Origin: a virus | Virus genome (UHGV): UHGV-0141727 | DNA: 64,000 nt | Strand: one strand, 5' to 3' | Shown: positions 1 through 64,000 of the stretch, in pieces | Layout: each line of letters opens with the position of its first letter | How positions within the stretch are numbered: position 1 is the first letter of the stretch | The notes under the pieces: model-generated | Database searches by the model: none | Told to the model about the DNA's origin: nothing | Seen by the model: only the letters and a program-made list of their open reading frames with translations | Made by a program: the position numbers and the translations under genes

Positions 1-90
1 TAAATCCGCCTTAAGCGGTACGGTTTGAGAGGGTATGGAGTGTGTTAATTTCGCAGAATCACACCCCGAAGGTTCTTACTCAAAAGGGGA

Positions 91-588
91 TCATGGTTGA
101 ACCTGGATAACATCACCGTTCTTAACGGTAATGATTTTGTTCAGAAGAACGATTTGCGGGAAATTTCCAGCATACCAACTGAACGAACCAATCACTTCAT
201 ACTGGCCTGGTGGTACGTTTTCGAACTCAAATTTGCCTTGAGCATCTGTCAGGACAGTTCTGTCATATTCCGCAACCCTGCCGTCGATTATTTCTAAGGT
301 CTGAGTGTCGTAATCAATTTTGGGGGTATTTTTGATATATGAAGTATACGGACGCAGTATGATATTGGAGCCAGCACCAATCTTCACATCCCCTCCGCGA
401 GTTACTCCAAATAATTCCCCCTTAACCTTACCTGTGCCTTTTTTCGGCAATGCCTGATATTCCTCGACAGGGAATGCCGGGCGTTTAACAAACTGTTTTA
501 CTTGCTGAGGCTTGTTGTATGTCTGAACCGGAGCACATCCTGATAATGCAAATGCACAAACAATAGTCGCTAATATTGCTTTTTTCAT
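91..588 (-). CDS. lipoprotein with CarboxypepD_reg-like region
   Basis: ORF 91..624; internal ATG at 588 gives MKKAILATIVCAFALSGC signal peptide with lipobox; GQYEV-type motif. Confidence 0.5.
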   Translation of the reverse strand: MKKAILATIVCAFALSGCAPVQTYNKPQQVKQFVKRPAFPVEEYQALPKKGTGKVKGELFGVTRGGDVKIGAGSNIILRPYTSYIKNTPKIDYDTQTLEIIDGRVAEYDRTVLTDAQGKFEFENVPPGQYEVIGSFSWYAGNFPQIVLLNKIITVKNGDVIQVQP

Positions 589-781
589 AACTTTCTCTTT
601 TCTCAAATAAATAACGCAAACCAATAATAACTAGTGTTATCATTAACTTAGCGCAACTTAACTTTTCTGTTAGATAATACATTGAATAAAGTTAAAGATG
701 AATGCCGTTTAATAATGTTTGGTGTAATAGAAATCACATTCTCAACATAGTTATTGCTCTTTTTTCATTCGGAGCATGATT

Positions 782-1267
782 ATGATCAATAATGAACCTC
801 GCTGGCTTATTGAAGCCCGTAAAAATATTGGAGTCACCGAAATAAAAGGAGCGAAACACAATCCTGAGATCGTCCAGTTCTGGCGGGATATTAAGCGCAG
901 CGGAATTAAAGACGACGAAACGCCGTGGTGCGCTGCATTTGTTGGTGCAATGCTGGAACGTGTAGGTATCCGCTCAACAAGATTTGAGTCGGCAAAATCC
1001 TATCTGGATTGGGGCGAGAAATTAGATACACCGGCATACGGATGTATCGTTGTATTTACTCGCGCAGGCGGTGGGCATGTAGGCTTTGTTGTCGGACGCC
1101 GCGCCAATGGCGATCTGCTTGTCTTGGGTGGGAACCAGGGGGATGCTGTTAATATTCGCGCATTCCCAACATCAAGAGTGTCTGGCTATCGCTGGCCTGC
1201 TGGCGAACCACGCAATACAGCTCTGTTACCAGTCGGAGACGCAGCAACCTCAACTAATGAGGCATAA
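782..1267 (+). CDS. cell-wall peptidase (CHAP/NlpC-P60-like Cys-His), probable endolysin-type hydrolase
   Basis: ORF 776..1267; WCAAFVG Cys and GGHVGFVV His motifs; GGAG 7 nt upstream of ATG 782. Confidence 0.5.
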   Translation: MINNEPRWLIEARKNIGVTEIKGAKHNPEIVQFWRDIKRSGIKDDETPWCAAFVGAMLERVGIRSTRFESAKSYLDWGEKLDTPAYGCIVVFTRAGGGHVGFVVGRRANGDLLVLGGNQGDAVNIRAFPTSRVSGYRWPAGEPRNTALLPVGDAATSTNEA

Positions 1268-1290
1268 AAAAGCCCCGGCCAGGCCGGGGC
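1265..1290 (-). terminator. GC-rich hairpin GCCCCGG/CCGGGGC followed by T-run on minus strand, downstream of ant fragment
   Basis: inverted repeat 1272-1290 with A6 on plus (T6 on minus). Confidence 0.5.
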
Positions 1291-1298
1291 ATCACACT

Positions 1299-2203
1299 TC
1301 AAGTTACGATCCAATCATTACCGACTGCATCCGCCGTCGATAAATCGACTTCCCGGATCTGGTATCCATTAATACAAAACCATCCAGTGGTAGAGCTATT
1401 ATCAGGCCAGACCCATACACCAACACTCCATGCTTTACGGCGGCACACTTCAGCCTGTCCTTCCCTGATTTTTTTTACCGCCTGCATGATGTCCATCACT
1501 CGCCTCCCCAACCGATTACCTGGAATTGCCCCATCCTTGGGTGATACCAGCGTTTTCCTCGGTGTTCAGCCTCCGACATCATCAGGGTAAAGGCATTCAT
1601 GAAGGGAGATAAGGCCACAATAGTACGACGCGACAATACCCCCTCTGGCGTCAAAAACTCATGCGTATCTGTGGGGATCCGGTAAGCGTTGACCAAGTTA
1701 CGGCATTTGGCTTCAGTCAGGCCGCATTTCGCCGCTAACTGGCGATAGCCAATGTAACCTTCCGGCATGTTGCCCTTCTTGATCTGCTCGACGGTTTCAG
1801 CGACCTGGCTAACCTTTGACTCAACAGCATGAAGCCGCTTTTGCTGCTGAACTGCATTCGCAGCCATTGCAGCGATCATCTCTATTTCGGTCAACGGCTG
1901 GCGTACTTGTTCTTCCAGTTCGCGCCAGCGGTCCACCAGCCGGGCGGTAAATTCGGGAGAAAGCTGCGCAACGACAATGATACTGTCACGCTTGCCTTGC
2001 TCGCCTTCGAAGAAATAGGCTTTTGTGTATTTATTAGGGCTAAGTGATTGATTATTCTCAACTGTAGCCAATGGCGTATGTTGGATAACTCCTTTAGCAA
2101 CAAGTCTTTCGATGCTGCGTTTAACATCAGAGTGACGACTTCCCACCAGTTCCGCGATCTCAATGCTGGTCATTGATGGCTTTTCGAGAATGCAGATATC
2201 CAT
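1299..2203 (-). pseudogene. Rha-family antirepressor (Ant-like) disrupted by frameshift
   Basis: ORFs 1496..2203 (Rha N-terminal domain, IAELVGSRH motif) and 1299..1511 overlap in different frames; together they align to the intact paralog 51286..52227. Confidence 0.55.
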
Positions 2204-2427
2204 CAGTGAGCCTCCGCAATGCCGGGATTGGTAATATTGCGATACCAGGGATTAGTGTTTGGTTGTGGGGAAGTAGAGAAACGACCAGTGAGAACGCCAT
2301 ACTGATCAGGGATCAGAGAACGGGCTTCTTTTTCAGTTGCGGCAATTGCGAAGTGATCACAATGTTTTTGCAGGGAGTGGAAACGCCAGATGAATTCTGG
2401 ACGTGAGCAAGGATTGGCATTAACCAT
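2203..2427 (-). CDS. icd: Icd-like host cell division inhibitor
   Basis: C-terminal part of ORF 2203..2751; internal ATG at 2427 with GAGG upstream; EFIWRFHSLQKH motif shared with paralog 52227..52442; directly precedes ant-like gene. Confidence 0.55.
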   Translation of the reverse strand: MVNANPCSRPEFIWRFHSLQKHCDHFAIAATEKEARSLIPDQYGVLTGRFSTSPQPNTNPWYRNITNPGIAEAH

Positions 2428-2583
2428 AGTTACGGCCTCATGTACAGGTTTAACAACCTGCAACCCGCTGCTAAACGGGTGGCAGGACGTGACGGGGTTA
2501 GCAGACTGGCGTACATGAAACCAGCAGGCCGAAGCCTCCCCATCACGCCCCACCATAATTTGGGCGTAACGTGGTTTACGGAC

Positions 2584-2614
2584 ACAAAAATACCGCAATA
2601 TCGGATATCTGCGG
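2584..2614 (-). terminator. hairpin plus T-tract on minus strand about 160 nt upstream of icd start
   Basis: CCGCA...TGCGG stem followed by TATTTTTGTG on minus strand; analogous element in copy 2 at 52625-52651. Confidence 0.3.
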
Positions 2615-2754
2615 TTGTCCGCATGTACATTCAGGCTGCTAAACCCGGTCGCAGAATTTGCTACGACGGCATGAATATAAGCCTGAACATTAGAAAGATC
2701 AACAGAATTTTTATCAGATGCTGTTTTTTTGTGACGATGTAAATCATACATTCC

Positions 2755-2787
2755 TGATTAGAAACATCAATTTAATTTTCTAACACA
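2755..2787. promoter_or_regulatory. operator-like inverted repeat ATTAGAAA-N12-TTTCTAAC upstream of immunity-like module 1
   Basis: member of recurring TGTTAGAAAA/TTTTCTAACA motif family seen at 7 sites. Confidence 0.4.
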
Positions 2788-2842
2788 CAATTACGAGCGA
2801 TGATTTTTCCGCCGCACGGTTATTGTACAGTCAATCGCAACA

Positions 2843-3802
2843 TCATCCCCGAAAGCCCTCCGGAATTGACCAGTCTTCCCGGTCAAATTCAGACCGATAG
2901 CCACGCTGTTTCATCTGGTCAAATGCTTCATTGATGGTTGCACATCCCTGGGAACCAGAATAATCCATAGAGAAATCCAGGGCGCTGGATCGTTTGGGCT
3001 TATTCACCGTGGTAGCACTACGTATCCATGCAAATTTTTTTGCCAGTTTTTCAGCGGTACGATACAGAGCCTGCCGTTTTGCGTACCCCTCGTCTGAACG
3101 ACGCTTTGCAGCTCTCGCTTTTGCCGCCGCCAAACAGTGGTTGGTATGTTCTTCCCTGATTACTGTTTTTTTATCCAGCAAGCCATTATCCGCTTGAGAA
3201 CTATCTGCTGGTGAAGCCTTTGGCTGAACCGCGCATGATCTTTCTCTTCTTTTGGCTATAGAGTGACTCTTATTTTCTATTGGCTGTTCATTTTGAACAT
3301 GGGGGGACTTGTTCAATTTGAACAGGGGGTGCCCAGTTTCAAAAAAATAACGAACCTTTGAAATCAACTGCTTAACCAGTTTTGTGGCGTTGGCAAATTT
3401 GATGCCCTGCTTACTCCCTATCTCCATTGCTACATGAATGAAGTGGAGAAATTGTGTTGTAAACCGGTACACGTTACACACCTGAGCATTGTTATTCGCT
3501 ACCTGATGCTGCTTAACAAGCATTCCGCACTTCGTCGCTTCGGTAAATGCCCGGCGCACAGTAGAAATACTGCGTCCTGTAATCTCGGACATATCAGCAT
3601 ATGAGCGACGGATCATGTATTCATCGGTAGCTCCTGCCAGGTTGGCGAACTCGGCAATAATGGCGCTATGTGAAGGGGAAAGAAAACCGCTATGACGAGC
3701 AAAAAAACTCAACTGATGACCTTTGATTTTTTTGTGGTATTCAGTGTTGTTTTTATACTCAGAAGTGTTGAAAGTTACTGGAACTGAATTTAAAATACTC
3801 AT
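2843..3802 (-). CDS. winged-HTH DNA-binding protein (possible replication or regulatory protein)
   Basis: ORF; HTH-like segment SEITGRSISTVRRAFTEATKCGMLV; 9-bp inverted repeat GTATAAATC/GATTTATAC in its promoter region 3828-3856. Confidence 0.35.
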   Translation of the reverse strand: MSILNSVPVTFNTSEYKNNTEYHKKIKGHQLSFFARHSGFLSPSHSAIIAEFANLAGATDEYMIRRSYADMSEITGRSISTVRRAFTEATKCGMLVKQHQVANNNAQVCNVYRFTTQFLHFIHVAMEIGSKQGIKFANATKLVKQLISKVRYFFETGHPLFKLNKSPHVQNEQPIENKSHSIAKRRERSCAVQPKASPADSSQADNGLLDKKTVIREEHTNHCLAAAKARAAKRRSDEGYAKRQALYRTAEKLAKKFAWIRSATTVNKPKRSSALDFSMDYSGSQGCATINEAFDQMKQRGYRSEFDREDWSIPEGFRG

Positions 3803-3864
3803 CAGATAGTTCCGTGAAAAATCTATCTACCGTATAAATCTATGCCAGTGGATTTATACACCCA

Positions 3865-3896
3865 AAAGCCGCTACTCAGCGGCTTTTGCTTTTTTG
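3865..3896 (+). terminator. intrinsic terminator-like hairpin AAAGCCGCT/AGCGGCTTT with T-tract on plus strand
   Basis: stem-loop followed by TTGCTTTTTTGG; no annotated plus-strand gene upstream. Confidence 0.35.
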
Positions 3897-4000
3897 GCAG
3901 TCGCTACCGGAGCAGTGACCGCGATCCTACTCGATCACGTGCCGTCGGATCAACAGTGTATAAAAACACACTGTGTTAGAAAATTAAGCTAGCTTTTAGC

Positions 4001-4999
4001 TCACATCCTCTTAGACACAAAGATCAGCGGAGTCACCGTCTTGTTCTCTTTCACCGGTATTTCTTGTTGTTTATTGGCTGATATTGGCAGACCATAAGTG
4101 GCATTAGCCCCTAGGGATTCAAGCATCGCTGCGACAATGCGTGCATCATCCTCTGACTGCATACGGCAGAGCGCCCGGCGCTGTTCTGCGCTGATAAAAA
4201 CAGGCATTTCCTGGATAGCATCACGCAAAATACGGCGGCATTTCTTCGCGTTCTCCCCCTGGCTTTCCATCATCGCGGCCTGGTCGCGTAGTTTGTCGCG
4301 AAGCTGCATATTTTCCACTTCAAGATGTATCAGTTCCGATTCCAGAGCTTCACGCTGTGCTGATTCAATCATTGCTTGTTGACTTTGCATTTGTGCAAAG
4401 TGATGAACAATATCTGTAGCCTGATTGTCAGTGAAACCTTGATCCATCAGCGACGTGTGCATAACAGCTTCACGCTCTTCAACGGACTCCATCATCGGTA
4501 TCTGTTTATCGAGGCTGATATAGTTCGGCACGGTAACGTAATCAAATCCATGAAAGGAGTTTACTATTGACACGAAAGAATCAGGTCCAATAGTCGCCCA
4601 TGACCAACCGCCAGCATTTGAGTTGATCAATCCTTGAACAATATGCCCTGTATATGAATCAAGAATTTCTTGGGTGTGCGTAATGACACCATTATCGTCA
4701 ATAGAAATATCAACTGTTCTGTTAGATGGCACATTTTCCAGAAGAAGAGGCTTACCATCCATCATAACAACGCAAACCTCTGGCAAATCTAGTGATTTAG
4801 TTTTGTTGTAATACATCGAGCGGCGACCATGACCGTAATATCCAAATAGCTCACCAAGAGCCATGCGCTCTTTAACTAGCGGTGATGTTATGGTTTTTCG
4901 CACAGCCTCAATAATGTATTTTCGGTTGTTCTGCGGTGTATGTTTGCGGATTTTCTCTACCAGGGAGAAGCGATCCGTAACGGTATTCAGTGATTGCAT
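4001..4999 (-). CDS. head morphogenesis protein (prohead protease/scaffold-like by size and position)
   Basis: ORF 332 aa immediately downstream of portal-size gene; coiled-coil C-terminal half. Confidence 0.3.
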   Translation of the reverse strand: MQSLNTVTDRFSLVEKIRKHTPQNNRKYIIEAVRKTITSPLVKERMALGELFGYYGHGRRSMYYNKTKSLDLPEVCVVMMDGKPLLLENVPSNRTVDISIDDNGVITHTQEILDSYTGHIVQGLINSNAGGWSWATIGPDSFVSIVNSFHGFDYVTVPNYISLDKQIPMMESVEEREAVMHTSLMDQGFTDNQATDIVHHFAQMQSQQAMIESAQREALESELIHLEVENMQLRDKLRDQAAMMESQGENAKKCRRILRDAIQEMPVFISAEQRRALCRMQSEDDARIVAAMLESLGANATYGLPISANKQQEIPVKENKTVTPLIFVSKRM

Positions 5000-5012
5000 T
5001 ATTTCCCTCCGG

Positions 5013-6698
5013 TTAATTATTGCTCATCACAAATTTTGCAAAGTTGATTAATTGTTCTTGCGTCCAGTTTTCCGGATCGTCACCGGACGACAACGGCGCG
5101 GATTCGTACATACCATGCTCGTTGTTTTGCTCTGATTCATTCGCCTTAAACTCTTTGATCATTACGTTGAGAGTGTCATCGTCGATACGAAGCTGTTCGG
5201 TGAACAGATAGCGCATAAACGCGTCGCTACCCGCCAGTTTCGGGTTGTTCTGGATCTGGTCCATTATTTGCGAGATGACAGCTACGAAGTTGGCGCGCGC
5301 ATCCAGCTCTCGGTTTTCCTCTTCCTGGATAGCTGTGTTCATTGAGTTGAATTGCACGTCATAAGGACGGTTTTTTTCGGTGTAAACCTTCCCGTATTTA
5401 TAAGCGAGGTGAATGTCATGAAGCCGATAAATAGTCCGCTGGGCGGCCTGTCTGATCCAGTTCGCGCGTAATGCGGCCTGGATAGCTGTTTGCTGCCAAC
5501 CGCCTTCTCCAAGCCCCCCACTCATCTGATCAGCCCAGCCAAGCATTGTTGCGTCAATGCCGAGGCTTGCCGCGAGCTGTCGGAGATGAAACATAACGTC
5601 TTCGATACCACTGATATCTGCGGGTATAGATTGCGTATCAATGGTGATCCCGTTCTTCCCATCCCCCATGACAGGTATCAGATGGTTAAGTACAGATGGG
5701 AGAGCATTAGAATTAATTGACCGTTGCGCTACGAGGTCGCTATGGCGCTTCAGTGCCTGGCTGACCCCGCGCGTATAATTCGCCGCGTTTACCGGATCTA
5801 TCGTGTTCGTTGTGAGTGCAATCAGGCGATCAATTTTTGCAGCGTTGTTTCGCGTTGCTTTCAGCGCAGCAAGCGCGGCACATAAATTCAGGTAGGGTTC
5901 ATAACTGTATTCAAGAAACGACGTACCGTAGTTCTGTGTCTCCATTAACGGCTTGTCCTGCTGTTCACTAAGCAAGGAATAGCCTGTAGTGCCGTAAGTT
6001 ACTGGCATTACTTTATGCTGAGGCGTCCAGTACGGGTTTTTCATGGAAACCAGATTCCACGGCTCGGTTATAACTCTGCGCAAAGTATGCGTGTCCAGAA
6101 TGTAATCACCGCTGAATCCGACAAGTTGGCTACCGCGATAAAACTCCTGAACGAAATGAGGGAGCGTGTAATAGCTCGACTCAATTCCAGTTATCCCCTT
6201 CCCTTGCTCTGCATATGGACGGATATACGACACACCGAAAATAGCCATGATCATGGCCCACGATGGAAGGCCATCATTAATCATTGAGCTTAAATCAGCG
6301 GTCAATTCCTCACATCGACTTACAGCCTCCTTATCCGCCCCATTTTTCGGAGCGAGAATAAATGCGAGGCCTGTTTTTTTTGATGGAGCCAGAGAATGCG
6401 CAATGTGAATGTTTAATGCTGTGGAGATAGTCGGACTTTTCGCCATCGTCTCCAGTATGTTGTATTTTTGCAGGCGGTCACTCGGTAATTCTGCCGATAT
6501 AGATACTGTATCCGCCGCGCTTGTCATTCCATCGCTATTGCTCCCCAGGATGCCTGGACGCAAGGCGGACAGGCCAGAACGAGCAACGACGCTATGCCCG
6601 CTCGCAAATACGACCGGATCGGCAGGCGTAACATCACCACCGCTGAAGGCTTTCTTCAATGCCGACAGAAAGCCCTTGTTTTTGTCTTTCGTTGCCAT
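5013..6698 (-). CDS. portal-like virion protein
   Basis: ORF 561 aa, portal-sized, first gene of head operon; assignment by size and synteny only. Confidence 0.35.
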   Translation of the reverse strand: MATKDKNKGFLSALKKAFSGGDVTPADPVVFASGHSVVARSGLSALRPGILGSNSDGMTSAADTVSISAELPSDRLQKYNILETMAKSPTISTALNIHIAHSLAPSKKTGLAFILAPKNGADKEAVSRCEELTADLSSMINDGLPSWAMIMAIFGVSYIRPYAEQGKGITGIESSYYTLPHFVQEFYRGSQLVGFSGDYILDTHTLRRVITEPWNLVSMKNPYWTPQHKVMPVTYGTTGYSLLSEQQDKPLMETQNYGTSFLEYSYEPYLNLCAALAALKATRNNAAKIDRLIALTTNTIDPVNAANYTRGVSQALKRHSDLVAQRSINSNALPSVLNHLIPVMGDGKNGITIDTQSIPADISGIEDVMFHLRQLAASLGIDATMLGWADQMSGGLGEGGWQQTAIQAALRANWIRQAAQRTIYRLHDIHLAYKYGKVYTEKNRPYDVQFNSMNTAIQEEENRELDARANFVAVISQIMDQIQNNPKLAGSDAFMRYLFTEQLRIDDDTLNVMIKEFKANESEQNNEHGMYESAPLSSGDDPENWTQEQLINFAKFVMSNN

Positions 6699-6930
6699 GA
6701 TTCACCGCAAAAGGTTTCCGATTTCGTGGCAGCTTATCCAGTGTGTGATTTCATCAGTAATTTTTCGTTGTTTTCACTATATGCTGATGTTTTTTCATAT
6801 GCGGAAATGCTTTTCCAAAAACGCAACCGCCAAACAAAGAAGTTATGTTTATAAACATTTTTGTTGTGTTTTATATCTTTTGTGTTATTATTCTTGTCGC
6901 CCATGATGGATAAATTGCATAAGGAAACTT

Positions 6931-7113
6931 GTGAAGTATTCAGAGTTCAAACGCTGGTTAATCCAGCAAGGGGCAGAGTTCAGGAAAGCGCCAGGTGGCG
7001 GCAGTCATCAGAAAGTGAACCTGAACGGAAAGCGGTCGGTTTTCCCGGACCACGGTTCAAAGGAAATGCCTGAACCGCTACGCAAGAAAATAATGAAGGA
7101 CCTGGGGCTTTAA
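6931..7113 (+). CDS. hicA: HicA toxin (mRNA interferase)
   Basis: 60-aa ORF MKYSEFKRWL...GGGSHQK; GTG start with AAGGA RBS; followed by hicB. Confidence 0.8.
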   Translation: MKYSEFKRWLIQQGAEFRKAPGGGSHQKVNLNGKRSVFPDHGSKEMPEPLRKKIMKDLGL

Positions 7114-7143
7114 GCCCCAGCCTTTTTCACTAGGAGCTTCTCT

Positions 7144-7575
7144 ATGTTTAACTATCCGGTAAAACTGGAGCGCGACGACAATACCGGCGCGTATGTCGTA
7201 TCATGCCGCGACCTACCATTGTTTAATTCCGTGGGTGACTCAGTTGAAGAAGCGTTGCTTGAGGCTGGTTATGGATTGGTCGCAGCGGTTGCGATTGAGA
7301 TTGAAGAACGCCGACCTGTTCCCACTGGTAGCGAGCCAAAAGAAGGTGAGTACGTTGTCTCTTTGCCAGTGCTACCAGCAATGAAGGCTGCACTCCACAA
7401 CGCGATGATAGAAACCGGCACACGCAAAGCAGAGTTGGCGCGCAAACTCGGAAAAAATGGAACACAGATTGATCGGCTTCTCGACGTCGAACATTCATCG
7501 AAAGTTGAAACTGTCGAGTTGGCACTGCATCAACTGAATAAAAATATCGCCGTATCTGTCACACCAATGCGGTGA
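7144..7575 (+). CDS. hicB: HicB antitoxin with C-terminal DNA-binding region
   Basis: 143-aa ORF immediately downstream of hicA. Confidence 0.8.
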   Translation: MFNYPVKLERDDNTGAYVVSCRDLPLFNSVGDSVEEALLEAGYGLVAAVAIEIEERRPVPTGSEPKEGEYVVSLPVLPAMKAALHNAMIETGTRKAELARKLGKNGTQIDRLLDVEHSSKVETVELALHQLNKNIAVSVTPMR

Positions 7576-7687
7576 CTGCTCCCCGCCCTGGCTGGGCGAG
7601 GATTTACGGGGTATTTGTTAAAAACGCTCTATTCAAAGAAGAAATACCGAATCCCCCGGAGGTTATCCGGGGTGTCCGGTCGCCAGG

Positions 7688-9073
7688 TCAGGTTTCCAGC
7701 CCAAAATCGCTTTGTTCTGTTTTGGCTTCGAACATCGTGAAGTTAAGCCCTTTCCCCTCTCCATGTTCCAGTTCAATCTCATTAGAAACAGCGGTCAAAA
7801 TACTACGTAGATCGACATCTCCACCGCCGAACATATCGCCCAACGCCTGCTGTTTATGAATCAGTTCGTCGTTGATTTTTTGTGCCATTTTTTTGAATGC
7901 AGCCCCCATGCGCTTCGCGCTTCGATTATTTGCCACGATGAATAGCGCCAACGCCTCAGCTTCCGGCGTGCTATCACCGAAGAGTCCGCGCTGGGCTATC
8001 ACCTCTTCCACTGCCTGACCGTTGTCTTTGGCTTCACGAACAAGGTTAATCGCGTCCTGGAGTGCTGCTATAGCCTGTTTATCCAGACCGTTCACCTGCT
8101 CTATACCATCAACCAGACCAGTTACAGCATCATGATGTGCATCGCCAGAAATCGACTGCATTTGCGCAAAGTCACTGGCTGCTGTATTAAGCGCGGTCAG
8201 GATATTGCGCATTTCCGGATCCGGTTCTTCCGCCACAAGCCGAACAAGTCGCTCATCCTTATAGGCTTTGGCAAAAATCGCATTCTGAATGCGATCGATA
8301 AGCTGTTTCGTTGGACGTCCATCGGCTGTAAGCAAACCTGCCGTCGCGGTATCGCCTATTTCGTGCAAAAACGCACGAATAAACGCATCATTGGACCGCG
8401 CCAGTAGATTGCCATCATCTGAAGGATTAAATAGCGCCATGACGCTCTCAGTGAGAAATTGCGCATCCGCATACGCTTTCTCACTTGCAGCCATCTCTTG
8501 CAGATCGCTGATGTTTGAGTCGCGTGCAAATTGAGCACGATCAACGTCAGTGAGGCGCTCGCGAACCAGTACAGGCATCACCATTGCCCTGACGTCTTCG
8601 GGATTAAGGCCAAACTCTTTAGCGTGATCGATAAGATATTGTCGGTAATCTTCAGCCTGCCCTTGTTCATAAGCACGCCAGATTCCCATGCTTCGACCAT
8701 TACCAGACTCAACGACATTATCCGGACCAACAATCGGGGAACCATGACTACTCATACCCGAATCAGTGAGTTGTGCCGGGCGTAAATTGGCGGCGATACG
8801 GTTAACCTGGAGCTTACTTGACAGTCGGGTGCGATCGCGAGGCTGGAGTTCCTCCGGAAATGACGGATTTATACTTCCGTCCAGGTTGTTAGAAATGATG
8901 AGCTTTTTGGCATCAATAACCTTGAACGCTGTTTTAACTTCGTCGCCTTTGCTGGTGACGACATAGCTGCTACGCCCCAACTTCGTCTCTTGCTTTTCAA
9001 GAGATGACACCACAGCGATAACCCCCTCAATGTTCGCTGCGGCTAGAAGTGCTGATGTTACGTTTTGAGTCAC
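7688..9073 (-). CDS. hypothetical virion-associated protein (last gene of Dar-like cluster)
   Basis: ORF 461 aa; position after DarA/DdrA-like genes. Confidence 0.3.
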   Translation of the reverse strand: MTQNVTSALLAAANIEGVIAVVSSLEKQETKLGRSSYVVTSKGDEVKTAFKVIDAKKLIISNNLDGSINPSFPEELQPRDRTRLSSKLQVNRIAANLRPAQLTDSGMSSHGSPIVGPDNVVESGNGRSMGIWRAYEQGQAEDYRQYLIDHAKEFGLNPEDVRAMVMPVLVRERLTDVDRAQFARDSNISDLQEMAASEKAYADAQFLTESVMALFNPSDDGNLLARSNDAFIRAFLHEIGDTATAGLLTADGRPTKQLIDRIQNAIFAKAYKDERLVRLVAEEPDPEMRNILTALNTAASDFAQMQSISGDAHHDAVTGLVDGIEQVNGLDKQAIAALQDAINLVREAKDNGQAVEEVIAQRGLFGDSTPEAEALALFIVANNRSAKRMGAAFKKMAQKINDELIHKQQALGDMFGGGDVDLRSILTAVSNEIELEHGEGKGLNFTMFEAKTEQSDFGLET

Positions 9074-9142
9074 AATTAACCACCTTTCTGTAAAAAAGGC
9101 AGTGTAAAAAGTGTGTTATTTCGCTGACTATTTTAAGAAGAA

Positions 9143-9168
9143 AGGGGCATTCTGCCCCTCTCTTTTAC
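9143..9168. terminator. hairpin AGGGGCA/TGCCCCT with flanking T-rich tracts
   Basis: stem-loop between 9165..9536 gene end and 7688..9073 gene start. Confidence 0.3.
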
Positions 9169-9536
9169 GCTGCATACCCGTTAGCTGAAACCCAGTTTAC
9201 GGTCTGTTCTTTGGCCTGGTCGAGTGTCAAAAATTCACCAATATATTGAGATATGCCTCTCAAAGCATCGATGAACTCCATTTGTGATGATTTAGTAAAT
9301 GCACCACTAAGGAAGTCAACAACAATTTTAGGCGTTTCTTGTGCCGCCGGTTGCACTTCCTCTTCTTGCTGTTGCGCTGGATTATTCGATGAACCAAGCC
9401 CCAGCTTCATCATCACTTCAACTATCCGCACGCCAATAGTGACACGTTGTACCGCAGTCGCGCTTTTTTGCGCTGACATCAGCTCAGACAGTTCTTTGCC
9501 TAAGCTAAGGCGCTCCGTTACTGATATTTTCACCAC
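9165..9536 (-). CDS. small protein, P1 DdrA-like position
   Basis: ORF 123 aa downstream of DarA-sized gene. Confidence 0.3.
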   Translation of the reverse strand: MVKISVTERLSLGKELSELMSAQKSATAVQRVTIGVRIVEVMMKLGLGSSNNPAQQQEEEVQPAAQETPKIVVDFLSGAFTKSSQMEFIDALRGISQYIGEFLTLDQAKEQTVNWVSANGYAA

Positions 9537-11482
9537 ACGCCCCCTTGTTGTATCTCTGCCAAAATGTTGATCAGGTGATCGGCTGCCGCACCAACAAGTG
9601 ACTCGTTCTCATCATATCGACCTGCGTTGATAAGAACATTAGCTGCCTCCTGAATGCGATCAAACTCCGCTCTAATCACCGTCAAATCACGGGACGTAAA
9701 CTGCAACGGCACGGATTTCAGATATTCCAGCGCACTGTCCGCCTCCTGATCAGCCTCACTAACGACTGGCCCATCTGAACCTGTATCAGACTCTTGGGGG
9801 GATTCAGGTTCAGACTCAGGTACTGGTACTGGTACTGCTTCCGGTGCCTGATCTAATGTCTGTTCAGCTTCGACTACTTCTGATTGATTCTGAAGCGCGT
9901 CATAGATATCCATTATAAAAAGGTTCTCCCCATCTCCAAGTGGATAAGCGACGTTAGGAAATGCTTTGCGGAAGAGGATTTTTATCTGCGCCTTAAAGGT
10001 TTTCAAGTCGCTTCCAAACAGATCAACATAGCCATCAATATGGTTCGACATACTGGACGCAACCAATTCGCCTGCAATCTCTTTCAATTCATCGTCACCA
10101 GGGAGATATAGCAACTCGTACTGACTGACTTCTTCGTCTGTCAGTTTGCGGTCATACGTAATGATTCCGTGACGAGCATATTCGTAATACGGATCAGCCT
10201 GATCAGGACGGTCAAGTACAGCTTTATTTCCTTCAGGAACCGCACCAACACCCGCCGGGCGAGATTGGAGCGCATAGCGATATTTACCAACCTCCAGGGG
10301 ATCAGGATGTGATTCTGGTTGTGGCTCCTGTTCAGGCTGCGGCTGATCAGTTGGCTCAGGCTGGCCCGGCAACACATCCACTTTGTATTGATCAGCATTA
10401 TGTTCACGATAGGCTTTAAGTAATTTGGTTGCAGCGTCCGCTGAACTCCCACCTTTAACAGCACTGACATCAATACTGAAATTGCCTTCTGGTGCCTCAA
10501 TCGTGACAAAGCTATCACTGCCTGACGTGACATACTTAACTACAGCACCATTATCCAGCGTTGTTTGGCCTTCTGTAGCAAGATTATGTTTTATGTGTCG
10601 CAGTTGATCATTGAAGGCACGCTCTTTAGTTCCTTGGCTCTTAGCTGACAATAAATTATCGCGTTTAGCCTGCAATTCCGCGTTAAGGGCTTTTTGTGCG
10701 TCTAATTTATTCTGCATATCATTGAGTGTTGAGCGTTTCTCTGCCAGCCCCCGCTGTGCGTCTTCAACCTGCTCAATCAGCACAGAACGTTCTTCTGCCA
10801 GCTTGTCGGCTTCATTGAGATACCCCTCAATATCAGCCTTCATTTTGTCTTGGCGCTCCTTTGCTTTTTTGAATTTTGCACTATTACGCTCAATGAGGTT
10901 AGAAAGCGCCTGGCATACCTGGCTCAGAGATACATCACGCCCACCGATTGGCGCAACAACATGCGTAACGTTTCTTTTGTTAAGAAGAAACTGAAACGCA
11001 ACCAGCTCGTCATCCCCTTTAATTCTTGTGCCGTCTGCGGTTGGAGAATGGAAAATTATGCTTGTCGTTTGCCCATCGGTTAGAGGTATTTGTGCTGTTA
11101 CAACAGGGATATTAGCAACCCGGCGCACGCGCCCAATGATTGCCCCACCGATACTATTACGTCCGTCTTCATATTCACCTGCCTCATCCGTACCCGCAGC
11201 AATGTCAGTGCCATTCAGGCCGCGATTAAGCGCCCGGACAAATGCTCGCATTGTTTGCGCTAACCGCAATTTTGTTGTGGTTATAGCTTCGAACATTGCC
11301 TCATTGGTAGTTACCAAAATTTCGTTGCCCATATAGGCCAGCTCGATATCTTCCAGCGTCGCAGGCTCGATAAGTAAATCATCCTCGGTGATATCTTCCG
11401 CCACCCAACGATTAGGCGTATATCCAGTGAGCGTATCTGCAAAAGTGGACTGGATATTTATTCGAATAGGTTTCTTTATCAT
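9530..11482 (-). CDS. large internal head/antirestriction-type protein, P1 DarA-like by size and synteny
   Basis: ORF 650 aa with central coiled coil and acidic Pro/Glu-rich linkers; follows LydA/LydB/Hdf-like genes as in the P1 darA operon. Confidence 0.35.
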   Translation of the reverse strand: MIKKPIRINIQSTFADTLTGYTPNRWVAEDITEDDLLIEPATLEDIELAYMGNEILVTTNEAMFEAITTTKLRLAQTMRAFVRALNRGLNGTDIAAGTDEAGEYEDGRNSIGGAIIGRVRRVANIPVVTAQIPLTDGQTTSIIFHSPTADGTRIKGDDELVAFQFLLNKRNVTHVVAPIGGRDVSLSQVCQALSNLIERNSAKFKKAKERQDKMKADIEGYLNEADKLAEERSVLIEQVEDAQRGLAEKRSTLNDMQNKLDAQKALNAELQAKRDNLLSAKSQGTKERAFNDQLRHIKHNLATEGQTTLDNGAVVKYVTSGSDSFVTIEAPEGNFSIDVSAVKGGSSADAATKLLKAYREHNADQYKVDVLPGQPEPTDQPQPEQEPQPESHPDPLEVGKYRYALQSRPAGVGAVPEGNKAVLDRPDQADPYYEYARHGIITYDRKLTDEEVSQYELLYLPGDDELKEIAGELVASSMSNHIDGYVDLFGSDLKTFKAQIKILFRKAFPNVAYPLGDGENLFIMDIYDALQNQSEVVEAEQTLDQAPEAVPVPVPESEPESPQESDTGSDGPVVSEADQEADSALEYLKSVPLQFTSRDLTVIRAEFDRIQEAANVLINAGRYDENESLVGAAADHLINILAEIQQGGVW

Positions 11483-12096
11483 GCATCTTCCTCCAGGCGC
11501 GCTATTTCTTCTTTCAATACGCGAGTTTTCGCCAGTTCCTGCGCCATCTCGGTTCTAATGATTTCAGTTTCTCTTGTTGCGCGGTCTGAATTACCTTGCA
11601 CCTGATTTAATTTTTCTTTGGCCCTTTCAATATCCTCGCGGATCGCATCGCGAGATTCCTTTGCCTCTGCTAGTTTCTGCGCATTGGACTTAACGCCTTT
11701 TATTTTCTTATTCCCATCATCAATATCTTTCGCCGCACGAGCTAACTTACGCGCCAATGATTTCTGAAATGATGATGCGCCTTTATTAAATAAAGCAGCC
11801 AGTGATTGCCCTAAAGCCGTCAGCGTTTTAACAGGCTTGAAAGGAACAATTTTTCCGTTCAGTTTTACACCAGAAATATCACCAGTATCATTAACCTGAA
11901 CGTCCATCGTCTGCTCATCGATTCCGATAAGGGTAAACGTGCGCGTCATGATCCCGTCTTTCTTCCTGCCATTACTGGCGGGGATCACCCTCGCTATCTT
12001 GTAGCCTCCTTTACCGATTTCTTTGACGAGTTTTGCCAGCCCCTTTTCGTTTAACTCATCATAATTAAGAAGAACATAATTAGACTTATTTGACAT
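11479..12096 (-). CDS. P1 Hdf-like protein
   Basis: ORF 11479..12120; ATG at 12096 with AAGGAG RBS; coiled-coil C-terminus. Confidence 0.3.
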   Translation of the reverse strand: MSNKSNYVLLNYDELNEKGLAKLVKEIGKGGYKIARVIPASNGRKKDGIMTRTFTLIGIDEQTMDVQVNDTGDISGVKLNGKIVPFKPVKTLTALGQSLAALFNKGASSFQKSLARKLARAAKDIDDGNKKIKGVKSNAQKLAEAKESRDAIREDIERAKEKLNQVQGNSDRATRETEIIRTEMAQELAKTRVLKEEIARLEEDA

Positions 12097-12532
12097 TCCA
12101 GTCTCCTTCACACTTTTCAATCATAAACTGGCGTTCTATGCAGTCATTGATAGGGAAAATGCGATAAAGCGGATTCAGGCGGCAATTACCGTTAGTCAAT
12201 GTGACCTTTAGATCCCACTTCGCTGGCTCAAGATATTTCGTGTCGATGAGCAAATATTCTTCTCTCTCACCGCGTTTTGATGCGTCAACTGGTCTTGTTT
12301 TCCCCGAAATAACCACAGATGGATTTTTCAAGTCCTGCAACCAATATTCGATTTGTGCATTGCTTACCCAGCTTCGCTTAACGCGAAGCGACACAGGAAA
12401 CGCTATAGCAGACTCTTTCACTACAGCTTCGCCAATGCTCAAAATATCAACACTCTTGCGACGAAATAAGAAACGGTCAATAACGGCAACAAATGCCATG
12501 ATAAAAATGAAATAATTTCCAAAGTCACCCAT
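12086..12532 (-). CDS. LydB-like antiholin
   Basis: ORF 148 aa with one N-terminal TM segment; same size as P1 LydB (147 aa) and same position after holin-like gene. Confidence 0.4.
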   Translation of the reverse strand: MGDFGNYFIFIMAFVAVIDRFLFRRKSVDILSIGEAVVKESAIAFPVSLRVKRSWVSNAQIEYWLQDLKNPSVVISGKTRPVDASKRGEREEYLLIDTKYLEPAKWDLKVTLTNGNCRLNPLYRIFPINDCIERQFMIEKCEGDWNVK

Positions 12533-12858
12533 TACTTCTCTCCACCTTTTCCCCCACTCGCTATTACGCTTAAGAGATTCAAGACGTTACTAGCTCTGGA
12601 CTTCAAGCCCTGTAAAATTTCACTTCCGTTGTTACTGGCAATCAGAACAACGCAGTAAATGATGCCTTCCGGCCATTCATAGCTATCAGCCACCCAAAAT
12701 CCCGCAAGCCCAGCAGTTACCGCAGTAAACAATTCACTCGCGAGGTTGAGCAGTGACGCAGAAATGCGCCCGTCTCTAACTCCGAGAAGGAATACGCCGG
12801 TTCCACTCAGCAGGGATGTTATGACTGCTACAGCCAGATTTTCATAATCTGCAAACAT
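12532..12858 (-). CDS. LydA-like holin
   Basis: ORF 108 aa, multi-TM small membrane protein; same size as P1 LydA. Confidence 0.45.
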   Translation of the reverse strand: MFADYENLAVAVITSLLSGTGVFLLGVRDGRISASLLNLASELFTAVTAGLAGFWVADSYEWPEGIIYCVVLIASNNGSEILQGLKSRASNVLNLLSVIASGGKGGEK

Positions 12859-12940
12859 ACCCCTCCAGAAATGACGTTTAACGCGGCTTCAACTTATCCA
12901 GTTTGTTATTTCCCGACTAAATGCCATTCACACAAAATGG

Positions 12941-13156
12941 ATGCATATGATGGCCCGGTGGTCCGTAAACCTCGTCACTCAGAGCGTGGAGGATGCCAAA
13001 TTCGCGTATCAACAAAATGGTCCAAACACGGCTTTAAAGAGAAATACGCTTGAATGCGCAAGATGTGAGCTGATTCTTGAGGACAAAATGATGACATGTG
13101 AGTCTTCACAAGCGTCATTCAGTGAATATAATACCGACTCTCTCAGATACTACTAA
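12941..13156 (+). CDS. small hypothetical protein
   Basis: ORF followed by strong terminator 13172-13207. Confidence 0.2.
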   Translation: MHMMARWSVNLVTQSVEDAKFAYQQNGPNTALKRNTLECARCELILEDKMMTCESSQASFSEYNTDSLRYY

Positions 13157-13171
13157 CTGGGTGTTCATTAT

Positions 13172-13207
13172 GCCCGCCGTCATTGACTAGACGGCGGGCT
13201 TTTTTTG
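13172..13207 (+). terminator. rho-independent terminator
   Basis: 9-bp stem GCCCGCCGT/ACGGCGGGC followed by TTTTTTTG. Confidence 0.6.
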
Positions 13208-13322
13208 TGCCGAAGGATAGCGTTGCTCAAAAAAAACACAAAACCGCACGCTAATGAAGCCCTCAACAAAAGAGGGCTTGAAATATCAAAAAAAATAGTG
13301 CTGATTGGATTGTTATGATTGT

Positions 13323-13745
13323 TTATGCAGGCATCTCAGGCCATGAGATATCTGCATCAACAGAAGTGTCAACTCTATTAAGAAGAACTCTATACCTCTT
13401 TAACTTTGTCAACATTTCTATTTCCTCATCAGTGGCAATATCCATATCAACAGCATCCTGAAGCGTTGATATTTTTATGCTCACATCATTCATAAGACTA
13501 CTTTTGGTGTTTTCAGCAATGCTGACTCTCTCCTCTAAGCTCATAGGTTGTGGGTCAGATAACATTGGATAACCATCGCCATTTGCAATTATTATTTTCC
13601 CATTGCCATACCCTGATAACAGTTCATCATATAAGTCATCAGGTATATGTACAGCATCGGACGGCCATGAACCGTTTTTATCGTAATCTTCTTTTAGTCT
13701 ATCGTCGTAGAAACCACCAGTCTCTTTGCTGTAATACTTTGCCAT
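13323..13745 (-). CDS. tail fibre assembly chaperone
   Basis: 140-aa ORF directly downstream of tail fibre gene; typical Tfa size and N-terminal region. Confidence 0.6.
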   Translation of the reverse strand: MAKYYSKETGGFYDDRLKEDYDKNGSWPSDAVHIPDDLYDELLSGYGNGKIIIANGDGYPMLSDPQPMSLEERVSIAENTKSSLMNDVSIKISTLQDAVDMDIATDEEIEMLTKLKRYRVLLNRVDTSVDADISWPEMPA

Positions 13746-13776
13746 TTAAAAACCTTCATTCTAATTAGCTATATTT

Positions 13777-16700
13777 TTAATACCCATAAGCAACATACTG
13801 TGCATATATTTTATCAGTGGAGCTACTTTTTACTGTAAAACCAGTGGCAGAGTTGTTGTATGTATAAAGAATTGCATTAACAGCATTCCCGCTATGAGGT
13901 GAAATCACAACTGCCGCACACGACTCAGGAAAAGAAGTCGGAAATTTAACTACGCTTCCTGGAGTAACAGCCGCTATAGTCCCCCACTGCATCATCACCT
14001 TAGTTGATGTATCCTTATGCCATCCATGAATGTTGGCATATGCAGTATTTTTAGCCTGATATTTCGTGTTGAAATTACTATAGTTACCAGGGGTAATCTG
14101 ACCAGCGGCAGATAAATTCCCCATAACCCTTACATGACCATCAGCACGTCCTAATTCTACGCGACCATCACCGCCATCTATCTTTAATGGAGTGTAAACG
14201 ACATCACCATTAACATTTTGCCCAGTGGTTGATATCTGGAAACTATATCCAGTATTAGTTATTAGGAATCCATAGTTATTATTATAAGTTAGGCGTATAG
14301 CATTTTGGCTGCTGGATATAATTTCACCGGTAACAGTACCACCTGTTGTTGGTAACGCACCAACATGACTTGCCGTTAATGTGATATCTGCAGAACCATC
14401 AAAAGCCACGCCACTTATTTTTCTGGCAGTTTTTAACTTTGTAGCTGTAGCTGCATTGCCACTTGTATTTTGATTCCCGGCAATATTAACGCCCGGAAGA
14501 TTGATGTTTGCTGAACCATCAAACGAAACCCCGCCTATTGTGCGTGCTGTTTGCAGTTTTGTGGCAGTTGCAGCATTGCCGGTAGTGCTCTGATTGCCTG
14601 TTTTATTCACGCCCGGCAGGTCGATGTTTGCGGTGCCATTAAATGAAACACCACCAATAGTTCTTGCCGTTTGTAATTTCGTTGCAGACGCCGCGTTTCC
14701 GGTTGTGTTCTGGTTGCCCGTGGTATTTACACCAGGGATGGAATCTTTCGATGTGTAGACCTGCGCCCACTCAGACCAACTAGCTGTATCAGTATCTCGT
14801 CGCGAACGTACATGTACAGGCGCATGAGCACCACTTGTACCGCTCCAACCTATGAACAACTCGCCTTCACCAGCGGCTGTTGCGCCCTTAAGATGAAGCA
14901 CATTCCCGTAAGCAGAAGGATAGCCGTTGTTGTACGCCTCATACATCTGCAATCCAGTGGTAGCACCTTGCGTTGTACTGGTGAGCGCAGTAACACGCCC
15001 TCTGGACGTAATTGTTGGTATCGAAATGTTCGCAGAACCATCAAACTTAACACCGTTGATTGTGCGGGCTGTTTGCAGTTTTGTAGCGGTTGCCGCATTA
15101 CCTGTTGTGTTCTGGTTACCGGCAATGTTCACACCCGGCAGGTTGATATTGGCGCTGCCATCAAATGCCACCCCGCCGATTGTGCGGGCCGTCTGAAGTT
15201 TCGTTGCGGTTGCCGCATTACCGGTTGTGCTCTGATTACCCGTTTTATTCACGCCAGGCAGGTCGATATTAGCACTGCCATCAAATGACACTCCACCGAT
15301 CGTTCGAGCTGTCTTGAGCTTTGTGGCAGTATCGGCGTTCCCGGTCAGCGTACCAGTAATCCCACCGCCAACTTTTACGCCGTTACCGATGGACACCAAC
15401 CCAGTTCTTAAGTTTATAGAAAATGGTCTTAATGGCCCGATGTCACCATTTTCACCCTCCCCTTCATTTGTCGGGATAAGATGAAGATATTCCTCGGATC
15501 TCCTGAAGATAAGGCCAAAGGCCTGGTTAAATATTCGAAGGGCATTTATTGTGCCAATTTTTAGCTGCCCCCCCATTGTGTCGCCAGAACGCTGAACGGC
15601 GTTACCAGCTTGAGAAGCAATATCCGTTAAGCCAAGATCTTCAGGGGTCAGAGTAATATCTGCCGAACCGTCAAATGCCACACCGTTAATCTTTCTGGCT
15701 GTTTTTAATTTCGTCGCAGTATCGGCGTTCCCGGTCAGCGTACCAGTGATCCCCGCGCTGAAAGTCTGGCGTGCACTCCATGTGTTAGCCGTGCTCAACA
15801 GGGGGATTTTTTCACCGCTGGTACCGAGTTCTCTTAAACCAAGGTATTGGATAACAGCCAGAGTGCTTGTTTTAGCCAGAATATCGCGACCGACTGACGT
15901 TAAATCAGTCTGGGCTACAGTGTCTGTTCCGGTAAAGTACGGTAATTTATTTGCCCCCGTCGCCAGGCCAGCGAGCGCGGTTAAGGTTGCGTCGAGAGGC
16001 TGCTTACCTGCAAGGGCATTTGTCATTGTAGTCGCAAAGTTCGGGTCATTGCCCAGTGCTGCGGCAAGCTCATTCAGGGTATCAAGAGCTTCTGGTGATG
16101 AGCCGACCAATGCAGAAATAGCGGCACGAACATAAGCGGTTGTTGCAATCTGAGTGTTGTTCGTACCTTGTGACGCCGTAGGAGCTGTTGGAACCCCCGT
16201 AAATGCCGGGCTTAATAACGGCGCTTTAAGAGCTAACGCATCATTAATCGTCTGGCTAAACTGGGGATCATTGTTTATTGCATCTGCAATTTTTTTCAGC
16301 GTATCCAACGCTGAAGGAGAACCATCAATAAGGGCGGTTATTGCGGCCTGAACAAAGGCAGTGTTTGCGATTTGTGTACTGTTTGTACCTTGTTCCGGAG
16401 TTGGAGATTTAGGTATACCAATAAACTCCGGGCTATCAACCGGAGCTTTTAGTTTGTTTAACGTGCTGATAGCAAGAGGTGTTGCGGCTTTATATTCTTC
16501 GTCACTATCCAAAGCACTGGAAAACTCAACACCAACAGCACGATTAGCACGATATTCAGTGCTAATCATATCTGCGGTAACGGCTTGAGCATTGTCAGGC
16601 ACGATCACGCGGCATAGCTCAATCTGGTTAGATGCTATTTCCTCATCAACGAGAGCAATAATTCTCGCTGCGCTAATATCCGATGAACTATCTACCTGGC

Positions 16701-17046
16701 TGGTTTTCACTCCATGTTCGTAATTAGCTTCAAGAACGATGATTGTCGTTACACCAGCTTCTACAGGAACAAGAACATCACTGACTTGCTGCACGGATAT
16801 CTGACATTTACCCACGTCAATTGAAGCCGCCCCTTTTCCCTCTGTTTTCTCGGATGTAATCCGCACAAACAGACCATCCCCTGGCACCGGGTCAAACCCA
16901 CAGTACACTCCGGGCAGAACGATATTTTTCATCTTCCTGTTTAGAGCTTCGGTGCTATACAGCTCAAAGTATTGCATGTCTGCAATTAGTGGAGCGGAAA
17001 TGTCCGAAGATAAGGTGACAATATTCTTTACTTTATCTGCGCACAT
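13777..17046 (-). CDS. tail fibre protein
   Basis: 1089-aa ORF with SPxFTGxPTAPT motifs and repeated GNxxTTGNAATATKLQTARTIGGVxFDGSANI units. Confidence 0.75.
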   Translation of the reverse strand: MCADKVKNIVTLSSDISAPLIADMQYFELYSTEALNRKMKNIVLPGVYCGFDPVPGDGLFVRITSEKTEGKGAASIDVGKCQISVQQVSDVLVPVEAGVTTIIVLEANYEHGVKTSQVDSSSDISAARIIALVDEEIASNQIELCRVIVPDNAQAVTADMISTEYRANRAVGVEFSSALDSDEEYKAATPLAISTLNKLKAPVDSPEFIGIPKSPTPEQGTNSTQIANTAFVQAAITALIDGSPSALDTLKKIADAINNDPQFSQTINDALALKAPLLSPAFTGVPTAPTASQGTNNTQIATTAYVRAAISALVGSSPEALDTLNELAAALGNDPNFATTMTNALAGKQPLDATLTALAGLATGANKLPYFTGTDTVAQTDLTSVGRDILAKTSTLAVIQYLGLRELGTSGEKIPLLSTANTWSARQTFSAGITGTLTGNADTATKLKTARKINGVAFDGSADITLTPEDLGLTDIASQAGNAVQRSGDTMGGQLKIGTINALRIFNQAFGLIFRRSEEYLHLIPTNEGEGENGDIGPLRPFSINLRTGLVSIGNGVKVGGGITGTLTGNADTATKLKTARTIGGVSFDGSANIDLPGVNKTGNQSTTGNAATATKLQTARTIGGVAFDGSANINLPGVNIAGNQNTTGNAATATKLQTARTINGVKFDGSANISIPTITSRGRVTALTSTTQGATTGLQMYEAYNNGYPSAYGNVLHLKGATAAGEGELFIGWSGTSGAHAPVHVRSRRDTDTASWSEWAQVYTSKDSIPGVNTTGNQNTTGNAASATKLQTARTIGGVSFNGTANIDLPGVNKTGNQSTTGNAATATKLQTARTIGGVSFDGSANINLPGVNIAGNQNTSGNAATATKLKTARKISGVAFDGSADITLTASHVGALPTTGGTVTGEIISSSQNAIRLTYNNNYGFLITNTGYSFQISTTGQNVNGDVVYTPLKIDGGDGRVELGRADGHVRVMGNLSAAGQITPGNYSNFNTKYQAKNTAYANIHGWHKDTSTKVMMQWGTIAAVTPGSVVKFPTSFPESCAAVVISPHSGNAVNAILYTYNNSATGFTVKSSSTDKIYAQYVAYGY
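14400..14740. repeat. tandem ~87-bp coding repeats within tail fibre gene (block 2)
   Basis: repeated DNA and peptide units; similar to block 15000-15370. Confidence 0.5.
15000..15370. repeat. tandem ~87-bp coding repeats within tail fibre gene (block 1)
   Basis: repeated DNA and peptide units. Confidence 0.5.
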
Positions 17047-17048
17047 AA

Positions 17049-17495
17049 TTATCCCTCGACCTGTTCAATGGTCATGAGCAAGCTGTATCGCTTACCTTTG
17101 AATAAGGTGTCCTGTTGAGTGCAAACAACCCCAAAAGCCTGATCCTCTGCATCTACGAGAACCAGCGTATTGAAATCGTAAGGTGTATCGTCCGGCATCG
17201 TTTCTTGTGGAAAAGCGGCATTAATCGTAATGACACCATCGAGGCTGGAAAGAATGAGATTGGATTCAGCAAAATGCTGTGCATCACTTAACTTGAAGTC
17301 GAGCGGAATATCAGAAATAGTCCAGCCACCAGCACTATTTACCGTCACAAGATCTGACTTGCACCAATAAGCCTTTGTCATAACAAAACGCTCACCCCTG
17401 CCGATTGCAGACTCTGCACGGCGAGAGTAGTAGTAAGAAAGGAGTTGCGCCTTGTAAATACTTGAATCGCTTTGAGATTTTAAAGTTTCAGCCAT
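17049..17495 (-). CDS. tail fibre/baseplate-associated protein
   Basis: ORF 148 aa immediately upstream of tail fibre gene. Confidence 0.3.
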   Translation of the reverse strand: MAETLKSQSDSSIYKAQLLSYYYSRRAESAIGRGERFVMTKAYWCKSDLVTVNSAGGWTISDIPLDFKLSDAQHFAESNLILSSLDGVITINAAFPQETMPDDTPYDFNTLVLVDAEDQAFGVVCTQQDTLFKGKRYSLLMTIEQVEG

Positions 17496-17611
17496 AAGAA
17501 CATAGCCCCTTTAACAAGCAATAAATCGAAGGGCAGTATGTTCAGTTTGTGATTTCCGGTGGTCTTCTGTTTTAAGAAATGGCCCCACCCAGTTTGGCGG
17601 GGCCTGGTTTG

Positions 17612-18454
17612 CTAAGGTGCAAAATTATAATCCAGCGCCCAGGCGTCGAGCGGGAGTTCATCGAGATGAAGCACTCTTTCCGTCGTCCGGTCTGGCCTTC
17701 CTGCGAACTGGATGCCGTCTAATTGAATGATCGTATCGCTAATAGATAGTTCATCGACCATCTCTTGCGTCGTGTACACCCCCTCAATAAAGGACACTTC
17801 CGCAGATAAGCAATTCAGGATCTCCGCCATTTCCGGCAATGTTGCGCTCAACTGGAAAGAAACACCATCAAACACGATATGCAATGGCAATAGCGGCGCT
17901 ATAACCGTATCAAAATCAGCAAGTAGCTTCTGTACAGCAACGTCTCGGTCATCGCTATCATAAGCTCGATACAGCTTATTTTGGTTGACGACAACCAGCC
18001 CTCTGGATGTCAGGAAAAACTCACCATATTGTGCCTGAGCGGTCGGTATTTCATTTGCGGTCGCGAAGAATGAACCATAGGGATGTTTTTCTGTATCGAC
18101 AGGCGCATACAAAGGTTCCCATGAGACGGGGATTGTGCCAAATTCACGCCAGAACGTTTGCTCTATCGGCCTTACTGTTCCTTTGAAGTGCACCTCATCC
18201 AGTCGTTGAGCTAATAGCATTGGCCTGCGTGTTTTGTCCGTTTCTGTGATAACAAAGAAACGACCATATTCAGCAATGCGAGTGTCCATATCCTCGCTTG
18301 CCATTGTGAAAAACGATTTACGGTTGCTTATTCGCGTGAGAATAGGTTCAACCGATTCATTCCACACGTCCTGAATCGTATCAACAAAGGCGGCCCACAA
18401 TTTAGAATCCTGTTTAAATTGCGTCAGACGCTCTTTTAGCCAGTTATTCTGCAT
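17612..18454 (-). CDS. baseplate protein (gpI-like position)
   Basis: ORF 280 aa between J-like and fibre genes. Confidence 0.35.
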   Translation of the reverse strand: MQNNWLKERLTQFKQDSKLWAAFVDTIQDVWNESVEPILTRISNRKSFFTMASEDMDTRIAEYGRFFVITETDKTRRPMLLAQRLDEVHFKGTVRPIEQTFWREFGTIPVSWEPLYAPVDTEKHPYGSFFATANEIPTAQAQYGEFFLTSRGLVVVNQNKLYRAYDSDDRDVAVQKLLADFDTVIAPLLPLHIVFDGVSFQLSATLPEMAEILNCLSAEVSFIEGVYTTQEMVDELSISDTIIQLDGIQFAGRPDRTTERVLHLDELPLDAWALDYNFAP

Positions 18455-18463
18455 TGTGACCTC

Positions 18464-19894
18464 TTACGGATAGGTTATGCTGAACGTTGATGATTCCACG
18501 TCCAGATAAACAAAATCATTAAAGTACACAGCTTCTTTCATGTTCTGCGTAGCCACGTCATAAGACAGGAACATATCCAGCGATTCGATTACTCGCCAGA
18601 TATCTTTTACTTTGACCTGTGCATAACATTGCTGTGAGTCGTCATCACTCTGCAATAGCTGGCTAAATGACATGGAGTCTTTACCGAAGTTCTCCTCCAG
18701 TGCCGCTTTAATTGCAGTTAGCGCGTCATCCACCAGCACACTCTTTTTTACGATACCGGTAAATTTGATGTTGAACGGCTGTTCATTGGTGGCGACGTAT
18801 TCGAACTTCTTATTCAGCTCATTAGGGATACTCTCAAGGGCTGATAATATCTCTGTTTTCAGAGCTTCCTGTGTTACGCCGGGCTTATGCCCACAAAAGA
18901 AAATTTTGTTGATATTACGCACATCAAAGCCCGTTATTTTCTCCTGTAGCGCCTCCCCCCACACGTTAAGCCATGACGTGCCACTGACCACGTTCTGAAT
19001 GAACTGGCGGTAATCACCGCCCCAAACAACCTGCTCATCGTAGGCCACATAATACTGCGCCCTGTTTCGGGTTTCCTCGGTAGTTTCCATGCCACCACCG
19101 CCAGAAATGATCGAATCGGTTTTTACTTCCAGTGATTCGACATACCCGGAGATGTTCCCTGCTGGTTCAAGTTTCTGGCCTTCAGCCAGCGTGTAATCAC
19201 CGAGGCTTGCCATAATATCAATGCGTACCTGACTCCCTGCCGCTGGCATCATCCCCATTGATCCATCACCGAAGCGCACGCCGATCTGTTCTGTCGGCTT
19301 ATAAACCAACACATAATGTTTACTGTTATCCCTGGACATGCGGAATAGGGGGTTATGTGTCCATTTTTCCTCGACACCATTAGTTATCACGACAACTTCC
19401 AGGCTGGCGACTTCTGCTGTTAACTCACGGGAAAGTAACAACGTCAGGAATGGTGTTTCTTGCACCACGTCGAACGTTATGCTGACTGCTTCATGCTGTT
19501 TTACTTCTATGCCGGATACTGTTTCACCAGCAGGGATAACAACACTACTGCTTGTTGCAATTGGTGTCTGGTCGCTTGTCAGTAATTCAGCCCCTCCGGG
19601 TAGCGTAATATCCCTGTCGGTTTTGTTGGTGATGGAAACAGTGCCGTATGACGCATCGACCAAACGACCGACATAGCCACGGTCTTCCGCTGCCGCGAGA
19701 ATACTTGCTCTGCGCGTCGCGGTGGAAATGAATCCTTCTGTAAGTGCACGGCTTGCAAATGTACGCGCAATATAAACAATCTGCGCGCCCAAAACGGACT
19801 GCATTTGAATAAACTGGCTGTTTACAAATCGCGCCCACCAGGGGTTTTCGTTCAGCTTGGCATTAAACTTGTCCAGTAATTCGGTAATACTCAC
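18464..19894 (-). CDS. baseplate J-like protein
   Basis: ORF 476 aa following W/gp25-like gene. Confidence 0.45.
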   Translation of the reverse strand: MSITELLDKFNAKLNENPWWARFVNSQFIQMQSVLGAQIVYIARTFASRALTEGFISTATRRASILAAAEDRGYVGRLVDASYGTVSITNKTDRDITLPGGAELLTSDQTPIATSSSVVIPAGETVSGIEVKQHEAVSITFDVVQETPFLTLLLSRELTAEVASLEVVVITNGVEEKWTHNPLFRMSRDNSKHYVLVYKPTEQIGVRFGDGSMGMMPAAGSQVRIDIMASLGDYTLAEGQKLEPAGNISGYVESLEVKTDSIISGGGGMETTEETRNRAQYYVAYDEQVVWGGDYRQFIQNVVSGTSWLNVWGEALQEKITGFDVRNINKIFFCGHKPGVTQEALKTEILSALESIPNELNKKFEYVATNEQPFNIKFTGIVKKSVLVDDALTAIKAALEENFGKDSMSFSQLLQSDDDSQQCYAQVKVKDIWRVIESLDMFLSYDVATQNMKEAVYFNDFVYLDVESSTFSITYP

Positions 19895-20265
19895 GCTGTA
19901 TCTCCGCTATCTTTCTGCATAACAACATTCACGGTGCCTCCTTTTGCCTGGAAGCTAATTAGTAACTGGTCTTCAGAGACAGTCGCGCAGCGGATCGCCT
20001 GGAGTCCAAGCCCTGGTAAGTCCTGCTGTAGCTTCGTCATCATTCGCGCTTCAATCGCCACTTCAACAATGTGTGACGTATCAGAACCGAAGGGTTCGTG
20101 TTTGAACTCCTCCATCGGATTCCCCCATGACGGCAATCCGTAAACGCTGCCATTTGGTGTCCGTAGCCATTCATCGAGTCGGGCTATCCAGGCGTTTGTG
20201 TCGCCTTCAGCGATCACCACCCCGCTCTCGTTTGTCTGAAGGCGGGCATCAATCTCATAAAGCAT
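19891..20265 (-). CDS. baseplate wedge protein (gpW/gp25-like)
   Basis: ORF 124 aa directly after the tape-measure-like gene. Confidence 0.45.
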   Translation of the reverse strand: MLYEIDARLQTNESGVVIAEGDTNAWIARLDEWLRTPNGSVYGLPSWGNPMEEFKHEPFGSDTSHIVEVAIEARMMTKLQQDLPGLGLQAIRCATVSEDQLLISFQAKGGTVNVVMQKDSGDTA

Positions 20266-20270
20266 CGGTC

Positions 20271-23200
20271 TTAATCCTCCAGTAATTTGTCAAGAGATGG
20301 GTCATTGATAGTCGTGCTGGCACGCTGACGAGGTTGTGGTTGTGATGTGTTCACAACTTTGTCCTGATCGCCTTTGCGGTTGTCTTTGCTTACGCCAAGA
20401 ATCTCTTTGAGAACGGAATAAACGTTCTCCAGTGCTTTCAACATAGCCGGATCGTTATTTGCGGTATCTGTTGTTAGCATCTGCCTTATTCCGCTTCGAG
20501 CGAGGTCCGTGACGGTTGGTAGCTGAGGAGGCATTGCAAGGAACGGTTCTTTAGCAGCCACGCCCGAAGCAAACAGGCTTTGATTGATTGCGCCAGTCGT
20601 GTCCCTGATCGTATCCGCCGTTTTCTGTATGCCACCATTCAGCCAGCCGCCAACACTTCTTGTTAACGGACTAATAGCGCGAGCAACATCGGTATTCTGT
20701 CCAGAGGACTGCAATACAAAGTCATTTAACATTCCGGTGCTATCGATACCGCCAACAAGTCGCGAGAGGTTATCTCCAACGGCGGGGAGGACGGCGGAGC
20801 CTACCTGTTTAAGCCCTGACACCGTTGAATCAAATAGCGAGCCAAAGAAGCCCCTGTCCTCACCTTCAACCACCTTGTAGCCGTTGTCGTAAATCTGCAC
20901 ACCCGCCGGTGTCGATGTGGCACGCTTCCCGCTGATGGTTGCCGGACTCTCCGGAAGCAGGTCAATGGTTTCTGTATCGCGGTTAACGTTGCGCTTTTGC
21001 TGTATAGCCGTAGTGATATCGGCGATCTGTTCCGCCTTCTGGAAACTAAAGTTTTTGCCCGTTGCTCTGGATATTTTTTCAACAAGGAACTTATCCAATT
21101 GCTTGGCTTTTGCTGCTAACGAGGACATCTCTTCCGGAGAACTGACAGGGCCGAGATTTAGCCCCATATTGGGATCTCCCCCAACTATCCCGGCGATGAC
21201 GCCCCCAACACCGTCTGCACTCATTAACCGATCCGTCAATCCGGCTGCGGCGGAAGAGTTGCCACTAGCTTTCGCGTGGCTGATCGCCTGGGCATTTTCC
21301 TGTTGAGCCGCCTTCGGTTTTTTAGCTGCCTGTGCGTGTTGAACCACATCAGTAGGGGTAGGCATTACAGCCTGGGCTACGCTTGACGCAGGAATAGCAG
21401 AAGATGAGCCATTGGCGTATTTGACTTTGCTACCGACACTATATTGGGAGTTGCGAGCGATTAGAGGACCGCCCTTTTCCTTCTGGATTTTATTAATGTG
21501 TTCCAGCGTTTCATCATTGAATTGCCCTTCCCAACGCCCAGTTTTAGCGTTGAATGAACCAAGAGCTGTTTTGATGAAATTGTTGTTAACCGCCGGGTTC
21601 CCCCCCTCCTTCGTCGCAATAGCGCGAACAAGGTGCGTCATAACTTCAGGGTTACTAACGTCTATTTTATCGTTGGGGGATACCCCTAGATATTTGCTGA
21701 CGTTTTCAATGTACTGATTGGTGTTGTTCTCTGTTGGTGGTGCCCATTTTGAAATGATGCTGGATACTGTTTGCAGCTTCTGATACCCGGCGGCAGCACT
21801 TGTACCGTTGTAATAACTCGATACCTGGTTTGCCAATGCCCGAATCCCTTCTTCGGGCGTATTAAACCGCGCAAAACGCTGTTCGCCTTTCGCGTTCGGC
21901 GCTTCCAGTACCGCCCCCTCCTGATTTGCAAAAACCAGGTTCCCCAGGTTGTTATTCCGGTAATTCCTGTTCTTGGCGTTGCTTCCGCCTATATTCAGAT
22001 CAGCCGTTATTGTATTTTTTTCAGGCGCTTTAAATTCGTCTGGCGATTTGTAGCCGTGTTCACCCACGCCATCCTCACCTCTGCGCCCGCCCTGTAGCTG
22101 TCGGGCCAGATCATTAATTGCGGCTACCGTTTGCTTGGTGCCATCTTCAACGGCTTTCTTAACCTGCGCAGTGCCTTCGCTGCTTGATGAGAACGATTCT
22201 TTTAGGCTGCTGAATGCGTTCTTCGACGCGTCGATAGAACTATTTATGCCGCGAGCGATATTGCTGGTATCAAGACTCTGAAGTTTTTGTCCGACACCTT
22301 CAAAGCCTAGCGCGGACATCCCCTCGCCAATGAGGTTAGCCGCTCCCGTCACCAGACCGCCCATATCCAGGACGTTAGCAGCGGCGTAGGCGCTCTTTTG
22401 CTGTGTTGTAACGTCCTGCCCTTCCTTCAGGTTATAAGTCGCCCTCTGCGCTTCTGTGTCGCTGTAGCCGTCTACGGCATCATAACCAACCATAGCCACC
22501 TGGCCGATGACTGGAATCGCCCTGAATCCGGCCCTTGCGGCAACACCTCCGGCAGCTTTGAGAGCCACTTTTCCAGCTTCTTTTTTCGCGATGTTTTCAC
22601 CAGTGGCAACGGCAACCTTACCCGCCTCTTTCCTGGTAAGGCTTTCCCCAGCGGAAGTTGCCGCTTTACCAGCGTCTTTCCCTGCCGCTCCACCAGCCGC
22701 CGTTTTGGCTACGCTTTCTTCAGTGACCTTACCTGCTCTGGTTTTAACTGAAGATTTATCACCCGATGATTTTGGTGAGGTACTACCCTCGTTCCCACCA
22801 GCATTTTTTGTCCGATTTTTTTCCTCGCCCGCACTGTTGTTTTTGCCTGGCTGATTTTTTTTCCCCTCTTTGCCTTCCTGACTCCTGCCCGTCTCAGTAG
22901 GTTTGCTGGTGTTTTTTCCCTTCTTGCCCTTGTTTTCTTTACTGTCTCCAGTGCGGCCCGTGTTGCCACCACGTGCACTGCTACGACCGCGTGTAGGGGA
23001 TATTTTGGAACGTAATCTGCCACCGCCGAGGAGGTCGCTCAGTTTTAGCCCACTCTCCTGCGACTTTCGTAGTTTCCGGATCTCTTCGGATACAGTTTCC
23101 AGCTCATCAATTATCTGGCTGTCGTTGCGTTGAAGAACTTTCGTTTGTTCTTCGATCGCACGTACAGATTTTTCTTTAACGGCTTCAGTAAATGCCTTTG

Positions 23201-24134
23201 CTGAACCGGGCGCGTTATCTGGAGTCTTCCTTTCATTGTCAGGTGCCGGGTAAGTAATGGCGGGGGCTTTTGCGACCACCGGTGCGCCAGCCGCCTTGTC
23301 GTTGCCATTATCTATCCATTCTTTCAATGATTTAGCCTTACCAGTAATCTCGCGGCTGATATCAAATACGCCCCGTGCTGCCATCCATAGTGGACCACCA
23401 GCCCCTACCCCGGCAGCATCGGTTACAGCTCCATCGTCGGCTTTCCCTGAACCATCAACCCCCATAATGGAACCGAGTTTTCGCAGGAACCCAACCTGTA
23501 GTTTTGCCTGTGCGCGTAGCTCATTCTGGCGTGCGAGATCCTCGTTTTTTTTCTGAGAGGCAAATCGTCCGTTGCTATCCCGTAACGGTGCACCAGAGGT
23601 GCTCTGGCTTTCTCTAACTGGTTGTTCTTGCCTTGCAGGCTGAATGTCAGGAGTGAGCAACTGAATGCGCTCTGGCGATGACTTCGTGGCTTTGCCTTCA
23701 GCCAGTGGTGCTGTTTTTGATTCCGAATGAGCGGTGCGGTGATCTGCTGCTGCTTTTTGCGGATTATCTATCTCGCTAGTGTTGTTTATACGTAATCTCT
23801 GTTTCCTGGTAGGGAGCCGGTCTTTATACGGCCCCTGTGTGAAACTGTTGCGTTGCGCCCCTGCTTTCCCTGTTCGGGCCAAGCGACGACTTACGCGTCC
23901 TTGTGGTGCGTCGCTGGTATCAGGATTGCGTCCGTAAGACTCAAGTGCTTTTTTTATTTCTGAAAGCGCAGCTAGCTCTTTCGCGTTTGCCGTTTGTATT
24001 GCGTCGATTATCGCTATTCGGTCTTTTTTATCGTTCAAAATAACCTCACTTACATCGGCGGTGATCACCCTGTTTTTTTGGCGTGGGCTTTGTATTTCTC
24101 TTCCAGTGCTTTTTCCATATGGAGTGCCCGCCAC
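20271..24134 (-). CDS. tape-measure/Sit-like tail protein
   Basis: 1287-aa ORF with Gly/Ser/Lys-rich low-complexity segments, upstream of baseplate genes. Confidence 0.55.
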   Translation of the reverse strand: MAGTPYGKSTGREIQSPRQKNRVITADVSEVILNDKKDRIAIIDAIQTANAKELAALSEIKKALESYGRNPDTSDAPQGRVSRRLARTGKAGAQRNSFTQGPYKDRLPTRKQRLRINNTSEIDNPQKAAADHRTAHSESKTAPLAEGKATKSSPERIQLLTPDIQPARQEQPVRESQSTSGAPLRDSNGRFASQKKNEDLARQNELRAQAKLQVGFLRKLGSIMGVDGSGKADDGAVTDAAGVGAGGPLWMAARGVFDISREITGKAKSLKEWIDNGNDKAAGAPVVAKAPAITYPAPDNERKTPDNAPGSAKAFTEAVKEKSVRAIEEQTKVLQRNDSQIIDELETVSEEIRKLRKSQESGLKLSDLLGGGRLRSKISPTRGRSSARGGNTGRTGDSKENKGKKGKNTSKPTETGRSQEGKEGKKNQPGKNNSAGEEKNRTKNAGGNEGSTSPKSSGDKSSVKTRAGKVTEESVAKTAAGGAAGKDAGKAATSAGESLTRKEAGKVAVATGENIAKKEAGKVALKAAGGVAARAGFRAIPVIGQVAMVGYDAVDGYSDTEAQRATYNLKEGQDVTTQQKSAYAAANVLDMGGLVTGAANLIGEGMSALGFEGVGQKLQSLDTSNIARGINSSIDASKNAFSSLKESFSSSSEGTAQVKKAVEDGTKQTVAAINDLARQLQGGRRGEDGVGEHGYKSPDEFKAPEKNTITADLNIGGSNAKNRNYRNNNLGNLVFANQEGAVLEAPNAKGEQRFARFNTPEEGIRALANQVSSYYNGTSAAAGYQKLQTVSSIISKWAPPTENNTNQYIENVSKYLGVSPNDKIDVSNPEVMTHLVRAIATKEGGNPAVNNNFIKTALGSFNAKTGRWEGQFNDETLEHINKIQKEKGGPLIARNSQYSVGSKVKYANGSSSAIPASSVAQAVMPTPTDVVQHAQAAKKPKAAQQENAQAISHAKASGNSSAAAGLTDRLMSADGVGGVIAGIVGGDPNMGLNLGPVSSPEEMSSLAAKAKQLDKFLVEKISRATGKNFSFQKAEQIADITTAIQQKRNVNRDTETIDLLPESPATISGKRATSTPAGVQIYDNGYKVVEGEDRGFFGSLFDSTVSGLKQVGSAVLPAVGDNLSRLVGGIDSTGMLNDFVLQSSGQNTDVARAISPLTRSVGGWLNGGIQKTADTIRDTTGAINQSLFASGVAAKEPFLAMPPQLPTVTDLARSGIRQMLTTDTANNDPAMLKALENVYSVLKEILGVSKDNRKGDQDKVVNTSQPQPRQRASTTINDPSLDKLLED

Positions 24135-24188
24135 TGCGGTAATTGTTCAACGTCACTAACTGGCTGGTAGCCGTATAACGTCAGGTTA

Positions 24189-24869
24189 TTAATAATGGTT
24201 AGCCATCCATTCAGATCTAATTGATGGGATAAACTCTCTATTGAGAAATGGGGCGTACAGCGTGGTAGTCACGTCTGCACCCTCCTTAGCGTTTTTGCAG
24301 CGTTGTGGCGGTAGGATCAGGCGGCTTGTGCCTCGTTCAATAGCCATTTTTAAGCCGTGGCGAAGGTCTTTCTGCATGAGCTGAATGCGAGCTACCAGAG
24401 GGGTAAACTCGGTTTCCAGTGCCATGTTTTCAATGATATCGAATCGTCTGTTTGCAGCTTGTGTGAAGTCTTCTGGATCGTCGTTCAGAGATGTACACAA
24501 GGCCAACTCAGCTATGCGGAGACGAGCAACCTCAGCACTGTACTCTGGAGTTTTCATATCAGGCAAAGTGGCGCGCATACGTTCAAGCAATTCAGCGCCT
24601 TTCCCTGTTAATGGTTTAAGCGTCCACTCGGTTGGTACTCCGTTTATAGGGACCATAGTTTTAATAAACGGCGGGACAGTCAGGATTTCTACCGTTTCGG
24701 CAAGGTCTGAAAGGTTAATATCTGCGTGATGAACGTTTCCACAGTGACCACACTCGTATGAGTAAGTCATTACGGCATCTGGTCTGGAATTGACAAAGAT
24801 CCACCAAAGCGCGGTTCTGCGATCCTGAACTGTCCAGTTTGAGCTGTCGTTAATTTCGCCGTCTTGCAT
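24189..24869 (-). CDS. hypothetical protein upstream of tape-measure gene (start uncertain)
   Basis: ORF 24189..25136 extends into the origin region; first ATG at 24869. Confidence 0.3.
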   Translation of the reverse strand: MQDGEINDSSNWTVQDRRTALWWIFVNSRPDAVMTYSYECGHCGNVHHADINLSDLAETVEILTVPPFIKTMVPINGVPTEWTLKPLTGKGAELLERMRATLPDMKTPEYSAEVARLRIAELALCTSLNDDPEDFTQAANRRFDIIENMALETEFTPLVARIQLMQKDLRHGLKMAIERGTSRLILPPQRCKNAKEGADVTTTLYAPFLNREFIPSIRSEWMANHY

Positions 24870-25081
24870 GGCGTTGAGGTATTCTGTTGTGGTTGCCTCG
24901 TCTTCTGCCGGATTGATGTCTGAATATTTCAGGGCATCTTTCACAGTAGGTGCATGAAACTGAATTTCTATTTCAGGCTGTGAAGGCAATGGGAATTTGG
25001 GAATGTTCAAGGATTCCTCCAGAAAAGTCGGTACTCGTTTGGCTGGAGGATAGGGAGTGTGTGATTTTGACTTTAACCTAT

Positions 25082-25190
25082 TTATCCACAGGGTAGATCC
25101 AATAAATAGATCCCAAAGAGAACCAGTAAGATCCAAAGAAGATCCCGGATCGCTGCGAGCCGCGCCATCACTGGCCTAAATGGAGATCAA
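25082..25190. promoter_or_regulatory. origin-proximal region: DnaA box TTATCCACA plus cluster of six GATC sites
   Basis: perfect DnaA box at 25082-25090; GATC sites within ~100 bp upstream of iterons. Confidence 0.55.
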
Positions 25191-25295
25191 CATTGACTAT
25201 GTGCGATTTAATGTTGACTATGTGCGATTTTATGTTGACTGTACGCGATTTAATGTTGACTATATGCGATATAAACATTGACTGTATGCGATAAT
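25191..25295. repeat. five direct ~19-bp iterons at ~21-bp spacing upstream of repA
   Basis: units (C/A)(A/T)TTGACT(A/G)T(G/A)(T/C)GCGAT repeated 5 times. Confidence 0.75.
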
Positions 25296-25372
25296 TCTCT
25301 CAGCCCTCAGACGGCTGTGGATAAGTATCTTTCATTTGGCTATAAAGCCCCGTCAATCAAGGAAATAACAGG

Positions 25373-26257
25373 ATGGTAGATGACAAAAAAGGCTTTCTGA
25401 ACGTTGAGGAAATATCAGGGAATACCGGAGAAATCCACAGCTTAAAGCCTAACAATAATAGCACTATTCAGCCGATAGCTTTGTTGCGGCTTGGGGTGTT
25501 TGTTCCCACATTGAAATCTACCAGTGTTGCTTTACGTCGCAAGAACGCCGGTTTAACTAACTCCACTGATGCGACAGAAGAACTGTCCAGCCTGAAGATT
25601 GTAGAGCAGGAAGGGTATCAGGGTATTGAGATTCATGGGCCACGTCTGGATATGGATACTGATTTTAAGGTGTGGATAGGCATTACATCTGCATTGTTTG
25701 ACTATAAACCAGATAATGATGGTGTGATCACCCTGACATTCTCTGAATTTGTGGATCGTTGCGGTTATCCAAGGAAGCGGCTGTCCAAGGCTTTTCGCAA
25801 GAGCATTGGCGACTCTCTAACGCGTATTCAGCAGACGTTGCTGAAGTTCAACTTGCCCACCAGCAAAGAACATGTTCGTTATATCCAGATGAATTTATTG
25901 GCATTTAGTGAACTTGATACTGAAAATGACATTATAAGAATCCAACCGCAGAAGCAGTTGTCTGAGTTGTATTACGTTGACTATAAGCGAATATTGAAGC
26001 TCAAAATGCTCGATAAACTTGGCAGGAAAGAGACAGCCAAGGTGCTTTATACGTTTTTCGAAGCGTTACCTTCAAACCCTGCGCCAGTGAGTATTGAGCG
26101 CCTTCGCGCCAGATTGAACCTCAAATCATCGGTTAGCGTTCAGAACAGTGTGATTCGTAAAGCCATGAAAGACTTGGAAGCTGTTGAATATCTTAAATTT
26201 TCAGAGATAAAGAATGGTCGGAAAATAGGTTTCCAGATCCATAAACGAAATCCATAA
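25373..26257 (+). CDS. repA: replication initiator RepA (P1 RepA-like)
   Basis: 294-aa ORF recalled to resemble P1 RepA in conserved blocks (VQPxAL(L/M)RLGVFVP, GPRLDMDTDFK, YTFxExLP) (recalled from memory, not searched); flanked by iterons. Confidence 0.8.
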   Translation: MVDDKKGFLNVEEISGNTGEIHSLKPNNNSTIQPIALLRLGVFVPTLKSTSVALRRKNAGLTNSTDATEELSSLKIVEQEGYQGIEIHGPRLDMDTDFKVWIGITSALFDYKPDNDGVITLTFSEFVDRCGYPRKRLSKAFRKSIGDSLTRIQQTLLKFNLPTSKEHVRYIQMNLLAFSELDTENDIIRIQPQKQLSELYYVDYKRILKLKMLDKLGRKETAKVLYTFFEALPSNPAPVSIERLRARLNLKSSVSVQNSVIRKAMKDLEAVEYLKFSEIKNGRKIGFQIHKRNP

Positions 26258-26487
26258 CATTGACTGTGTGCGATTCCAAGCGTTGACTATACGCGACAAA
26301 CATTGACGCTGGCGGATTTAGTTATTAACTTTTTCACATGATCAATGGATAAACCAGCTATTTCATTGAGTATTTGTCGCTTATAGTCAATCTTTCCTCA
26401 TTTCTTGTCGTGTGTAGTCAATGTTTTGTGATCGGGATCGAGTACAGTCAACATTAGTTGTAAGCCATTTCGCCTATAGTCAACATT
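26258..26487. repeat. downstream iteron array (three direct, four inverted copies)
   Basis: TTGACT/AGTCAA cores of the same iteron family in both orientations. Confidence 0.6.
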
Positions 26488-26504
26488 TCTCCATCAGCAG
26501 TCTT

Positions 26505-26795
26505 AAGGGCAATTTCTACACCTCTCTGTAGGTGTAGGATTTGCCCTTAAAGATGGGAGATTGAGGGCAATTCTTACACCATTAGTGAGTTGGTTGGAGC
26601 TTTAACGGCTAACATCATTTGTAATTTATTGATTAATAAGTAATGTGTAAAAATCACCCTCAGATAGCATCGTATGTTATAGCTATTTTTATAGCACACC
26701 TGTTAAGTGTTTTTTGAATGTAACTCATTGATTTTGTTGTGATGTGTAAAAAATGCCATCATTGACGTAAACAGCAGGTGTAGAAATTGCCCTCA
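26505..26795. repeat. four copies of a 16-bp motif GGGCAA(T/A)T(T/C)(C/T)TACACC in alternating orientation around an AT-rich spacer
   Basis: copies at 26505-26522, 26531-26548 (inverted), 26563-26580, 26778-26795 (inverted). Confidence 0.4.
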
Positions 26796-26837
26796 AGTTT
26801 GCCCCTTCCCCACCTTCTCGCACTTTAATATTGCATT

Positions 26838-27575
26838 TCAAAACTTGATCACGTTGCTGGCGGCGCTTTTAAGTGCGCTTGTTGCTAAACCAGCAGCTCC
26901 ATTGACTAATGCGGACAGGCCGGAACCAGCAGATGTGTATCGCTGGAACGTGATCGGATAGGACAAGAATTCGGACACCTGATCACGTGAGCGGCTGATC
27001 TCTCCTATCTGAGTAGGAAATACACGCATTTCCTCTTCCAGCTCTTTCCCGCCTTCCTGTGTAACGCGGTATAGCCTGATATTCATGAGATAATCTGGCG
27101 GCAGGTTTAGCGTACCATCGCTATTGGTTACACGGGCGCGGCGCTCCTTGAACCAATTCATTATTTTGCCGTCTTCTGTGTCTCTGACCGTCATTGTTAC
27201 CGGTCCGGCGGTTACGTGCGTTGGCTTATTGAACTCGACGCTACCAATGATTTTGCTTTCTGTTTCAATATTCCCGCTACTGTAAGTTATGTCCTTAACG
27301 AACATATCAAAGCCGCTTAATCCGTCTACATCTACCGTCCACTGCCAGCCCTGGGCATAGCGGATACGCATAGCCGTAGCAACTACGTTCTTTCCGTAAG
27401 CGATGTCATTGCCATAGCTCCCACTAACGCCACTGCCAGACACCGCTCTATCCAGAATGTCGCTGATAAGGTTGCTGGTGAATGATTTCGCGCTAAACGA
27501 TACCGCACTGGCTAGCGTTTGCGTTGCAGCACTAAAAATACTCACGTAGCCCTCCGTGTTAAAAAATGGTAGCAC
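26838..27575 (-). CDS. hypothetical virion protein
   Basis: ORF 245 aa in tail/head gene block. Confidence 0.3.
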   Translation of the reverse strand: MLPFFNTEGYVSIFSAATQTLASAVSFSAKSFTSNLISDILDRAVSGSGVSGSYGNDIAYGKNVVATAMRIRYAQGWQWTVDVDGLSGFDMFVKDITYSSGNIETESKIIGSVEFNKPTHVTAGPVTMTVRDTEDGKIMNWFKERRARVTNSDGTLNLPPDYLMNIRLYRVTQEGGKELEEEMRVFPTQIGEISRSRDQVSEFLSYPITFQRYTSAGSGLSALVNGAAGLATSALKSAASNVIKF

Positions 27576-28110
27576 CAGGGATAATGGCCCGGTTGGCTGC
27601 CATTTTTTCTTCTATCTCCTGAACACGCGCGTAGAGCGTCGCCTCATCAGGAAGATCGGAGTAATCAAACTTGCCATCAATTGACGCCCTTCGCTGGCGG
27701 GCAACGTTGCGGACATTGATAAGTGCTTCAAGATATTCCTCAAGCATTCCGATAATCGCAGGTGGCACTTGCCACTCATCCAGGTTGCGATCGCGGAGAT
27801 TTACAAGGTATTGCATCTTGAAAGGCCAGCGTTCAGAACCGGTAAGCTCAAGTTCGACAAAACCGGCAATCTCGTCGGCGTAAACCAGAAGTCCGTTGTG
27901 GTCAGTGACGTGGACCAGAGACAGATAATCATCCGGAACAGGGATCGCCGTACCGTCTGCTTTCTCCAGCTTTAATGCCTTCACTACTCCCGCTCTGTCC
28001 TGGTAAGTAGTCAATGCTTTGATCAGGAATGCTTTCAGTGTCTCCTCTTCCCGTACAAGAAGAGGATTGAATCGCGCTTTAACGCTTTCTAATAGTTCAG
28101 AAGGTGTCAT
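27559..28110 (-). CDS. hypothetical virion protein
   Basis: ORF 183 aa. Confidence 0.3.
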   Translation of the reverse strand: MTPSELLESVKARFNPLLVREEETLKAFLIKALTTYQDRAGVVKALKLEKADGTAIPVPDDYLSLVHVTDHNGLLVYADEIAGFVELELTGSERWPFKMQYLVNLRDRNLDEWQVPPAIIGMLEEYLEALINVRNVARQRRASIDGKFDYSDLPDEATLYARVQEIEEKMAANRAIIPGATIF

Positions 28111-28161
28111 AGATGCTCCGGACGGAGGGGGATAACCCCGCTCTTTTGAGCGGGATCGGTA

Positions 28162-28653
28162 TTACTCAACCCAGTTGTACACAATACGCAGGGTCGGTCT
28201 GACAACCGCCGTTACATCTTCTGATGAGAAATCAACGGCATCGGAATACACTTTGCAGTGTGAGTAAGTACGTGACAGACCTTTGCTGTCACCGCTGTTA
28301 GATTCAGCGGCAGCCTGGAAAGAGATATCCAGATATTTCTTCTCATAAACCATCTCTTTGACGGCAGCGAGTACAACACCTTCAATCGTCTCCGCACAGG
28401 TAACCTGAAATTCACCTGAGTTACGCAGCGGACCGTGTTGGTTGAACTTCATACCGCCTGGTGCGTAGTCTTCTACGTCTTCACGCGTCATTTCCGGTAA
28501 CTGCGCAGTGCGGATCAGCACTGACAGATTTTCGTATCCCTTAATGGTCATCCAGTATTCAGTGCCAATTAATTTTTCGCCTGCTGCCAGGTTCTTGTTG
28601 AATCTGGCTTTCAGGAAGGCGAGATCGGCTTTTGTGTTTGAAAAACCGGCCAT
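28162..28653 (-). CDS. tail tube-like protein
   Basis: ORF 163 aa; size and C-terminal YNWVE end reminiscent of myovirus tube proteins; low certainty. Confidence 0.3.
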   Translation of the reverse strand: MAGFSNTKADLAFLKARFNKNLAAGEKLIGTEYWMTIKGYENLSVLIRTAQLPEMTREDVEDYAPGGMKFNQHGPLRNSGEFQVTCAETIEGVVLAAVKEMVYEKKYLDISFQAAAESNSGDSKGLSRTYSHCKVYSDAVDFSSEDVTAVVRPTLRIVYNWVE

Positions 28654-28661
28654 AATTACTC

Positions 28662-29279
28662 CTAAACAAAAACAGATGAGATATTGCTGCGGTTAATAGA
28701 TGTGTTACCACTGCATTGCAGAGTGACCGTGTTGTGGGTGAAATAGCCTTCCGATGTGCGCGGGGCGTCAAGCTGATAGCTGACGCTTTTGATCACAACG
28801 TTCGTTAACATCACGTTTCTGCCGATATTTATCGTTACGGCTTCCGGGATTCGACCAAAAAGAGCAACGTCGTTTAGTTCTGGCGATGCCATTTTCAGCA
28901 ACGTCGTTATGGCGTCGTTTACCTCAGTTTTTGCGTTGGACATCGCTAAAAAATCCAGCACCAGGGTAAACTCCGGCGGCTGCTGCCCTTCCCACACAAG
29001 GGTGGAGTTGAGGCGGCTTTTGGTTGTGCGCCCGCTTATCACCTGTGCCACGCCAGTAAGAGCTGACGTCGCCTCGCTGATAGCGCCTAACACACTGCCC
29101 ATTGCCTTATCTTCGAACGGCGACTGCCACAGAGACGTTAATTCGGCAGAGGAACCTTCGCCGATATATCCGATGACCATATCCTCGCTTGATATGATGT
29201 ATGCTTTCATTAGCGGACTGATTCCGTCCGCAACGTTAGCGCCGCAAATCACTGCTATTTCTCCCAAACAGGCCACCAT
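28662..29279 (-). CDS. hypothetical virion protein
   Basis: ORF 205 aa. Confidence 0.3.
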   Translation of the reverse strand: MVACLGEIAVICGANVADGISPLMKAYIISSEDMVIGYIGEGSSAELTSLWQSPFEDKAMGSVLGAISEATSALTGVAQVISGRTTKSRLNSTLVWEGQQPPEFTLVLDFLAMSNAKTEVNDAITTLLKMASPELNDVALFGRIPEAVTINIGRNVMLTNVVIKSVSYQLDAPRTSEGYFTHNTVTLQCSGNTSINRSNISSVFV

Positions 29280-29297
29280 TACAGGTGGCTTACATCA

Positions 29298-30044
29298 TTA
29301 CAGACCGCGTTTTTTGCGAATGCGGATAGACTTACGGCGGCGAGTGTTAGCTATCGACGTATGTGCCTTACGGCGAGCTTTTTTCAGCGCCTGCTTTTGT
29401 AAGGACGTCATGCGACGCGGGCGCGGGCGTTTGCGGATGATAGTAACCTTGCCATCACGAACGACTTTTTTGCTGACAGCTTCGAGCATTGCGGCATTGC
29501 CACCAGCAACGGTGTAAATCGCAATGGCTTCTTCCATCATTTCACTATCGCTTTCTGACAGTGCGTCAAATACGCGTTCTGCTGCCGCGTCATCTTCGTC
29601 ATCGATCATCTCGGTGACGTCGTCCTGATCAGCGCCCAGGGCCACAGCCGCGTTAGCCAACGCCGCGAGTGCGTCGTTATATGCGTCAACCTGTTCGTCG
29701 GTCAGTTCCGTGTCTTCGTCAATGTCGGCCAGGCCAGCCATTGTGATTGCCAGCGCATCAAATGAATCCGCTTCAGGGTCGCCATCTTCTACCCAGCTCG
29801 CCAGCATTGAAGCTGCCAGACTGCGGATGTCACTTAGTGCACGGGATTCCACCGCTTCCATCATTGCGGCTTCGATATCCGCGCCATCGGTTCCATTCTT
29901 GGCACTTTCCAGGATGGCGTTATCGCCACTTTCAAAACAACCAGAATCTTTGGCGCTTTCCAGTATGGCTGTATCTGCGTTACCGGCTGTTTTGCCTGCA
30001 AATAGCGCGCGCATGAATGGATCAACAACAGAATAGTTTTTCAT
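29298..30044 (-). CDS. acidic Ala-rich protein with basic Arg/Lys C-terminal tail
   Basis: ORF 248 aa; acidic body, RKRPRPRR...RRRKSIRIRKKRGL tail. Confidence 0.3.
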   Translation of the reverse strand: MKNYSVVDPFMRALFAGKTAGNADTAILESAKDSGCFESGDNAILESAKNGTDGADIEAAMMEAVESRALSDIRSLAASMLASWVEDGDPEADSFDALAITMAGLADIDEDTELTDEQVDAYNDALAALANAAVALGADQDDVTEMIDDEDDAAAERVFDALSESDSEMMEEAIAIYTVAGGNAAMLEAVSKKVVRDGKVTIIRKRPRPRRMTSLQKQALKKARRKAHTSIANTRRRKSIRIRKKRGL

Positions 30045-30087
30045 TAGGAAACCTCATTCATCCCCGCGTTTCAGCGGGGAAGATAAA

Positions 30088-31743
30088 TCAACGCATCAGG
30101 ATTGGTTTGCCGAGGATTCGACGAGCAGTGCCTGTTGGACACACGGACCATTCCACTTCCCACAAGTCGATGTCTTTTTGAGTTACCTTGACCACATAAG
30201 GGTCAGAACCTTGAGATTCATCGCGTGGTGTAACCAGCGCACCAGCCGCATAAAAACGGTCCAGAAGATCTGTCAGTGCGTTAGTCAGACTTTCCTGCGT
30301 TACGCCATCAGGTTCATGCTTGATTGCCTGAGCAACTTCATAGAAATTGCGGGCAATTGCATTCATCAGTGATGAAACGTGCTGGAATCGCAGATAGTTA
30401 TTTTTGCTGTATGTCGTCAGGGAGTCGTCGATGTAGACAGAACCATCCGCTGCAACGCTTACTGGGTTAATACGAGCGGTCACATACGCTTCACGATCGA
30501 TTGTGCCAATCCCGGAGAGTCTGGTGATGTTCTGGCGATCAATGATTGCGCGAGACAGACCAGCCGGGGCGTAATGCCAGCCGCCTACATCAGACACAAG
30601 CGCAACGCCTTTAGCTTTTGCCACAAATGCGTCGCAACTGATTCCGTAAACCACATTCATACCGCTGAAAGTGTCACGGCATGAGTACGGGAAGTGATAA
30701 CGTGCAGCCTGGTGGGATTTGCCGAAACCATGTGATTTAGCTTCCGCGATAGCGTTATCACCAGTCTGAGCACATTTCAGGTCGTAGAACATATCCACGC
30801 GAACGTCTTCTGCCAGCGAATTAATTTTTGCCAGCACGGATGCGTCGTAGCAGCCCATAGAAAGCAGCGCGGTATAATTAACTTCTGACGCTTCGAGAAC
30901 CTCTAACGCTTTCAGATAATCATCAGTGTCAATTGAGGACAGATCGCCATCTGTACCGCCTTCAAACGCTACATCTTCGAAAGTCAGCAAGTGAGCGGAG
31001 TCTTCGGCACCATCAGCCAGTACAGCTCCAAGCCTGGTGGACTGACTTTCTAACAACGCAGGAATCCATGCTGGCTGGCCCATATCGTTCGTTGCATCCG
31101 GATCGAAAGAAACCTGGTAGCTTTCCAGCGTTTCTACAGAACCATCGGTCTGTGTCTCTTTCAGTTCCAGAGTGAACAGGTCATTTTCTTCGTCCTCACG
31201 GGTCAGTGATAACGTGCGGTTTGTCGAAGCATCACCGTCCTTTATGTAGAAAATAGCCAGTTCACTGCCGGAAATTTCAGGTGTTTCGCTTGCAGCGAAA
31301 GTTACCGGAGAAGTGGCTCCAGAAACGGCACGAACGGTCAGTGTATCGCCGATATTTACCGTTGCTTCGGTCGGAGCAATTTGCAGAGTTTTTGCTGACT
31401 TGGTGCTTTTCGACCTGGCCTGAACAGAAACGGCAATGCCCGGTACTTTCATGTCTTTTGCGCATACGCGAACCACATAACCGGTGCCGCCTTTTACTGC
31501 GCGTTCAACGTGGCGATATGGTTCAAATGCGGCCCCGGTGCGCGGGTGAAGAGGTGAACCTAACACGCTCTGATAGTTGGCTGCTGTAACCTGCAAAACC
31601 TTGCCTGGTGCCCCTCTGCGGGAAATAACCAACCCGGCAAAGACGGAAGCACCGCCAGATGTGTTGGACAGGGTAGCATCGGCATTTACGTCCGCTACCG
31701 CAACGCCCGCCGCCTGACCAACAGAAAAACCAATTTTATTCAT
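30088..31743 (-). CDS. major virion structural protein (sheath-size, P1 gp22-like position)
   Basis: ORF 551 aa adjacent to capsid-size gene; assignment by size and synteny. Confidence 0.35.
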   Translation of the reverse strand: MNKIGFSVGQAAGVAVADVNADATLSNTSGGASVFAGLVISRRGAPGKVLQVTAANYQSVLGSPLHPRTGAAFEPYRHVERAVKGGTGYVVRVCAKDMKVPGIAVSVQARSKSTKSAKTLQIAPTEATVNIGDTLTVRAVSGATSPVTFAASETPEISGSELAIFYIKDGDASTNRTLSLTREDEENDLFTLELKETQTDGSVETLESYQVSFDPDATNDMGQPAWIPALLESQSTRLGAVLADGAEDSAHLLTFEDVAFEGGTDGDLSSIDTDDYLKALEVLEASEVNYTALLSMGCYDASVLAKINSLAEDVRVDMFYDLKCAQTGDNAIAEAKSHGFGKSHQAARYHFPYSCRDTFSGMNVVYGISCDAFVAKAKGVALVSDVGGWHYAPAGLSRAIIDRQNITRLSGIGTIDREAYVTARINPVSVAADGSVYIDDSLTTYSKNNYLRFQHVSSLMNAIARNFYEVAQAIKHEPDGVTQESLTNALTDLLDRFYAAGALVTPRDESQGSDPYVVKVTQKDIDLWEVEWSVCPTGTARRILGKPILMR

Positions 31744-31778
31744 GCTGCTCTTTTCCTCTTTATCGAGCGGATTAGAGA

Positions 31779-31804
31779 AGTCTCCCCATTTGCATGGGGA
31801 GACT
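31779..31804. terminator. perfect 11-bp stem hairpin AGTCTCCCCAT/ATGGGGAGACT between Ig-like ORF and next gene
   Basis: stem-loop with TTTTATC on plus side. Confidence 0.35.
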
Positions 31805-31808
31805 TTTA

Positions 31809-32087
31809 TCAGGCTTCGCCGACCGTGAAGCTGTCACCTACCGTCACTTCTTTGGTTGACGGTTCAACGCTGACGGCGCTTACGCTCTTTGGGGCTTCAT
31901 TAACCGTTACGGTGCATGTTGCCGTTTTATTGCCATCGGTGGTTTTGATAGTGAGCACTGCCTGACCTGCTTTAAGTGCGGTACAGGTTTTGCCATCTAC
32001 GCTCACAATTTCCGGATGATCTGACTCGATAGTGAAAGATTTATCTGTCGCATCGGAAGGTGTAATAGTTACCTGAATATCAGCCAT
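31809..32087 (-). CDS. Ig-like (Big_2-type) domain protein fragment
   Basis: ORF 31809..32099; second ATG at 32087 has GGAGG RBS; contains the distal two-thirds of one Big_2-like domain and the start of a second. Confidence 0.45.
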   Translation of the reverse strand: MADIQVTITPSDATDKSFTIESDHPEIVSVDGKTCTALKAGQAVLTIKTTDGNKTATCTVTVNEAPKSVSAVSVEPSTKEVTVGDSFTVGEA

Positions 32088-32124
32088 TTTTTCCTCCATA
32101 TAGCCCCTTATTCAGGGGCTGGTC

Positions 32125-32240
32125 TTACTTCTTTTTGGGTGTTTTTCGTGTCTTTGAAGTGCTCGCGGCGATAGTTTCACCTTCGTTTACTTCAATTGCC
32201 GTTGGTGAAACTGACACGTTCGCCACTGCTACTTTTTTTC
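32125..32240 (-). other. candidate programmed -1 frameshift site (A AAA AAG at 32232-32238) and 35-codon extension carrying the start of an Ig-like domain
   Basis: slippery heptamer overlaps the stop codon of the 565-aa gene; 9-bp stem 32173-32181/32203-32211 downstream; -1 frame reads VAVANVSVSPTAIEVNEGET... Confidence 0.4.
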
Positions 32241-33926
32241 GTTGATTTGCCCGCTCAACATGTCAATCGCACCTTCTTTCGAACGTGTCAGGCGAAGGCG
32301 AGTGAAATAGTTCTCACCGTTGCGCGGATGCACATCGTTGATTGCTTTGCCCCAAAAAGTGGTGCGGTTCACTAGGGCTGGATTTGTTTCGTGGACATAC
32401 GGAATAGCAGGCACAGCATCACCTGCGACCAGGCCTGCTTTACCAATGCCTTCGCCACGACCATAGAAATAGATGTCGTCCAGGCCGAAGTCGTAGCCAT
32501 ATTTCTGGAATTGTTTGCAGATAGGCTTCGGCACTTCGTAGATACGAATGGAACCAAACAGGGTGCCGATGTATTGAATGTACGGCGACTGTACATAGCC
32601 CGGTGCCAACTGGAAGTGCTGCGGCGGTAAGGAACGCAGGAAGTTAGCAGCATCGCCACCAGCAAAGCCACCACGGATACCGGTGGTCAGGGTGCGGTCA
32701 GCCATCTCCTGTGACAGCGCGTTCACAACATGGCGAATTAAACCAACCCACGACTCGTAGTTCTGCGCTTCTGGCAGTGCCACATCAAATTCACGACCGT
32801 AAACGGTGTGGAATACCAGAGTGCGCAGGCGCATCATATCGATTTCGTGGGAAATCCAGTTGCGCATTGCAGAGAATTGCAATGCTGCCAGTTCGAGTCC
32901 GTGTTCACGGCTCAGGTCAGATGCAGCCATAACCGTATGTTCGGATGCGATCACGTACTCCGACGGGCGCAGGGCGTAATTGCGCATGGACTGGTTAATG
33001 ACTGGTATCAGGTTCGGATTGCGTTCAATGTTGATTTCAACCTGAACAGCGATTTCAGTGCCTTCTGCTGGTGCTTCATTAAAGGTGATATCGATAACGC
33101 CGGTATCGTATCGAACCTTTGCCGTCACAGAGAAAGAGTTGCCGTTGACGTCTTTGTCGTTGAAATACAGGTTGCCGTCACCATCATCTACTTTGGACGG
33201 TTTGCGGTTAATCAGCAGTTTGTTGTAGCCCTGGCGCAGCGGGCAGGCCTGGCCTTCGAAGTTCTGGATATCAAACTGGAAGGTGGTTTTTCTGCCATCG
33301 CCTTTTTCGGTCAGGATGTACAGGCGTTTCATCTGCGAATACACGCCAGCAGACTGCATGTTCAGTTCATCGCCCTGCTCGAATGTACCGAATTTTGTAC
33401 CAGCAACGTTGGTCAGCTCGTAAATATTGGTTTCATCACGATCACAAGGGATAAACGTACATGCGTCGCTGGTGGCTGCGCCGAGAGAAGCAGGCAGGAT
33501 CAGTGCGGCATATTGTGCAACCTTCATTACACCATCGGAGGTGCGCATGTCCTTGGCTACTGATTCAAACATGGCTTTGCCAGCGCCTTCATGCGTCTCT
33601 TTAGCGGACTCCATCATCAGGCGCTCAAGTGCCACATGGGCGTTGGCTAATACATCGCTTGCCGGATAATGCCCATACTGGCGTTTGTATTCATGAATAG
33701 ACATGGCCCAGCTACCAATGATCTGGCGAGCTGCTTCTGGTTCAACGCCTTCAAACATAGGCTCTTTCTGGATAGCTTTTTCCAGGTTAGCCATCATCAC
33801 TTCGTTGTCGGCAATCATGTTACCGGCAGCATCAGTGGTTGGATCGACGGTCATAGCCATGACGCTTGCCGCCCGATTCATAATCTCGCGCTCGCGCTTA
33901 CGAGCTGGCTCAATGTTCTTGTTCAC
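32229..33926 (-). CDS. major capsid-size structural protein (P1 gp23-like position)
   Basis: ORF 565 aa; ends GAA AAA AAG TAG; Ig-like domain sequence downstream. Confidence 0.4.
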   Translation of the reverse strand: MNKNIEPARKREREIMNRAASVMAMTVDPTTDAAGNMIADNEVMMANLEKAIQKEPMFEGVEPEAARQIIGSWAMSIHEYKRQYGHYPASDVLANAHVALERLMMESAKETHEGAGKAMFESVAKDMRTSDGVMKVAQYAALILPASLGAATSDACTFIPCDRDETNIYELTNVAGTKFGTFEQGDELNMQSAGVYSQMKRLYILTEKGDGRKTTFQFDIQNFEGQACPLRQGYNKLLINRKPSKVDDGDGNLYFNDKDVNGNSFSVTAKVRYDTGVIDITFNEAPAEGTEIAVQVEINIERNPNLIPVINQSMRNYALRPSEYVIASEHTVMAASDLSREHGLELAALQFSAMRNWISHEIDMMRLRTLVFHTVYGREFDVALPEAQNYESWVGLIRHVVNALSQEMADRTLTTGIRGGFAGGDAANFLRSLPPQHFQLAPGYVQSPYIQYIGTLFGSIRIYEVPKPICKQFQKYGYDFGLDDIYFYGRGEGIGKAGLVAGDAVPAIPYVHETNPALVNRTTFWGKAINDVHPRNGENYFTRLRLTRSKEGAIDMLSGQINEKK

Positions 33927-34036
33927 GGTTAAACCCTAAATTCGGGCGCGGCGTGAAGATTCTTTTGACGAGGTGACAATACTCACTTTGTTATTTAGTC
34001 AATAGCATTAGAAAAATAATTTTCGTTAACAATCTT

Positions 34037-34084
34037 GTGTTAGTATGGTTTAATCTTAATTTTCTAACATAAAACATTAGAACA
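34037..34084. promoter_or_regulatory. operator-like site with TGTTAG/TTTTCTAACA/CATTAGAACA half-sites
   Basis: recurring motif family, directly upstream of plus-strand gene 34085. Confidence 0.4.
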
Positions 34085-34477
34085 ATGGCGTACAAGATCT
34101 TCGTTTCATACAAAAATGGTGCTAAAAGCCATTCTCTGAACACAAGCAGCAGATGCCTTGTAGAAGCTCAACTGTCATCAATCCTTACTGAAAGAGACAT
34201 TCTTTCCTTGGCTGAACGAATCGTGATTCTCCATTCAGGTAAGGCTATTCTTAATGTTCCTGCGCTTACCCCGCCTTCTGACGTTTTGGCATCTGTTAAG
34301 TGGCCTCAAATCGGCACACCTGTAAGAGTGGAAGATCCTGTAACCACCACTCTTTATATGCCGAAGTCAGTAAGGGATTGGCTTGCTGCGGTTGGTAATG
34401 GGAAGGTCAGCGCGGGGCTTCGGAAGTTAGTGGAAATGGCTGATATTCCGGAGCTGAAAAATGCATGGAGACAGTGA
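34085..34477 (+). CDS. hypothetical protein with C-terminal ribbon-helix-helix-like segment
   Basis: ORF 130 aa on opposite strand to virion genes; C-terminus TTLYMPKSVRDWLAAVGNGKVSAGLRKLVEMA. Confidence 0.35.
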   Translation: MAYKIFVSYKNGAKSHSLNTSSRCLVEAQLSSILTERDILSLAERIVILHSGKAILNVPALTPPSDVLASVKWPQIGTPVRVEDPVTTTLYMPKSVRDWLAAVGNGKVSAGLRKLVEMADIPELKNAWRQ

Positions 34478-34488
34478 GCAGAGGACAC

Positions 34489-34947
34489 ATGAGTCACGCG
34501 AACCCATCGAAAACACAATATCGTTTAATGCTGGCTATCGCGTCAGCTATACCAACCAGCCTGAATCCACCCGCTGGCTATCCCGCTATTGTTGATGATT
34601 GTTTTCAGTATTACGGAGAAGACATCCTGAGCCAGTCCAAAGCGCTCAAGCAGTTATGTAAGGCAGGTATTCTTCACTGTATCGGAGATCCGGACGATTT
34701 TGTTGTTATGCTGGCGGATCGTGACTCTTTTCTGCTGTCATGGAAAGCCGGGGCGCGCGAAGCGCGTTTGGGCAATGGTATTGGCTACATCGACTATAGC
34801 GATTGTCCGCTGGCATTTGCTGGTGGATATATGCATTGGCATGAGCGAAATAGAGGCCGTCAGCGCCAGTATCGCTTGAGTGACTTTAACGTCTGTCACG
34901 GTTTCGAAGAAGCTGACAGCCAGGACATCTGGCTTCAGGAGCCTTAA
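34489..34947 (+). CDS. hypothetical protein
   Basis: ORF 34465..34947; ATG 34489 with AGAGGA RBS immediately after upstream stop. Confidence 0.35.
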   Translation: MSHANPSKTQYRLMLAIASAIPTSLNPPAGYPAIVDDCFQYYGEDILSQSKALKQLCKAGILHCIGDPDDFVVMLADRDSFLLSWKAGAREARLGNGIGYIDYSDCPLAFAGGYMHWHERNRGRQRQYRLSDFNVCHGFEEADSQDIWLQEP

Positions 34948-35267
34948 CCCCCCTTCCCTTCCCAAATCTCCCTATTCCTTTGGTTATTCAGTACGTTTCG
35001 TTGGTTGCATTCATCGATAGTGCTGAATAACTGTTCAGTGTATGCCGGATACTTGTTTAACAGCACAGGCGTGTCCTCTGGCACTATGCAAGGGGTATAA
35101 TCAATCAGATTTCCCTGCGGTTTGCTGGTGGCTTCTACGGTAATTTGCATTGGCACGCTGATTGATTTCTTTTGCCCGTTCCCGCTGCATCCTGATAACG
35201 TCATCAGGCACACGCACATCATTAACCCCAGCATTGCGTAAAGCAGTTTCAAGACGAGTAATTTCAT
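34944..35267 (-). CDS. outer-membrane spanin (o-spanin, lipoprotein)
   Basis: 107-aa ORF with lipobox LSGC; overlaps the i-spanin gene in another frame. Confidence 0.55.
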   Translation of the reverse strand: MKLLVLKLLYAMLGLMMCVCLMTLSGCSGNGQKKSISVPMQITVEATSKPQGNLIDYTPCIVPEDTPVLLNKYPAYTEQLFSTIDECNQRNVLNNQRNREIWEGKGG

Positions 35268-35559
35268 TCTGGCTTTCCTCCCGTTGTTTGATCAGGCTGG
35301 TATTCAGTTCTGCTGTTTTGCGCTGGTACTCCTTCTCCAGTGTTTTAATTCTTTCGTTTTCAGCCATCATGGCAGATCGCGATTTTTCACTTAACTGCAA
35401 TGCGGTAGAAAGCGTGTTGTTCTCGCTTTCAAGTTGTGATTTTGAGTCTTCCAGGGAACGGATATACCTGATGTGATCGATAACTGCCGCCGTAGTACGG
35501 TAAATTCCATAAATGGCTAAAAGCGCAACTACTATCAAAATTATCTTTTTCAAAACCAT
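35101..35559 (-). CDS. inner-membrane spanin (i-spanin, Rz-like)
   Basis: 152-aa ORF with N-terminal TM segment and coiled-coil periplasmic domain. Confidence 0.55.
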   Translation of the reverse strand: MVLKKIILIVVALLAIYGIYRTTAAVIDHIRYIRSLEDSKSQLESENNTLSTALQLSEKSRSAMMAENERIKTLEKEYQRKTAELNTSLIKQREESQNEITRLETALRNAGVNDVRVPDDVIRMQRERAKEINQRANANYRRSHQQTAGKSD

Positions 35560-35629
35560 CCTCTTCAGATTTTTTGTTGGTGTGATATGTGTACCAATTT
35601 GTAACCATTTATGGGCTTAAATGGTGTGG

Positions 35630-36424
35630 TTATGGTTCCTTTTTAGTGTTGCTTTGGAGCGCATCGATTACACCTTGTGGCATGATCAAACTGATTGCCG
35701 GACTCATTACTTCATCGCCCAGTAGAGAACCGGTTAACGTAATAGCTACAGCATTTTCCAGTCCCTGTTTGGCTTTTCCGGTAGAGTCCTTAACTTGCTG
35801 TGCAAGTGTTGAGAGACTACTGCTCGTGTTGTTTATTGCATTTATTTGTTCTGTTGCTGCTTCCACAGCGTCTTTTAGTGCTTTGATCTCTTCTTCTGTT
35901 AGTGCTGGTTGCTGTGTTGTTCCGGTGGAACTTCCGTTGCCTGAAGCCTCCTCGCTTGACGCCTGAACTTTTGCATTTATAGCGGTCATAGCTGAAGTGA
36001 TTGGCACCAGTTCAAATGCTGCCAACGCGTCAATAAGCGATTGCGGATGCAGGGTATCTCCCATAACTGTTACGAGAGCAAATTCTGGCGCAGGAGATAA
36101 CTCATTACCTTTGACGTAACATTCCCAGCCAATTTTCATCTGAAGTAATTCAGTTGGCGAAGTATACGGAGACAGCGAGTCGGCTAAATGGGTTGCTTCT
36201 GCACTGACAGTTTTCAGTTGTTCTGAAAAGACAGAAAGCTGATTGACCCATGAAACCACCGACGCCGGGTATGCTTTATCCTTCAGGATAAGAGCCTGGA
36301 TATTCTCTTCCAGAGAACTGGCATTGGATGACGCTGTTTTACTTAGCGTGATAGATGCAGGCGTAGTTGTGCCTGATGCATTTAGAATTTTGAATGCGTT
36401 AACTTCAGCGATTGAATCAAGCAT
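35630..36424 (-). CDS. Ala/Ser/Thr-rich hypothetical protein downstream of PAAR gene
   Basis: ORF 264 aa. Confidence 0.3.
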   Translation of the reverse strand: MLDSIAEVNAFKILNASGTTTPASITLSKTASSNASSLEENIQALILKDKAYPASVVSWVNQLSVFSEQLKTVSAEATHLADSLSPYTSPTELLQMKIGWECYVKGNELSPAPEFALVTVMGDTLHPQSLIDALAAFELVPITSAMTAINAKVQASSEEASGNGSSTGTTQQPALTEEEIKALKDAVEAATEQINAINNTSSSLSTLAQQVKDSTGKAKQGLENAVAITLTGSLLGDEVMSPAISLIMPQGVIDALQSNTKKEP

Positions 36425-36708
36425 TATGACACCTGAAAAATTGCCTCACCATTAGCGATGACTGAGCCACAAGAAAGGGGATCTCCCACACAAACAACTC
36501 CTTTCCCGCCTATTACAAACCATGAGCGCGTCGATACGGCTGATCCGGGGTGCGCGCTATTTCCGTCTGTATGGCTGGGGAACGCTCCCCCATCTACAAC
36601 CACTGGCTTTCCATTTACGGTAAACCAGGAAACTGTTTCTGCTACAGGTCGCGGAGGGAATCCTCCATGACCAGAACAAACTGTGTCACTGGTCGCAATT
36701 GCACTCAT
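36424..36708 (-). CDS. PAAR-domain spike-tip protein
   Basis: 94-aa ORF with CSGHGG, VNGKPVVVDG and CVGDPLSCG motifs. Confidence 0.55.
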   Translation of the reverse strand: MSAIATSDTVCSGHGGFPPRPVAETVSWFTVNGKPVVVDGGAFPSHTDGNSAHPGSAVSTRSWFVIGGKGVVCVGDPLSCGSVIANGEAIFQVS

Positions 36709-36777
36709 CTAACACCTCCTTTTTCTTAAATCTTCTCCACTTTGTGATTTTCACTCTTCAGATTTCTTACTTCTCAT

Positions 36778-36957
36778 ATTTGTCTCTGATTTGTCTCAAA
36801 AGGGTATCATTGGTACATCATGTATCATCTAAGTCTCTTTTGTGTCTCTTTTGTGTCTCTAGTTTGATGCTTTTTACGCTATCTAACTTCTGGTCTTATT
36901 TTGTTTTCTCATATAAAATTCAATTCTTTCTCAAATGTGTCTCAGAAGTGGAGCAAT
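36778..36957. repeat. parC-like centromere/promoter repeats (TTTGTCTC and TTTTGTGTCTC units)
   Basis: at least five copies of TGTCTC-containing unit upstream of parM. Confidence 0.5.
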
Positions 36958-37917
36958 ATGATGCGCATTTTTATCGACGATGGTTCTACCAATATCAAAA
37001 TGCTGTGGGAACAAGACGGGGAAACTCGAACCCATATCTGTCCGAACAGTTTTAAACGTGGATGGTCCGCCACATTTGGCGCAGGAAAGCCGTTTAACTA
37101 CATCATTGATGACGAAAAATATTCATATGACTTGATCTCGCCGGATGTGCTGCCGACGAATAACGTTGAATGGCAATACAGCCCGCTTAATGTGCTTGCT
37201 GTTCATCATGCCCTGCTTACAAGTGGCATTGAGCCTCAAGAAGTGGAAATAGTTGTCACGTTGCCACTGGCAGAGTTTTATGACGACGACGCACAATACA
37301 ACATGAAAAATATTGAGCGGAAAAAGGCCAGCCTGATGCGACCAGTCACCCTTAACAAAGGTCAGGTTTTTACTATCAAAAAAGTGACTGTGCGCCCGGA
37401 GTCAATACCCGCAGGGATCGGTCTGTGCGACAGCCTTGTGCCAGCGCATTCTGTGCTTATTGTTGATCTTGGTGGGACTACTCTGGATGTGTCGATGGTC
37501 GCCGGGCAAATGACCGCCGTTTCTCGCGTATTTGGCGATTCTAATCTCGGCGTTTCGCTGGTAACTAAAGAGGTCAGACAGGCACTTGCAAAAGCGAATA
37601 CCGAAACCTCTAATTATAATGTCGATCAATTAATCATTAATCGTGATGATGAGGATTATTTGACCGACAATATTAACGATCCGTCTGCTATTGATGATGT
37701 TAAGAAAGCCATTTCGTCAAGCATAGAACGACTCCGTACACGCGTACTGGATGTGATCAGTGATTTCAAAGGATACACGCATGTTATGGTCATTGGTGGC
37801 GGCGCGCCGCTTGTTGCTGATGCTATCCGTGAGCAGGTAAACATTCGTGACGATAGGTTTTTCGTTGCTGATGATCCACAACTTGCTCTTGTCTATGGTC
37901 TAAAATCTATCGGTTGA
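36958..37917 (+). CDS. parM: actin-like plasmid segregation ATPase ParM (StbA)
   Basis: ORF 36901..37917; ATG 36958 with GGAG RBS; recalled resemblance to R1 ParM in N-terminal blocks (FIDDGSTNIK, ICPNSFKR, VIGGGA) (recalled from memory, not searched). Confidence 0.8.
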   Translation: MMRIFIDDGSTNIKMLWEQDGETRTHICPNSFKRGWSATFGAGKPFNYIIDDEKYSYDLISPDVLPTNNVEWQYSPLNVLAVHHALLTSGIEPQEVEIVVTLPLAEFYDDDAQYNMKNIERKKASLMRPVTLNKGQVFTIKKVTVRPESIPAGIGLCDSLVPAHSVLIVDLGGTTLDVSMVAGQMTAVSRVFGDSNLGVSLVTKEVRQALAKANTETSNYNVDQLIINRDDEDYLTDNINDPSAIDDVKKAISSSIERLRTRVLDVISDFKGYTHVMVIGGGAPLVADAIREQVNIRDDRFFVADDPQLALVYGLKSIG

Positions 37918-37927
37918 TGAGGTTGCC

Positions 37928-38293
37928 ATGTCTCAGGAACGTCGAAAAGTATTGTTTTATCTTCGTCCTGGTCTTAACGCCAGTGAGCAATATGCTGATG
38001 CAAAACTTGAGGGCCATCCATTAAGAGATCGCAATGATATGGCGCGCACAGCGATGCTTGCAGGTATCGCTCTTGGCGAGGTTGATAGCAGATTACCTCC
38101 CATGTTGGCATCGCTTTTATCCGGTGATAATAGCCCTGAAGTGATCAGAAAAATGCTGGTTTCATTTCTTGAAATTTCGCCTGAAGTTCGGGAAGCCTCT
38201 GAAGGAAACACCTCTGTCTCAGAGGATGTAAAAAAACCAGGCGTTCCGAAAAGCCGCTCTGCACAGAATTTGGCAAACTCACTCCCTGATTAA
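37928..38293 (+). CDS. parR: ParR (StbB)-like centromere-binding adaptor
   Basis: 121-aa ORF immediately downstream of parM. Confidence 0.55.
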   Translation: MSQERRKVLFYLRPGLNASEQYADAKLEGHPLRDRNDMARTAMLAGIALGEVDSRLPPMLASLLSGDNSPEVIRKMLVSFLEISPEVREASEGNTSVSEDVKKPGVPKSRSAQNLANSLPD

Positions 38294-38329
38294 CCAATCT
38301 ACATCTTCAAAGGCTGCAATTTGCAGCCT

Positions 38330-38578
38330 TTTTTATACCGTTATGGTTCTGGTTTGGTGCTCTTTTAGTACCAAAACGGTGTTGTTATGGTGCTGCTTTG
38401 TATCTGGTTCCACTTTGGGGCTGATTTCGTGTTAAACAGGATGCAACAGAGGGCAAATTTAGAGTGTTTAGTGTTATACTTTTGCAAAGCATAGTGACTC
38501 CACTATAGAGCCAAAACCGCATCAATAAGGCTTCTGTTTGGAACCAGTTTGATACCAAAATAACACCGAGGAACGGAT
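38330..38578. repeat. centromere-like repeats (ACGGTGTT(A/G)TT units) upstream of parA
   Basis: multiple direct and inverted copies of AACGGTG/GGTGTT motif. Confidence 0.45.
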
Positions 38579-39220
38579 ATGATTATATTGGTAGTCAGCC
38601 AAAAAGGTGGCTGTGGAAAATCAACCACAAGCGTAAACATCTGTGCGGAGCTTGCCCGCGAAAATAAGGATGTAGTGTTACTAGATGCAGACAAGCAAGG
38701 AACAGCTGCCCGCTGGGCAGCTGACCGTAACACGGCAGAGGTTTCTCCTGTAATTCATTGTGTCCAGAAGTTTGGTAATATTCGAGAAACACTTCTCGAT
38801 CTGGATAAGCGTTATGAATTTGTAGTTGTTGATACAGCCGGGCGCGATAGCAAAGAGATGCGTACAGGCATAACCGCTGCAGATATTGTGTTGGTCCCAT
38901 TCAGACCATCTCAACCAGATTTAGACACGCTGGCACACTTTGTTGAAGTGTTTGAAGAGGCTTTGGACCTGATGCCTAATCCTAGCATTAAGGCGTTCGC
39001 AGTCTTAACAATGGCCCCATCCAATCCGGTTGTGAATGAAACCAATGAGGCCAAAGAGTACCTAGCTGAATATCCGCAACTGAAGTTGCTGAAAACCATC
39101 ATTCGTGATCGTAAGGTTTACCGCGATTGCATGGCTGAAGGGAAGGGCGTTGTTGAGATGGACAACGGGAAAGCTAAAGGTGAAATCCAGATGTTGGTTA
39201 AGGAGTTATTAAGTGATTAA
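38579..39220 (+). CDS. parA: small Walker-type partition ATPase ParA (type Ib)
   Basis: 213-aa ORF with deviant Walker A KGGCGKST. Confidence 0.7.
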   Translation: MIILVVSQKGGCGKSTTSVNICAELARENKDVVLLDADKQGTAARWAADRNTAEVSPVIHCVQKFGNIRETLLDLDKRYEFVVVDTAGRDSKEMRTGITAADIVLVPFRPSQPDLDTLAHFVEVFEEALDLMPNPSIKAFAVLTMAPSNPVVNETNEAKEYLAEYPQLKLLKTIIRDRKVYRDCMAEGKGVVEMDNGKAKGEIQMLVKELLSD

Positions 39221-39500
39221 GCCTCGTAAATCGGTAAAAGCCCCCGAAGTAAAAGACCCCGATCTTGAACGCCGAATTGAGGATTTTGCCAGTAAGGCTG
39301 ATTTGGTGCCGGGTGAGCAACCAGAAGACAACAAAGTGCTCGATAAGGACGCCCCACGTGATTTTAAATCCATTCGTGTTGGCTTCAATGAATACGAGTA
39401 CCAGGTACTTGATGCGTTAAGCAAAAAGCATAATCGCAGCAAATTGAATATGATCCGCCATGCTATTCTCATGCTTGCAGAGTCTGAGGATACAAAATGA
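39213..39500 (+). CDS. ParG-like RHH centromere-binding protein
   Basis: 95-aa ORF overlapping parA stop; C-terminal RHH-like segment. Confidence 0.45.
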   Translation: MIKPRKSVKAPEVKDPDLERRIEDFASKADLVPGEQPEDNKVLDKDAPRDFKSIRVGFNEYEYQVLDALSKKHNRSKLNMIRHAILMLAESEDTK

Positions 39501-39506
39501 CGCCGG

Positions 39507-39610
39507 AATAACACCGTTTTGGTTCCATGTGTTATTTTGAAGCTATTTTGATGCCTTTTTAGTACCAGAATGGTGTTATTAGTGTACCGTAACGGTGCTT
39601 GTTTGATGTT
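39507..39610. repeat. centromere-like repeats downstream of partition operon
   Basis: AATAACACCGTTTTGG, AATGGTGTTATTAG and AACGGTG copies related to the upstream set. Confidence 0.4.
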
Positions 39611-39635
39611 ATAAAAGCCCCATATGGGGCTTTTC

Positions 39636-40478
39636 TTAATTAAGCGTGGCTATAATGTCGTTAGCTATCATTCGCGTTGATGCTTTACAGGATACAGAGC
39701 GACGGGATGGCATAGGATACACCTTGAAGCCATTGCCAACGTAAAGTTCGCGAATGTTAGGCGCTCCACTGTTTGTTATCACAATTTTCGCCCCGCGTCT
39801 GTGAGCATCTACCAGCAGCGACACCAGCCGTTGTTGATCTTCAAACCTAAAGCTATGCCCTGAGTAATTTGTAAATCCGGTAGTGTCGGGCAATGGTTCA
39901 TAGGGGGGATCGCAGAAAATCACATCATCATTCCCGGCAGCCTCAATTACACCAGCAAAATCGCCGGACACAAATTCCGAATACTTTGAAATATCGTCAG
40001 CCAGGAACGCCTCCATTTCCGCGAGAGGGAAGTGGGGTGATTTCTGCTTTCCATATCCGACGTTGAACTCTCCTTTACGGTTATAGCGAGTGACGCCATT
40101 AAAACAATGACGATTGAGATACAGGAACGCCGCTGCATGGTGAAGGGAATCATAAGCACCATTGTTGAATGCATTGCGAACATTCAAAAATGCATCAGCA
40201 GAGTTGTAATCCTGAAAAAAACGATATGCCAGTGTGATAAGAGAATGCCCTTCACGCTGCAATGTCTGATAGAAGTTAATCAGGTCATTATTGATATCGT
40301 TCAGCAGGTTGCTTTTAAATCCGGCATTAGTGAAAACAGCGCCACCTCCAACGAAAGGTTCTATCAACCGTTTTCCGTGGGGCAGGTGTTCGAAGATAAT
40401 GGGCAGTGCAGAAAATTTGCCGCCGACCCACTTAAAGACTGGGCGATCAAATTCGTCCTCCGAGCGAATACGTCGCAT
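39636..40478 (-). CDS. dam: Dam-like DNA adenine (N6) methyltransferase
   Basis: ORF 39636..40670; FKWVGGK, FLYLNR...RYNRKGEFNV and DPPY motifs; ATG 40478 places motif I near the N-terminus. Confidence 0.75.
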   Translation of the reverse strand: MRRIRSEDEFDRPVFKWVGGKFSALPIIFEHLPHGKRLIEPFVGGGAVFTNAGFKSNLLNDINNDLINFYQTLQREGHSLITLAYRFFQDYNSADAFLNVRNAFNNGAYDSLHHAAAFLYLNRHCFNGVTRYNRKGEFNVGYGKQKSPHFPLAEMEAFLADDISKYSEFVSGDFAGVIEAAGNDDVIFCDPPYEPLPDTTGFTNYSGHSFRFEDQQRLVSLLVDAHRRGAKIVITNSGAPNIRELYVGNGFKVYPMPSRRSVSCKASTRMIANDIIATLN

Positions 40479-40545
40479 ATGGCTGATAGTGGCTTCCGCC
40501 GCAGGACGATGATTGTCGCTATAAGAAATAAATTTAGCACCAATA

Positions 40546-41226
40546 TCAGCCACGGATTCCCTCCTTATTTGCTTCAAATACAGCTCTTGCAAAACCGTAA
40601 GGTGTCGCGCTACGAAAATTCGCTCTTTCAGGTCCTGGCGGTGCCTTGTGTATTCGGTTATCTGGATCACCTAACGACTCGTCGATTCGCGGAGTTGGCA
40701 TGATGAATCCTTGTCCGCTCCACAGGCATGTTTTTTTGGTGTAATTGTCTTCCTTGCAATATGCAGTGAAGTGATAAGGATGGAATATGTGGTCAGGTTT
40801 ACGCCAGAATGTCGATATTTGGCTGACCGGGTTTTCAATCATGTACGGGCAACCAATCATCTTTGCAATGTCGTAACACTGCCAGACAACCTGCATTGCT
40901 TTGAACTGGAAAACCGGATCTTTTTTCGCTTTATCTGCGAACCAGCGTGCGCCAGATACAGCCAGGTCAGTACATGGAGGGAAACCGGCTAAAAATACAA
41001 CTCTGTGCAAATTTTTCCGAAGGAAATTGTAGACCTCATCACTGTCAATAATTGCGCTGATACGTGTGAGTACAGCACCTGACTCCATCAATTGGCTGCC
41101 GGACTCCTGGTGTTGCGGATCGACAATGACTGCATCAATGCCGTGTTCCAGCCAGGGGGAAACCATATTCCCTGTATAATCACAAAGACTCACCGCCAGC
41201 GGTCGGTTATTAATGCTCTGCTTCAC
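40546..41226 (-). CDS. short C5-cytosine methyltransferase-like protein (motifs I, IV, VI present; no obvious target-recognition domain)
   Basis: ORF 40546..41352; GFPPC and ENP motifs; GTG 41226 with GGAGG RBS overlapping rdgC end. Confidence 0.4.
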   Translation of the reverse strand: MKQSINNRPLAVSLCDYTGNMVSPWLEHGIDAVIVDPQHQESGSQLMESGAVLTRISAIIDSDEVYNFLRKNLHRVVFLAGFPPCTDLAVSGARWFADKAKKDPVFQFKAMQVVWQCYDIAKMIGCPYMIENPVSQISTFWRKPDHIFHPYHFTAYCKEDNYTKKTCLWSGQGFIMPTPRIDESLGDPDNRIHKAPPGPERANFRSATPYGFARAVFEANKEGIRG

Positions 41227-42115
41227 CGCCAATGGCCTCCACCAGCGAGCTAAACATCGCGGATAATTCGCTTGTGAACAGAATGAAGTCAGCATCAAAT
41301 CGCTGGGCAACATCTTCACGGTCGATGTCATCGTTCTGGTCATAGAGATCATCGCAAAACGTCAGTGCTTTGATGCTCATGTCATCGTTTAACCTGAAGG
41401 TCGCGCGGTCCTGCCAGTTGATTGCAACTGTTGTTGCAACTTTTCCGGCTTCAATATGAGTCATTATTTCCTCTGACTGTAGGTCTACTTTCTTGCAACG
41501 AACTGCGCCGCCGTCATCGAACAGAGATTTCAATATGGCTTCTTCGCCTGCTTTAAAGCCTTGAGGAAATGTTGACTTGAACCATTCGGTCATAGTCATT
41601 TCGAGCGGTTCTATCGGCGTGAATGGAATCACCGGAAGGCTGCCAAGTGATTTACGTAAGAGCGCCAGCATTTCTTCTGCTTTTCTGGCGCTGGAAGCTT
41701 CTACGAAGACCAGATAGTTGTCGCGATCAATAAGGATTCGCGACAATGATTTGCGAGTGAATGCGCGAGGCAACAAAGAGTGGAGAACTTCATCCTTCAG
41801 GGTGTTTTTTTCCGACTTCTTCAGCTTACGGGATTGCTCATTTTCGAGCTTTTCCACTTTTTTCTGCACTTCCTCCTTAATGACATGAGAGGGCAGGAGC
41901 TTAATTTCTCGCTGTTGCTGGAGAAGTAGAAAACCGTGGTATTCATGGATCAGGTTGTCAGCCAGAACCGGCACCCATCCGACTTTTGCCATTTCTTGTG
42001 ATGCGCATGGAGTGAATGTGAATTGGCTTAAGGCATCACTAACGGTGGTTGAGTCCAGTTTAATTTCGCGGGCAAGGCGATAGACGTATATGTTTTTAAA
42101 TGCGACCAATCTCAT
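41210..42115 (-). CDS. rdgC: recombination-associated protein RdgC (P1 HrdC-like)
   Basis: 301-aa ORF recalled to resemble E. coli RdgC along its length (recalled from memory, not searched). Confidence 0.8.
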   Translation of the reverse strand: MRLVAFKNIYVYRLAREIKLDSTTVSDALSQFTFTPCASQEMAKVGWVPVLADNLIHEYHGFLLLQQQREIKLLPSHVIKEEVQKKVEKLENEQSRKLKKSEKNTLKDEVLHSLLPRAFTRKSLSRILIDRDNYLVFVEASSARKAEEMLALLRKSLGSLPVIPFTPIEPLEMTMTEWFKSTFPQGFKAGEEAILKSLFDDGGAVRCKKVDLQSEEIMTHIEAGKVATTVAINWQDRATFRLNDDMSIKALTFCDDLYDQNDDIDREDVAQRFDADFILFTSELSAMFSSLVEAIGGEAEH

Positions 42116-42123
42116 ATTTCGTA

Positions 42124-42165
42124 AAACTGTGTTAGAAAATAAAACTCAATTATCTAACACAGTTT
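42124..42165. promoter_or_regulatory. perfect 13-bp inverted repeat AAACTGTGTTAGA/TCTAACACAGTTT operator-like site upstream of rdgC operon
   Basis: member of TGTTAGAA motif family. Confidence 0.45.
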
Positions 42166-42174
42166 TGTATTTTT

Positions 42175-42852
42175 CTATCCCTTCACAAAGGAGAAATTGC
42201 TCGCTGTTGCTTTTAGCGCGCCACCAGCGTTCAGGGCTATATCACCATCAGCGGCGACGGTTACATTGCTGCCTTTTACATTAACGTCTCCATCGGAGGA
42301 TACATTGGTTTTGCTGCTTGATTTGACGTTAACCTCACCTCCAGCATTAAGCACTATATTCGCCGGGCCGATTATGTAAATCTGGCCGGATTCGTTCATC
42401 CCTATCCTTGATCCTGCGGCGGTGTTTGCTATTTCATAGCCACCGCCAGCCGTTCTGACCTCAAGGATATTGTTTCGGTGAATAACAAAATCTTCAGTCG
42501 CCGAAAACTGGGGGCGGGCAGGAGCACCATCAACTTCTTCTGGCGACCATCCGTTTCCTTGTCCGGAGGCTTCCGGAGGCACATTTGGTACGCCTCCTGG
42601 GGCATCCTGCGCCGCGCCAACGATTAAAGGTCGGCGCGTGTCTATCCTGCCTTTAGCATCCAGATAAGGAAATTCGACCCAGACTAAATCGCCGCTGACT
42701 GTAGGTGTAAAGGCGTTACCGATAGGCATTTGATACTCTGCCCATGGGAGGTCTTCATCCGGTACACCGTTCCAGTCAGGCAGTATGCGGACCTGCGCTC
42801 GCATAAGTCCGGCAGGGTGTTTGGTCCCTACGATTTGCGCTCTGCGTTTCAC
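42175..42852 (-). CDS. baseplate central spike protein (gpV/gp5-like)
   Basis: 225-aa ORF with Gly-rich beta-helix-like C-terminus. Confidence 0.5.
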   Translation of the reverse strand: MKRRAQIVGTKHPAGLMRAQVRILPDWNGVPDEDLPWAEYQMPIGNAFTPTVSGDLVWVEFPYLDAKGRIDTRRPLIVGAAQDAPGGVPNVPPEASGQGNGWSPEEVDGAPARPQFSATEDFVIHRNNILEVRTAGGGYEIANTAAGSRIGMNESGQIYIIGPANIVLNAGGEVNVKSSSKTNVSSDGDVNVKGSNVTVAADGDIALNAGGALKATASNFSFVKG

Positions 42853-43829
42853 TGGTTGGGTACTCCTAATATCATTCGTGTTGTATAGCCGATCCGGTCT
42901 TCAAAATGGGCTACGTTTTTCACCAGCAGCTTACGAGGCAACGATTCGTCCAGCTTATTTTCCTGGTCGTAACGATACACGAGGATCTCAATAACCATTC
43001 CCGGCGTGATGTCGGGATTACCCGCGACCTCAATATCCATTTTGGGTACGAGCGACAATTGCATATTGCGCAGAGTTTCCATATCCGGATCGGATATATA
43101 GCGTATTGGAAGTGAGCTATCGCCATATTCGACATAGCCTTCAGTCATTGAATAGCCGGTAAATCGATACTGAGTATTTGCCGTAACGGCATACTCTTGC
43201 TGTATAAGCCTCATTTTTGAAATCGTGTATTCCGCCCTGGGGTTGTTCCCTTCATAGGTGAATGATGGTTTGGCTTTCATAAGGTCAGCTAATGTATAAA
43301 AGTTAAACTGACCACGGCAGGCCCAGCATAAAGCGCCTTTGTCGCGGGCCATTTCAGATAGCATTTTGGAGGGTTTTTCCCCGGCGGAAAGATGGTACGT
43401 ACAGCTTCGTTTCAATGCGCTGGAGGCGATTTTCAGTGTACCGGTATACGTCTTGAAGATGGTATCAGGCGTTTTATTTGTATGCAGGTTAGCCCGTAGA
43501 GCGGGGATCTTAAATATCCGAACGTCTTCACTGACTGCAATGACCGTAATGACATCACCAGCCAGCACCGCAGATGTTACGAAAAAAGTTGTTTTAAACG
43601 TACCTGAATTGCCTTGTGGATCACCCATCTCTGCAACCAGTGCTGCGCCGTATTTTGTTTTCCAGTCATCAATTATGGTGCCGGTAATGTCGTGAATTTC
43701 CAGTTTCAGCAATGGTGCTCGCAGGTTTGCCTTTTCCACATATACGGCAGTGAATATCCACTCCCTGGGCACTTTGTTTCCGTTGATGGTAATGGACTGT
43801 AGAAAGTATTGCTGTAGCTCCTGGGACAT
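42849..43829 (-). CDS. baseplate hub-like protein
   Basis: 326-aa ORF immediately upstream of spike gene. Confidence 0.3.
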   Translation of the reverse strand: MSQELQQYFLQSITINGNKVPREWIFTAVYVEKANLRAPLLKLEIHDITGTIIDDWKTKYGAALVAEMGDPQGNSGTFKTTFFVTSAVLAGDVITVIAVSEDVRIFKIPALRANLHTNKTPDTIFKTYTGTLKIASSALKRSCTYHLSAGEKPSKMLSEMARDKGALCWACRGQFNFYTLADLMKAKPSFTYEGNNPRAEYTISKMRLIQQEYAVTANTQYRFTGYSMTEGYVEYGDSSLPIRYISDPDMETLRNMQLSLVPKMDIEVAGNPDITPGMVIEILVYRYDQENKLDESLPRKLLVKNVAHFEDRIGYTTRMILGVPNQ

Positions 43830-43832
43830 GGC

Positions 43833-44600
43833 TTACCCCATTCTCAGAGAGGTTTCAGTAATAATTCGTTTCGCGTCCAGCTCCCAGGCGGTGATCACGT
43901 CTGCTATAACACTAATTGCCGTTTGTGCAGCATAAATACGCTCTTCCCCAATTGGGGCTGAAACATCAGTAAAACTGATGTCTTTAGCATCCTGAATCGC
44001 GCAAATTAGCGGGACGGGTACTCGTACCAGCGGGGTTGTTGCTTCAAACTGCGTTCCTGCCATCAAGCGAAGACGTGCTCCTAGCGAATTACACATCAGA
44101 CTCATGGTCGCCTTATCCGTCGCCATTAACGTAACGTCATACGTCAGATTTGCCTGGGTGTATTCCAGGGCTACTAAAGGCATACCGCTGCCAGGTTCGC
44201 AGAAGTGATCACAGCTTTTGCGGTCTATCTGCTGGTCATTGTTGATATAGCTGATATCCATTGAGCGCGAGATATTAATCAGAGGGAGCGCATCGCGATT
44301 AATGTTCGGATTCTCTGGCTTTCTCCCTTGCCCTGCATTAGCACGGCGAACCGCTTTAAGGAACTCGACCGCGTTATCAAAACGGGCAACATAAACACGC
44401 TCCGCTGGTGGGCGACTCAGGAATGATGCAAAGCGCCTTTCTTCTTTTGCTGGTTCCACCAGCGTTACGTCAGAAAAAATGTCGCTGATTAGCGTAGCAA
44501 AAGCGTTATCCACTCTTTCCAGACCAGTTGTCTGGAATTTTCCAGTACGCGTTGTCTGCCACTCGCCAATGCGGGACAGTAGAGTTTTGTTAGGTGTCAT
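43833..44600 (-). CDS. hypothetical virion protein
   Basis: ORF 255 aa. Confidence 0.3.
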   Translation of the reverse strand: MTPNKTLLSRIGEWQTTRTGKFQTTGLERVDNAFATLISDIFSDVTLVEPAKEERRFASFLSRPPAERVYVARFDNAVEFLKAVRRANAGQGRKPENPNINRDALPLINISRSMDISYINNDQQIDRKSCDHFCEPGSGMPLVALEYTQANLTYDVTLMATDKATMSLMCNSLGARLRLMAGTQFEATTPLVRVPVPLICAIQDAKDISFTDVSAPIGEERIYAAQTAISVIADVITAWELDAKRIITETSLRMG

Positions 44601-45403
44601 TCGATCACTCCGTTTTGAGTGGTATCAAAGTTCCTGGCCGGGATGCAGTAATAAAGGGAACCAACGTGTTGTGTTCCGTAGCTGAAGATTCGATGCACGT
44701 ACCACCAGCGGCGGGCGAGGCCATTCGCCATTTCTTCGTTCCATTCCAGGATTGAACCAACAGGTACGTTGTTTGCAGCAATACGCAGGATTAGCACTTC
44801 ATCAGCAAGACCATCCTGTTCTCCATCGGCATCAATGGCATGAAACGAATCCCTTCCGTCCGGGTTATCTAGGACGTATACGATTTCCGGTTCCAGATAG
44901 GTAAGCTCACGCTGGTTGTTGTCCAGTTGCGTGAAAGACTCTTCACCTGTTTCATCGTTTACGACGCCATAGGTGCCATCAGCCGGGCGATATAAAAGCG
45001 CCTCGAATGCGTCAGGGCTTGATTCAATAATAAGCATCCAATCGGCGCGGATCTGGTCGTTGAACGCTTTGTGTCCGTTATATCGGGTTTTAAGCTGCTG
45101 GTTTGGTTCTCTGTTTGCGAGCGATGCCGGTAGGGGAGCGATGTCAGGTTCAATCACTTCCGTAACAGAGTCACCAGCATTATCAGGCCAATTATCATGG
45201 CGGCTATCTGCTTCGGTGGCAGCGCGTTCTTCCAGAATACTGAATGGCCCTGTACTGACCTTCCCATTTTCCGTTGTGCTTCCTTCATTCGCTTCAACCG
45301 TCGTTGTCTCTTCTCTCTGCGTGCTGTCATGTTCTGTTCCCTTTCTCATCAGGCTTGCATCATCAGCAAGCCATTCATCAAAACGGCCCATAAGCGTCCT
45401 CAA
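44597..45403 (-). CDS. hypothetical acidic protein
   Basis: ORF 268 aa. Confidence 0.3.
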   Translation of the reverse strand: MRTLMGRFDEWLADDASLMRKGTEHDSTQREETTTVEANEGSTTENGKVSTGPFSILEERAATEADSRHDNWPDNAGDSVTEVIEPDIAPLPASLANREPNQQLKTRYNGHKAFNDQIRADWMLIIESSPDAFEALLYRPADGTYGVVNDETGEESFTQLDNNQRELTYLEPEIVYVLDNPDGRDSFHAIDADGEQDGLADEVLILRIAANNVPVGSILEWNEEMANGLARRWWYVHRIFSYGTQHVGSLYYCIPARNFDTTQNGVIE

Positions 45404-45540
45404 AGGTCGATTTATCAGGTATAGAGGGGAATTGTCTGGAGATTGTGATTTGTTTGTCGCCAGGTAATTTCTTTAGATTGATGAGGCGAAATCTATCGGA
45501 GGTGCGGTATCATTGTTCGGTCAGAACTTAAGGAGAAACA

Positions 45541-46080
45541 GTGAGTCAGGAAGTTGAAAAGTGGCGAGCATTTGAACACCCTGATGGTGTTATTCGTGAT
45601 TTGTCATTTCTTGACGCTCATCAGGCTGTGTTTGTTCAGCAACAAGAAGGAAAGCAACCGATAGAGTATCGCTTTTGGGTTACGTACTCTTTTCACTGCT
45701 TCACAAAAGACTATGCACACCAGACTGAGGAAGAGAAACTGGCGTTAATGTACCACGCCCCTAAAGAGTCTCGTCCATTTTGTGAGCGTCGCTATAATCT
45801 TGCCAAACTTCACTTAAAAGAGGCAATTCTGTCATTGTCGGAAGGTAAGGTGATCCATGCCGGATACGGAAGCTATGCCGTTATTGAGGTAAATATTGGG
45901 GAGGGTAACAAGGAGTATTATTTTGTTGCGTTTAAGGCTTTCAGGGAAAAGAAAAAGTTGCGGTTACACATCACTAGCGCCTACCCGGTATCAGAAAAAC
46001 CAAATGGCAGGTCAGTGAAGTTTTTCGCAATCGCATACAATCTGTTAAGGAACAAACCGCTTCCTAAGCCACCAAAATAA
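45541..46080 (+). CDS. orphan opposite-strand protein of unknown function
   Basis: 179-aa ORF, GTG start with AAGGAG RBS, own terminator. Confidence 0.4.
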   Translation: MSQEVEKWRAFEHPDGVIRDLSFLDAHQAVFVQQQEGKQPIEYRFWVTYSFHCFTKDYAHQTEEEKLALMYHAPKESRPFCERRYNLAKLHLKEAILSLSEGKVIHAGYGSYAVIEVNIGEGNKEYYFVAFKAFREKKKLRLHITSAYPVSEKPNGRSVKFFAIAYNLLRNKPLPKPPK

Positions 46081-46082
46081 CA

Positions 46083-46104
46083 AAGCCCACCTTAAGGTGG
46101 GCTT
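46083..46104. terminator. hairpin AAGCCCACC/GGTGGGCTT directly after 45541..46080
   Basis: 9-bp stem; T-tract on minus side. Confidence 0.45.
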
Positions 46105-46305
46105 CGCCAGAAATTATTTTCTGGTATTCAGAACGCCATTACCGGACTTTGCCTTGACCAAGTATCACAACTGGTTTGACCTGTTATGATAGCTGGTTGC
46201 GGGATGTCTGAATTTCTTCAGTCTGCTGCATCCTCGAAGGTTTGGTTCAACATGTACCATTCCTTCACCGTCATAATAGTGTACTATTCACGTCCTTGCA
46301 AACAC

Positions 46306-47511
46306 TTATACATTTTTTACGTTGTTCTTCACATACGCCATGAACATCTTTTCGGCTTGTGCTGGTGGTGTTCCTGCCATAACAAGCGCATCAATGAACG
46401 CCTGCTTCTTCAGTGCGAACTGATCAGCAAGGCGTTGCTGAAGTTCCTTGTTTTTCTGCTTCTCCCGTTGCAAAGCTGCTTCTTTTGCCGCTGCCCGTTT
46501 TTTCTGTGCGTCGGATAACTTTCTGGCCCTGGTCAGTTGGTCACGCAGCTTGTCGATCTTACCGTTGTCCTTTGCCAGTTTTGAGCTTAAAGCGGCCTGG
46601 CGTTTCTGATAGAGCTTCCATTCACGTTTAGCTGCCTCAACATTCGTTTTGCTGCTACGGTTTCGATTGAACGCCTTCTCGTCTTCTTTTGTGAAGTGTT
46701 TTGTCGTGCGGCGGCGATCGTCACCAAAGGCAACTTGCTTTGCAGCTTTTTGCAGGGCGCGAGCAATACTCATCTGCCAACTGGCAGACTGTAGTCGTGT
46801 CATTGAGTGGATCACATGTTTACAGGCGACGCCTTGCAGCTTAGGGTTGCGAACTTTTGGATAGGCGTATTCTTTTGGCGGGGCCAGGGCAAAGTTACCC
46901 GCAGTGGCGATGTAGCGATACCAGTATTGATGGCGACCGCAGTCACAGTCGAAAGACACTCGCCCGGCACACAGTGATTTTGTGACTTTCAGGGCTGATT
47001 TATCGTCTTCTGCGATGTCATCGACCATCTGATCCCATTCTTCAAAACGTACCCGGACAATGTGGTGCTGGTGAACGGATATATCGGACGCTTCCACGCG
47101 GATATTAATCACATTGTGACGAAGAGATACGGGCGTAGCTCTTTTGATACCAGAACCGTCGTCTACGGCGTTATTTGCTCGCTTAATATCGATAGCCTGG
47201 CTGGACGCTACCAGTTGTGCGTATGTGATGCCAGCCGTCTTGCTGTCATATTTTTCGCGTGCTTTGCTTCGCAGCTTTTCGAAGCCTTTCAGATCGTCAC
47301 GCGTAAAGAACGTGCCGCCTTTCTTTTTCCCCAGCTTAAGAATGTCTTCGGCTGATTTATTCCTAAGCCTGCCCGGCGTGAGTGTCCTGTGCGCCTGGCG
47401 GCGTTTGCGGTTTTGCTCTTTCCTGATGAGTTCAAATACGCGTGTGAAATCCTTAGAGGACAGACCGTTAGTGATATATCGCCCGTCCTGATTTTTCAGG
47501 AAGTCAGGCAT
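46306..47511 (-). CDS. SWIM-type zinc-finger protein with basic coiled-coil C-terminus
   Basis: 401-aa ORF; CxC...CxH pattern in FDCDCGRHQYW...ACKHV. Confidence 0.35.
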   Translation of the reverse strand: MPDFLKNQDGRYITNGLSSKDFTRVFELIRKEQNRKRRQAHRTLTPGRLRNKSAEDILKLGKKKGGTFFTRDDLKGFEKLRSKAREKYDSKTAGITYAQLVASSQAIDIKRANNAVDDGSGIKRATPVSLRHNVINIRVEASDISVHQHHIVRVRFEEWDQMVDDIAEDDKSALKVTKSLCAGRVSFDCDCGRHQYWYRYIATAGNFALAPPKEYAYPKVRNPKLQGVACKHVIHSMTRLQSASWQMSIARALQKAAKQVAFGDDRRRTTKHFTKEDEKAFNRNRSSKTNVEAAKREWKLYQKRQAALSSKLAKDNGKIDKLRDQLTRARKLSDAQKKRAAAKEAALQREKQKNKELQQRLADQFALKKQAFIDALVMAGTPPAQAEKMFMAYVKNNVKNV

Positions 47512-47833
47512 TTTCTATCTCCGGTGCCGAGCCAGCGTAATCGCGAATCTTGTTTCTTAGCCATGCTGCGTCAGGAAGAGTTAACGTTGTCCCTACCGGC
47601 ATTTCTTCCATTTCTGACTCATGGCCCACCAGCACGCGAAATACCCAGCGCAAATCAGCATTGCCATAGGCGCGATAGGCCGCCAGGTCTGAGCGATAAA
47701 CCTCATCAATTTTTATCGTGTACTGGAAATTATCGGAGTGATACTCCGATACCCGCTTGATCATCTCCTGATGGAATAGTGCGCGCAGCACATCGTCTTC
47801 AATGCATCGATCGTCGAGCCTGCTGTAACTCAT
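47504..47833 (-). CDS. hypothetical protein
   Basis: ORF 109 aa. Confidence 0.3.
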   Translation of the reverse strand: MSYSRLDDRCIEDDVLRALFHQEMIKRVSEYHSDNFQYTIKIDEVYRSDLAAYRAYGNADLRWVFRVLVGHESEMEEMPVGTTLTLPDAAWLRNKIRDYAGSAPEIENA

Positions 47834-47890
47834 AACAGTTCCTCACAGTCATAACCTGTGGGGAACTGTATGCAGGGTGTGAAATGCGGG

Positions 47891-47913
47891 AAAGCAGCGT
47901 CACCTGGCCTGGT
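47891..47913 (-). terminator. hairpin GCGTCACC/GGTGACGC downstream of higA-like gene
   Basis: 8-bp inverted repeat. Confidence 0.3.
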
Positions 47914-47925
47914 GACGCTGTAAAA

Positions 47926-48207
47926 TTATGCGTGGGAAAATAATGGACGGATGTTTGGGCGAGCGGTTTGCGAAGCAACCCAAAGCTCATACTGGGATTG
48001 CATACCGGTCCACATTTCGGCACTGGTTCCAAGAGCGGACTCCAGACGAAGTGCCATATCAGCAGAAATACCTGTTTTTTCGTTCAGAATTCGGGAAAGT
48101 GCCGTGCGAGTAATGCCTAATGCAGCAGCTGCGTCTGTGACTGACATGTCTCCCAAATATTCACGAAGAACCGCGCCTGGATGCGCGGGATTATGCATAC
48201 GACTCAT
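47926..48207 (-). CDS. HigA/VapI-like HTH antitoxin
   Basis: 93-aa [14 protein letters not shown]...DMALRL. Confidence 0.55.
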
Positions 48208-48503
48208 ATGTGGAAAGCAACCCGTTTACCGGTTGGCAATTCAACGTCCAGACTCAACTTTCCACCCATAGCCTCAACGTAACGTTTAAGCGTTGCTACT
48301 TTCAAGTCATTGCCTCGTTGTTCAAGTTTTGTGATGGCTGGTTGACTAATTCCCATCGCATCGGCAACTGTTTTTTGTGATAACTGAAGCTCCTCTCTCA
48401 ACATCTGCAATCCGACTTCCAGAATCATTTCATCAGCCTGCTCTTTGATACGAGCTTGGCTTTCAGGGGATTGCGCAGCAATAACTTCTCTTAGAGTTCT
48501 CAT
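48204..48503 (-). CDS. XRE-type HTH antitoxin-like protein
   Basis: 99-aa ORF with HTH, immediately downstream of RelE/HigB-like gene. Confidence 0.5.
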
Positions 48504-48850
48504 TATTTTTTCTCAAGTTCTGCAAGATGGTTGGAAAATTCGTCGTCTGCAATCCGTATCATTCTTTCGTAGAACTTTTTATCGTTACTCTTATCTCCGG
48601 CGCACAGGATTATGGCTTGCCTTACCGGATCAAATGCGAAGAATGCTCTGATAGGGCGACCAGCGTACTGAATCCGTAACTCCTTCATGTTTTTATGGCG
48701 TGAGCCTTTAACTGTGTCGGCATATGGCCTTGATAATGAAGGGCCATATGTTTCCAGATTGATCAGGTCAACCAGGATTTTTTCTTTTAATGCAGGTTCC
48801 TGTTCCTGGAACCATTCATCAAAAATTTTTCCAAAATAAATTTGCCACAT
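48503..48850 (-). CDS. RelE/HigB-like addiction-module toxin
   Basis: 115-aa ORF; ELRI...GDKS motif pattern; precedes two HTH genes. Confidence 0.5.
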   Translation of the reverse strand: MWQIYFGKIFDEWFQEQEPALKEKILVDLINLETYGPSLSRPYADTVKGSRHKNMKELRIQYAGRPIRAFFAFDPVRQAIILCAGDKSNDKKFYERMIRIADDEFSNHLAELEKK

Positions 48851-48885
48851 AGTTATTCAAAATCCTTTTTAATAAACTACATGTT

Positions 48886-48922
48886 ATAAACTACAGGTTA
48901 TATCATATAACCTGTAGTTTAT
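48886..48922. promoter_or_regulatory. 37-bp perfect palindrome in promoter region of toxin-antitoxin operon (candidate operator)
   Basis: ATAAACTACAGGTTATAT C ATATAACCTGTAGTTTAT. Confidence 0.5.
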
Positions 48923-48955
48923 ATTTTCAAGGCCATTTTTTATTCGATTTAGCAT

Positions 48956-49609
48956 TTAAAGTATCACGGTATCCTCATCAACTTCTTTCCCTGCCAGTGA
49001 CTTTGGCTGGGAGGCTGCTGCTTTAACCTTCTCATGCCCAATAATGGACAGGAACGAGGCCATTATCCCTGCTTTGTTTTCTTTCTCTACCGCTCCTGTC
49101 ATTTGTTTCAGGTAATCCGCGCTGGCAACATTGTGGTATACCGTTGCATAGCAGCACAGAATCATCAGGATGTGCTCTGGTCGGATATCTTGCCAGTTAA
49201 CTCGATAAACCTCTTCACCGTTGCCGTTGTATTCGGTATCGACGATAGAGTCGGGGATCTCAAATGCCCCTTTGTTCTTGTCAGGCAGGGATAGCAGCCT
49301 TTGTAGTTTCAGCTCCCGGTATCTTTCCATGCCGACAATGATCGCCGCTCTGCCGTCGGCGTGCCGTGTTTTTAATGTTACCTGACTGGCACCTGTACCG
49401 GCTGAAATGGTTGGCGTGATTTCGTCAACCAGCACCTTAAATTCACTTTTACGCAGCTCGGCAATTGCTGGTGGAATTTTTCGTTTTTGTTCAATAGCAG
49501 ATGCAGGGAGCGGCTTTACTTTGTCAATTACAAGCGCGCCGTCTTTCAGGACTGCCGTAGCCATCAGCGGCTTGTTAGTCGAAAGGCTGAATATTGCGAT
49601 CTTTTGCAT
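48956..49609 (-). CDS. hypothetical protein
   Basis: ORF 217 aa. Confidence 0.3.
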   Translation of the reverse strand: MQKIAIFSLSTNKPLMATAVLKDGALVIDKVKPLPASAIEQKRKIPPAIAELRKSEFKVLVDEITPTISAGTGASQVTLKTRHADGRAAIIVGMERYRELKLQRLLSLPDKNKGAFEIPDSIVDTEYNGNGEEVYRVNWQDIRPEHILMILCCYATVYHNVASADYLKQMTGAVEKENKAGIMASFLSIIGHEKVKAAASQPKSLAGKEVDEDTVIL

Positions 49610-49635
49610 GGCTTTTACTCCACGATAGCAGGCAC

Positions 49636-49659
49636 AAAAAAAGGCCGCACATGGCGGCC
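49636..49659 (-). terminator. hairpin GGCCGC/GCGGCC followed by T7 on minus strand
   Basis: stem-loop plus T-tract about 30 nt upstream of the 48956..49609 start. Confidence 0.4.
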
Positions 49660-49889
49660 TGCTTTGGCGTTATGACTCCCTACCGCGCATCGGCTGAAAG
49701 TTAGTCGTCAAAAGAACCTTCAACGGGAGCCGTTTGCGTAATGGATTTTGTCCAGATTGTGATTTCCAGAATAGTGTCAACAATTTTTTTGAATTTTTTA
49801 TTCGCTCTGAATTTGGCCTAGGTCATTTTGGCGTAGATGTTTGCTTTTGTAACATAAAGCTTCAGTTTGTTTACATGAAGGATGGTTTT

Positions 49890-50498
49890 GTGAAGTTAAG
49901 GGTTTTGGGAGCAGTGCTCGCGGTTATATTGGGGGGAGTTTCTCTTAATGCTGCCTATGCAGGCGCGTTACCTGCAAAGTATGAGGCTGGGCTGAAGGTG
50001 TTACGAAACGCCAAAACAAACTATACGCCTGATGAAGTTTCAAACTATTGCCAGAAAGAAAATATCCCACTGAAACCTGTAGAGCCATTCTTTAAAAGCA
50101 ACATAGAGTTCTGTGTATTTGCGTATGCAGCAGATGAAACAGGAAAGGCCATACAAAAGACAGGGTATTCCACCAAAGACACAATGTCAGTGTTAAGTAA
50201 CGGCGTGTTGCAGTTTGAGCTTTATCGTCAGCAAGGAATGGGAGATCTATTGCAGCCTTTGTATGGTCTAGCATTGGTGCCGGAAGGTCAGCAGTTTCTG
50301 ATCAAAAAAGGCCTCATGAGGCAGGAAGATGTAGCTGGTTTCGATGCCATCGTTGCCTATGAAAAACAACTCAAGGAACAGCGCAATAAAAAACCATCTG
50401 CCTCATGCGTGCAAAGCAAAACAGCAGAATACAGCGCAGTGGCTGGGCCTTTAGCCCCACAAATGGCAGAGCAATGGTGTAAACAATACGGGCAATAA
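49890..50498 (+). CDS. secreted protein of unknown function
   Basis: ORF 49734..50498; GTG 49890 with AAGGA RBS yields signal peptide MKLRVLGAVLAVILGGVSLNAAYA. Confidence 0.4.
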   Translation: MKLRVLGAVLAVILGGVSLNAAYAGALPAKYEAGLKVLRNAKTNYTPDEVSNYCQKENIPLKPVEPFFKSNIEFCVFAYAADETGKAIQKTGYSTKDTMSVLSNGVLQFELYRQQGMGDLLQPLYGLALVPEGQQFLIKKGLMRQEDVAGFDAIVAYEKQLKEQRNKKPSASCVQSKTAEYSAVAGPLAPQMAEQWCKQYGQ

Positions 50499-50518
50499 GT
50501 TACGCAGCGGAGGCAGAA

Positions 50519-50911
50519 TTGAAAAGATTAGCTATTGCTTTATTGGCAGCTTTCCCTTTGATCGCTCACGCCGGGAATTTACAAGTGAAGTGCGGTAGGT
50601 TTGATATAAAAATCTATCCGAACGCCATATTTCTGAATGGGAATAAGGTCGATAACGCGCACCGGAAAACTGAATCTGACGTAATGAGCTATGTGTTCCA
50701 GGAGTATGCCGAGATGGGGGGAACTTACACGTTGTACTCGCTGGATGTTCCATCTCGCGGTGATATGACGTTATCTCATCAATGGCAGAACGCCGATGGC
50801 GAAGCTCTGCGCGAGGTTAAAACAGAAAAATGTGGCACTTTCCATTCTTTTAAAGGGAAAGCGCCCAATGTTAAATCTACGCTTGAAAAACAGCGTGCTG
50901 GTGAGCTTTAA
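50519..50911 (+). CDS. secreted protein of unknown function
   Basis: 130-aa ORF with signal peptide MKRLAIALLAAFPLIAHA; GGAGG RBS. Confidence 0.4.
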   Translation: MKRLAIALLAAFPLIAHAGNLQVKCGRFDIKIYPNAIFLNGNKVDNAHRKTESDVMSYVFQEYAEMGGTYTLYSLDVPSRGDMTLSHQWQNADGEALREVKTEKCGTFHSFKGKAPNVKSTLEKQRAGEL

Positions 50912-51246
50912 ACCCCTTTAATCACGGAGATTTCGTTTCCCGCACGATAGCGGCGGGGAACGGAACTCTCCATCAGGTCACGAATTACTCCCGCTTCACG
51001 CAGTTCCTCTGTCTCCCAGTATCTGTTTGTCACCAGGTCAAGGCTGGCAATGACTTTATGCCGGTCATTCGGCATTGCTTCTTTTTCAGCCATTATCATC
51101 AGTGAGAACTCTTCATCCAGTAGAATTTGATACCAGACTTTTGACAGTTCCAACTCTCTAATGAGGGTGAAGCGCCGCTCAATTGTGGCAGCAGAATAAG
51201 TGAAATCTATTTTTTTGGTGGCATACATTTTGCTGTGTCCGGTCAC
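50908..51246 (-). CDS. hypothetical protein
   Basis: ORF 112 aa. Confidence 0.3.
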   Translation of the reverse strand: MTGHSKMYATKKIDFTYSAATIERRFTLIRELELSKVWYQILLDEEFSLMIMAEKEAMPNDRHKVIASLDLVTNRYWETEELREAGVIRDLMESSVPRRYRAGNEISVIKGV

Positions 51247-51258
51247 TTAGTAGTTAAA

Positions 51259-51277
51259 GCCCCGGCATGACCGGGGC
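51259..51277. terminator. hairpin GCCCCGG/CCGGGGC downstream of ant copy 2 (same stem as at 1272-1290)
   Basis: inverted repeat. Confidence 0.35.
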
Positions 51278-51285
51278 AAAAGCTA

Positions 51286-52227
51286 TTAACTAATAATCCA
51301 GTCGGTTGCTGCTACATCTTCTGGCTGCAAATCAATCGCACAGATCTTACCGTCGCGAATGGTGCGCCAGTTTTTCCGTGAGCCTCTTTCGGGCCATACC
51401 CAGACACTTTCAGGCCAGGATGCTCGACGGCATACGGTTGCATACCCTGTTTTAATCTTCTCTCTGGCGGTATGCAACGACAGGTTTGCCTTTGGACTTT
51501 CAGGCACAGGATGGTGAATGGCCTGAAATAGCCCCATCTTGGGATGATACCAGCGTTTGTTACGTGGTTCTGCCTCCGACATAACCTGCTTAAAGGCTTT
51601 CCGGAAGGGGGCCAGGGCCACAATGGAACGTCGCGCAAGCAAACCGTCGGGAGTTAAAAACTCATGCGTATCAGTGGGTATCCGGTAAGCGTTGACCAGG
51701 TTACGGCATTTGGCTTCAGTCAGGCCACATTTCGCCGCCAACTGGCGGTAGCCAATGTAGCCTTCCGGAATATTGCCTTTCTTGATCTGCTCGACGGTTT
51801 CAGCGACTTTGGACACTTGTGCCGATACTTCGGCTACCTGGGCATTAACGGCGTTGATCCGGCGTTCATGCTCAAGATGCATTTGCGCCATTTCAGCCAG
51901 AATTTCGGCTTTTGATTTTAACTGTGCCCGGGCATTCTCCAGTTCGCGCCAGCGGTCCACCAGCCGGGCGGTGAATTCGGGAGAGAGCTGCGCGACGACA
52001 ATAATGCTGTCTCGTTTGCCTTGCTCGCCTTCAAAGACATAGACCGGATCTTTGACAACCTTCCCTAAGTTATTGATTCTTTCGACGAACTCATTTTGAG
52101 TTTCTCGGATGACACCGCTCGCCATCATATTGCGAATGGTACGTAAAACGTTGCCATGACGACTACCAACTAACTCTGCAATATCCAGGCTATTCATTGT
52201 AGCTTTTTGGGTGATAGACAGATTCAT
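51286..52227 (-). CDS. Rha-family antirepressor (Ant-like), intact copy
   Basis: 313-aa ORF with Rha N-terminal motif; paralog of frameshifted 1299..2203. Confidence 0.65.
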   Translation of the reverse strand: MNLSITQKATMNSLDIAELVGSRHGNVLRTIRNMMASGVIRETQNEFVERINNLGKVVKDPVYVFEGEQGKRDSIIVVAQLSPEFTARLVDRWRELENARAQLKSKAEILAEMAQMHLEHERRINAVNAQVAEVSAQVSKVAETVEQIKKGNIPEGYIGYRQLAAKCGLTEAKCRNLVNAYRIPTDTHEFLTPDGLLARRSIVALAPFRKAFKQVMSEAEPRNKRWYHPKMGLFQAIHHPVPESPKANLSLHTAREKIKTGYATVCRRASWPESVWVWPERGSRKNWRTIRDGKICAIDLQPEDVAATDWIIS

Positions 52228-52442
52228 CAGTGCACCTCCACGCAGTTCATTGGTAGATTCCAGTAATTGAGGATCTCCATCGCATCAAGAGTGAAGCGTG
52301 CGGCAAAAATGCAGGGTTCTTCGGGAAGGTATGAGCGCGCCTCTGCTTCGGTAGCAGCCATTACGCAGATATAGAGGTGTTTTTGGCAGGAATAGAAACG
52401 CCAGATAAATTCAGAATGAGTTGGGGTAGGGATAGTAGCCAT
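52227..52442 (-). CDS. icd: Icd-like host cell division inhibitor
   Basis: 71-aa ORF, AAGGAGG RBS, EFIWRFYSCQKH motif; precedes ant. Confidence 0.6.
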   Translation of the reverse strand: MATIPTPTHSEFIWRFYSCQKHLYICVMAATEAEARSYLPEEPCIFAARFTLDAMEILNYWNLPMNCVEVH

Positions 52443-52459
52443 ATTGGCAGCCTCCTTTG

Positions 52460-52620
52460 ACTAAGTTAAGGAGCTACCGCGTGAGGTTCCAATCTCAATG
52501 GCGGTAGCACTGACTGGGTTGGAACTACCGGCGTCAAAGGGAACCGGCCTGCCTTTCGGCAGCCCAGCCAGCACTACCATTGATCTCTGAGCTAAACGCT
52601 ACGTATGGCTGTGCGATGGC
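52460..52620 (-). ncRNA. candidate c4-like antisense/leader RNA region upstream of icd (inference only)
   Basis: ORF-free structured region between a terminator and icd; position analogous to P1 c4. Confidence 0.2.
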
Positions 52621-52624
52621 ATGA

Positions 52625-52651
52625 CACAAAAAAAGACGCTTTCGGCGTCTG
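52625..52651 (-). terminator. intrinsic terminator AGACGC/GCGTCT plus T7 on minus strand
   Basis: hairpin immediately followed by TTTTTTTGTG. Confidence 0.55.
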
Positions 52652-52755
52652 TGTCGCCTTTGACATTATCCGGGGTTCCAATCCCGGCACCCGTTTTTCT
52701 AAGGTGCCGTAGAAATATACCCCACGATAATGCCAGGGCGCAACTGTGTGTTTTC

Positions 52756-52923
52756 TTATGCTTTTCTTTTCTTCTTTTGGGCTTGCTTGCAAGCGTAGGC
52801 CATTGCTTTAGCTTTCACTTCATCCAGCTTCCCGGTGATCACTTCTTTTCCAAGAGTGACAAACCAATCATAGCAACCGCCAGTGATGTTCTGGATTTGA
52901 AAGTTGAGGTAGCGAACGGTCAT
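52756..52923 (-). CDS. small basic protein (55 aa), not in supplied ORF track
   Basis: manual translation MTVRYLNFQIQNITGGCYDWFVTLGKEV...KKKRKA. Confidence 0.25.
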   Translation of the reverse strand: MTVRYLNFQIQNITGGCYDWFVTLGKEVITGKLDEVKAKAMAYACKQAQKKKRKA

Positions 52924-53254
52924 TTTGACACCCCCAGCGCGAGTAAAGAATGCAGATTATCGCGTGAGTGGCGGACAACGAGTGATGGGAAAAGACAGTA
53001 GCTGTTCATAGTGTAGTGACTCCTTGCTTTTGGAGCCGCCATCGACTGTTCCACGGTCTGGTGGCGGCGCAATAAAGGTTGGAACACCGTGAGTCAACGG
53101 GGGCTTTTCAGCCACCTATATTGCACCGCCATTGGTATGGCGGCGGCAATCATACGAAAAACCAAACGGTTTGTCTCAAAAAGTTGACCGGTGTACCAAT
53201 CGGTTGTGAATGTACAACGGTGAATTTCACAATTCAACTTAAAATGTTAGAAAA

Positions 53255-53830
53255 CTAATTTATTAATTCAGTCACCATCTGATACAACGTCATTTCATCG
53301 GCATTGTGCCGCCTGAAATCTGCTTTGCCGCCTATTTTTCCATCAGCATGAACAGGGACCAACCAGGGGTATTGCTCGCGTATCTCTGCTGGCGCTGCGT
53401 GTTGATGGTGCCATTTACACAAAGGGAGAACGTATTTATGCGCGTTCTCTGCCGTTCTCCCGAAGATGTGGTGCAGGGATACCACAGGGCTATGCTGTCC
53501 GTGCATATGGCAGGCAATGCAGGGGAGAGCACCGATGGCAGTTTGTATCCGGCGCTCATCTGCTGTGAGCGTTCTGCCTTTCAGGCCACGTGACGTGCGC
53601 GTTTTTTTGACTGGAGCAGAAGCGGCCTTCTCTTTTCTTCGCTGTTCATATTGCTTCGCTTTTTCAATTTTCTTTTGCCGATATTCAGGCGATGCAGCCT
53701 TTTCTCGCGCACGCTGCTGCTGGCGTTGAGCTTGCTGAAGACGCTTTGCCCTTTGTTCCTCCCGCCATTTCGGATCAGCCAGTTTTTTCAGGGCTTTTTG
53801 CGTCTGTTTCTCCCAATAGCTTTGCTTCAT
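53255..53830 (-). CDS. Ref-like HNH-type nuclease (P1 recombination enhancement function-like)
   Basis: ORF 53255..53872; Lys/Arg/Gln-rich N-terminus, C-terminal Cys/His cluster CIACHMHG...HHIFG...PLCKWHH. Confidence 0.45.
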   Translation of the reverse strand: MKQSYWEKQTQKALKKLADPKWREEQRAKRLQQAQRQQQRAREKAASPEYRQKKIEKAKQYEQRRKEKAASAPVKKTRTSRGLKGRTLTADERRIQTAIGALPCIACHMHGQHSPVVSLHHIFGRTAENAHKYVLPLCKWHHQHAAPAEIREQYPWLVPVHADGKIGGKADFRRHNADEMTLYQMVTELIN

Positions 53831-53872
53831 AGAAATACCCGGTTTGTCTACATCGCCGCTATGGTTGATCAA

Positions 53873-53911
53873 ATGTGTTAGAAAATCAAAATTGATTTTC
53901 TAACACAAAAT
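53873..53911. promoter_or_regulatory. near-perfect 34-bp palindrome TGTGTTAGAAAATCAA AA TTGATTTTCTAACACA in divergent promoter region
   Basis: strongest member of the recurring operator-like motif family. Confidence 0.5.
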
Positions 53912-53946
53912 GAAGATACTTTTTTCGGACGCTATATCAGGAGGTC

Positions 53947-54102
53947 ATGATGCTTGTCGCAATAAGTGCAATCCACCAGCAATCCGGTACAGAAATTGGG
54001 TTGCTATATGCCCTGTTTTTCACTGTCCTGGCGTTGTTTGAGCTGGGTATTGAACTCTTTGCTCTCATTAACTTTTGCGTAACGTTCCTGGGGAAACTTT
54101 GA
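53947..54102 (+). CDS. small hydrophobic peptide (51 aa), not in supplied ORF track
   Basis: AGGAGG RBS; MMLVAISAIHQQSGTEIGLLYALFFTVLALFELGIELFALINFCVTFLGKL; stop overlaps next start (TGATG). Confidence 0.35.
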   Translation: MMLVAISAIHQQSGTEIGLLYALFFTVLALFELGIELFALINFCVTFLGKL

Positions 54103-54713
54103 TGGCTATACGCATTATGAAAATTTACATCGCGGGTCCGATGACTGGTTATCCCGACTACAACCGCACAGCGTTTTTTTCGAAAGCAAAAGAGCTGATG
54201 GAGGAAGGGCATATTGTTCTGAATCCGGCGCTGTTACCTGCTGGCCTCTGCCAGAGCGAATACATGGATATTTGCCTTGCTATGGTGCGTTCGGCTAATG
54301 CGGTCTATTTGCTCAAGGGGTGGGAGGAATCAGTTGGCGCTCGTGCAGAGCACGAGCTGGCTCAAAAGCTGGGGCTGAATGTAATTTATGAGTCACCAAC
54401 CAACATTGAATGCCAGGTTGCTCCGCATATTTACCGGGAACTGGTCAATGCACTGCGTGATATCGCTGCTGTATATCACGGCACAGAACAGCTTCGTGAG
54501 CGTTTAGCCCATACCATTTCCTATTACCTGTCTGCATCTCATGAGCACAAGCTCCGTCAGAAGGTAATGATCAAATTTATCATGAGGTTATCGAAATCCC
54601 TGGCAAACGCCGATCCAAAGAATCCATTACCGAAAGTGGCAATGAATTACCTGAAGTCCTGCAACATTGTTTCTGAAGATGGCGTTCTTTTGGTTAGAAG
54701 GAGTTCTGCGTGA
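54102..54713 (+). CDS. DUF4406-like (nucleoside 2-deoxyribosyltransferase-like fold) protein with extra C-terminal region
   Basis: ORF 54075..54713; MKIYIAGPMTGYPDYN N-terminal signature. Confidence 0.5.
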   Translation: MAIRIMKIYIAGPMTGYPDYNRTAFFSKAKELMEEGHIVLNPALLPAGLCQSEYMDICLAMVRSANAVYLLKGWEESVGARAEHELAQKLGLNVIYESPTNIECQVAPHIYRELVNALRDIAAVYHGTEQLRERLAHTISYYLSASHEHKLRQKVMIKFIMRLSKSLANADPKNPLPKVAMNYLKSCNIVSEDGVLLVRRSSA

Positions 54714-55027
54714 GCTGGCGGGGATGGGGAAGGGCAGAAATCATGATACTCCGCCAGTGCGCCGGGACTATGACAGTCGAGGGTATTGGGAGACTGATCG
54801 GGCGTACCGGTGGTGCTGTCAGGACTAAAGCGCGGCAATTGCGGATCAGCATGATTCTGAAAGGTGACTTTCACCAGTCAGCCAAATACCGGCAGAGCGA
54901 TATAGAGCTGGCGCGGCAGCTTCATCAGTGTGGCGTTCCCCGCCGTGAGATCGCAGAAAAACTCGAAATGCCCTTGGGCATGATTAATCAGTACGTTTAT
55001 TTCGAAAGGAGAGTGCATGAAGTCTGA
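54710..55027 (+). CDS. putative HTH regulator
   Basis: 105-aa ORF, GTG start with AAGGAG RBS; HTH-like ELARQLHQCGVPRREIAEKL. Confidence 0.35.
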   Translation: MSWRGWGRAEIMILRQCAGTMTVEGIGRLIGRTGGAVRTKARQLRISMILKGDFHQSAKYRQSDIELARQLHQCGVPRREIAEKLEMPLGMINQYVYFERRVHEV

Positions 55028-55520
55028 AGGTTTAACGCCCGCACAACTGGCAGAGCGTAACGCTGAGTATGTAACGGAAATTTCCCGACTTGAGAAAGAG
55101 CGCGCGGCGCTGGCGGCGGAGAATGCACTTGCTCGTAAAGCTGTTCAGGCATTCTGTGATGTTGTTGGCGACAACACTGAGATTATCTCCGAGTTGGTTG
55201 GGCGAGATGGCGTTCTGGTTATTTTGGAGGCCATGAAAGTAACAGGAAATATGCCAGCCACCGACGCTTTCCTGGCTGAAATACGTGCGGAGGCACGCAA
55301 CGAGGGGATTAACTACACCGCAAGCCGCCTTGCTGCCGCTTTCAACCACGGATTTATCAATAAGTCTTTACGTGAAGTTTTCGACGTTACACGCATGATT
55401 CTGTCAGCGAAAGAAGAGTTGGCTAATGAACCGCACCCAATTGATGGCCTGTCCGGTGAATATGCGGAGAAATCCCTTGAAGAATGGGCGGAACAGATTC
55501 GCAAAGGAGTTCAGTCATGA
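55017..55520 (+). CDS. Ea22-like protein
   Basis: [12 protein letters not shown] motif shared with 56701..57411. Confidence 0.5.
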   Translation: MKSEGLTPAQLAERNAEYVTEISRLEKERAALAAENALARKAVQAFCDVVGDNTEIISELVGRDGVLVILEAMKVTGNMPATDAFLAEIRAEARNEGINYTASRLAAAFNHGFINKSLREVFDVTRMILSAKEELANEPHPIDGLSGEYAEKSLEEWAEQIRKGVQS

Positions 55521-55750
55521 GCATCCGAACTGAACATGGATTTGGTCCGTCAACGGTCGAAGTCGAATGGCTTGATGATTGCCCTAAGTGCCAGCACGGC
55601 AAAGCCAAGGTAACAGGATGGTCGGTAACCAAAGATTCTTTGTGGGCGGGTGATGAGGCCGTCTGTTCCAAATGCGGTCACAAAGGCGAAATCGATGCTG
55701 ATGGAGAGAATGCCTGGGTGGAATGGGACGAAATCGAGGAGGCACAATGA
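55517..55750 (+). CDS. small zinc-ribbon protein
   Basis: ORF 55484..55750; ATG 55517 with AAGGAG RBS; CPKCQHG...CSKCGH. Confidence 0.4.
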   Translation: MSIRTEHGFGPSTVEVEWLDDCPKCQHGKAKVTGWSVTKDSLWAGDEAVCSKCGHKGEIDADGENAWVEWDEIEEAQ

Positions 55751-56379
55751 GCAATATCGACACACTGGCGCTGCGTGAGGCGGCAGAACGTGCAATTCCG
55801 GCAATGGAACGCCTGTTAATGTTGCCAGTTGATGATGATCTGATAAGTGAACAGGAACTTAAAGATTACGGTGTGGATATTGATGCGCTCAACGCCTTCA
55901 AATTTCTGGCCGGACCAGAAACCGTGCTGGCACTACTGGATGAACGGGAAAGAAACCAGCAATACATCAAACGCCGTGACCAGGAGAACGAGGATATTGC
56001 GCTAACGGTAGGGAAGCTGCGTGTTGAGCTTGAGGAAGCAAAATCAAAACTCAACGAGCAACGCGAGTATTACGAAGGTGTTATCTCGGATGGGAGTAAG
56101 CGTATTGCAGAACTGGAAGCACGGGAAATAAAACCAGCCAAAGGTGAAGTTCTTGTCGTTGTTTCTGGTTTTACTGGTTGCGGAAAAAGCGCCATTGCCG
56201 GGGAAATAGAAATCGCGATGAAGGCTATTGGTGTACCGGTTCAGTGGACTAATGGCGATGCGGAAAAGCGCATGACAGGAGCTGACTGGCTGACAGCAAT
56301 TGAGATGTACAAACCAACTGTGCGCATCGTGGAAGTTAATGTGCCACGCGCCCCTGGCATTCGCATCAAAGGAGAGTGA
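55747..56379 (+). CDS. Ea22-like protein with Walker A-like C-terminal region
   Basis: N-terminal [10 protein letters not shown]...KDYGVDID module shared with 60980..61732; GFTGCGKS motif. Confidence 0.5.
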
Positions 56380-56380
56380 G

Positions 56381-56704
56381 ATGACCACATCGCATTCTGC
56401 AATCACCCAGGAAAAAGTATTTCGCTTGCTCGAACGTCTGGAGGCGCTCGCCACGGAGGAGGATATATCCCCGGAGATGCTGGTCGAGTGCAGCCGTGTG
56501 ATATTGCGTCGCAAGAACGACATCGCGCGGCTGACATCCGGCGCACCATCCGTATCAGCCAGTCCAACGCTTTATTGCAGCTTCTGCAACAAATCCCAGC
56601 ACACCGTTAAAAAGTTAATTGCCGGTGACAACGTTTTCATCTGCAACGAGTGCGTGAAAGATTGCAACAACATTATCCAGGAAGAGCAAAGGGAATCAGC
56701 ATGA
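56381..56704 (+). CDS. protein with ClpX-type C4 zinc-finger domain
   Basis: ORF 56300..56704; ATG 56381 with GGAG RBS; [36 protein letters not shown] matches the ClpX N-terminal zinc-binding domain as recalled from memory. Confidence 0.55.
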
Positions 56705-57411
56705 AATTTTCCAAATTTTCTGAGTTGGTGAATCGTATTTTGTCCAACAACCACAGCCATCGTCGCGATATGGATGTAACAATCGTTATTCATTCGCCTG
56801 GCAGCATTGGTTCAACACCTTCAGTTGAGGTTCAGTCAATTCACGCTGGTTTTGATTGGGATTCCGGGAAAGTGCTGATTTTCCCAGCACAGCCACTGAC
56901 CGCGCTAACACCAGAACAGATTACTGATATCACGGATAGTGTGCGCAAAGGTCAGTCTTGGCACGCATATCAGGAATACAAGAAGCATAAAGAGCAGTTG
57001 GAAAAATTGTCGATTGAACTTGATGCTGCAAGACGGCGCATTACAGAACTGGAGAGCGAACGCGCGGTGCTGGCGGCGGAGAATGCGGATCTGAAGTCTG
57101 TGCACCCTCAACCATTCGGAGCTGAGATGATGAAGGCTCTTGATGCGTATGAGAAGCATCAGGATGAAGTGCCAGAGACTGGAATGCTCAATGCATTTTT
57201 CATCTTGCGCGACAGTATCCGTGTTGACACCCCAGCCACCGATGCTTTCCTGGCTGAAGTACGTGCGCAGGGCGTGGATATGGCTCGTAACGCGATGATT
57301 GATTTTGTCGATGGTGAAGTTGGTCCAAACAAGAATGTTCCGGGGCTGATTAGAGGCGCAGAGATATGCGTAAGTATTGCTGAACAGCTTCGCAAAGGAG
57401 GCAGCCAGTGA
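56701..57411 (+). CDS. Ea22-like protein
   Basis: ORF 56650..57411; ATG 56701; [12 protein letters not shown] motif. Confidence 0.5.
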
Positions 57412-57683
57412 ATATCGACACGACAATAACGATCGATACGCTCCTAAATTCCGGTCTGGCACTTCTCGGTTGGCTTTACATCATGTCCCGTACATGGCGA
57501 TGGCTGGGTTCCATTTTCCTGAAACAGTGGAAAAAACGGCGCAAACATGAACTACGCCAGAAGGCATTAGAAGCGTTCTATGACGCATTTGAACTTGGCA
57601 GCATTGAACCAGGCACAACAGCGAGGATAGCGACAAAAGGCGACCTGATGATAGTGATGTTCAGACAGGAGAAAACAAAATGA
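57408..57683 (+). CDS. small membrane protein
   Basis: GTG start with AAAGGAGG RBS; one TM segment. Confidence 0.35.
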   Translation: MNIDTTITIDTLLNSGLALLGWLYIMSRTWRWLGSIFLKQWKKRRKHELRQKALEAFYDAFELGSIEPGTTARIATKGDLMIVMFRQEKTK

Positions 57684-57904
57684 CAGAACAGACGATGACA
57701 AATCGCGAACTTGTTGATGCCGCGATTGAACTTGCTGGCGATTTTTATTCCATGATGGGTTACGAACATCGTCCTGGTTTTAAGTATTGGGAGTCACCGC
57801 ATCCGCAAGAACAACAGGTGTTTGAAATGGCCTGCCGTGCTTTTGAGGTTATTCGCGGTTCTGATGTGATGGAGGCCGTTGCCGACTTGGAGGATGAAGA
57901 GTGA
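57680..57904 (+). CDS. hypothetical protein
   Basis: ORF 74 aa. Confidence 0.3.
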   Translation: MTEQTMTNRELVDAAIELAGDFYSMMGYEHRPGFKYWESPHPQEQQVFEMACRAFEVIRGSDVMEAVADLEDEE

Positions 57905-58212
57905 GCATCATTGTAGAAATGCCGGTAGAACGTGATGAATATGGCTGCTGGACACATCCGGAGTATGAAAAGTTTTGCGCAGGTCGTGAATATATATCCA
58001 CTGAGGAATTTGACGCCTGGATGAAGGAAAATAATCTTCAGTGGACTATTCGCAGTATGGATGAAGATGATTTTAATCTGGACGCAGATGGCCCCGATAT
58101 TGCCGCCTGGGAACCAGAGCGACCAGAGGGCGAAGGCTGGTTTGTTGGCTCTATTCATGACACTGAAGATGGTCCGGTTTGTATCTGGCTGCGGGAGAAG
58201 GTTGCCGCATGA
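57901..58212 (+). CDS. hypothetical acidic protein
   Basis: ORF 103 aa. Confidence 0.3.
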
Positions 58213-58895
58213 CCCAGGTGCTGCATGAAGTGAATTTATATAGCCGTATTGATGGTTCAGGCTACAGAAACATATGGGTTGTTGGTGATTTGCACGGTTG
58301 CTACACCCTACTTATGAATGAACTCCATCGTGTGGATTTTGACCCTACACAGGATTTACTGATATCGGTTGGCGACCTTATCGATCGCGGCACCGAAAAT
58401 GTTGAATGCCTGGAGCTATTGCAGATGCCCTGGTTTCGGTCGGTTATGGGAAACCACGAGCGATTAATGATCGATGCGTTAAGTCCCGCAGGCAACGTGA
58501 ATAACTGGCTAATGAATGGTGGTCAATGGTTCTTCATGCTGGACGCTGATCGGGAAATATTAGCCAGGGCGCTGGTGGAGCTGGTAAGACGTTTGCCCTA
58601 TATCATTGAGCTGAACACCGGGCATGAAACTATCGTTATAGCCCATGCCGACTATCCTGATAACGAATACCAGTTTGGTAAACCTGTTAGCGATCTCAAT
58701 GTTACCTAGCGGCGTGAGCGATTTTATGACGCGGTTGATGGTGTTGGTGGAATAATCACTGGTGCAGATAGCTTTATTTTCGGGCATACGCCAGTAAGCA
58801 GCCCGAAATCTTTCTGGAACCAGCACTACATAGACACTGGTGCGGTTTTTTGCGGAAATCTGACGCTAAAGCAGGTGAAGGTAGGGCAGTCGTAA
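58209..58895 (+). pseudogene. lambda-type Ser/Thr protein phosphatase interrupted by in-frame amber codon at 58707-58709
   Basis: GDLHG, GDLIDRG, GNHE motifs before the TAG; GHTP and IDTGAVF motifs continue in frame after it. Confidence 0.6.
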
Positions 58896-58925
58896 TCCTG
58901 AACACATCGTTTATGCACTCAAAAT

Positions 58926-58960
58926 GATGTTAGAATATTGATTTTAATTTTCTAACAGAT
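58926..58960. promoter_or_regulatory. operator-like inverted repeat TGTTAGAA-N14-TTCTAACA upstream of 59000 gene
   Basis: member of recurring motif family. Confidence 0.4.
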
Positions 58961-58999
58961 TATTTTACCGCTCGGAACAAAACAGAGTCGGTATACATT

Positions 59000-59995
59000 A
59001 TGAGTGCAATAATCACACCTCATTTCGTAAACGGAGCTGGTGTGGCTGTCTTTCCGGTAGACAAGCCCACCAGTAACTACATTGGCGCAGGTCGCCGTTT
59101 CATTATCTCTCCACTTCCGCGTGAACAGGCTGAAAACACGCCAGATGGCGTAGTGGATCTGAATTATTCGCTGGTTGCCAACCAGTCTCTGAAACCGTTT
59201 TTTCAAAGCGAGCGCGTATTTAACGCGTTGGGCGGTGAAGATTCGCTTGTTCATTGGGTAAGTTCCAATATCCACGATTGCCAGGCGCACGATAAGCGCG
59301 ATTGCAGCCACCAGCTAACCACTCATTTCTATAACGGCTCTGCCGTTCGCCTGTGCTGGAAGCATGATGCGGAATACATGATGAAGGGGTACAGCAAGCT
59401 GGACGACCAGTTATCCCTGAATCGTGCCAACTGGGTTATGAACTGGGCTGCGAGCGAGTTAAAACTACCGCCAGAACGCGATCTGAGCATGGTTGAACTC
59501 ACTTTTTGGGCCATTCGCCGAAATCTTAAAGACGAGCTGCCAGATGAAGCCGGTCGCATTGCATTTTGTCAGCCAAAACAGGAAATCCCTACCGGCACAC
59601 TGAAAGAATCGGATATCACCTGGGAGCACAGCACCCGTGAGCTGGTGGACATAACCGCAGAGCAGATCGTCAACCTGTCTGTAGATGAGGATTCCGGCCT
59701 GCTGTATATGCGCCGACCAAAAGCGGTTCTCGGTAAAAGCCCGACTTATCTCCGGTTTGTGATTTCTCGTCCGTGCATCGGATGCGGTGGCAAAGTTAAT
59801 CACCCGTTCATGTACCGCGCCCGCTCGTTAAACGAACACGATCGCTGGGCCGTTCCTCTTTGCGATGAATGCGCCAGAAGCGCAGAAAACGATGTCCGTG
59901 CATGGGAAAAAGCACATGGCATACGCCTTTACGTAGCCGCTAACCAGCTTTTCGACTTCGCCATCGAGCGCGGAGTGATCACGTTCAATAACTGA
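59000..59995 (+). CDS. hypothetical protein with C-terminal Ref-like Cys/His cluster
   Basis: 331-aa ORF; PCIGCGG...H...VPLCDEC resembles the C-terminus of 53255..53830. Confidence 0.35.
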   Translation: MSAIITPHFVNGAGVAVFPVDKPTSNYIGAGRRFIISPLPREQAENTPDGVVDLNYSLVANQSLKPFFQSERVFNALGGEDSLVHWVSSNIHDCQAHDKRDCSHQLTTHFYNGSAVRLCWKHDAEYMMKGYSKLDDQLSLNRANWVMNWAASELKLPPERDLSMVELTFWAIRRNLKDELPDEAGRIAFCQPKQEIPTGTLKESDITWEHSTRELVDITAEQIVNLSVDEDSGLLYMRRPKAVLGKSPTYLRFVISRPCIGCGGKVNHPFMYRARSLNEHDRWAVPLCDECARSAENDVRAWEKAHGIRLYVAANQLFDFAIERGVITFNN

Positions 59996-60011
59996 TGGAG
60001 TGGATCAAAAA

Positions 60012-60734
60012 ATGAAAGAACGCGGGATGATTTTTAACGATGAAATGGTCCGGGCCATCCTCGAAGGAAGAAAAACGCAGACTCGCCGACCTGTAAAAAA
60101 TGTCAGGGCCGATAACTGCCTAGTTATCCGTAAACCGACAAAGAAACGCAATGGTGTCTATACCCACGTTATGGATGCACCTGAACATGGTTTATGCCCG
60201 TTCGGTAACGTTGGTGATCGCATATGGGTCCGTGAAGCGTGGGCGATATTAGGCAATGAGGATGGTTGCAGTGTGGACTGGAACGACAACCTTTGTCGTG
60301 GCGATGAGAAGAACGCAGCAAGGATTTATCGGGCCAGTTGCGAGCAAAAGCCTGGTGATTACGGCTTATGGTCGATACCCGATGATGCCGACTGGAAACC
60401 TCACACTGTGAATGAAAAGTTTGATGGCGGGTGGTGTCCATCAATTCACATGCCGCGATGGGCATCACGCATTCTGTTGGAGATTACCAACGTGCGCGTT
60501 GAGCGGTTGAACGATATCAGCGAATGCGATGCAGGGGCTGAGGGCGTTCCGCCTGCTGGAAGTTTGCTTCCTGATTACCCGGAAACATTCCTTACTCCCA
60601 AGGGGGATTTCGCAATGGCCAAGGTTGCGTTCCAGCGTCTGTGGGAATCCATCTATGGTGAAGAAAGCTGGAACACTAATCCCTGGGTATGGGTAATCGA
60701 GTTTAAGCGTATTCAGGGGGCAACCTGTGAGTGA
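60012..60734 (+). CDS. hypothetical prophage early-region protein
   Basis: ORF 60000..60734; ATG 60012; MIFNDEMVRAILEGRKTQTRR N-terminus. Confidence 0.35.
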   Translation: MKERGMIFNDEMVRAILEGRKTQTRRPVKNVRADNCLVIRKPTKKRNGVYTHVMDAPEHGLCPFGNVGDRIWVREAWAILGNEDGCSVDWNDNLCRGDEKNAARIYRASCEQKPGDYGLWSIPDDADWKPHTVNEKFDGGWCPSIHMPRWASRILLEITNVRVERLNDISECDAGAEGVPPAGSLLPDYPETFLTPKGDFAMAKVAFQRLWESIYGEESWNTNPWVWVIEFKRIQGATCE

Positions 60735-60993
60735 GTCAAAATGCCAAATTAATGGCAACAAGATAGAACCGTGCGCGGCGTTGGCACAATCCCTGGAGCA
60801 TGACGCTGAATACACGACGCGAAAAGGTCTGCTGAAATACAAAATCTATAACCATGCATTAATTCATTCACAAGACCTGATCATGCTGCGGTCAGGCGAG
60901 TTTTCTAAATCGCCTATTCGAGTTTCATTTTGCCCATTCTGTGGTGAAAGTCTGAAAACGTGGGAAGCGGAGGCAGCCAGTGAGCAAAATTAA
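60727..60993 (+). CDS. small Cys-containing protein
   Basis: ORF 88 aa; CPFCGE motif. Confidence 0.25.
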   Translation: MSESKCQINGNKIEPCAALAQSLEHDAEYTTRKGLLKYKIYNHALIHSQDLIMLRSGEFSKSPIRVSFCPFCGESLKTWEAEAASEQN

Positions 60994-61732
60994 CTATCAA
61001 GAACTGCGTGAGGCAGCAGAACGTGCAATTCCAGAAATGGAGCTACTGACGCTTCCATTTGATGCTTGGTTAAGCAAACAGGAGCTTAAAGACTACGGTG
61101 TGGATATTGATGTCATCAACACCTTCAGGCTTCTGGCTGGACCGGAAACCATGCTGGAACTGCTGGATGAAATTAAGCGCCAGGAAGACACAAATATTGA
61201 TGCCACGTGCCGAATTTCAGAGCTTGAGACTATTCTAGCGACGCTGGTGGCAGAGAACGCCGGGCTGAGACACGTAATGACCACCTCCATTGAGCATGAG
61301 AATGTGGAGATTGAGCAAACGGCAGGTTGCCCACGTTTTAAGCTGAAAGGCAAAGACAGACTGATTGCAGATCTTAGAAAGCAACGTGCCGAATGGATAC
61401 GGAAAGCATTGCGTTACTCTGAAGAACGCGCAGCATTGGCTAAACGAATCGAAGAGATGGAGCAGGCCAACACAAGACAGGACGCCAATATAAACCACCA
61501 GCAGGAGGGCGTGACCCAATCAGTCACCCGATACATATATCACTACAACGCAGTGAATGGTTCTGACTCTATGTCTGGAATTGCGCGGTTAAGTTTCATG
61601 ATCAAATCACAATCTGACCTTGAAGAACTTAAAAGCGCGCTTAGGAATATTGGTGGTTTCCGTGCGAAAGCAATTACATCTCTTTCATATCTTGGGCGTG
61701 AGGAAGAAGGGCAAAACGATGAAAAACCGTAA
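60980..61732 (+). CDS. Ea22-like protein
   Basis: GTG start with GGAGG RBS; N-terminal module shared with 55747..56379. Confidence 0.5.
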   Translation: MSKINYQELREAAERAIPEMELLTLPFDAWLSKQELKDYGVDIDVINTFRLLAGPETMLELLDEIKRQEDTNIDATCRISELETILATLVAENAGLRHVMTTSIEHENVEIEQTAGCPRFKLKGKDRLIADLRKQRAEWIRKALRYSEERAALAKRIEEMEQANTRQDANINHQQEGVTQSVTRYIYHYNAVNGSDSMSGIARLSFMIKSQSDLEELKSALRNIGGFRAKAITSLSYLGREEEGQNDEKP

Positions 61733-61895
61733 AGCAAAATTACTTCTTTTATCGCGTTCGACGGGGTACGAGAAGCTACCAATCAGCAATCACAAACGGG
61801 CGGTGATCGGCATGTTTGGTAGGGTGGTATTCGCATTTAACTATAAACCCACCGCGTCGCGGAACAGACGAGAGAAGGGGTACGCAGTGCGATGA
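61719..61895 (+). CDS. small basic protein (MKNRKAK family, copy 1)
   Basis: internal ATG of ORF 61620..61895; paralog of next ORF. Confidence 0.25.
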   Translation: MKNRKAKLLLLSRSTGYEKLPISNHKRAVIGMFGRVVFAFNYKPTASRNRREKGYAVR

Positions 61896-62083
61896 AAAAC
61901 CGTAAGGCAAAGATGCTGATAGCAAAGCCCGGGCAGCGTATCCGTATCTCAAATCGGCTTGTTATTTACTATAGATATCTGGGTTTTAGGGGGTGTTCCT
62001 CTATTCGTTTTTACGGTGTCTGGCGGAGCAGAAGCGCGGCGCAAAACCGCTGGAAAAACCACTTGCGCACTAAAGGAGAGTGA
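61892..62083 (+). CDS. small basic protein (MKNRKAK family, copy 2)
   Basis: ORF 63 aa; overlapping ATGA junction. Confidence 0.25.
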   Translation: MKNRKAKMLIAKPGQRIRISNRLVIYYRYLGFRGCSSIRFYGVWRSRSAAQNRWKNHLRTKGE

Positions 62084-62303
62084 GGTGCCTACACTATTCA
62101 GGAAAAACTATCCGCGAAAGAGTAGAGCAATAGAATTGCTGTTTATCATTCTGTTTTTCGTGTTGCTGATACCAATAGCCTCAATATTAGTGACTGTTCT
62201 AATGGGGAGAGTATTTGAACCGTTAGTTGAACTGTATATCGATATAGTGTGGACCCCATTCAGGAAGCTACACAATAAAATTAACCCACATAAGGAAACA
62301 GAT

Positions 62304-62540
62304 ATGGCAACTTTGACAAAAGAAGATCGTTTTACCAAAAAACAAATCGCCGAGGCAAAAATCCTCGATAACAACGGAACCTACTTCATCAACGGTTCCA
62401 TTCTTCCTGTTTATATCAATGAAGATGGAGACACTTACCTTATTGAAGAGTACGAAAAAGGCGAGCCGAGCGAACACCTCATTAAAGATTTGTTCGCGGA
62501 TGGCGTTATTGTTGCTGTTAATCCGATTGGCTACAACTAA
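62304..62540 (+). CDS. small hypothetical protein
   Basis: C-terminal part of ORF 61959..62540; ATG 62304 with AAGGAAA RBS; in-frame GTG at 62085 would add a TM segment. Confidence 0.3.
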   Translation: MATLTKEDRFTKKQIAEAKILDNNGTYFINGSILPVYINEDGDTYLIEEYEKGEPSEHLIKDLFADGVIVAVNPIGYN

Positions 62541-62550
62541 AGCATAAATT

Positions 62551-63063
62551 ATGACCAGTATTACCAGAGAACAGGCCAAGAAAATTATTGAAGCTGCCGA
62601 TGAGGTTATTAGTGCGCTTGCCGGAACTAACGAGGATGTTCACCCTGGTAGCGATAACATGCTACGTCTGTGGGATGACCTGAATGACCGTTACGCGCCG
62701 CCGGAAGTTGTGCGTGAGCTGGCGCGTATCGTGCTGGCATCGCTGGAAGCGGAGCCTGTAGCGTGGCGATATCGCTACGTGAAAAAAAGCGTTACGGACT
62801 CTCAGGGGGAGCCGTGGGTTGGTGACTGGAAATATGTACCGACAAAAGAGGATTGCAACGACAGGCCGAGCTATGAGATTCAGGCCTTATTCACTGCCCC
62901 GCCAGTCCCGGTGACATCAGAAGGACTGGTTAAAGCCGTGCGTTTCTATGAACAAGTTAAGCGTGAAAATCCGCCAGTCGAAACCGGAGCATGGAAAGAC
63001 GCGGTTGACTGGGTGCTCAAAGAGGCCTGCCAGGTTGTAAACACTGGCATCAAAGGAGACTGA
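62551..63063 (+). CDS. hypothetical prophage early-region protein
   Basis: ORF 170 aa; ASLEAEPVAW motif shared with next-but-one ORF. Confidence 0.35.
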   Translation: MTSITREQAKKIIEAADEVISALAGTNEDVHPGSDNMLRLWDDLNDRYAPPEVVRELARIVLASLEAEPVAWRYRYVKKSVTDSQGEPWVGDWKYVPTKEDCNDRPSYEIQALFTAPPVPVTSEGLVKAVRFYEQVKRENPPVETGAWKDAVDWVLKEACQVVNTGIKGD

Positions 63064-63064
63064 T

Positions 63065-63274
63065 ATGGCTATTGCCGCAAGTTACACCATGCATCTCTAT
63101 TGTGATTGCCTCCAGTGTACAGATGGCAAATATAAGTCGCCAGACTTCGGTGAGTATATCGGTACGTCATGGGCTGGCTGTGCAAAAGAGGCGCGCAAGG
63201 ATGGCTGGCGAATAAGCAAAGACAAAACACGTGCTTTTGCGCCCGGGCATAAAGTTTTGAGGATTAACAAATGA
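63065..63274 (+). CDS. small Cys-rich protein
   Basis: ORF 69 aa. Confidence 0.3.
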   Translation: MAIAASYTMHLYCDCLQCTDGKYKSPDFGEYIGTSWAGCAKEARKDGWRISKDKTRAFAPGHKVLRINK

Positions 63275-64000
63275 CCACTGTAACCGACAAAGAACTGATT
63301 AAAGAAATCAAAGAGCGCATAGGCAGCCTGGACGTGCGAGACAATATTGAGCGCCGGGCTTATGAAATAGCGTTAGCCTCGCTGGAAGCTGAACCGGTGG
63401 CATGGCAGGTCACAATCACAAAAGACGGTCAGGACTCAGCCTCTATTATTTACCGTGACTGTGCAGAGAAAGACACATGGGTTCGGATACATGAGACACT
63501 TGGTTCTGTCGTACATGTCACTCCGCTTTACATGGCACCGCCAGCGCCGGTAACACAGGCTGATGTCGCGCAAGCAATTGAAAATCTCAGGCAGAAGTTA
63601 GTGGAATGCAATCGCTATAACTACTGCGCAGATGCAGTTAAGGGCGTAGAGGATGCCTGCCACGCTACCATGCTTCAGGGTAGCCAACCTGTAAGCCAAA
63701 CTTACAACTTGCCAGAATTAATCGAAGGGATGGAAGTTTCCATTGATGTAAGCACTTGTGATGCTGATTTAGGTAATCGCTATTTCGGCACCGTCACCGA
63801 GGCGTTAGAACTTGATACAGCCAAGAATGGTTACATCCTCCTGGTTCAGGACGCAGAGCCAAACTTCGATGTAAATGGCAACTCTCCGGGAACTCCGGAT
63901 AGTTGGATAAGCTGTAGTGAGCGAATGCCAGATGATGGTCAGCACGTAATTATTTTATGTGATGGCGCATTCGTTCTTTATGCGCAATATCGAGACGGAG
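63271..64000 (+). CDS. DUF551-like protein (3' partial, runs off window)
   Basis: ATG 63271; open to end of window; SWISCSERMPDDGQHVII motif. Confidence 0.4.
   Translation, partial: MTTVTDKELIKEIKERIGSLDVRDNIERRAYEIALASLEAEPVAWQVTITKDGQDSASIIYRDCAEKDTWVRIHETLGSVVHVTPLYMAPPAPVTQADVAQAIENLRQKLVECNRYNYCADAVKGVEDACHATMLQGSQPVSQTYNLPELIEGMEVSIDVSTCDADLGNRYFGTVTEALELDTAKNGYILLVQDAEPNFDVNGNSPGTPDSWISCSERMPDDGQHVIILCDGAFVLYAQYRDG

Follow-up and report, generated by a model that had tools for sequence, protein, structure and literature searches.

The DNA analysed here, a window of 64 kb, is part of a D6-like phage-plasmid that is distantly related to P1. Over 1.3 kb around the gene ref, the window shares 86% identity with Escherichia phage D6, itself a plasmid prophage related to P1, and 96-98.5% with ~11 plasmids of E. 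coli and E. marmotae, each ~90 kb in size. In total, 115 plasmids matched the ref region, nearly all of them non-mobilizable and hosted by Escherichia, Salmonella or Shigella. The order of the genes is that of D6, with Ant, an Icd-like protein, two small ORFs and Ref encoded on the minus strand, and a tiny ORF, the DUF4406 gene and a long early operon on the plus strand (Table 1). The divergent arrangement described in the initial annotation was recovered, ref being read leftward and the 51-aa ORF, followed by the DUF4406 gene, rightward. Likewise, ref lies upstream of a second immunity-like module as proposed there, with the isrK-like RNA, the C4 RNA, the icd-like gene and ant following downstream on the same strand. 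The window holds two C4 antisense RNA modules and also an sroH-like RNA.

The neighbourhood differs from that of P1, where ref is flanked by c8 and mat; here, the neighbours are the divergent DUF4406 operon and the second c4-icd-ant module. In place of mat, which follows ref in P1, two small ORFs and then the second isrK/C4-icd-ant module are found. No convincing terminator was detected after ref, the consensus scan of 52900-54150 giving only weak terminator-like sites; the RNA fold of the 123 nt 3' of ref was not significant (z = 0.54), and a clear terminator is therefore not assigned to this stretch.

Table 1. Genes, RNAs, candidate promoters and operator-like sites of the ref locus and related sites elsewhere in the 64-kb window.
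Feature	Coordinates	Strand	Basis or remark
ref, Ref family RecA-dependent HNH nuclease (by orthology), 191 aa	53255-53830	-	stop codon TAG at 53255-53257; Pfam, PDB, tblastn
Ref N-terminal basic segment, aa 1-84	53579-53830	-	putative DNA-binding tail, by analogy with P1 Ref
Ref C-terminal HNH (His-Me finger) nuclease domain, aa 85-191	53258-53578	-	Pfam and invariant Cys/His
34-bp palindrome (16 + 2 + 16)	53874-53907		read as bivalent operator; ref/rightward-operon divergent control region
Left half-site TGTGTTAGAAAATCAA	53874-53889	+	one mismatch to family consensus; PWM 25.9 bits
Right half-site TGTGTTAGAAAATCAA	53892-53907	-	motif search; PWM 25.9 bits
Half-site AATGTTAGAAAACTAA overlapping the ref stop codon	53243-53258	+	3 mismatches; PWM 22.9 bits
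Putative leftward promoter Pref	53861-53889	-	-35 TTGATT 53884-53889, 17-nt spacer, -10 AACCAT 53861-53866; hand-read, weak
Putative rightward promoter	53892-53920	+	-35 TTGATT 53892-53897, 17-nt spacer, -10 GATACT 53915-53920; hand-read
51-aa hydrophobic ORF	53947-54102	+	first gene of rightward operon; ORF list, D6 orf88/orf89 equivalents, PGAP
DUF4406 gene	54102-54713	+	second gene of rightward operon; ORF list, D6 orf88/orf89 equivalents, PGAP
Small HTH 'DNA-binding protein' gene	54743-55027		rightward operon
Second immI-like module	51286-52707	-	downstream of ref; isrK-like RNA, C4 antisense RNA, icd-like, ant
isrK-like RNA	52629-52707	-	Rfam (module matches: RF01394 62.7 bits, RF01695 77.1 bits)
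C4 antisense RNA	52497-52584	-	Rfam (module matches: RF01394 62.7 bits, RF01695 77.1 bits)
icd-like gene	52227-52442	-	ORF list; D6 annotates Icd-like protein
ant gene	51286-52227	-	ORF list; D6 annotates Ant protein
16+2+16 pair upstream of ref	53874-53907		both arms perfect; summed PWM 51.8 bits
16+2+16 pair just upstream of hrdC homolog	42128-42161		summed PWM 44.7 bits
16+2+16 pair upstream of DUF968/pdcB-like gene	58926-58959		left arm weak
Motif copy before first c4 module (c4-icd-ant)	2772-2787		
Motif copy before repL	3972-3987		

Read from a TTG, the ORF at ref spans 53255-53872 on the minus strand (205 aa), but translation probably starts at the ATG at 53830 and yields 191 aa. This ATG is the start set by PGAP in the 98.5%-identical plasmid pMUB-MIN14-1, and the equivalent start is annotated in D6. 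The gene is already known, being annotated and named in the GenBank record of D6 and in RefSeq.

Judged by its sequence, the protein is a clear ortholog of P1 Ref. The match to the Pfam family PF16786 (RecA_dep_nuc) had an E-value of 6.1e-36 and a score of 123.1 bits (cut-off 26.9), covering profile positions 2-102 of 103, and the alignment with the sequence of the P1 Ref crystal structure (PDB 3PLW; 3.6e-52) ran through the whole nuclease domain. By tblastn, amino acid identity was 92.1% to D6 Ref and 56.6% to P1 Ref over aa 47-191, with weaker relatives in P7, SJ46, RCS47 and two Pseudomonas phages. The RefSeq 'Ref family recombination enhancement nuclease' of pMUB-MIN14-1, a D6-like plasmid, is identical at 189 of 191 positions (99%), and both this protein and D6 Ref (orf87, YP_009914764; 92%) share neighbours and orientation with the gene studied here. 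The initial description of a Ref-like HNH protein is thus supported by the HMM, by the 3PLW sequence and by the existing D6 and RefSeq annotation.

Alignment of five Ref proteins (those of the window, D6, two plasmids and P1) revealed C104, C107, H110, H120, H121, H131, C138, H141, H142 and H161 to be invariant. P1 H134 and H153 find their counterparts in H142 and H161, so that the Cys/His residues do match active-site residues of P1 Ref, as the original assignment had called for; the H120/H121 pair, corresponding to P1 H112/H113, is invariant as well. In P1 Ref, H134 and H153, two of the three active-site histidines of the HNH core, are Zn2+ ligands, and the H153A or H134A/H153A exchanges cripple the nuclease (PMC4713147, PMC3973344). 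Two Zn2+ ions are bound by P1 Ref (PMC3973344), and a zinc knuckle precedes the beta-hairpin (PMC5714182). The invariant CxxC...C..H set, made up of C104, C107, C138 and H141 (C96, C99, C130 and H133 in P1), would be the obvious second, structural zinc site of the protein.

The two-domain build of P1 Ref is shared, including the Zn-ligand histidines, the CxxC...C..H cluster and a highly basic N-terminal tail. Overall identity to P1 Ref is 53%, and the tail aligns poorly and is ~8 residues longer here. The Lys/Arg/Gln-rich N-terminus noticed initially is evident from residues 1-84, which contain 28 K/R, 9 D/E and 13 Q and are devoid of Cys and His; the C-terminal Cys/His cluster is equally plain, with 3 Cys and 11 His in residues 85-191. 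In charge, the tail resembles that of P1 Ref, where 25 positive and 9 negative residues are found in 76 aa (PMC4330346) and where the N-terminal region lacks order in the crystal and is required to bind DNA (PMC4330346, PMC3973344). For the protein of the window, disorder had been proposed on composition only, whereas a single-sequence AlphaFold2 model drew residues 5-71 as confident helices (pLDDT >88). Residues 78-191 were modelled with pLDDT <50, and the beta-beta-alpha-metal fold that the C-terminal domain would adopt is deduced solely from its ~57% identity to 3PLW. RecA dependence of the nuclease would follow from orthology.

Upstream of ref, 44 bp from the ATG, lies a 34-bp palindrome, the two arms of which comprise 16 nt each and are 100% complementary around a centre of 2 nt (AA); compared with its own reverse complement, the 34-mer differs at the two centre positions only. 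When the window was resampled 20 times with a first-order Markov model, perfect inverted-repeat arms (spacer <=4 nt) reached no more than 8-11 nt versus the 16 nt observed. The near-perfect palindrome that had been reported is thus real, with two perfect 16-nt arms far beyond chance. Inspection by eye led us to reject both a LexA box (CTG-N10-CAG) and a CRP site (TGTGA-N6-TCACA) at this position. A larger perfect palindrome of 39 bp, located at 48885-48923 before a toxin-antitoxin-like operon, is unrelated to that of ref.

Both arms belong to a family of asymmetric 16-mers with the consensus TGTGTTAGAAAATTAA, which was built from 26 sites of the window and D6 and the core of which, TGTTAGAAAA, is nearly invariant. 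Counting matches to this consensus with up to 3 mismatches in comparison with shuffles, nine were found in the window versus 0.64 expected (0/100 shuffles reached nine). The two halves of D6 gave 8 versus 0.74 and 9 versus 0.50 expected, and the two halves of the E. fergusonii plasmid 7 versus 1.12 and 7 versus 1.04, none of these four counts being reached by a shuffle. The totals thus stand at 17 copies in D6, 14 in the E. fergusonii relative and nine strong half-sites in the window, and the operator-family motif postulated at the outset is real. Most copies are single and asymmetric, standing alone at five or more further loci of the window. In D6 and the E. fergusonii plasmid, copies are also present 15 bp before the c1 start. 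The half-site overlapping the ref stop codon is conserved in D6 and in the E. fergusonii plasmid.

The inverted 16+2+16 layout was seen at three places in the window (Table 1), and also upstream of hrdC in D6 and E. fergusonii. That the ref site is the strongest copy of the motif, as had been stated, is correct when it is taken as a pair, since it is the only perfect two-armed copy and exceeds the hrdC pair in summed PWM score (51.8 versus 44.7 bits). Taken as a single 16-mer, it is surpassed by the sites at 2772 and 3972, which score 27.5 bits each versus 25.9 bits per ref arm.

The D6 GenBank record carries no annotated operator features. In the P1 record, C1 operators are annotated ahead of c1 (Oc1ab and others), c4 (Oc4), kilA-repL (OrepL) and uhr-hrdC-dmt (Odmt), as well as at ref, where Oref is situated inside the promoter P2ref and Omat lies across the ref stop codon. 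The motif of the D6 family occupies these same positions, namely c1, c4, repL, hrdC-dmt, the region upstream of ref and the ref stop. The suggested parallel to P1, in which ref is under repressor control, therefore holds by position, with motif copies matching the places of both Oref and Omat. A reading of 'Op2a,b' of P1 as a bipartite operator was discarded, given that the P1 record shows two separate monovalent operators, Oref and Omat.

The manner in which the sites are distributed also corresponds to P1, where C1 recognises 22 dispersed operators that share an asymmetric 17-bp consensus (PMC8546580). In both systems, asymmetric sites of ~16-17 bp are dispersed at the c1, c4, repL, dmt, ref and other promoters and form few inverted pairs, and ref is flanked by sites of the repressor-operator type upstream and on its stop codon. 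The predominance of single asymmetric copies fits the style of P1 C1 and would be unsuited to a symmetric dimer. On this positional and statistical evidence, we infer that C1 is the protein that binds the motif, and the palindrome is most likely a double site for the main, C1-type repressor of the prophage. The c1 gene itself is located outside the 64-kb window.

In sequence and geometry, the sites differ from those of P1. When TGTGTTAGAAAATTAA was compared with the P1 operator consensus ATTGCTCTAATAAATTT, at most 9 of 14-15 positions agreed, whichever orientation was used; 38% of shuffled consensuses do as well, and the similarity is thus not significant. Orienting the D6-type site on the P1 consensus, with a view to comparing the bivalent topology, gave a tie between the two orientations, neither of them significant. 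The D6-type motif is of a different specificity class from the P1 operator and therefore not a P1-immunity operator. Differing operator sequences are to be expected, because D6 C1 is only a distant homolog of P1 C1, with 21% identity over 240 aa (E = 2e-8). The bivalent operators of P1 (Oc1ab, Obanab) consist of two 17-mers that overlap by 6 bp, so that 28 bp are covered and the centres are 11 bp apart; here, the 16-mers are separated by 2 bp, cover 34 bp and have their centres 18 bp apart. Oref of P1 is monovalent and not a palindrome and is positioned between the -35 and -10 elements of P2ref, in contrast to the bivalent palindrome of the D6-type locus.

Conservation of the ref-proximal intergenic region was assessed by aligning seven related elements. 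The only well-conserved block consists of CTATGrTTGATCrAA followed by the palindrome, both flanks being divergent. The right arm is conserved in all seven aligned relatives except for one position in the pair from E. fergusonii and S. dysenteriae. The left arm is perfect in the clade of the window (the ~11 plasmids mentioned above) and in the E. fergusonii/S. dysenteriae clade, whereas in D6 and many close relatives, which make up the majority D6 clade and include most D6-like plasmids, it is degenerate (ATGATTAGATATTCAA; 10/16 positions matched). Bivalency is therefore not essential for control of ref. In the E. fergusonii/S. dysenteriae clade, the same A-to-T change has occurred in both arms, keeping the symmetry perfect. 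A lineage-wide shift in operator specificity was considered as the cause and rejected, since position 12 of the motif is A in seven and T in seven of the 14 sites of the E. fergusonii plasmid. Where single sites vary so freely between A and T, a matching change in the two arms calls for no particular cause.

A consensus scan of 52900-54150 (at least 9/12 matches) yielded no sigma-70 promoter in the intergenic region upstream of ref. The two promoters listed in Table 1 were read by hand and score 7-8 of 12 only, below the threshold of that scan. Their candidate -35 hexamers coincide with the operator, as the sequence TTGATT forms the inner end of each palindrome arm. Both hexamer positions of Pref fall within the conserved block CTATGrTTGATC...AwTCAA, with AATCAT as the -10 element in five of seven relatives. 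Equivalents of the rightward promoter read TTGATT-16-TAATAT in D6 and TTGAAT-17-TAGTCT in E. fergusonii. On this arrangement, we propose a pair of weak sigma-70 promoters placed back to back, each taking its -35 hexamer from one operator arm. The TTG at 53872 would then lie outside the mRNA, in agreement with translation of ref from the ATG at 53830. The putative Pref spacer also contains an invariant GATC at 53867-53870; Dam methylation sites are annotated in the kilA regulatory region of the P1 record, and Dam sensitivity of Pref is conceivable.

Taken together as one joint reading, a Ref gene and a bivalent C1-type operator placed over two back-to-back promoters, this interpretation is one we hold with good confidence. 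The C1-type repressor of the family would recognise the 16-bp site at about ten dispersed promoters. At the palindrome, the inner TTGATT ends would serve as -35 elements, leftward for ref and rightward for the DUF4406 early operon, and since the arms supply both -35 elements, a repressor bound there would block both promoters and keep ref and the rightward operon silent in the lysogen, the palindrome itself remaining untranscribed. Loss of the repressor, for instance through the Ant antirepressors, would turn both promoters on. The Ref protein then made would, by homology, bind DNA through its basic N-terminal ~84 residues and cut it with the zinc-containing HNH domain only at sites bound by host RecA, such as single-strand filaments and D-loops.

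A more specific version of this scheme is put forward tentatively, as a possibility we regard as doubtful: a D6-type C1 repressor with its own 16-bp operator and the 34-bp bivalent layout would gate ref together with the early operon, and Pref may read on into isrK/c4-icd-ant. The lack of a convincing terminator after ref implies that Pref transcription may run into this second module. If this were true, an antirepressor operon gated by the repressor would begin with Ref, and RecA-directed cutting would be linked to a feed-forward loss of immunity.

Several other explanations have to be weighed against the C1-type reading. Exact two-fold symmetry is a hallmark of sites bound by dimeric HTH proteins, and a conventional dimeric regulator, such as the HTH protein encoded 0.8 kb downstream in the very operon that the palindrome would control, or a Cro-like protein, could be the ligand in place of a C1-type repressor; the preserved symmetry of the E. 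fergusonii relative, in which the A-to-T change affects both arms alike, is also what such a protein would lead one to expect. We nevertheless consider this unlikely, given that single, non-palindromic copies of the motif are present at five or more other loci of the window and before c1 in D6 and E. fergusonii, for which a symmetric dimer would have no need, that D6 has a degenerate left arm, and that the motif positions coincide with the C1 regulon of P1. The palindrome might also act as a nucleic acid structure instead of a protein operator, that is, as a hairpin or cruciform functioning as attenuator, terminator, processing signal or replication signal. A perfect 16-bp stem could form and its arms co-vary in one lineage, and attenuator control has reportedly been described for the P1 ref leader, as the title of a 1988 report by Windle et al. 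(cited in PMC4713147) would have it. Such a role is nonetheless very improbable. The site sits between two divergent start codons and is AT-rich, its centre is 2 nt long and no T-run follows it; the consensus scan called no terminator at the palindrome, which with the most plausible promoters would not be transcribed at all. In the D6 clade, 6/16 stem pairs are broken while one arm stays intact, and the free choice of A or T at position 12 (seven each) accounts for the symmetric change without any pairing constraint. As a further difference from P1, the locus has no counterpart of the GC-rich hairpin that immediately precedes the ref ATG there.

The protein, too, could be something other than Ref proper, namely a generic HNH endonuclease of the homing or packaging type that resembles Ref and acts independently of RecA. 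HNH domains are widespread in phages (PMC5714182), and RecA dependence is unreadable from sequence. Set against the ~57% identity to P1 Ref over the nuclease domain, the full-length coverage of a Ref-specific Pfam family, the two-part build with a basic tail as in Ref, and a P1-related genome in which this is the only annotated Ref homolog, this appears highly unlikely. The preferred interpretation accordingly remains that of a Ref ortholog whose gene would be controlled by a C1-type repressor.

At its 3' end, ref may be overlapped by a repressor-controlled antisense promoter (TTCACA, 19 nt, AAAACT). D6 reads TTTACA-19-AAAACT at the same place, resembling the TTGTCA-17-AAAACT found before D6 c1.

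During lytic growth of P1, Ref enhances recombination and strengthens the SOS response. The gene described here is an ordinary, already-named one under a familiar kind of control, and with the Ref family, its biochemistry and its repressor control established for P1, the significance goes little beyond a good annotation. What is added is modest: a working operator consensus, TGTGTTAGAAAATTAA, the bivalent geometry and a regulon map for D6-like phage-plasmids, which are frequently found in E. coli, Salmonella and Shigella. The map could help to predict immunity groups and the genes switched on at induction, Ref included. P1 Ref has been found to increase killing by ciprofloxacin (PMC4713147). 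Finally, a degraded D6-like remnant was observed beside the VIM carbapenemase gene of plasmid pSa1423-160k.

The GATC (Dam) site at 53867-53870, in the spacer of the putative leftward promoter of ref (the gene for the Ref-family HNH nuclease), was found to be invariant in 7/7 relatives aligned over this region. In the P1 record, Dam methylation sites are annotated in the kilA regulatory region. The ref palindrome (53874-53907), composed of two inverted copies of the 16-bp operator motif, is perfect in the Escherichia fergusonii plasmid NZ_CP099330 (locus L006, 1311-1344) and in a Shigella dysenteriae plasmid (L008), both revealing the identical A-to-T substitution in both arms (TGTGTTAGAAATTCAA). 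A shift in operator specificity was considered as a reading of this change in NZ_CP099330 and was rejected, because A and T are equal in number at motif position 12 among the other sites of that plasmid.

Besides the ref palindrome, two further inverted pairs of the operator motif in 16+2+16 arrangement were revealed, and their positions are given in the table together with those of the other features. At the hrdC position, P1 has only the monovalent C1 operator Odmt, whereas the window carries an inverted pair.

Coordinates of the features in the window
Feature	Position	Strand	Remark
C4 antisense RNA, first immI-like module	2475-2560	minus	
c4-a1b1 targets, first immI-like module	2628-2680	minus	
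Inverted operator-motif pair	42128-42161		12 bp upstream of hrdC (RdgC-family) homolog
sroH RNA	46082-46267	minus	Rfam, full-length match
Toxin/antitoxin-like operon	48503-48850, 48204-48503, 47926-48207	minus	
mat homolog	48956-49609		
C4 antisense RNA, second immI-like module	52497-52584	minus	
isrK-family RNA, second immI-like module	52629-52707	minus	Precedes C4
Inverted operator-motif pair	58926-58959		Left arm weak; upstream of DUF968/pdcB-like gene
DUF968/pdcB-like gene	59000-59995		

A half-site of the motif lies on the ref stop codon and is preceded by TTCACA, which is spaced 19 nt from AAAACT (53226-53258, plus strand, half-site included). The counterpart of this element in D6 reads TTTACA-19-AAAACT, and it resembles the putative D6 c1 promoter (TTGTCA-17-AAAACT), including the operator overlap. 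This element could be a repressor-controlled promoter directed antisense into ref.

The largest palindrome of the window, at 48885-48923, is perfect (19+1+19 bp; TATAAACTACAGGTTATAT c ATATAACCTGTAGTTTATA, with c as the central base) and is unrelated to the C1-type motif. It is located just downstream of the mat homolog and 35 bp upstream of the toxin/antitoxin-like operon, probably constituting the operator for autoregulation of the latter.

As in D6, two immI-like modules are present (2475-2680 and 52497-52707, both on the minus strand), each followed by icd-like and ant genes.

For the Lys/Arg/Gln-rich N-terminal tail of Ref (53579-53830, minus strand), a single-sequence AlphaFold2 model predicted three long helices (residues 5-18, 20-46 and 48-71; pLDDT ~90-96), whereas the equivalent segment of P1 Ref is reported to be disordered.

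The 169-kb Salmonella plasmid pSa1423-160k (NZ_MK356558) contains a decayed D6-like segment (L005, 2100-4050), where ref is without annotation, the DUF4406 gene is broken into two and the palindrome centre has a 1-bp deletion; a predicted VIM carbapenemase gene is located ~0.6 kb from this segment.

The sroH match is strong (113 bits versus a gathering score of 80) and includes a terminator-like 11+11 palindrome at 46083-46104.

Follow-up and report, generated by a model that had tools for sequence, protein, structure and literature searches.

The questions raised by this locus are whether a short hydrophobic open reading frame (ORF), which lies immediately upstream of a gene for a DUF4406-like protein, encodes a real product, and whether the two proteins form a dedicated module. 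The locus is located at 53947–55027 of the 64,000-nt stretch of viral DNA analyzed here (hereafter, the window). The window is a D6-like (P1-family) phage-plasmid that is 99% identical to E. coli plasmids of approximately 90 kb and 89% identical to phage D6, and the gene order Ref, peptide, DUF4406 protein, and DNA-binding protein is common to the window, these plasmids, and D6. D6-like phage-plasmids are frequent in E. coli, Salmonella, and Shigella, and about 110 plasmid records entered this analysis. The closest relatives of the three genes are orf88–orf90 of D6 (NC_050154) and those of pMUB-MIN14-1 (WP_157209371.1, WP_094259661.1, and WP_050571723.1), which share with the window the same three genes in the same order, the divergent ref, an operator-like palindrome, and the TGATG and GTGA overlaps. 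All three genes are thus already public, as hypothetical proteins in other records, and marks of toxin or defence genes are absent from them. The original prediction described the peptide ORF as missing from the supplied ORF list; the ORF is genuine, but it had already been annotated publicly as WP_157209371.1 and as D6 orf88. Because the same genes stand in public records, the questions of the substrate of the DUF4406 protein and the role of the peptide are not first raised by the window. What is added here is evidence that the peptide gene is real and under selection, together with a specific enzymatic hypothesis that is open to testing.

The peptide gene has a Shine-Dalgarno (SD) sequence, AGGAGG, at 53939–53944 (+ strand), followed by two candidate starts: an ATG at 53947, with a spacer of 2 nt, and another at 53950, with one of 5 nt. 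The latter is the likelier start and gives a product of 50 aa (MLVAISAIHQQSGTEIGLLYALFFTVLALFELGIELFALINFCVTFLGKL; 53950–54102, + strand), as in the phage D6 annotation; translation from 53947 would give 51 aa. GGAGG followed by ATGATG was kept in 40 of 41 loci, and GGGGG was found in one locus. The product matched the profile of phrog_8890, a 50-aa phage protein, over its full length (E = 6.5e-31, residues 1–50 against positions 1–50). Since 57 ORFs of 30 aa or longer overlap the 4-kb stretch at this locus, a 50-codon ORF is by itself uninformative, and the evidence for the gene is comparative. The peptide frame alone is open in the window as well as in D6, and the antisense ORF over the peptide gene is broken in D6. 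The window carries the rarer "MLVAIS" allele, whose product is 100% identical to the plasmid copies, such as that of pMUB-MIN14-1, and 70% identical, without indels, to that of D6. The Nei-Gojobori dN/dS value was 0.08–0.15, with synonymous sites near saturation, and the deficit of nonsynonymous changes gave a binomial P value of 1.8e-6. Among five aligned variants covering both clades, 31 of the 50 residues were invariant, including E15, Y20, E31, and E35, which are far from the junction with the next gene. The original prediction had named absence or interruption in close relatives as the observation that would tell against the gene, and the ORF was intact in 41 of 43 D6-like loci. These results confirm that the ORF with the AGGAGG site is real and hydrophobic, and the comparisons indicate that the peptide is a genuine conserved gene product and not a mere leader ORF. 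The disruption in OY757137 consists of one extra G in a run of G, and that in MK356558 of indels found throughout, intergenic DNA included; both were judged to be assembly errors.

A protein-database search for distant homologues of the peptide returned clusters at ≥96% identity only. When plasmids, phages, viral contigs, and a set with one genome per species were scanned by tblastn and by pattern, only two allele classes emerged, both D6-like. The peptide had no match in Pfam, NCBIfam, or PADLOC. Its GRAVY value was 1.45, and the 19-residue hydropathy maximum was 2.25. At 33 residues, the hydrophobic stretch exceeds the usual length of a transmembrane segment, and two of its residues are Glu. 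The single-sequence AlphaFold2 (AF2) model was a helix over residues 2–49 (pLDDT 86), on which Y20, E31, E35, T45, and K49, all invariant among the five aligned variants, share one face. The prediction for the peptide is therefore one long hydrophobic helix that bears a conserved acidic (Tyr/Glu/Glu/Thr/Lys) stripe; on the basis of hydropathy and the AF2 model, insertion into the inner membrane is most likely. The conservation of the C-terminal LGK residues may reflect the embedded SD sequence of the DUF4406 gene and not the function of the peptide. Hok-type toxins, pinholins, and YdfD-like lysis peptides resemble the peptide in size (approximately 50 aa), in having one hydrophobic helix, and in their occurrence on mobile elements, but none has a sequence or family match to it. 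In contrast to Hok-type genes, the peptide gene has a strong SD sequence and a short leader, and lacks a folded leader, and no antisense RNA family matched over it.

The DUF4406 protein gene (MAIRIMKIYIAGPMTG..., 203 aa) is located at 54102–54713 (+ strand). The product matched Pfam PF14359 with 120.4 bits (E = 4.4e-35, residues 6–96 against model positions 1–91; gathering threshold, 22 bits) and phrog_5781 with an E value of 6e-97. Its N-terminal catalytic-type domain (residues 6–96; 54117–54389, + strand) has the flavodoxin-like α/β fold of the nucleoside 2-deoxyribosyltransferase (NDT) superfamily (NDT/MilB/Rcl), and is of the NDT/DNPH1/MilB-like type. The DUF4406 signature and NDT-like fold of the original prediction are thus borne out by the Pfam match and by structural matches to NDT, MilB, and Rcl. 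DNPH1/Rcl and MilB cleave the N-glycosidic bond of (deoxy)nucleoside 5'-monophosphates. Y9, S77, G79, and E83 are conserved, and Y9 and E83, which correspond to the Tyr in strand 1 and to the Glu nucleophile that opens the helix following strand 3, are retained in at least 90% of 48 homologues. In the profile alignment, the KIYIAGP segment of the DUF4406 protein falls on KIYIAGP of TbNDT and E83 on the Glu of TbNDT GTAFEVG; E83 is also aligned with the Glu of the S-x-G-x3-E motif of CMP N-glycosidase. Under the triad definition of Tyr, Glu nucleophile, and Asp or Asn (PMC12884076), the candidate for the third residue, expected in the helix preceding strand 3, is D56; the HMM alignment sets the TbNDT Asn opposite C58, two residues off. 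A direct sequence search of the PDB gave only a marginal NDT match, and a profile search was slightly better; similarity to solved members of the NDT-superfamily N-glycosidases, a group that includes DNPH1/Rcl, the MilB and BcmB CMP hydrolases, and phage DmtZ, was marginal (E = 0.017–0.29).

The DUF4406 domain was found in 780 phage records, in some of which the protein is annotated as, or fused to, a MazG-type nucleotide pyrophosphatase. Some structural relatives are named dATP/dGTP diphosphohydrolase, and some neighbours are exonuclease or clamp genes. In the literature naming DUF4406, no functional study was found. A precedent is phage DmtZ, a dAMP N-glycosidase of the NDT family that has a Tyr/Asn/Glu triad and occurs either apart from a dUTPase-like enzyme or fused to it (PMC12884076). 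The phage studied here is not known to have modified DNA, and relative to the N-glycosidases of the NDT superfamily its core is shorter (approximately 91 aa) and is followed by a helical tail of approximately 107 aa. On the motif and profile matches, N-glycosidase activity on (d)NMPs is the most likely function of the DUF4406 protein.

The C-terminal extension (residues 97–203; 54390–54710, + strand) accounts for the roughly 100 extra residues noted previously; the figure is about 107 beyond residues 6–96. Four helices are predicted in it (101–125, 131–148, 154–168, and 178–186; pLDDT 60–80), and it had no family match in Pfam. Residues from about 106 to 150 (nt 54417–54551) form a promiscuous phage module of approximately 45 aa, which was found in 240 clusters at 50% identity, mostly via query residues 5–49, in proteins of 48–894 aa, some of which contain DUF551.

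The stop codon of the peptide gene (TGA, 54100–54102) overlaps the ATG of the DUF4406 gene (54102–54104), and this TGATG junction was kept in 41 of 41 loci. The SD sequence of the DUF4406 gene is a weak internal GGGGAA (54090–54095) inside the LGK codons of the peptide, and no RNA structure gating the junction was found (z = +0.94). The third gene (54710–55027, + strand; 105 aa) begins with a GTG that overlaps the DUF4406 stop codon (GTGA), and AAGGAG precedes it by 6 nt. Every variant retains the GTGA junction. The GTG start at 54710, as originally proposed, is supported by two observations: in all variants, conservation sets in precisely at the GTG, with one synonymous change ahead of the alternative ATG, and the match to phrog_323 ("transcriptional regulator"; E = 1.2e-26, residues 2–103) runs from residue 2. 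Sub-threshold Pfam matches to Sigma70_r4_2 and HTH_7 and the PGAP name "DNA-binding protein" are consistent with the DNA-binding helix-turn-helix (HTH) protein that had been predicted to follow.

The remaining nine cistrons of the rightward operon occupy 55017–58709 (+ strand), according to the annotation of a 99% identical plasmid, the junctions, and the ORF list; they include genes for Ea22-like, ClpX-type zinc-finger, DUF4752, and metallophosphoesterase proteins. At each of the 11 junctions in this 12-gene operon, the genes either overlap or are separated by no more than 1 nt. The stop/start overlap between the peptide and DUF4406 genes, which had been read as translational coupling, is thus present as described, but it is not special to this pair. 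The divergent neighbour, ref, is a RecA-dependent nuclease gene of the Ref family (53255–53830, − strand; Pfam RecA_dep_nuc, E = 6e-36); its ORF reaches 53872, and the PGAP start is the ATG matching 53830. A C4 antisense RNA/icd/ant immunity region adjoins the operon locus. These results indicate that the peptide, DUF4406, and HTH genes are the promoter-proximal cistrons of an ordinary 12-gene early accessory operon divergent from ref.

Between ref and the operon, 40 nt upstream of the peptide ORF, stands a perfect 34-bp palindrome, TGTGTTAGAAAATCAA-AA-TTGATTTTCTAACACA (53874–53907), which consists of two inverted 16-bp half-sites with a 2-bp gap. The half-site TGTGTTAGAAAATCAA occurred 9 times in the window at ≤3 mismatches against 0.84 expected, and the core TTTTCTAACA occurred 8 times against 0.26 expected. 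The earlier placement of the operon under an operator-like palindrome therefore holds, with a half-site that is over-represented in the window. A second palindromic pair of half-sites was found at 42128–42161, and further half-sites were found at 58944–58959, ahead of the DUF968 gene, and at 53245–53254, ahead of the C4/icd/ant region. The repetition of the motif suggests that the palindrome is a probable double operator for a C1-type repressor of the element itself. A candidate sigma-70 promoter, TTGATT-17 nt-GATACT (53892–53920, + strand), was read by eye with its −35 hexamer within the right operator arm. A consensus promoter scan of the intergenic region at a threshold of 9/12 gave no match on the + strand, and the candidate is weak evidence because its 8/12 matches fall below that threshold.

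In P1, ref is under C1/Bof control. The arrangement described above resembles the C1-repressed operons of P1, whose operators are asymmetric and dispersed (that of ref is one), in that ref adjoins the operator, that copies of the 16-bp motif are scattered across the genome, some of them forming palindromic pairs, and that the C4/icd/ant immunity region is adjacent. P1 has 22 dispersed C1 operators (PMC8546580). The P1 C1 operator consensus ATTGCTCTAATAAATTT had no match in the window at ≤3 mismatches, and the element therefore appears to use its own repressor specificity; the motif of the window, TGTGTTAGAAAAT(C/T)AA, likewise implies a specificity different from that of P1. The element thus seems to be regulated in a P1-like manner, but not to be of the P1 immunity type. 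No counterpart of the peptide, DUF4406, and HTH genes is known at the corresponding position of the P1 map. The palindrome is perfect in the window, whereas its left arm is imperfect in D6.

The reading that we favour, and hold to be reasonably probable, is that the three genes are the first cistrons of an early operon under C1-type repression and encode a membrane peptide, an NDT-type enzyme, and an HTH protein, with remodelling of nucleotide pools as the outcome. A C1-type repressor bound to the 34-bp double operator would keep the operon silent in the plasmid-prophage state, and on induction or infection ref would be expressed leftwards and the early operon rightwards. The stop/start overlaps would give roughly coupled translation, as at the other junctions of the operon. 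The peptide of cistron 1 would act in the inner membrane, either associating with itself or binding to a membrane protein of the host. The enzyme of cistron 2 would cleave the N-glycosidic bond of a (deoxy)nucleoside 5'-monophosphate and, given this predicted cleavage, would therefore remodel nucleotide pools in lytic growth; its helical extension, of a kind common to many lambdoid-type phage proteins, is probably for oligomerisation or partner binding. Cistron 3 would supply a small HTH DNA-binding protein.

Other readings take the peptide or the enzyme separately. It is very improbable that the small ORF is a leader that delivers ribosomes to the weak-SD start of the DUF4406 gene and has a functionless product. 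The strong SD sequence of the peptide gene, the overlap of its stop with a start served by GGGGAA, and the double use of the conserved LGK codons as that SD would all suit a leader; however, dN/dS is about 0.1 over all 50 codons with synonymous sites nearly saturated, invariant residues such as E15, Y20, E31, and E35 are far from the junction, and the junction lacks a gating structure. We regard as decidedly unlikely the view that the peptide serves, independently of the DUF4406 protein, in lysis timing or exclusion (a holin/antiholin-like pore or superinfection exclusion), although a single hydrophobic helix with an acidic stripe would be suited to oligomeric pores and the operator suggests that the peptide is made in the lytic programme. 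Holins are late genes, whereas the peptide gene is the first of an early operon; unlike the genes of lysis peptides, it lies outside a lysis cassette, its neighbours being ref and early accessory genes with no endolysin gene, and it has no holin match in Pfam. Exclusion genes are usually expressed in lysogens, and the position of the operator argues against such expression. In regards to the enzyme, it is unlikely that, instead of acting on the dNMP pool, the DUF4406 protein serves counter-defence by destroying, with TIR/SLOG-like chemistry, a nucleotide used in immune signalling or a molecule derived from NAD. The fold is common to TIR, ThsB, and ThsA-SLOG domains, and the early accessory operon to which the gene belongs is rich in lambdoid nin/ea-type genes, a typical setting for anti-defence genes. 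Against this, the best structural and profile matches are to NDT, MilB, and CMP N-glycosidase and not to TIR, the S-x-G-x3-E motif is of the NDT/Rcl type, and in other phages the domain is fused to, or neighboured by, enzymes of nucleotide pools and replication.

The original prediction had likened the pair to a toxin/effector or nucleotide-targeting module, and this likeness was not supported: the peptide is confined to D6-like phage-plasmids, the coupling is generic, and no toxin or defence family was matched. PADLOC and NCBIfam gave no match for the four proteins, and a search of 53800–55100 against Rfam (E ≤ 1) gave no antisense RNA or sRNA family over the peptide, so that neither a family nor an antisense RNA places it among type I toxin-antitoxin or defence systems. 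Because the pair occurs in a single syntenic lineage of phages, the adjacency of the two genes carries no independent signal; the two were not found together across unrelated genomic backgrounds, and in the two other DUF4406 contexts examined, one lambdoid prophage and one other phage, the upstream genes were non-hydrophobic. The lytic-type operator position argues for expression in phage growth and not in the lysogen, and breakpoints of recombination fall between the peptide segment and parts of the DUF4406 gene, which uncouples the peptide type from those parts. We accordingly give very little weight to a dedicated two-component toxin/effector, abortive-infection, or defence module. Equally slight is the chance that the membrane helix cooperates with the NDT-fold enzyme in an early phage device specific to D6-like elements, for host takeover or counter-defence. 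If they did, a nucleotide N-glycosidase might be held at the inner membrane or activated there by the peptide; alternatively, the peptide might permeabilise the membrane while the enzyme destroys the nucleotide pool or an immune signal. The one plasmid that matched only from the HTH gene onward, pGF60-C, carries an IS200/IS605 insertion in the 3' end of the DUF4406 gene, which truncates that gene and leaves the peptide intact; this too weighs against a dedicated module. In comparison with D6, the peptide and the regulatory segment are the most diverged part, at 55–75% nucleotide identity.

Over 53800–55100, E. coli plasmids of ~90 kb, among them pMUB-MIN14-1, matched at 99% identity, and Escherichia phage D6, a plasmid prophage of the P1 family, matched at 89%. 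pMUB-MIN14-1 and D6 share one annotated gene order: Ref nuclease (−), a 50/51-aa hypothetical protein, DUF4406, and a DNA-binding/hypothetical protein, followed by accessory genes of lambdoid type (Ea22-like, ClpX-type zinc finger, DUF4752, and metallophosphoesterase). These results indicate that the element carrying the three-gene locus is a D6-like phage-plasmid. Each of the three genes is already in public annotation (D6 orf88–90; WP_157209371.1, WP_094259661.1, and WP_050571723.1), and the locus forms the ordinary beginning of the early accessory operon in a family of phage-plasmids that is already known, with its proteins annotated as hypothetical. The mosaic relative to D6 was sharp: the regulatory region and peptide gene (53801–54095) were the most diverged part (55–75% identity), the DUF4406 tail and the helix-turn-helix (HTH) gene (54395–55100) were 95–100% identical, and similarity dropped sharply again beyond 55115. 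The recombination breakpoints were located within genes.

The features named in the original prediction were all present in the sequence. The Shine-Dalgarno (SD) sequence AGGAGG (53939–53944, +) of the small hydrophobic ORF is followed by ATGATG, in which the first ATG (53947) and the second (53950) lie 2 and 5 nt from the SD, respectively; this spacing makes the 50-aa product, also annotated in D6, more likely. The peptide stop (TGA, 54100–54102, +) shares its final A with the ATG of the DUF4406 gene (TGATG). The DUF4406 protein (54102–54713, +), which starts MAIRIMKIYIAGPMTG, matched Pfam DUF4406 over residues 6–96 with 120 bits, leaving ~107 residues beyond (about 100 had been predicted). 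The 105-aa HTH gene (54710–55027, +) has a GTG start nested with the DUF4406 stop (GTGA) and AAGGAG 6 nt upstream, and the palindrome above the operon (53874–53907) consists of two perfect 16-bp arms and a 2-bp centre.

With 57 ORFs of 30 aa or more overlapping the 4-kb region, the size of the peptide ORF alone is not evidence of a gene. The peptide matched phrog_8890 end to end (E 6.5e-31). Between the window and D6 alleles, 43 of the 153 nucleotide positions differed with no indels, and the proteins were 70% identical with conservative changes. The dN/dS value (Nei-Gojobori) was 0.08–0.15, with synonymous sites close to saturation, and the shortage of nonsynonymous changes was significant (binomial P = 1.8e-6). 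The remaining two frames contain stops in both the window and D6, and a 91-aa antisense ORF over the peptide is broken in D6. We compared 43 D6-like loci from plasmids, viral contigs, and assemblies for an absent or interrupted peptide ORF, the outcome that was to count against the gene. The ORF was intact in 41, where its 15 DNA alleles encode 8 protein variants; GGAGG-ATGATG was kept in 40 of these 41, and TGATG in all of them. The two broken ORFs look like assembly errors; one carries a one-base homopolymer insertion, and the other is in a record where indels are frequent and extend into intergenic sequence. The small ORF is a genuine gene.

The peptide is strongly hydrophobic, with a GRAVY of 1.45 and a highest 19-residue Kyte-Doolittle mean of 2.25, and a single-sequence AF2 model gave one unbroken helix over residues 2–49 (pLDDT 93–98 at residues 21–50). 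Thirty-one of 50 positions were invariant among five aligned variants. The conserved polar residues Y20, E31, E35, T45, and K49 fall within an 80–160 degree arc of the helical wheel and thus form one polar acidic stripe. No family matches were obtained in Pfam, NCBIfam, or PADLOC, and no Rfam antisense RNA was found over the gene. The peptide was confined to D6-like elements (Escherichia, Salmonella, and Shigella), comprising 111 plasmid records, phage D6 (two records of one genome), 32 viral contigs, and one contig in an actinomycete MAG. This 3.2-kb contig (JAFAFN010000164.1, 'Actinomycetes bacterium') carries a D6-type peptide gene with 71% identity to the window peptide and is almost certainly a mis-binned enterobacterial phage-plasmid fragment. 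As a strongly conserved, predicted membrane peptide, the product is a residual point of modest interest.

The original prediction likened the peptide and the nucleoside-enzyme-like protein to a toxin/effector or nucleotide-targeting module, a reading that found no support. None of the 11 junctions in the 12-gene operon (53950–58709) leaves more than 1 nt between genes: they consist of ATGA, GTGA, or TGATG overlaps, apart from an 11-nt overlap and a 1-nt gap, and an SD-like sequence accompanies every one of them. The overlap at 54102 is therefore typical of the operon. No unusual RNA structure was found at the peptide/DUF4406 junction. In a lambdoid Enterobacter prophage, where DUF4406 lies between the nin region and a P-like replication gene, and in one further phage, the upstream neighbours of DUF4406 are non-hydrophobic. 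Furthermore, in one plasmid a peptide of the D6 type is joined to a stretch of the DUF4406 N-domain that is of the window type; together with the differing divergence from D6, this indicates that recombination separates the peptide from parts of the DUF4406 gene. The evidence argues against a dedicated peptide-enzyme module. Within the same operon, a small protein annotated only as hypothetical (55484–55750, +) has two CxxC pairs (CPKCQH...CSKCGH) and is likely a zinc ribbon.

In regards to the DUF4406 protein, the AF2 model (mean pLDDT 78; N-domain mostly 86–98) shows a four-stranded alpha/beta domain (residues 7–96) followed by four helices. Residues conserved in at least 90% of 48 homologues were Y9, A11, G12, P13, M14, T15, G16, N21, F25, G36, P42, L71, W74, S77, G79, A80, E83, and A87. 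In profile comparisons, KIYIAGP aligned with the identical motif of T. brucei nucleoside deoxyribosyltransferase (NDT), and E83 with the Glu of GTAFEVG and of S-x-G-x3-E in CMP N-glycosidase; these matches were marginal (E 0.017 and 0.29). In the NDT superfamily the triad consists of a Tyr, an Asp or Asn, and a nucleophilic Glu, a definition repeated in work on the phage enzyme DmtZ (PMC12884076); the alignment matched the Tyr and Glu, but not the third residue, in the DUF4406 protein. A direct precedent is DmtZ, an NDT-family dAMP N-glycosidase found either apart from a dUTPase-like enzyme or as a fusion with it. Among 780 phage records with a DUF4406 domain, several carry MazG-like or dATP/dGTP pyrophosphohydrolase annotations, are structural relatives of such enzymes, or adjoin exonuclease or sliding-clamp genes. 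The most economical reading is that the protein would act as a (d)NMP N-glycosidase on nucleotide pools while the phage grows lytically; its substrate may instead be a signalling nucleotide or NAD. DUF4406, a very widespread phage enzyme family, is the other point of modest interest, and a DNPH1/MilB/DmtZ-like N-glycosidase activity is a specific hypothesis that is now testable. In the otherwise intact D6-like plasmid pGF60-C (NZ_CP172188.1, 1695–3355), an IS200/IS605 element (TnpB and TnpA) lies in the 3′ end of DUF4406 with the peptide intact, which shows that the plasmid can be maintained without the full-length enzyme.

The extension of the DUF4406 protein matched no Pfam family. Residues ~106–150 (PHIYRELVNALRDIAAVYHGTEQLRERL...; nt 54417–54551) form a mobile ~45-aa helical module with the pattern PHxYRELVNALRD...GT.QLRERL, for which no describing family was found. 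At 50% identity, 240 clusters contained the module; their proteins are 48–894 aa long and varied in architecture, and the module often lies at the C-terminus. Some carriers also contain DUF551, and one is a P1-like 'putative morphogenetic protein' of phage RCS47. We infer an oligomerisation or partner-binding module.

The HTH protein matched phrog_323 (E 1.2e-26), a family carrying the annotation 'transcriptional regulator'; in Pfam, its similarity to sigma-70 region 4 and to resolvase HTH stayed below threshold. Vibrio phages contribute most of its relatives and Stx phages some of them. A DNA-binding role is plausible. Three observations favour the GTG start over the PGAP ATG (54743): conservation starts exactly at the GTG in variants with a diverged upstream DUF4406 tail, the sole difference upstream of the ATG is synonymous, and the phrog_323 match begins at residue 2.

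The half-site TGTGTTAGAAAATCAA of the candidate operator had 9 copies in the window when up to 3 mismatches were allowed (0.84 expected), and the core TTTTCTAACA had 8 (0.26 expected). A sequence scan located dispersed operator-like copies, TGTGTTAGAAAAT(C/T)AA, at 2772–2787, 3972–3987, 34056–34071, 42128–42161 (a second palindromic pair), 49841–49856, 53245–53254 (ahead of the C4 RNA/icd/ant immunity region), and 58944–58959 (just ahead of the DUF968 gene). These sites mirror the 22 dispersed asymmetric C1 operators of P1 (PMC8546580) and together would define the C1 regulon of the element. The P1 consensus operator was absent from the window, which fits an immunity specificity different from that of P1. 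A weak candidate promoter (TTGATT-17-GATACT), not reported by an automatic promoter scan, has its −35 within the right palindrome arm. We infer divergent transcription of ref and the operon, with both repressed while the element persists as a plasmid prophage. A P1-type immI region adjoins ref: a C4 antisense RNA (77 bits), an isrK-like RNA (62.7 bits), and a second C4-like element (42.3 bits, just below the gathering score of 45), possibly a duplicate C4, occupy 52497–52584, 52629–52707, and 53057–53136 (−), upstream of icd and a Rha/Ant-type antirepressor (51286–52227, −).

What the first reader, a model, noticed from the sequence alone, without database searches (positions are those of the whole stretch)
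56381..56704. Phage protein ending in a ClpX-type zinc-binding domain
The last 40 residues ([36 protein letters not shown]) closely match the N-terminal C4 zinc-binding domain of ClpX as I recall it, the domain used for adaptor and substrate recognition. A phage protein carrying it could compete for ClpX adaptors or substrates and so modulate host proteolysis.
Basis: partly seen in the sequence, partly recalled or inferred. Interest (0 to 1): 0.5.

Follow-up and report, generated by a model that had tools for sequence, protein, structure and literature searches.

The report
Phage copy of ClpX docking domain
A small gene on an E. coli phage-plasmid encodes a helical hairpin fused to a close copy of the zinc-binding docking domain of the host unfoldase ClpX, and it most likely acts as a decoy that diverts adaptors or substrates from the ClpXP protease, though this has not been tested.

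Summary
Window 56381-56704 (+) is a 107-aa gene whose residues 63-102 are a ClpX C4 zinc-binding domain (ZBD): Pfam PF06689 E=1e-17, E. coli ClpX ZBD structures E=1e-15, 29/43 residues identical, identical CxxC-x18-CxxC spacing, and a predicted fold 1.9 Å from 2DS5-8. There is no AAA+ module, so it is not a ClpX.

The window is a D6-like (P1-family) phage-plasmid. The N-terminal 52 residues form a predicted helical hairpin found only fused to a ZBD. The family has two subfamilies in three temperate-phage types in Escherichia, Shigella and Salmonella: D6-like phage-plasmids, P2-like P88 prophages, and lambdoid prophages, where it sits in an early-left-type gene block with ral, cIII, kil and abc2. 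Each subfamily is in about 2% of complete E. coli genomes.

Some ligand-pocket residues are kept (F16, I46, L13, H23) and others changed (L12→T family-wide; L42→D in this clade). The literature held here shows that isolated ZBD added in trans inhibits adaptor-dependent ClpXP degradation.

A decoy of the ZBD-dependent branch of ClpXP is the best-supported mechanism (confidence about 0.45) but is inferred. I found no paper on the family; RefSeq already names it 'ClpX C4-type zinc finger protein'. Interest is moderate.

The parts
56381..56704 (+). Complete CDS, 107 aa plus stop; the hairpin+ZBD protein (PHROG 6797; D6 orf93/gp034 homologue)
   Evidence: ORF and sequence. RefSeq CDS at the same position in 99.4%-identical plasmids, named 'ClpX C4-type zinc finger protein'. 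PHROG 6797 full-length, E=1e-56.
56370..56374 (+). Shine-Dalgarno AGGAG, 6 nt before the ATG. The upstream gene's TGA stop ends at 56379, two bases before the ATG (tight spacing consistent with coupled translation).
   Evidence: Read directly from the sequence.
56381..56536 (+). N-terminal domain, residues 1-52: predicted helical hairpin (helices 10-25 and 31-52) with an invariant E36-C37. Found only fused to a ZBD.
   Evidence: AF2 model, pLDDT 80-88 in this part. Exhaustive phmmer against 1.84 billion representatives: 9 hits, mostly hairpin+ZBD proteins or truncated copies, plus two repetitive unrelated-looking proteins. dN/dS 0.26 and 0.21 in the two subfamilies.
56537..56566 (+). Flexible linker, residues 53-62 ([10 protein letters not shown])
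   Evidence: pLDDT below 60, no secondary structure. dN/dS 0.97 and 0.74, and length varies between subfamilies.
56567..56686 (+). ClpX-type C4 zinc-binding domain, residues 63-102. Zn ligands: C66 (56576-78), C69 (56585-87), C88 (56642-44), C91 (56651-53). Pocket residues: F68 (=ClpX F16), I98 (=I46), L64 (=L13 in Met-inclusive numbering), H74 (=H23). Changed residues: T63 (=L12) and D94 (=L42).
   Evidence: Pfam PF06689 E=9.8e-18. PDB sequence hits to ClpX ZBD. Foldseek to 2DS5-8 and 1OVX: rmsd 1.8-2.0 Å, 68-72% identity. Per-position table.
56687..56701 (+). Short variable C-terminal tail (QRESA). No conserved degron across the family.
   Evidence: Alignment A1 shows different C-termini in different members.

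Best explanation
[quoted passage not shown] Proposed mechanism (inferred): the ZBD folds around one Zn, dimerises as the ClpX ZBD does, and presents a ClpX-like hydrophobic docking pocket. When the phage accessory or early operon is expressed, the protein binds ligands that normally dock on the ClpX ZBD. These are adaptors (SspB tail, RssB) and N-domain-dependent substrates or degrons (lambda O-type initiators, MuA, UmuD', unfolded MqsA-type antitoxins). Binding keeps them away from ClpXP. That would selectively block the adaptor- and N-domain-dependent branch of ClpXP proteolysis and leave direct, ssrA-type degradation intact. The result would be stabilisation of a phage protein or a host regulator or antitoxin to the phage's benefit. 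The conserved hairpin probably adds oligomerisation (avidity) or a second specificity.

Shown here: domain identity, architecture, conservation, and distribution in three temperate-phage lineages. Inferred: Zn binding, dimerisation, ligand binding and any effect on proteolysis.
For: - Strong, specific match to the ClpX ZBD by HMM, PDB sequence and predicted fold.
- All four Zn ligands are invariant in 53/53 family members.
- Experimentally defined ligand-pocket residues are retained. F16 is invariant and I46 is hydrophobic in 51/53; these form the pocket used by lambda O, trigger factor, SspB and RssB (PMC7804408). L13 is L/I/V and H23 is H or Y in nearly all members; ClpX mutants at these two positions lose binding and degradation of the MqsA degron, and H23 is also reported as important for the SspB tail (PMC8808172).
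- Isolated E. coli ZBD in trans inhibits RssB-dependent sigma-S degradation by ClpXP (PMC7226468, Fig. 1d). Deleting the ZBD abolishes lambda O and sigma-S degradation but not ssrA-type degradation.
- No AAA+ module is present, so the protein cannot itself unfold substrates.
- The gene is kept under purifying selection: dN/dS is 0.21-0.27 for the hairpin and the subfamily B ZBD. Synonymous sites against E. coli clpX are saturated (61% nt identity), so this is an old, maintained gene rather than a recent fragment.
- In a lambdoid prophage it sits on the same strand as, and downstream of, ral, cIII, kil, a Rad52-type recombinase, ssb and an anti-RecBCD gene. This is the layout of a lambdoid early-left (pL) operon, the block of small host-modulating proteins; lambda CIII is known, from my own knowledge, as an FtsH inhibitor.
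- It occurs in the same slot of P2-like prophages (after gpA-ParM-StbB, before the portal gene) and in the D6 accessory operon. This is independent retention in three phage types that share the same host ClpX.
Against: - There are no experimental data for this protein or family.
- The pocket is not identical to that of ClpX. L12 is Thr in 47/53 members, and ClpX L12S impairs MqsA-degron binding (PMC8808172). P31-S32 is D/E-x in all of subfamily A. The otherwise hydrophobic position 42, one helical turn from I46, is Asp in this window's clade.
- The subfamily A ZBD evolves fast (dN/dS 0.69).
- In vitro, 5-20 µM free ZBD was needed against 0.6 µM ClpXP, so a plain ZBD is a weak competitor.
- The most constrained part is the hairpin, which a pure decoy model does not explain.
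- Expression timing in the D6-like element is unknown. No promoter or P1-type C1 operator was found.
Confidence: 0.45

Rival explanations
1. Subunit mimicry. The phage ZBD heterodimerises with the N-domain of ClpX itself. ClpX N-domains normally pair as three dimers per hexamer. The heterodimer would graft the phage hairpin onto the unfoldase. The hairpin then either blocks the docking platform (a poison subunit) or recruits a phage-chosen target to ClpXP (a hijacking adaptor).
For: Identity to the E. coli ZBD is 67-77%, including the hydrophobic core positions 27/28, 33, 35, 40, 43 and 47. The ZBD is a constitutive dimer (PMC7226468, PMC8808172). The hairpin is the most conserved part, is always linked to the ZBD by a flexible tether, and has no other home. 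This is what one would expect if the ZBD is the anchor and the hairpin the effector.
Against: ClpX ZBD dimers are reported as stable and constitutive, so subunit exchange with a free phage ZBD may not occur. L42→D and D41→K in this clade lie in the C-terminal helix and could disturb either interface. No candidate cargo gene is conserved next to it.
Confidence: 0.15
2. A function independent of ClpX. The ZBD is re-used only as a compact Zn-dependent dimerisation or peptide-binding module. The real activity lies in the hairpin, for example binding another host or phage protein, or nucleic acid, as a small regulator.
For: PF06689 occurs in other non-ClpX architectures found in the searches, such as a tandem double ZBD (P0025) and a ZBD plus a second Cys-rich region (P0027, P0030). 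It also occurs in other phage families: PHROGs 12435, 5259 and 20296, and a 65-aa Pseudomonas phage protein. Surface positions of the subfamily A ZBD drift (dN/dS 0.69) while the hairpin is constrained. Several ClpX pocket residues are altered.
Against: The similarity to enterobacterial ClpX is far higher than fold maintenance needs, and it includes surface pocket residues F16, H23 and I46. The subfamily B ZBD is tightly constrained (dN/dS 0.27) and is 77% identical to the E. coli ZBD by hand count sequences. The hairpin has no detectable similarity to any DNA-binding or other known domain.
Confidence: 0.25
3. The antitoxin or immunity component of a two-gene toxin-antitoxin or defence module, with the ZBD targeting it to or from ClpXP.
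For: A weak PHROG hit to an 'antitoxin' family (phrog_4681, E=0.1). In P2-like prophages it lies in the variable region between gene A and the portal gene, which I recall as a hotspot for defence genes (own knowledge). The stop codon overlaps the start of the next gene.
Against: The downstream gene is not conserved between contexts: window gene against P88 gp20 gives E=4.1, and neighbour clustering found no partner shared by both subfamilies. There is no PADLOC hit for it or its neighbours. The neighbours are mosaic Ead/Ea22- and DUF551-type genes.
Confidence: 0.07
4. A non-functional remnant of a captured clpX 5' end.
For: It covers only the first ~50 codons' worth of ClpX. Truncated or frameshifted copies exist (P0042, P0045, P0046).
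Against: Intact ORFs occur in over 60 viral contigs and over 200 E. coli genomes across three phage types. dN/dS is well below 1 for the hairpin. There is a good SD and tight operon spacing. Zn ligands are invariant. Synonymous divergence from clpX is saturated while the protein sequence is maintained.
Confidence: 0.03

Closest known systems
N-terminal zinc-binding domain of E. coli ClpX (Pfam PF06689; PDB 1OVX, 2DS5-2DS8)
   Same: Same fold prediction and the same CxxC-x18-CxxC Zn site. 29/43 residues are identical. Pocket residues F16, I46, L13 and H23 are kept.
   Different: The domain is at the C-terminus of a 107-aa protein rather than the N-terminus of a 424-aa AAA+ unfoldase, with no ATPase, pore loops or ClpP-binding loop. 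L12→T, P31S32→DN, Y34→F, D41L42→KD. It is preceded by a family-specific helical hairpin.
Phage P88 gp19 (YP_009113062; P2 family) and phage D6 orf93/gp034 (YP_009914770); PHROG 6797
   Same: Same family and architecture. D6 orf93 is the direct homologue (88% nt identity over 94% of the gene). P88 gp19 is the subfamily B representative, 46-50% identical in the hairpin.
   Different: The subfamily B ZBD is closer to host ClpX (PS at 31-32, L42, Y34 retained) and more constrained. Both are uncharacterised and carry the misleading name 'carboxylate--amine ligase' in GenBank.
Phage-encoded inhibitors of host AAA+ proteases: lambda CIII (FtsH), T4 PinA and T7 Gp4.5 (Lon), SPO1 Gp53 (ClpC). All recalled from own knowledge.
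   Same: A small early or accessory phage protein expected to modulate a host ATP-dependent protease. In a lambdoid prophage it lies on the same strand and in the same gene block as cIII.
   Different: No sequence relationship to any of them. The proposed mode, copying the protease's own substrate- and adaptor-docking domain as a decoy, has not been described for these inhibitors. Activity here is untested.
Anti-adaptors IraD/IraM/IraP of E. coli
   Same: [quoted passage not shown] ZBD and IraD are proposed to share a docking site on RssB (PMC7226468).
   Different: Ira proteins are unrelated in sequence, chromosomal, and specific to RssB. A ZBD mimic would be expected to bind several ZBD ligands.

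Membership tests
zf-C4_ClpX domain (Pfam PF06689) | Profile-HMM score above the curated gathering threshold | tested here: met
   64.2 bits against a cut-off of 27, E=9.8e-18, covering profile positions 2-39 of 39.
zf-C4_ClpX domain (Pfam PF06689) | Four Cys Zn ligands with ClpX spacing (C14, C17, C36, C39: CxxC-x18-CxxC) | tested here: met
   C66, C69, C88 and C91 align to the ClpX ligands and are invariant in 53/53 family ZBDs.
zf-C4_ClpX domain (Pfam PF06689) | Fold of the solved ZBD (beta-hairpin plus C-terminal helix) | tested here: met
   The AF2 model (pLDDT 80-87 in this part) matches 2DS5, 2DS6, 2DS7, 2DS8 and 1OVX at rmsd 1.8-2.0 Å and target-normalised TM 0.68-0.75. This is a prediction, not a structure.
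zf-C4_ClpX domain (Pfam PF06689) | Zn binding and constitutive homodimer | not testable with these tools
Needs metal analysis and SEC-MALS or native MS.
zf-C4_ClpX domain (Pfam PF06689) | ClpX-like adaptor/substrate docking pocket (F16, I46; L12, L13, H23) | tested here: inconclusive
   F16, I46, L13 and H23 are kept. L12→T across nearly the whole family, L42→D in this clade, and P31S32→D/E-x in subfamily A. Residue roles are taken from PMC7804408 and PMC8808172.
ClpX AAA+ unfoldase (NCBIfam TIGR00382 / NF003745) | AAA+ ATPase module with pore loops and ClpP-docking loop; full-length equivalog score | tested here: not met
   The protein ends 5 residues after the ZBD helix. It scores 47.5 and 43.6 bits against cut-offs of 359 and 371, matching only model positions 5-50.
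Toxin-antitoxin antitoxin (PHROG 4681) | Significant family match and a conserved adjacent toxin gene | tested here: not met
   E=0.1 only, restricted to the ZBD. No conserved neighbour across contexts. No PADLOC hits.
Phage early host-takeover proteins (functional class) | Located in an early operon with known host-modulating genes | tested here: met
   In lambdoid prophage locus L083 the gene follows, on the same strand, Ral, CIII, Kil, Rad52-type recombinase, SSB, Anti-RecBCD_p2 and Ead_Ea22. Operon identity is inferred from gene order. Timing in the D6-like element itself is unknown.
Phage early host-takeover proteins (functional class) | Demonstrated effect on a host target (here ClpXP) | not testable with these tools
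   Requires degradation assays and genetics.

The most novel reading that the evidence does not exclude
The protein is a viral subunit mimic. Its ZBD pairs with the N-domain of host ClpX and grafts a phage-specified helical hairpin onto the unfoldase. This would re-programme which proteins ClpXP docks and degrades, rather than simply titrating ligands. It would be a way of hijacking an AAA+ protease by copying its own receptor domain.
Probability: 0.12. Interest if true: 0.75.

Novelty: new variant of a known kind. Interest (0 to 1): 0.45.

Why it matters
ClpXP controls phage replication initiators such as lambda O, Mu transposition, sigma-S, SOS components, ClpXP-labile antitoxins and type I restriction alleviation.

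A natural, phage-encoded copy of the ClpX docking domain would be the first example I know of in which a virus modulates an AAA+ protease by mimicking its receptor domain. It would also give a selective genetic tool to switch off only the adaptor- and N-domain-dependent branch of ClpXP.

The family is not rare. Each subfamily is in about 2% of complete E. coli genomes, across P1-like, P2-like and lambdoid elements. It is currently mis-named in many records. The hypothesis can be tested directly with existing ClpXP assays.

Tried and rejected
- A genome-contig scan with the hairpin alignment gave 316 pattern matches, none confirmed. The one-genome-per-species set apparently lacks these prophages.
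- A search for a P1 C1 operator (ATTGCTCTAATAAATTT, up to 3 mismatches) found 0 sites in the window. The sigma-70 scan found no + strand promoter near the operon. Expression timing in the D6-like element stays open.
- PADLOC gave no defence-system match for the gene or four neighbours.
- The conserved-partner test failed: the window's downstream gene against P88 gp20 gives E=4.1, and neighbour clustering found nothing shared by both subfamilies.
- The hairpin has no structural relatives in the PDB or BFVD libraries; every hit at E<=0.001 in PDB, and the best BFVD hits, fall on the ZBD.
- Eight literature searches found nothing on stand-alone phage ZBD proteins. Terms included ClpX zinc finger variants, zf-C4_ClpX, PF06689, phrog_6797, protein accessions and ClpX inhibitor plus phage.
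- The primary ZBD papers (Thibault 2006 PNAS, Wojtyra 2003 JBC) are not held. My recollection that free ZBD blocks lambda O degradation is therefore not cited as evidence.
- I considered an XB-like motif in helix 2 (RVILRRK). I dropped it because it does not fit the LKxh / LRVVK consensus and lies in a predicted helix.
- I considered a link to type I restriction alleviation, which is ClpXP-dependent (PMC11109961), because hsdR lies about 5 kb away in a related plasmid. No hsdR-sized ORF was seen in window 59000-64000 (ORFs running off the window end are not listed), and P88 and lambdoid carriers show no such link. It is kept only as a possibility.

Full report
**1. The observation**

Window 56381-56704 (+) is a 107-aa ORF.
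- An AGGAG lies 6 nt before the ATG.
- The upstream gene's TGA stop ends two bases before that ATG.
- The gene's own TGA overlaps the ATG of the next gene (ATGA at 56701). The spacing is that of a tightly packed operon.

The C-terminal part is a ClpX-type zinc-binding domain (ZBD).
- Pfam PF06689 (zf-C4_ClpX) matches residues 65-101 at 64.2 bits against a cut-off of 27, E=9.8e-18.
- phmmer against all PDB sequences returns the E. coli ClpX ZBD entries first: 1OVX at E=1e-15 and 2DS5 at 4e-15.
- 29 of 43 aligned residues are identical to E. coli K-12 ClpX.
- The four Zn ligands (C66, C69, C88, C91) align to ClpX C14/C17/C36/C39 with the same CxxC-x18-CxxC spacing.

An AlphaFold2 model built on 16 homologues (mean pLDDT 77) has three parts: a helical hairpin (helices 10-25 and 31-52), a low-confidence linker (53-62), and a beta-hairpin-plus-helix domain. 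Foldseek places that last domain on the solved ZBD structures 2DS5-8 and 1OVX at rmsd 1.8-2.0 Å.

One small correction: the quoted peptide is 36 residues, not 40.

**2. What the element is**

The gene is 99.4% identical to a CDS on about 90-kb circular E. coli plasmids, and 88% identical to orf93 (gp034) of Escherichia phage D6, a P1-family phage-plasmid. Window 40000-64000 aligns at 96-98% over 82-89% of its length to such plasmids, which carry tail, tape-measure and baseplate genes.

The gene lies in a + strand accessory operon divergent from ref. The order is: DUF4406, a small DNA-binding-like protein, several Ead/Ea22-type mosaic proteins, the ZBD gene, another Ea22-related protein, DUF4752, two small unknowns, a ppp-like metallophosphoesterase, and a pdcB-like DUF968 gene.

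RefSeq names the product 'ClpX C4-type zinc finger protein'. GenBank records for D6 and P88 call it 'carboxylate--amine ligase', for which I found no support.

**3. It is not a ClpX**

The protein ends five residues after the ZBD helix. The NCBIfam ClpX equivalogs match only model positions 5-50, at 44-48 bits against cut-offs of 359-371.

Nucleotide identity to E. coli clpX over the ZBD is 61%, and third-codon positions are 47% identical. This is an old acquisition kept by selection on the protein, not a recent fragment.

**4. The family**

I searched the N-terminal 60 residues exhaustively against 1.84 billion representative proteins. There were nine hits. Seven are hairpin+ZBD proteins or truncated or frameshifted copies of them. 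The other two are repetitive proteins with no apparent relationship.

Seventy-five viral contigs encode the hairpin. In the 63 whose ORF I could extract, 38 of 39 distinct proteins carry the ZBD.

Two subfamilies exist.
- Subfamily A is window-like.
- Subfamily B is like phage P88 gp19. It is 46-50% identical in the hairpin, and its ZBD is about 77% identical to the E. coli ZBD (hand count sequences).

The family occurs in three contexts.
- D6-like phage-plasmids.
- P2-family prophages (P88 and relatives), always after gene A (replication endonuclease), ParM and StbB, and before the portal gene. Both subfamilies occur there.
- A lambdoid prophage, where the gene lies on the same strand as, and downstream of, Ral, CIII, Kil, a Rad52-type recombinase, SSB, an anti-RecBCD gene and Ead/Ea22. 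That is the layout of a lambdoid early-left operon.

No neighbour is conserved across these contexts apart from frequent Ead/Ea22-type genes.

Prevalence in complete E. coli genomes is 109 of 5426 for subfamily A, with 104 of the copies on plasmids. It is 112 of 5426 for subfamily B, almost all chromosomal. On plasmids the hairpin occurs only in Escherichia, Shigella and Salmonella.

**5. Selection and residue-level comparison**

Pairwise Nei-Gojobori dN/dS values:

| Region | Subfamily A | Subfamily B |
|---|---|---|
| Hairpin | 0.26 | 0.21 |
| Linker | 0.97 | 0.74 |
| ZBD | 0.69 | 0.27 |

Both domains are maintained, the linker is a free tether, and the subfamily A ZBD surface drifts.

The table below compares ligand-pocket residues with ClpX. 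Rows give the numbering used in the cited paper. PMC7804408 counts from the mature protein and PMC8808172 includes Met1, so L12, L13 and H23 are positions 11, 12 and 22 in the table. L42 uses the mature numbering of that table.

| ClpX residue | Known role | Status in the family |
|---|---|---|
| F16 | Hydrophobic side pocket used by lambda O, trigger factor, SspB, RssB (PMC7804408) | Invariant |
| I46 | Same pocket | Hydrophobic in 51/53 |
| L13 | Needed for MqsA-degron binding (PMC8808172) | L, I or V |
| H23 | Needed for MqsA-degron binding; also reported for the SspB tail | H or Y in nearly all members |
| L12 | ClpX L12S impairs MqsA-degron binding | Thr in 47/53 |
| P31-S32 | Not defined here | D/E-x in all of subfamily A |
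| L42 | One helical turn from I46 (position inferred from periodicity) | Asp in 8/32 of subfamily A, including this window |

The docking pocket is therefore largely, but not wholly, ClpX-like. Specificity probably overlaps with that of ClpX and is not identical to it.

**6. Mechanism**

Published experiments show three relevant things.
- The ClpX ZBD is the docking platform for SspB, RssB, trigger factor, lambda O, MuA, UmuD', FtsZ and unfolded MqsA.
- Removing it abolishes lambda O and sigma-S degradation but not ssrA-type degradation.
- Free ZBD added in trans inhibits RssB-mediated sigma-S degradation (PMC7226468, Fig. 1d).

A phage protein made of a ClpX-like ZBD with no unfoldase module is therefore most simply a competitor for those ligands.

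Weaknesses of the decoy model:
- The in-vitro competition needed a large molar excess of ZBD.
- Several pocket residues are altered.
- The model does not explain why the hairpin is the most conserved part.

I suggest, as inference only, that the hairpin supplies oligomerisation or a second binding site.

Rival explanations:
- Heterodimerisation with ClpX's own N-domain, acting as a poison or hijacking subunit (0.15).
- A ClpX-independent role in which the ZBD is only a dimerising Zn module (0.25).
- A toxin-antitoxin or defence partner (0.07). There is no conserved partner and no PADLOC hit.
- A dead fragment (0.03), contradicted by conservation.

**7. Comparison with what is known, and novelty**

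As a domain, this is a clear member of PF06689 and is already labelled as such by RefSeq.

As a protein family (PHROG 6797, 'unknown function'), it has no literature that I could find. Other phages also carry stand-alone ZBDs: PHROGs 12435, 5259 and 20296, a 65-aa Pseudomonas phage PP9W2 protein, and Caulobacter phage Cr30.

Functionally, its nearest analogues are phage inhibitors of host AAA+ proteases (lambda CIII, T4 PinA, T7 Gp4.5, SPO1 Gp53; own knowledge) and the Ira anti-adaptors. None of them copies the protease's own receptor domain.

I class it as a new variant of a known kind, of moderate interest. The domain call is solid and already annotated. The mechanism is attractive, easy to test, and unproven.

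Noticed in passing
window 58209-58895 (stop at 58707-58709): The ppp-like metallophosphoesterase carries an in-frame amber codon (TGG→TAG, W167*) relative to the 228-aa gene of the related plasmid NZ_CP085065 (96% nt identity, no indels). It is therefore truncated to 166 aa or is a pseudogene in this element.
   Followed up: yes
window 55017-55520 and 56701-57411: The gene immediately downstream of the ZBD gene shares a module with the gene at 55017-55520, earlier in the same cluster (LE.ERA.LAAENA ... PATDAFLAE[IV]RA; 36% identity over 91 aa, E=5e-10). Both hit PHROGs 368, 614 and 492. The ZBD gene is embedded in a set of mosaic Ea22-type paralogues of unknown function.
   Followed up: partly
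P0001 / P0003, L-series loci: A common variant of about 120 aa (clusters of 98 and 57 member sequences) replaces the first 8 residues with the N-terminus of an Ead/Ea22-like protein (MKSEGLTPAQLAERNAEL...). That N-terminus is the same as the start of window ORF 55017. It looks like a deletion or recombination fusing the two genes, and it shows that N-terminal extensions are tolerated.
   Followed up: partly
window 55484-55750 (+): An 88-aa ORF with two CxxC pairs (CPKCQH ... CSKCGH), giving a weak rubredoxin-like Zn-ribbon hit and matching PHROG 4446 (unknown function). It overlaps both flanking Ea22-type genes, and the arrangement differs from the related plasmid L001.
   Followed up: no
GenBank/RefSeq records NC_050154 (D6 gp034), NC_026014 (P88 gp19) and many E. 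coli assemblies: This family is widely annotated as 'carboxylate--amine ligase'. No search here supports that name (only PF06689 is found), so it appears to be a propagated misannotation.
   Followed up: partly
window 62551-63063 (+) and L079 5330-5668 (P88 gp20): Window ORF 62551-63063 ends with a module (LVKAVRFYEQV ... AVDWVLKEACQVVNTGI) that I also saw, by eye, in the P88-type gene immediately downstream of the subfamily B ZBD gene. This is another sign of module shuffling between these phage types. No alignment or domain search was run on it.
   Followed up: no
Residue C37 of the protein (window 56489-56491): A fifth cysteine, in the invariant pair E36-C37 in helix 2 of the hairpin, is conserved across both subfamilies even though they are only about 46% identical there. 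Its role is unexplained.
   Followed up: no
L001 13449-16324 (NZ_CP085065): A related D6-like plasmid carries a type I restriction hsdR gene about 5 kb downstream of the ZBD gene. ClpXP degrades HsdR during restriction alleviation (PMC11109961), so an interplay is conceivable, but no hsdR-sized ORF was seen in window 59000-64000.
   Followed up: partly
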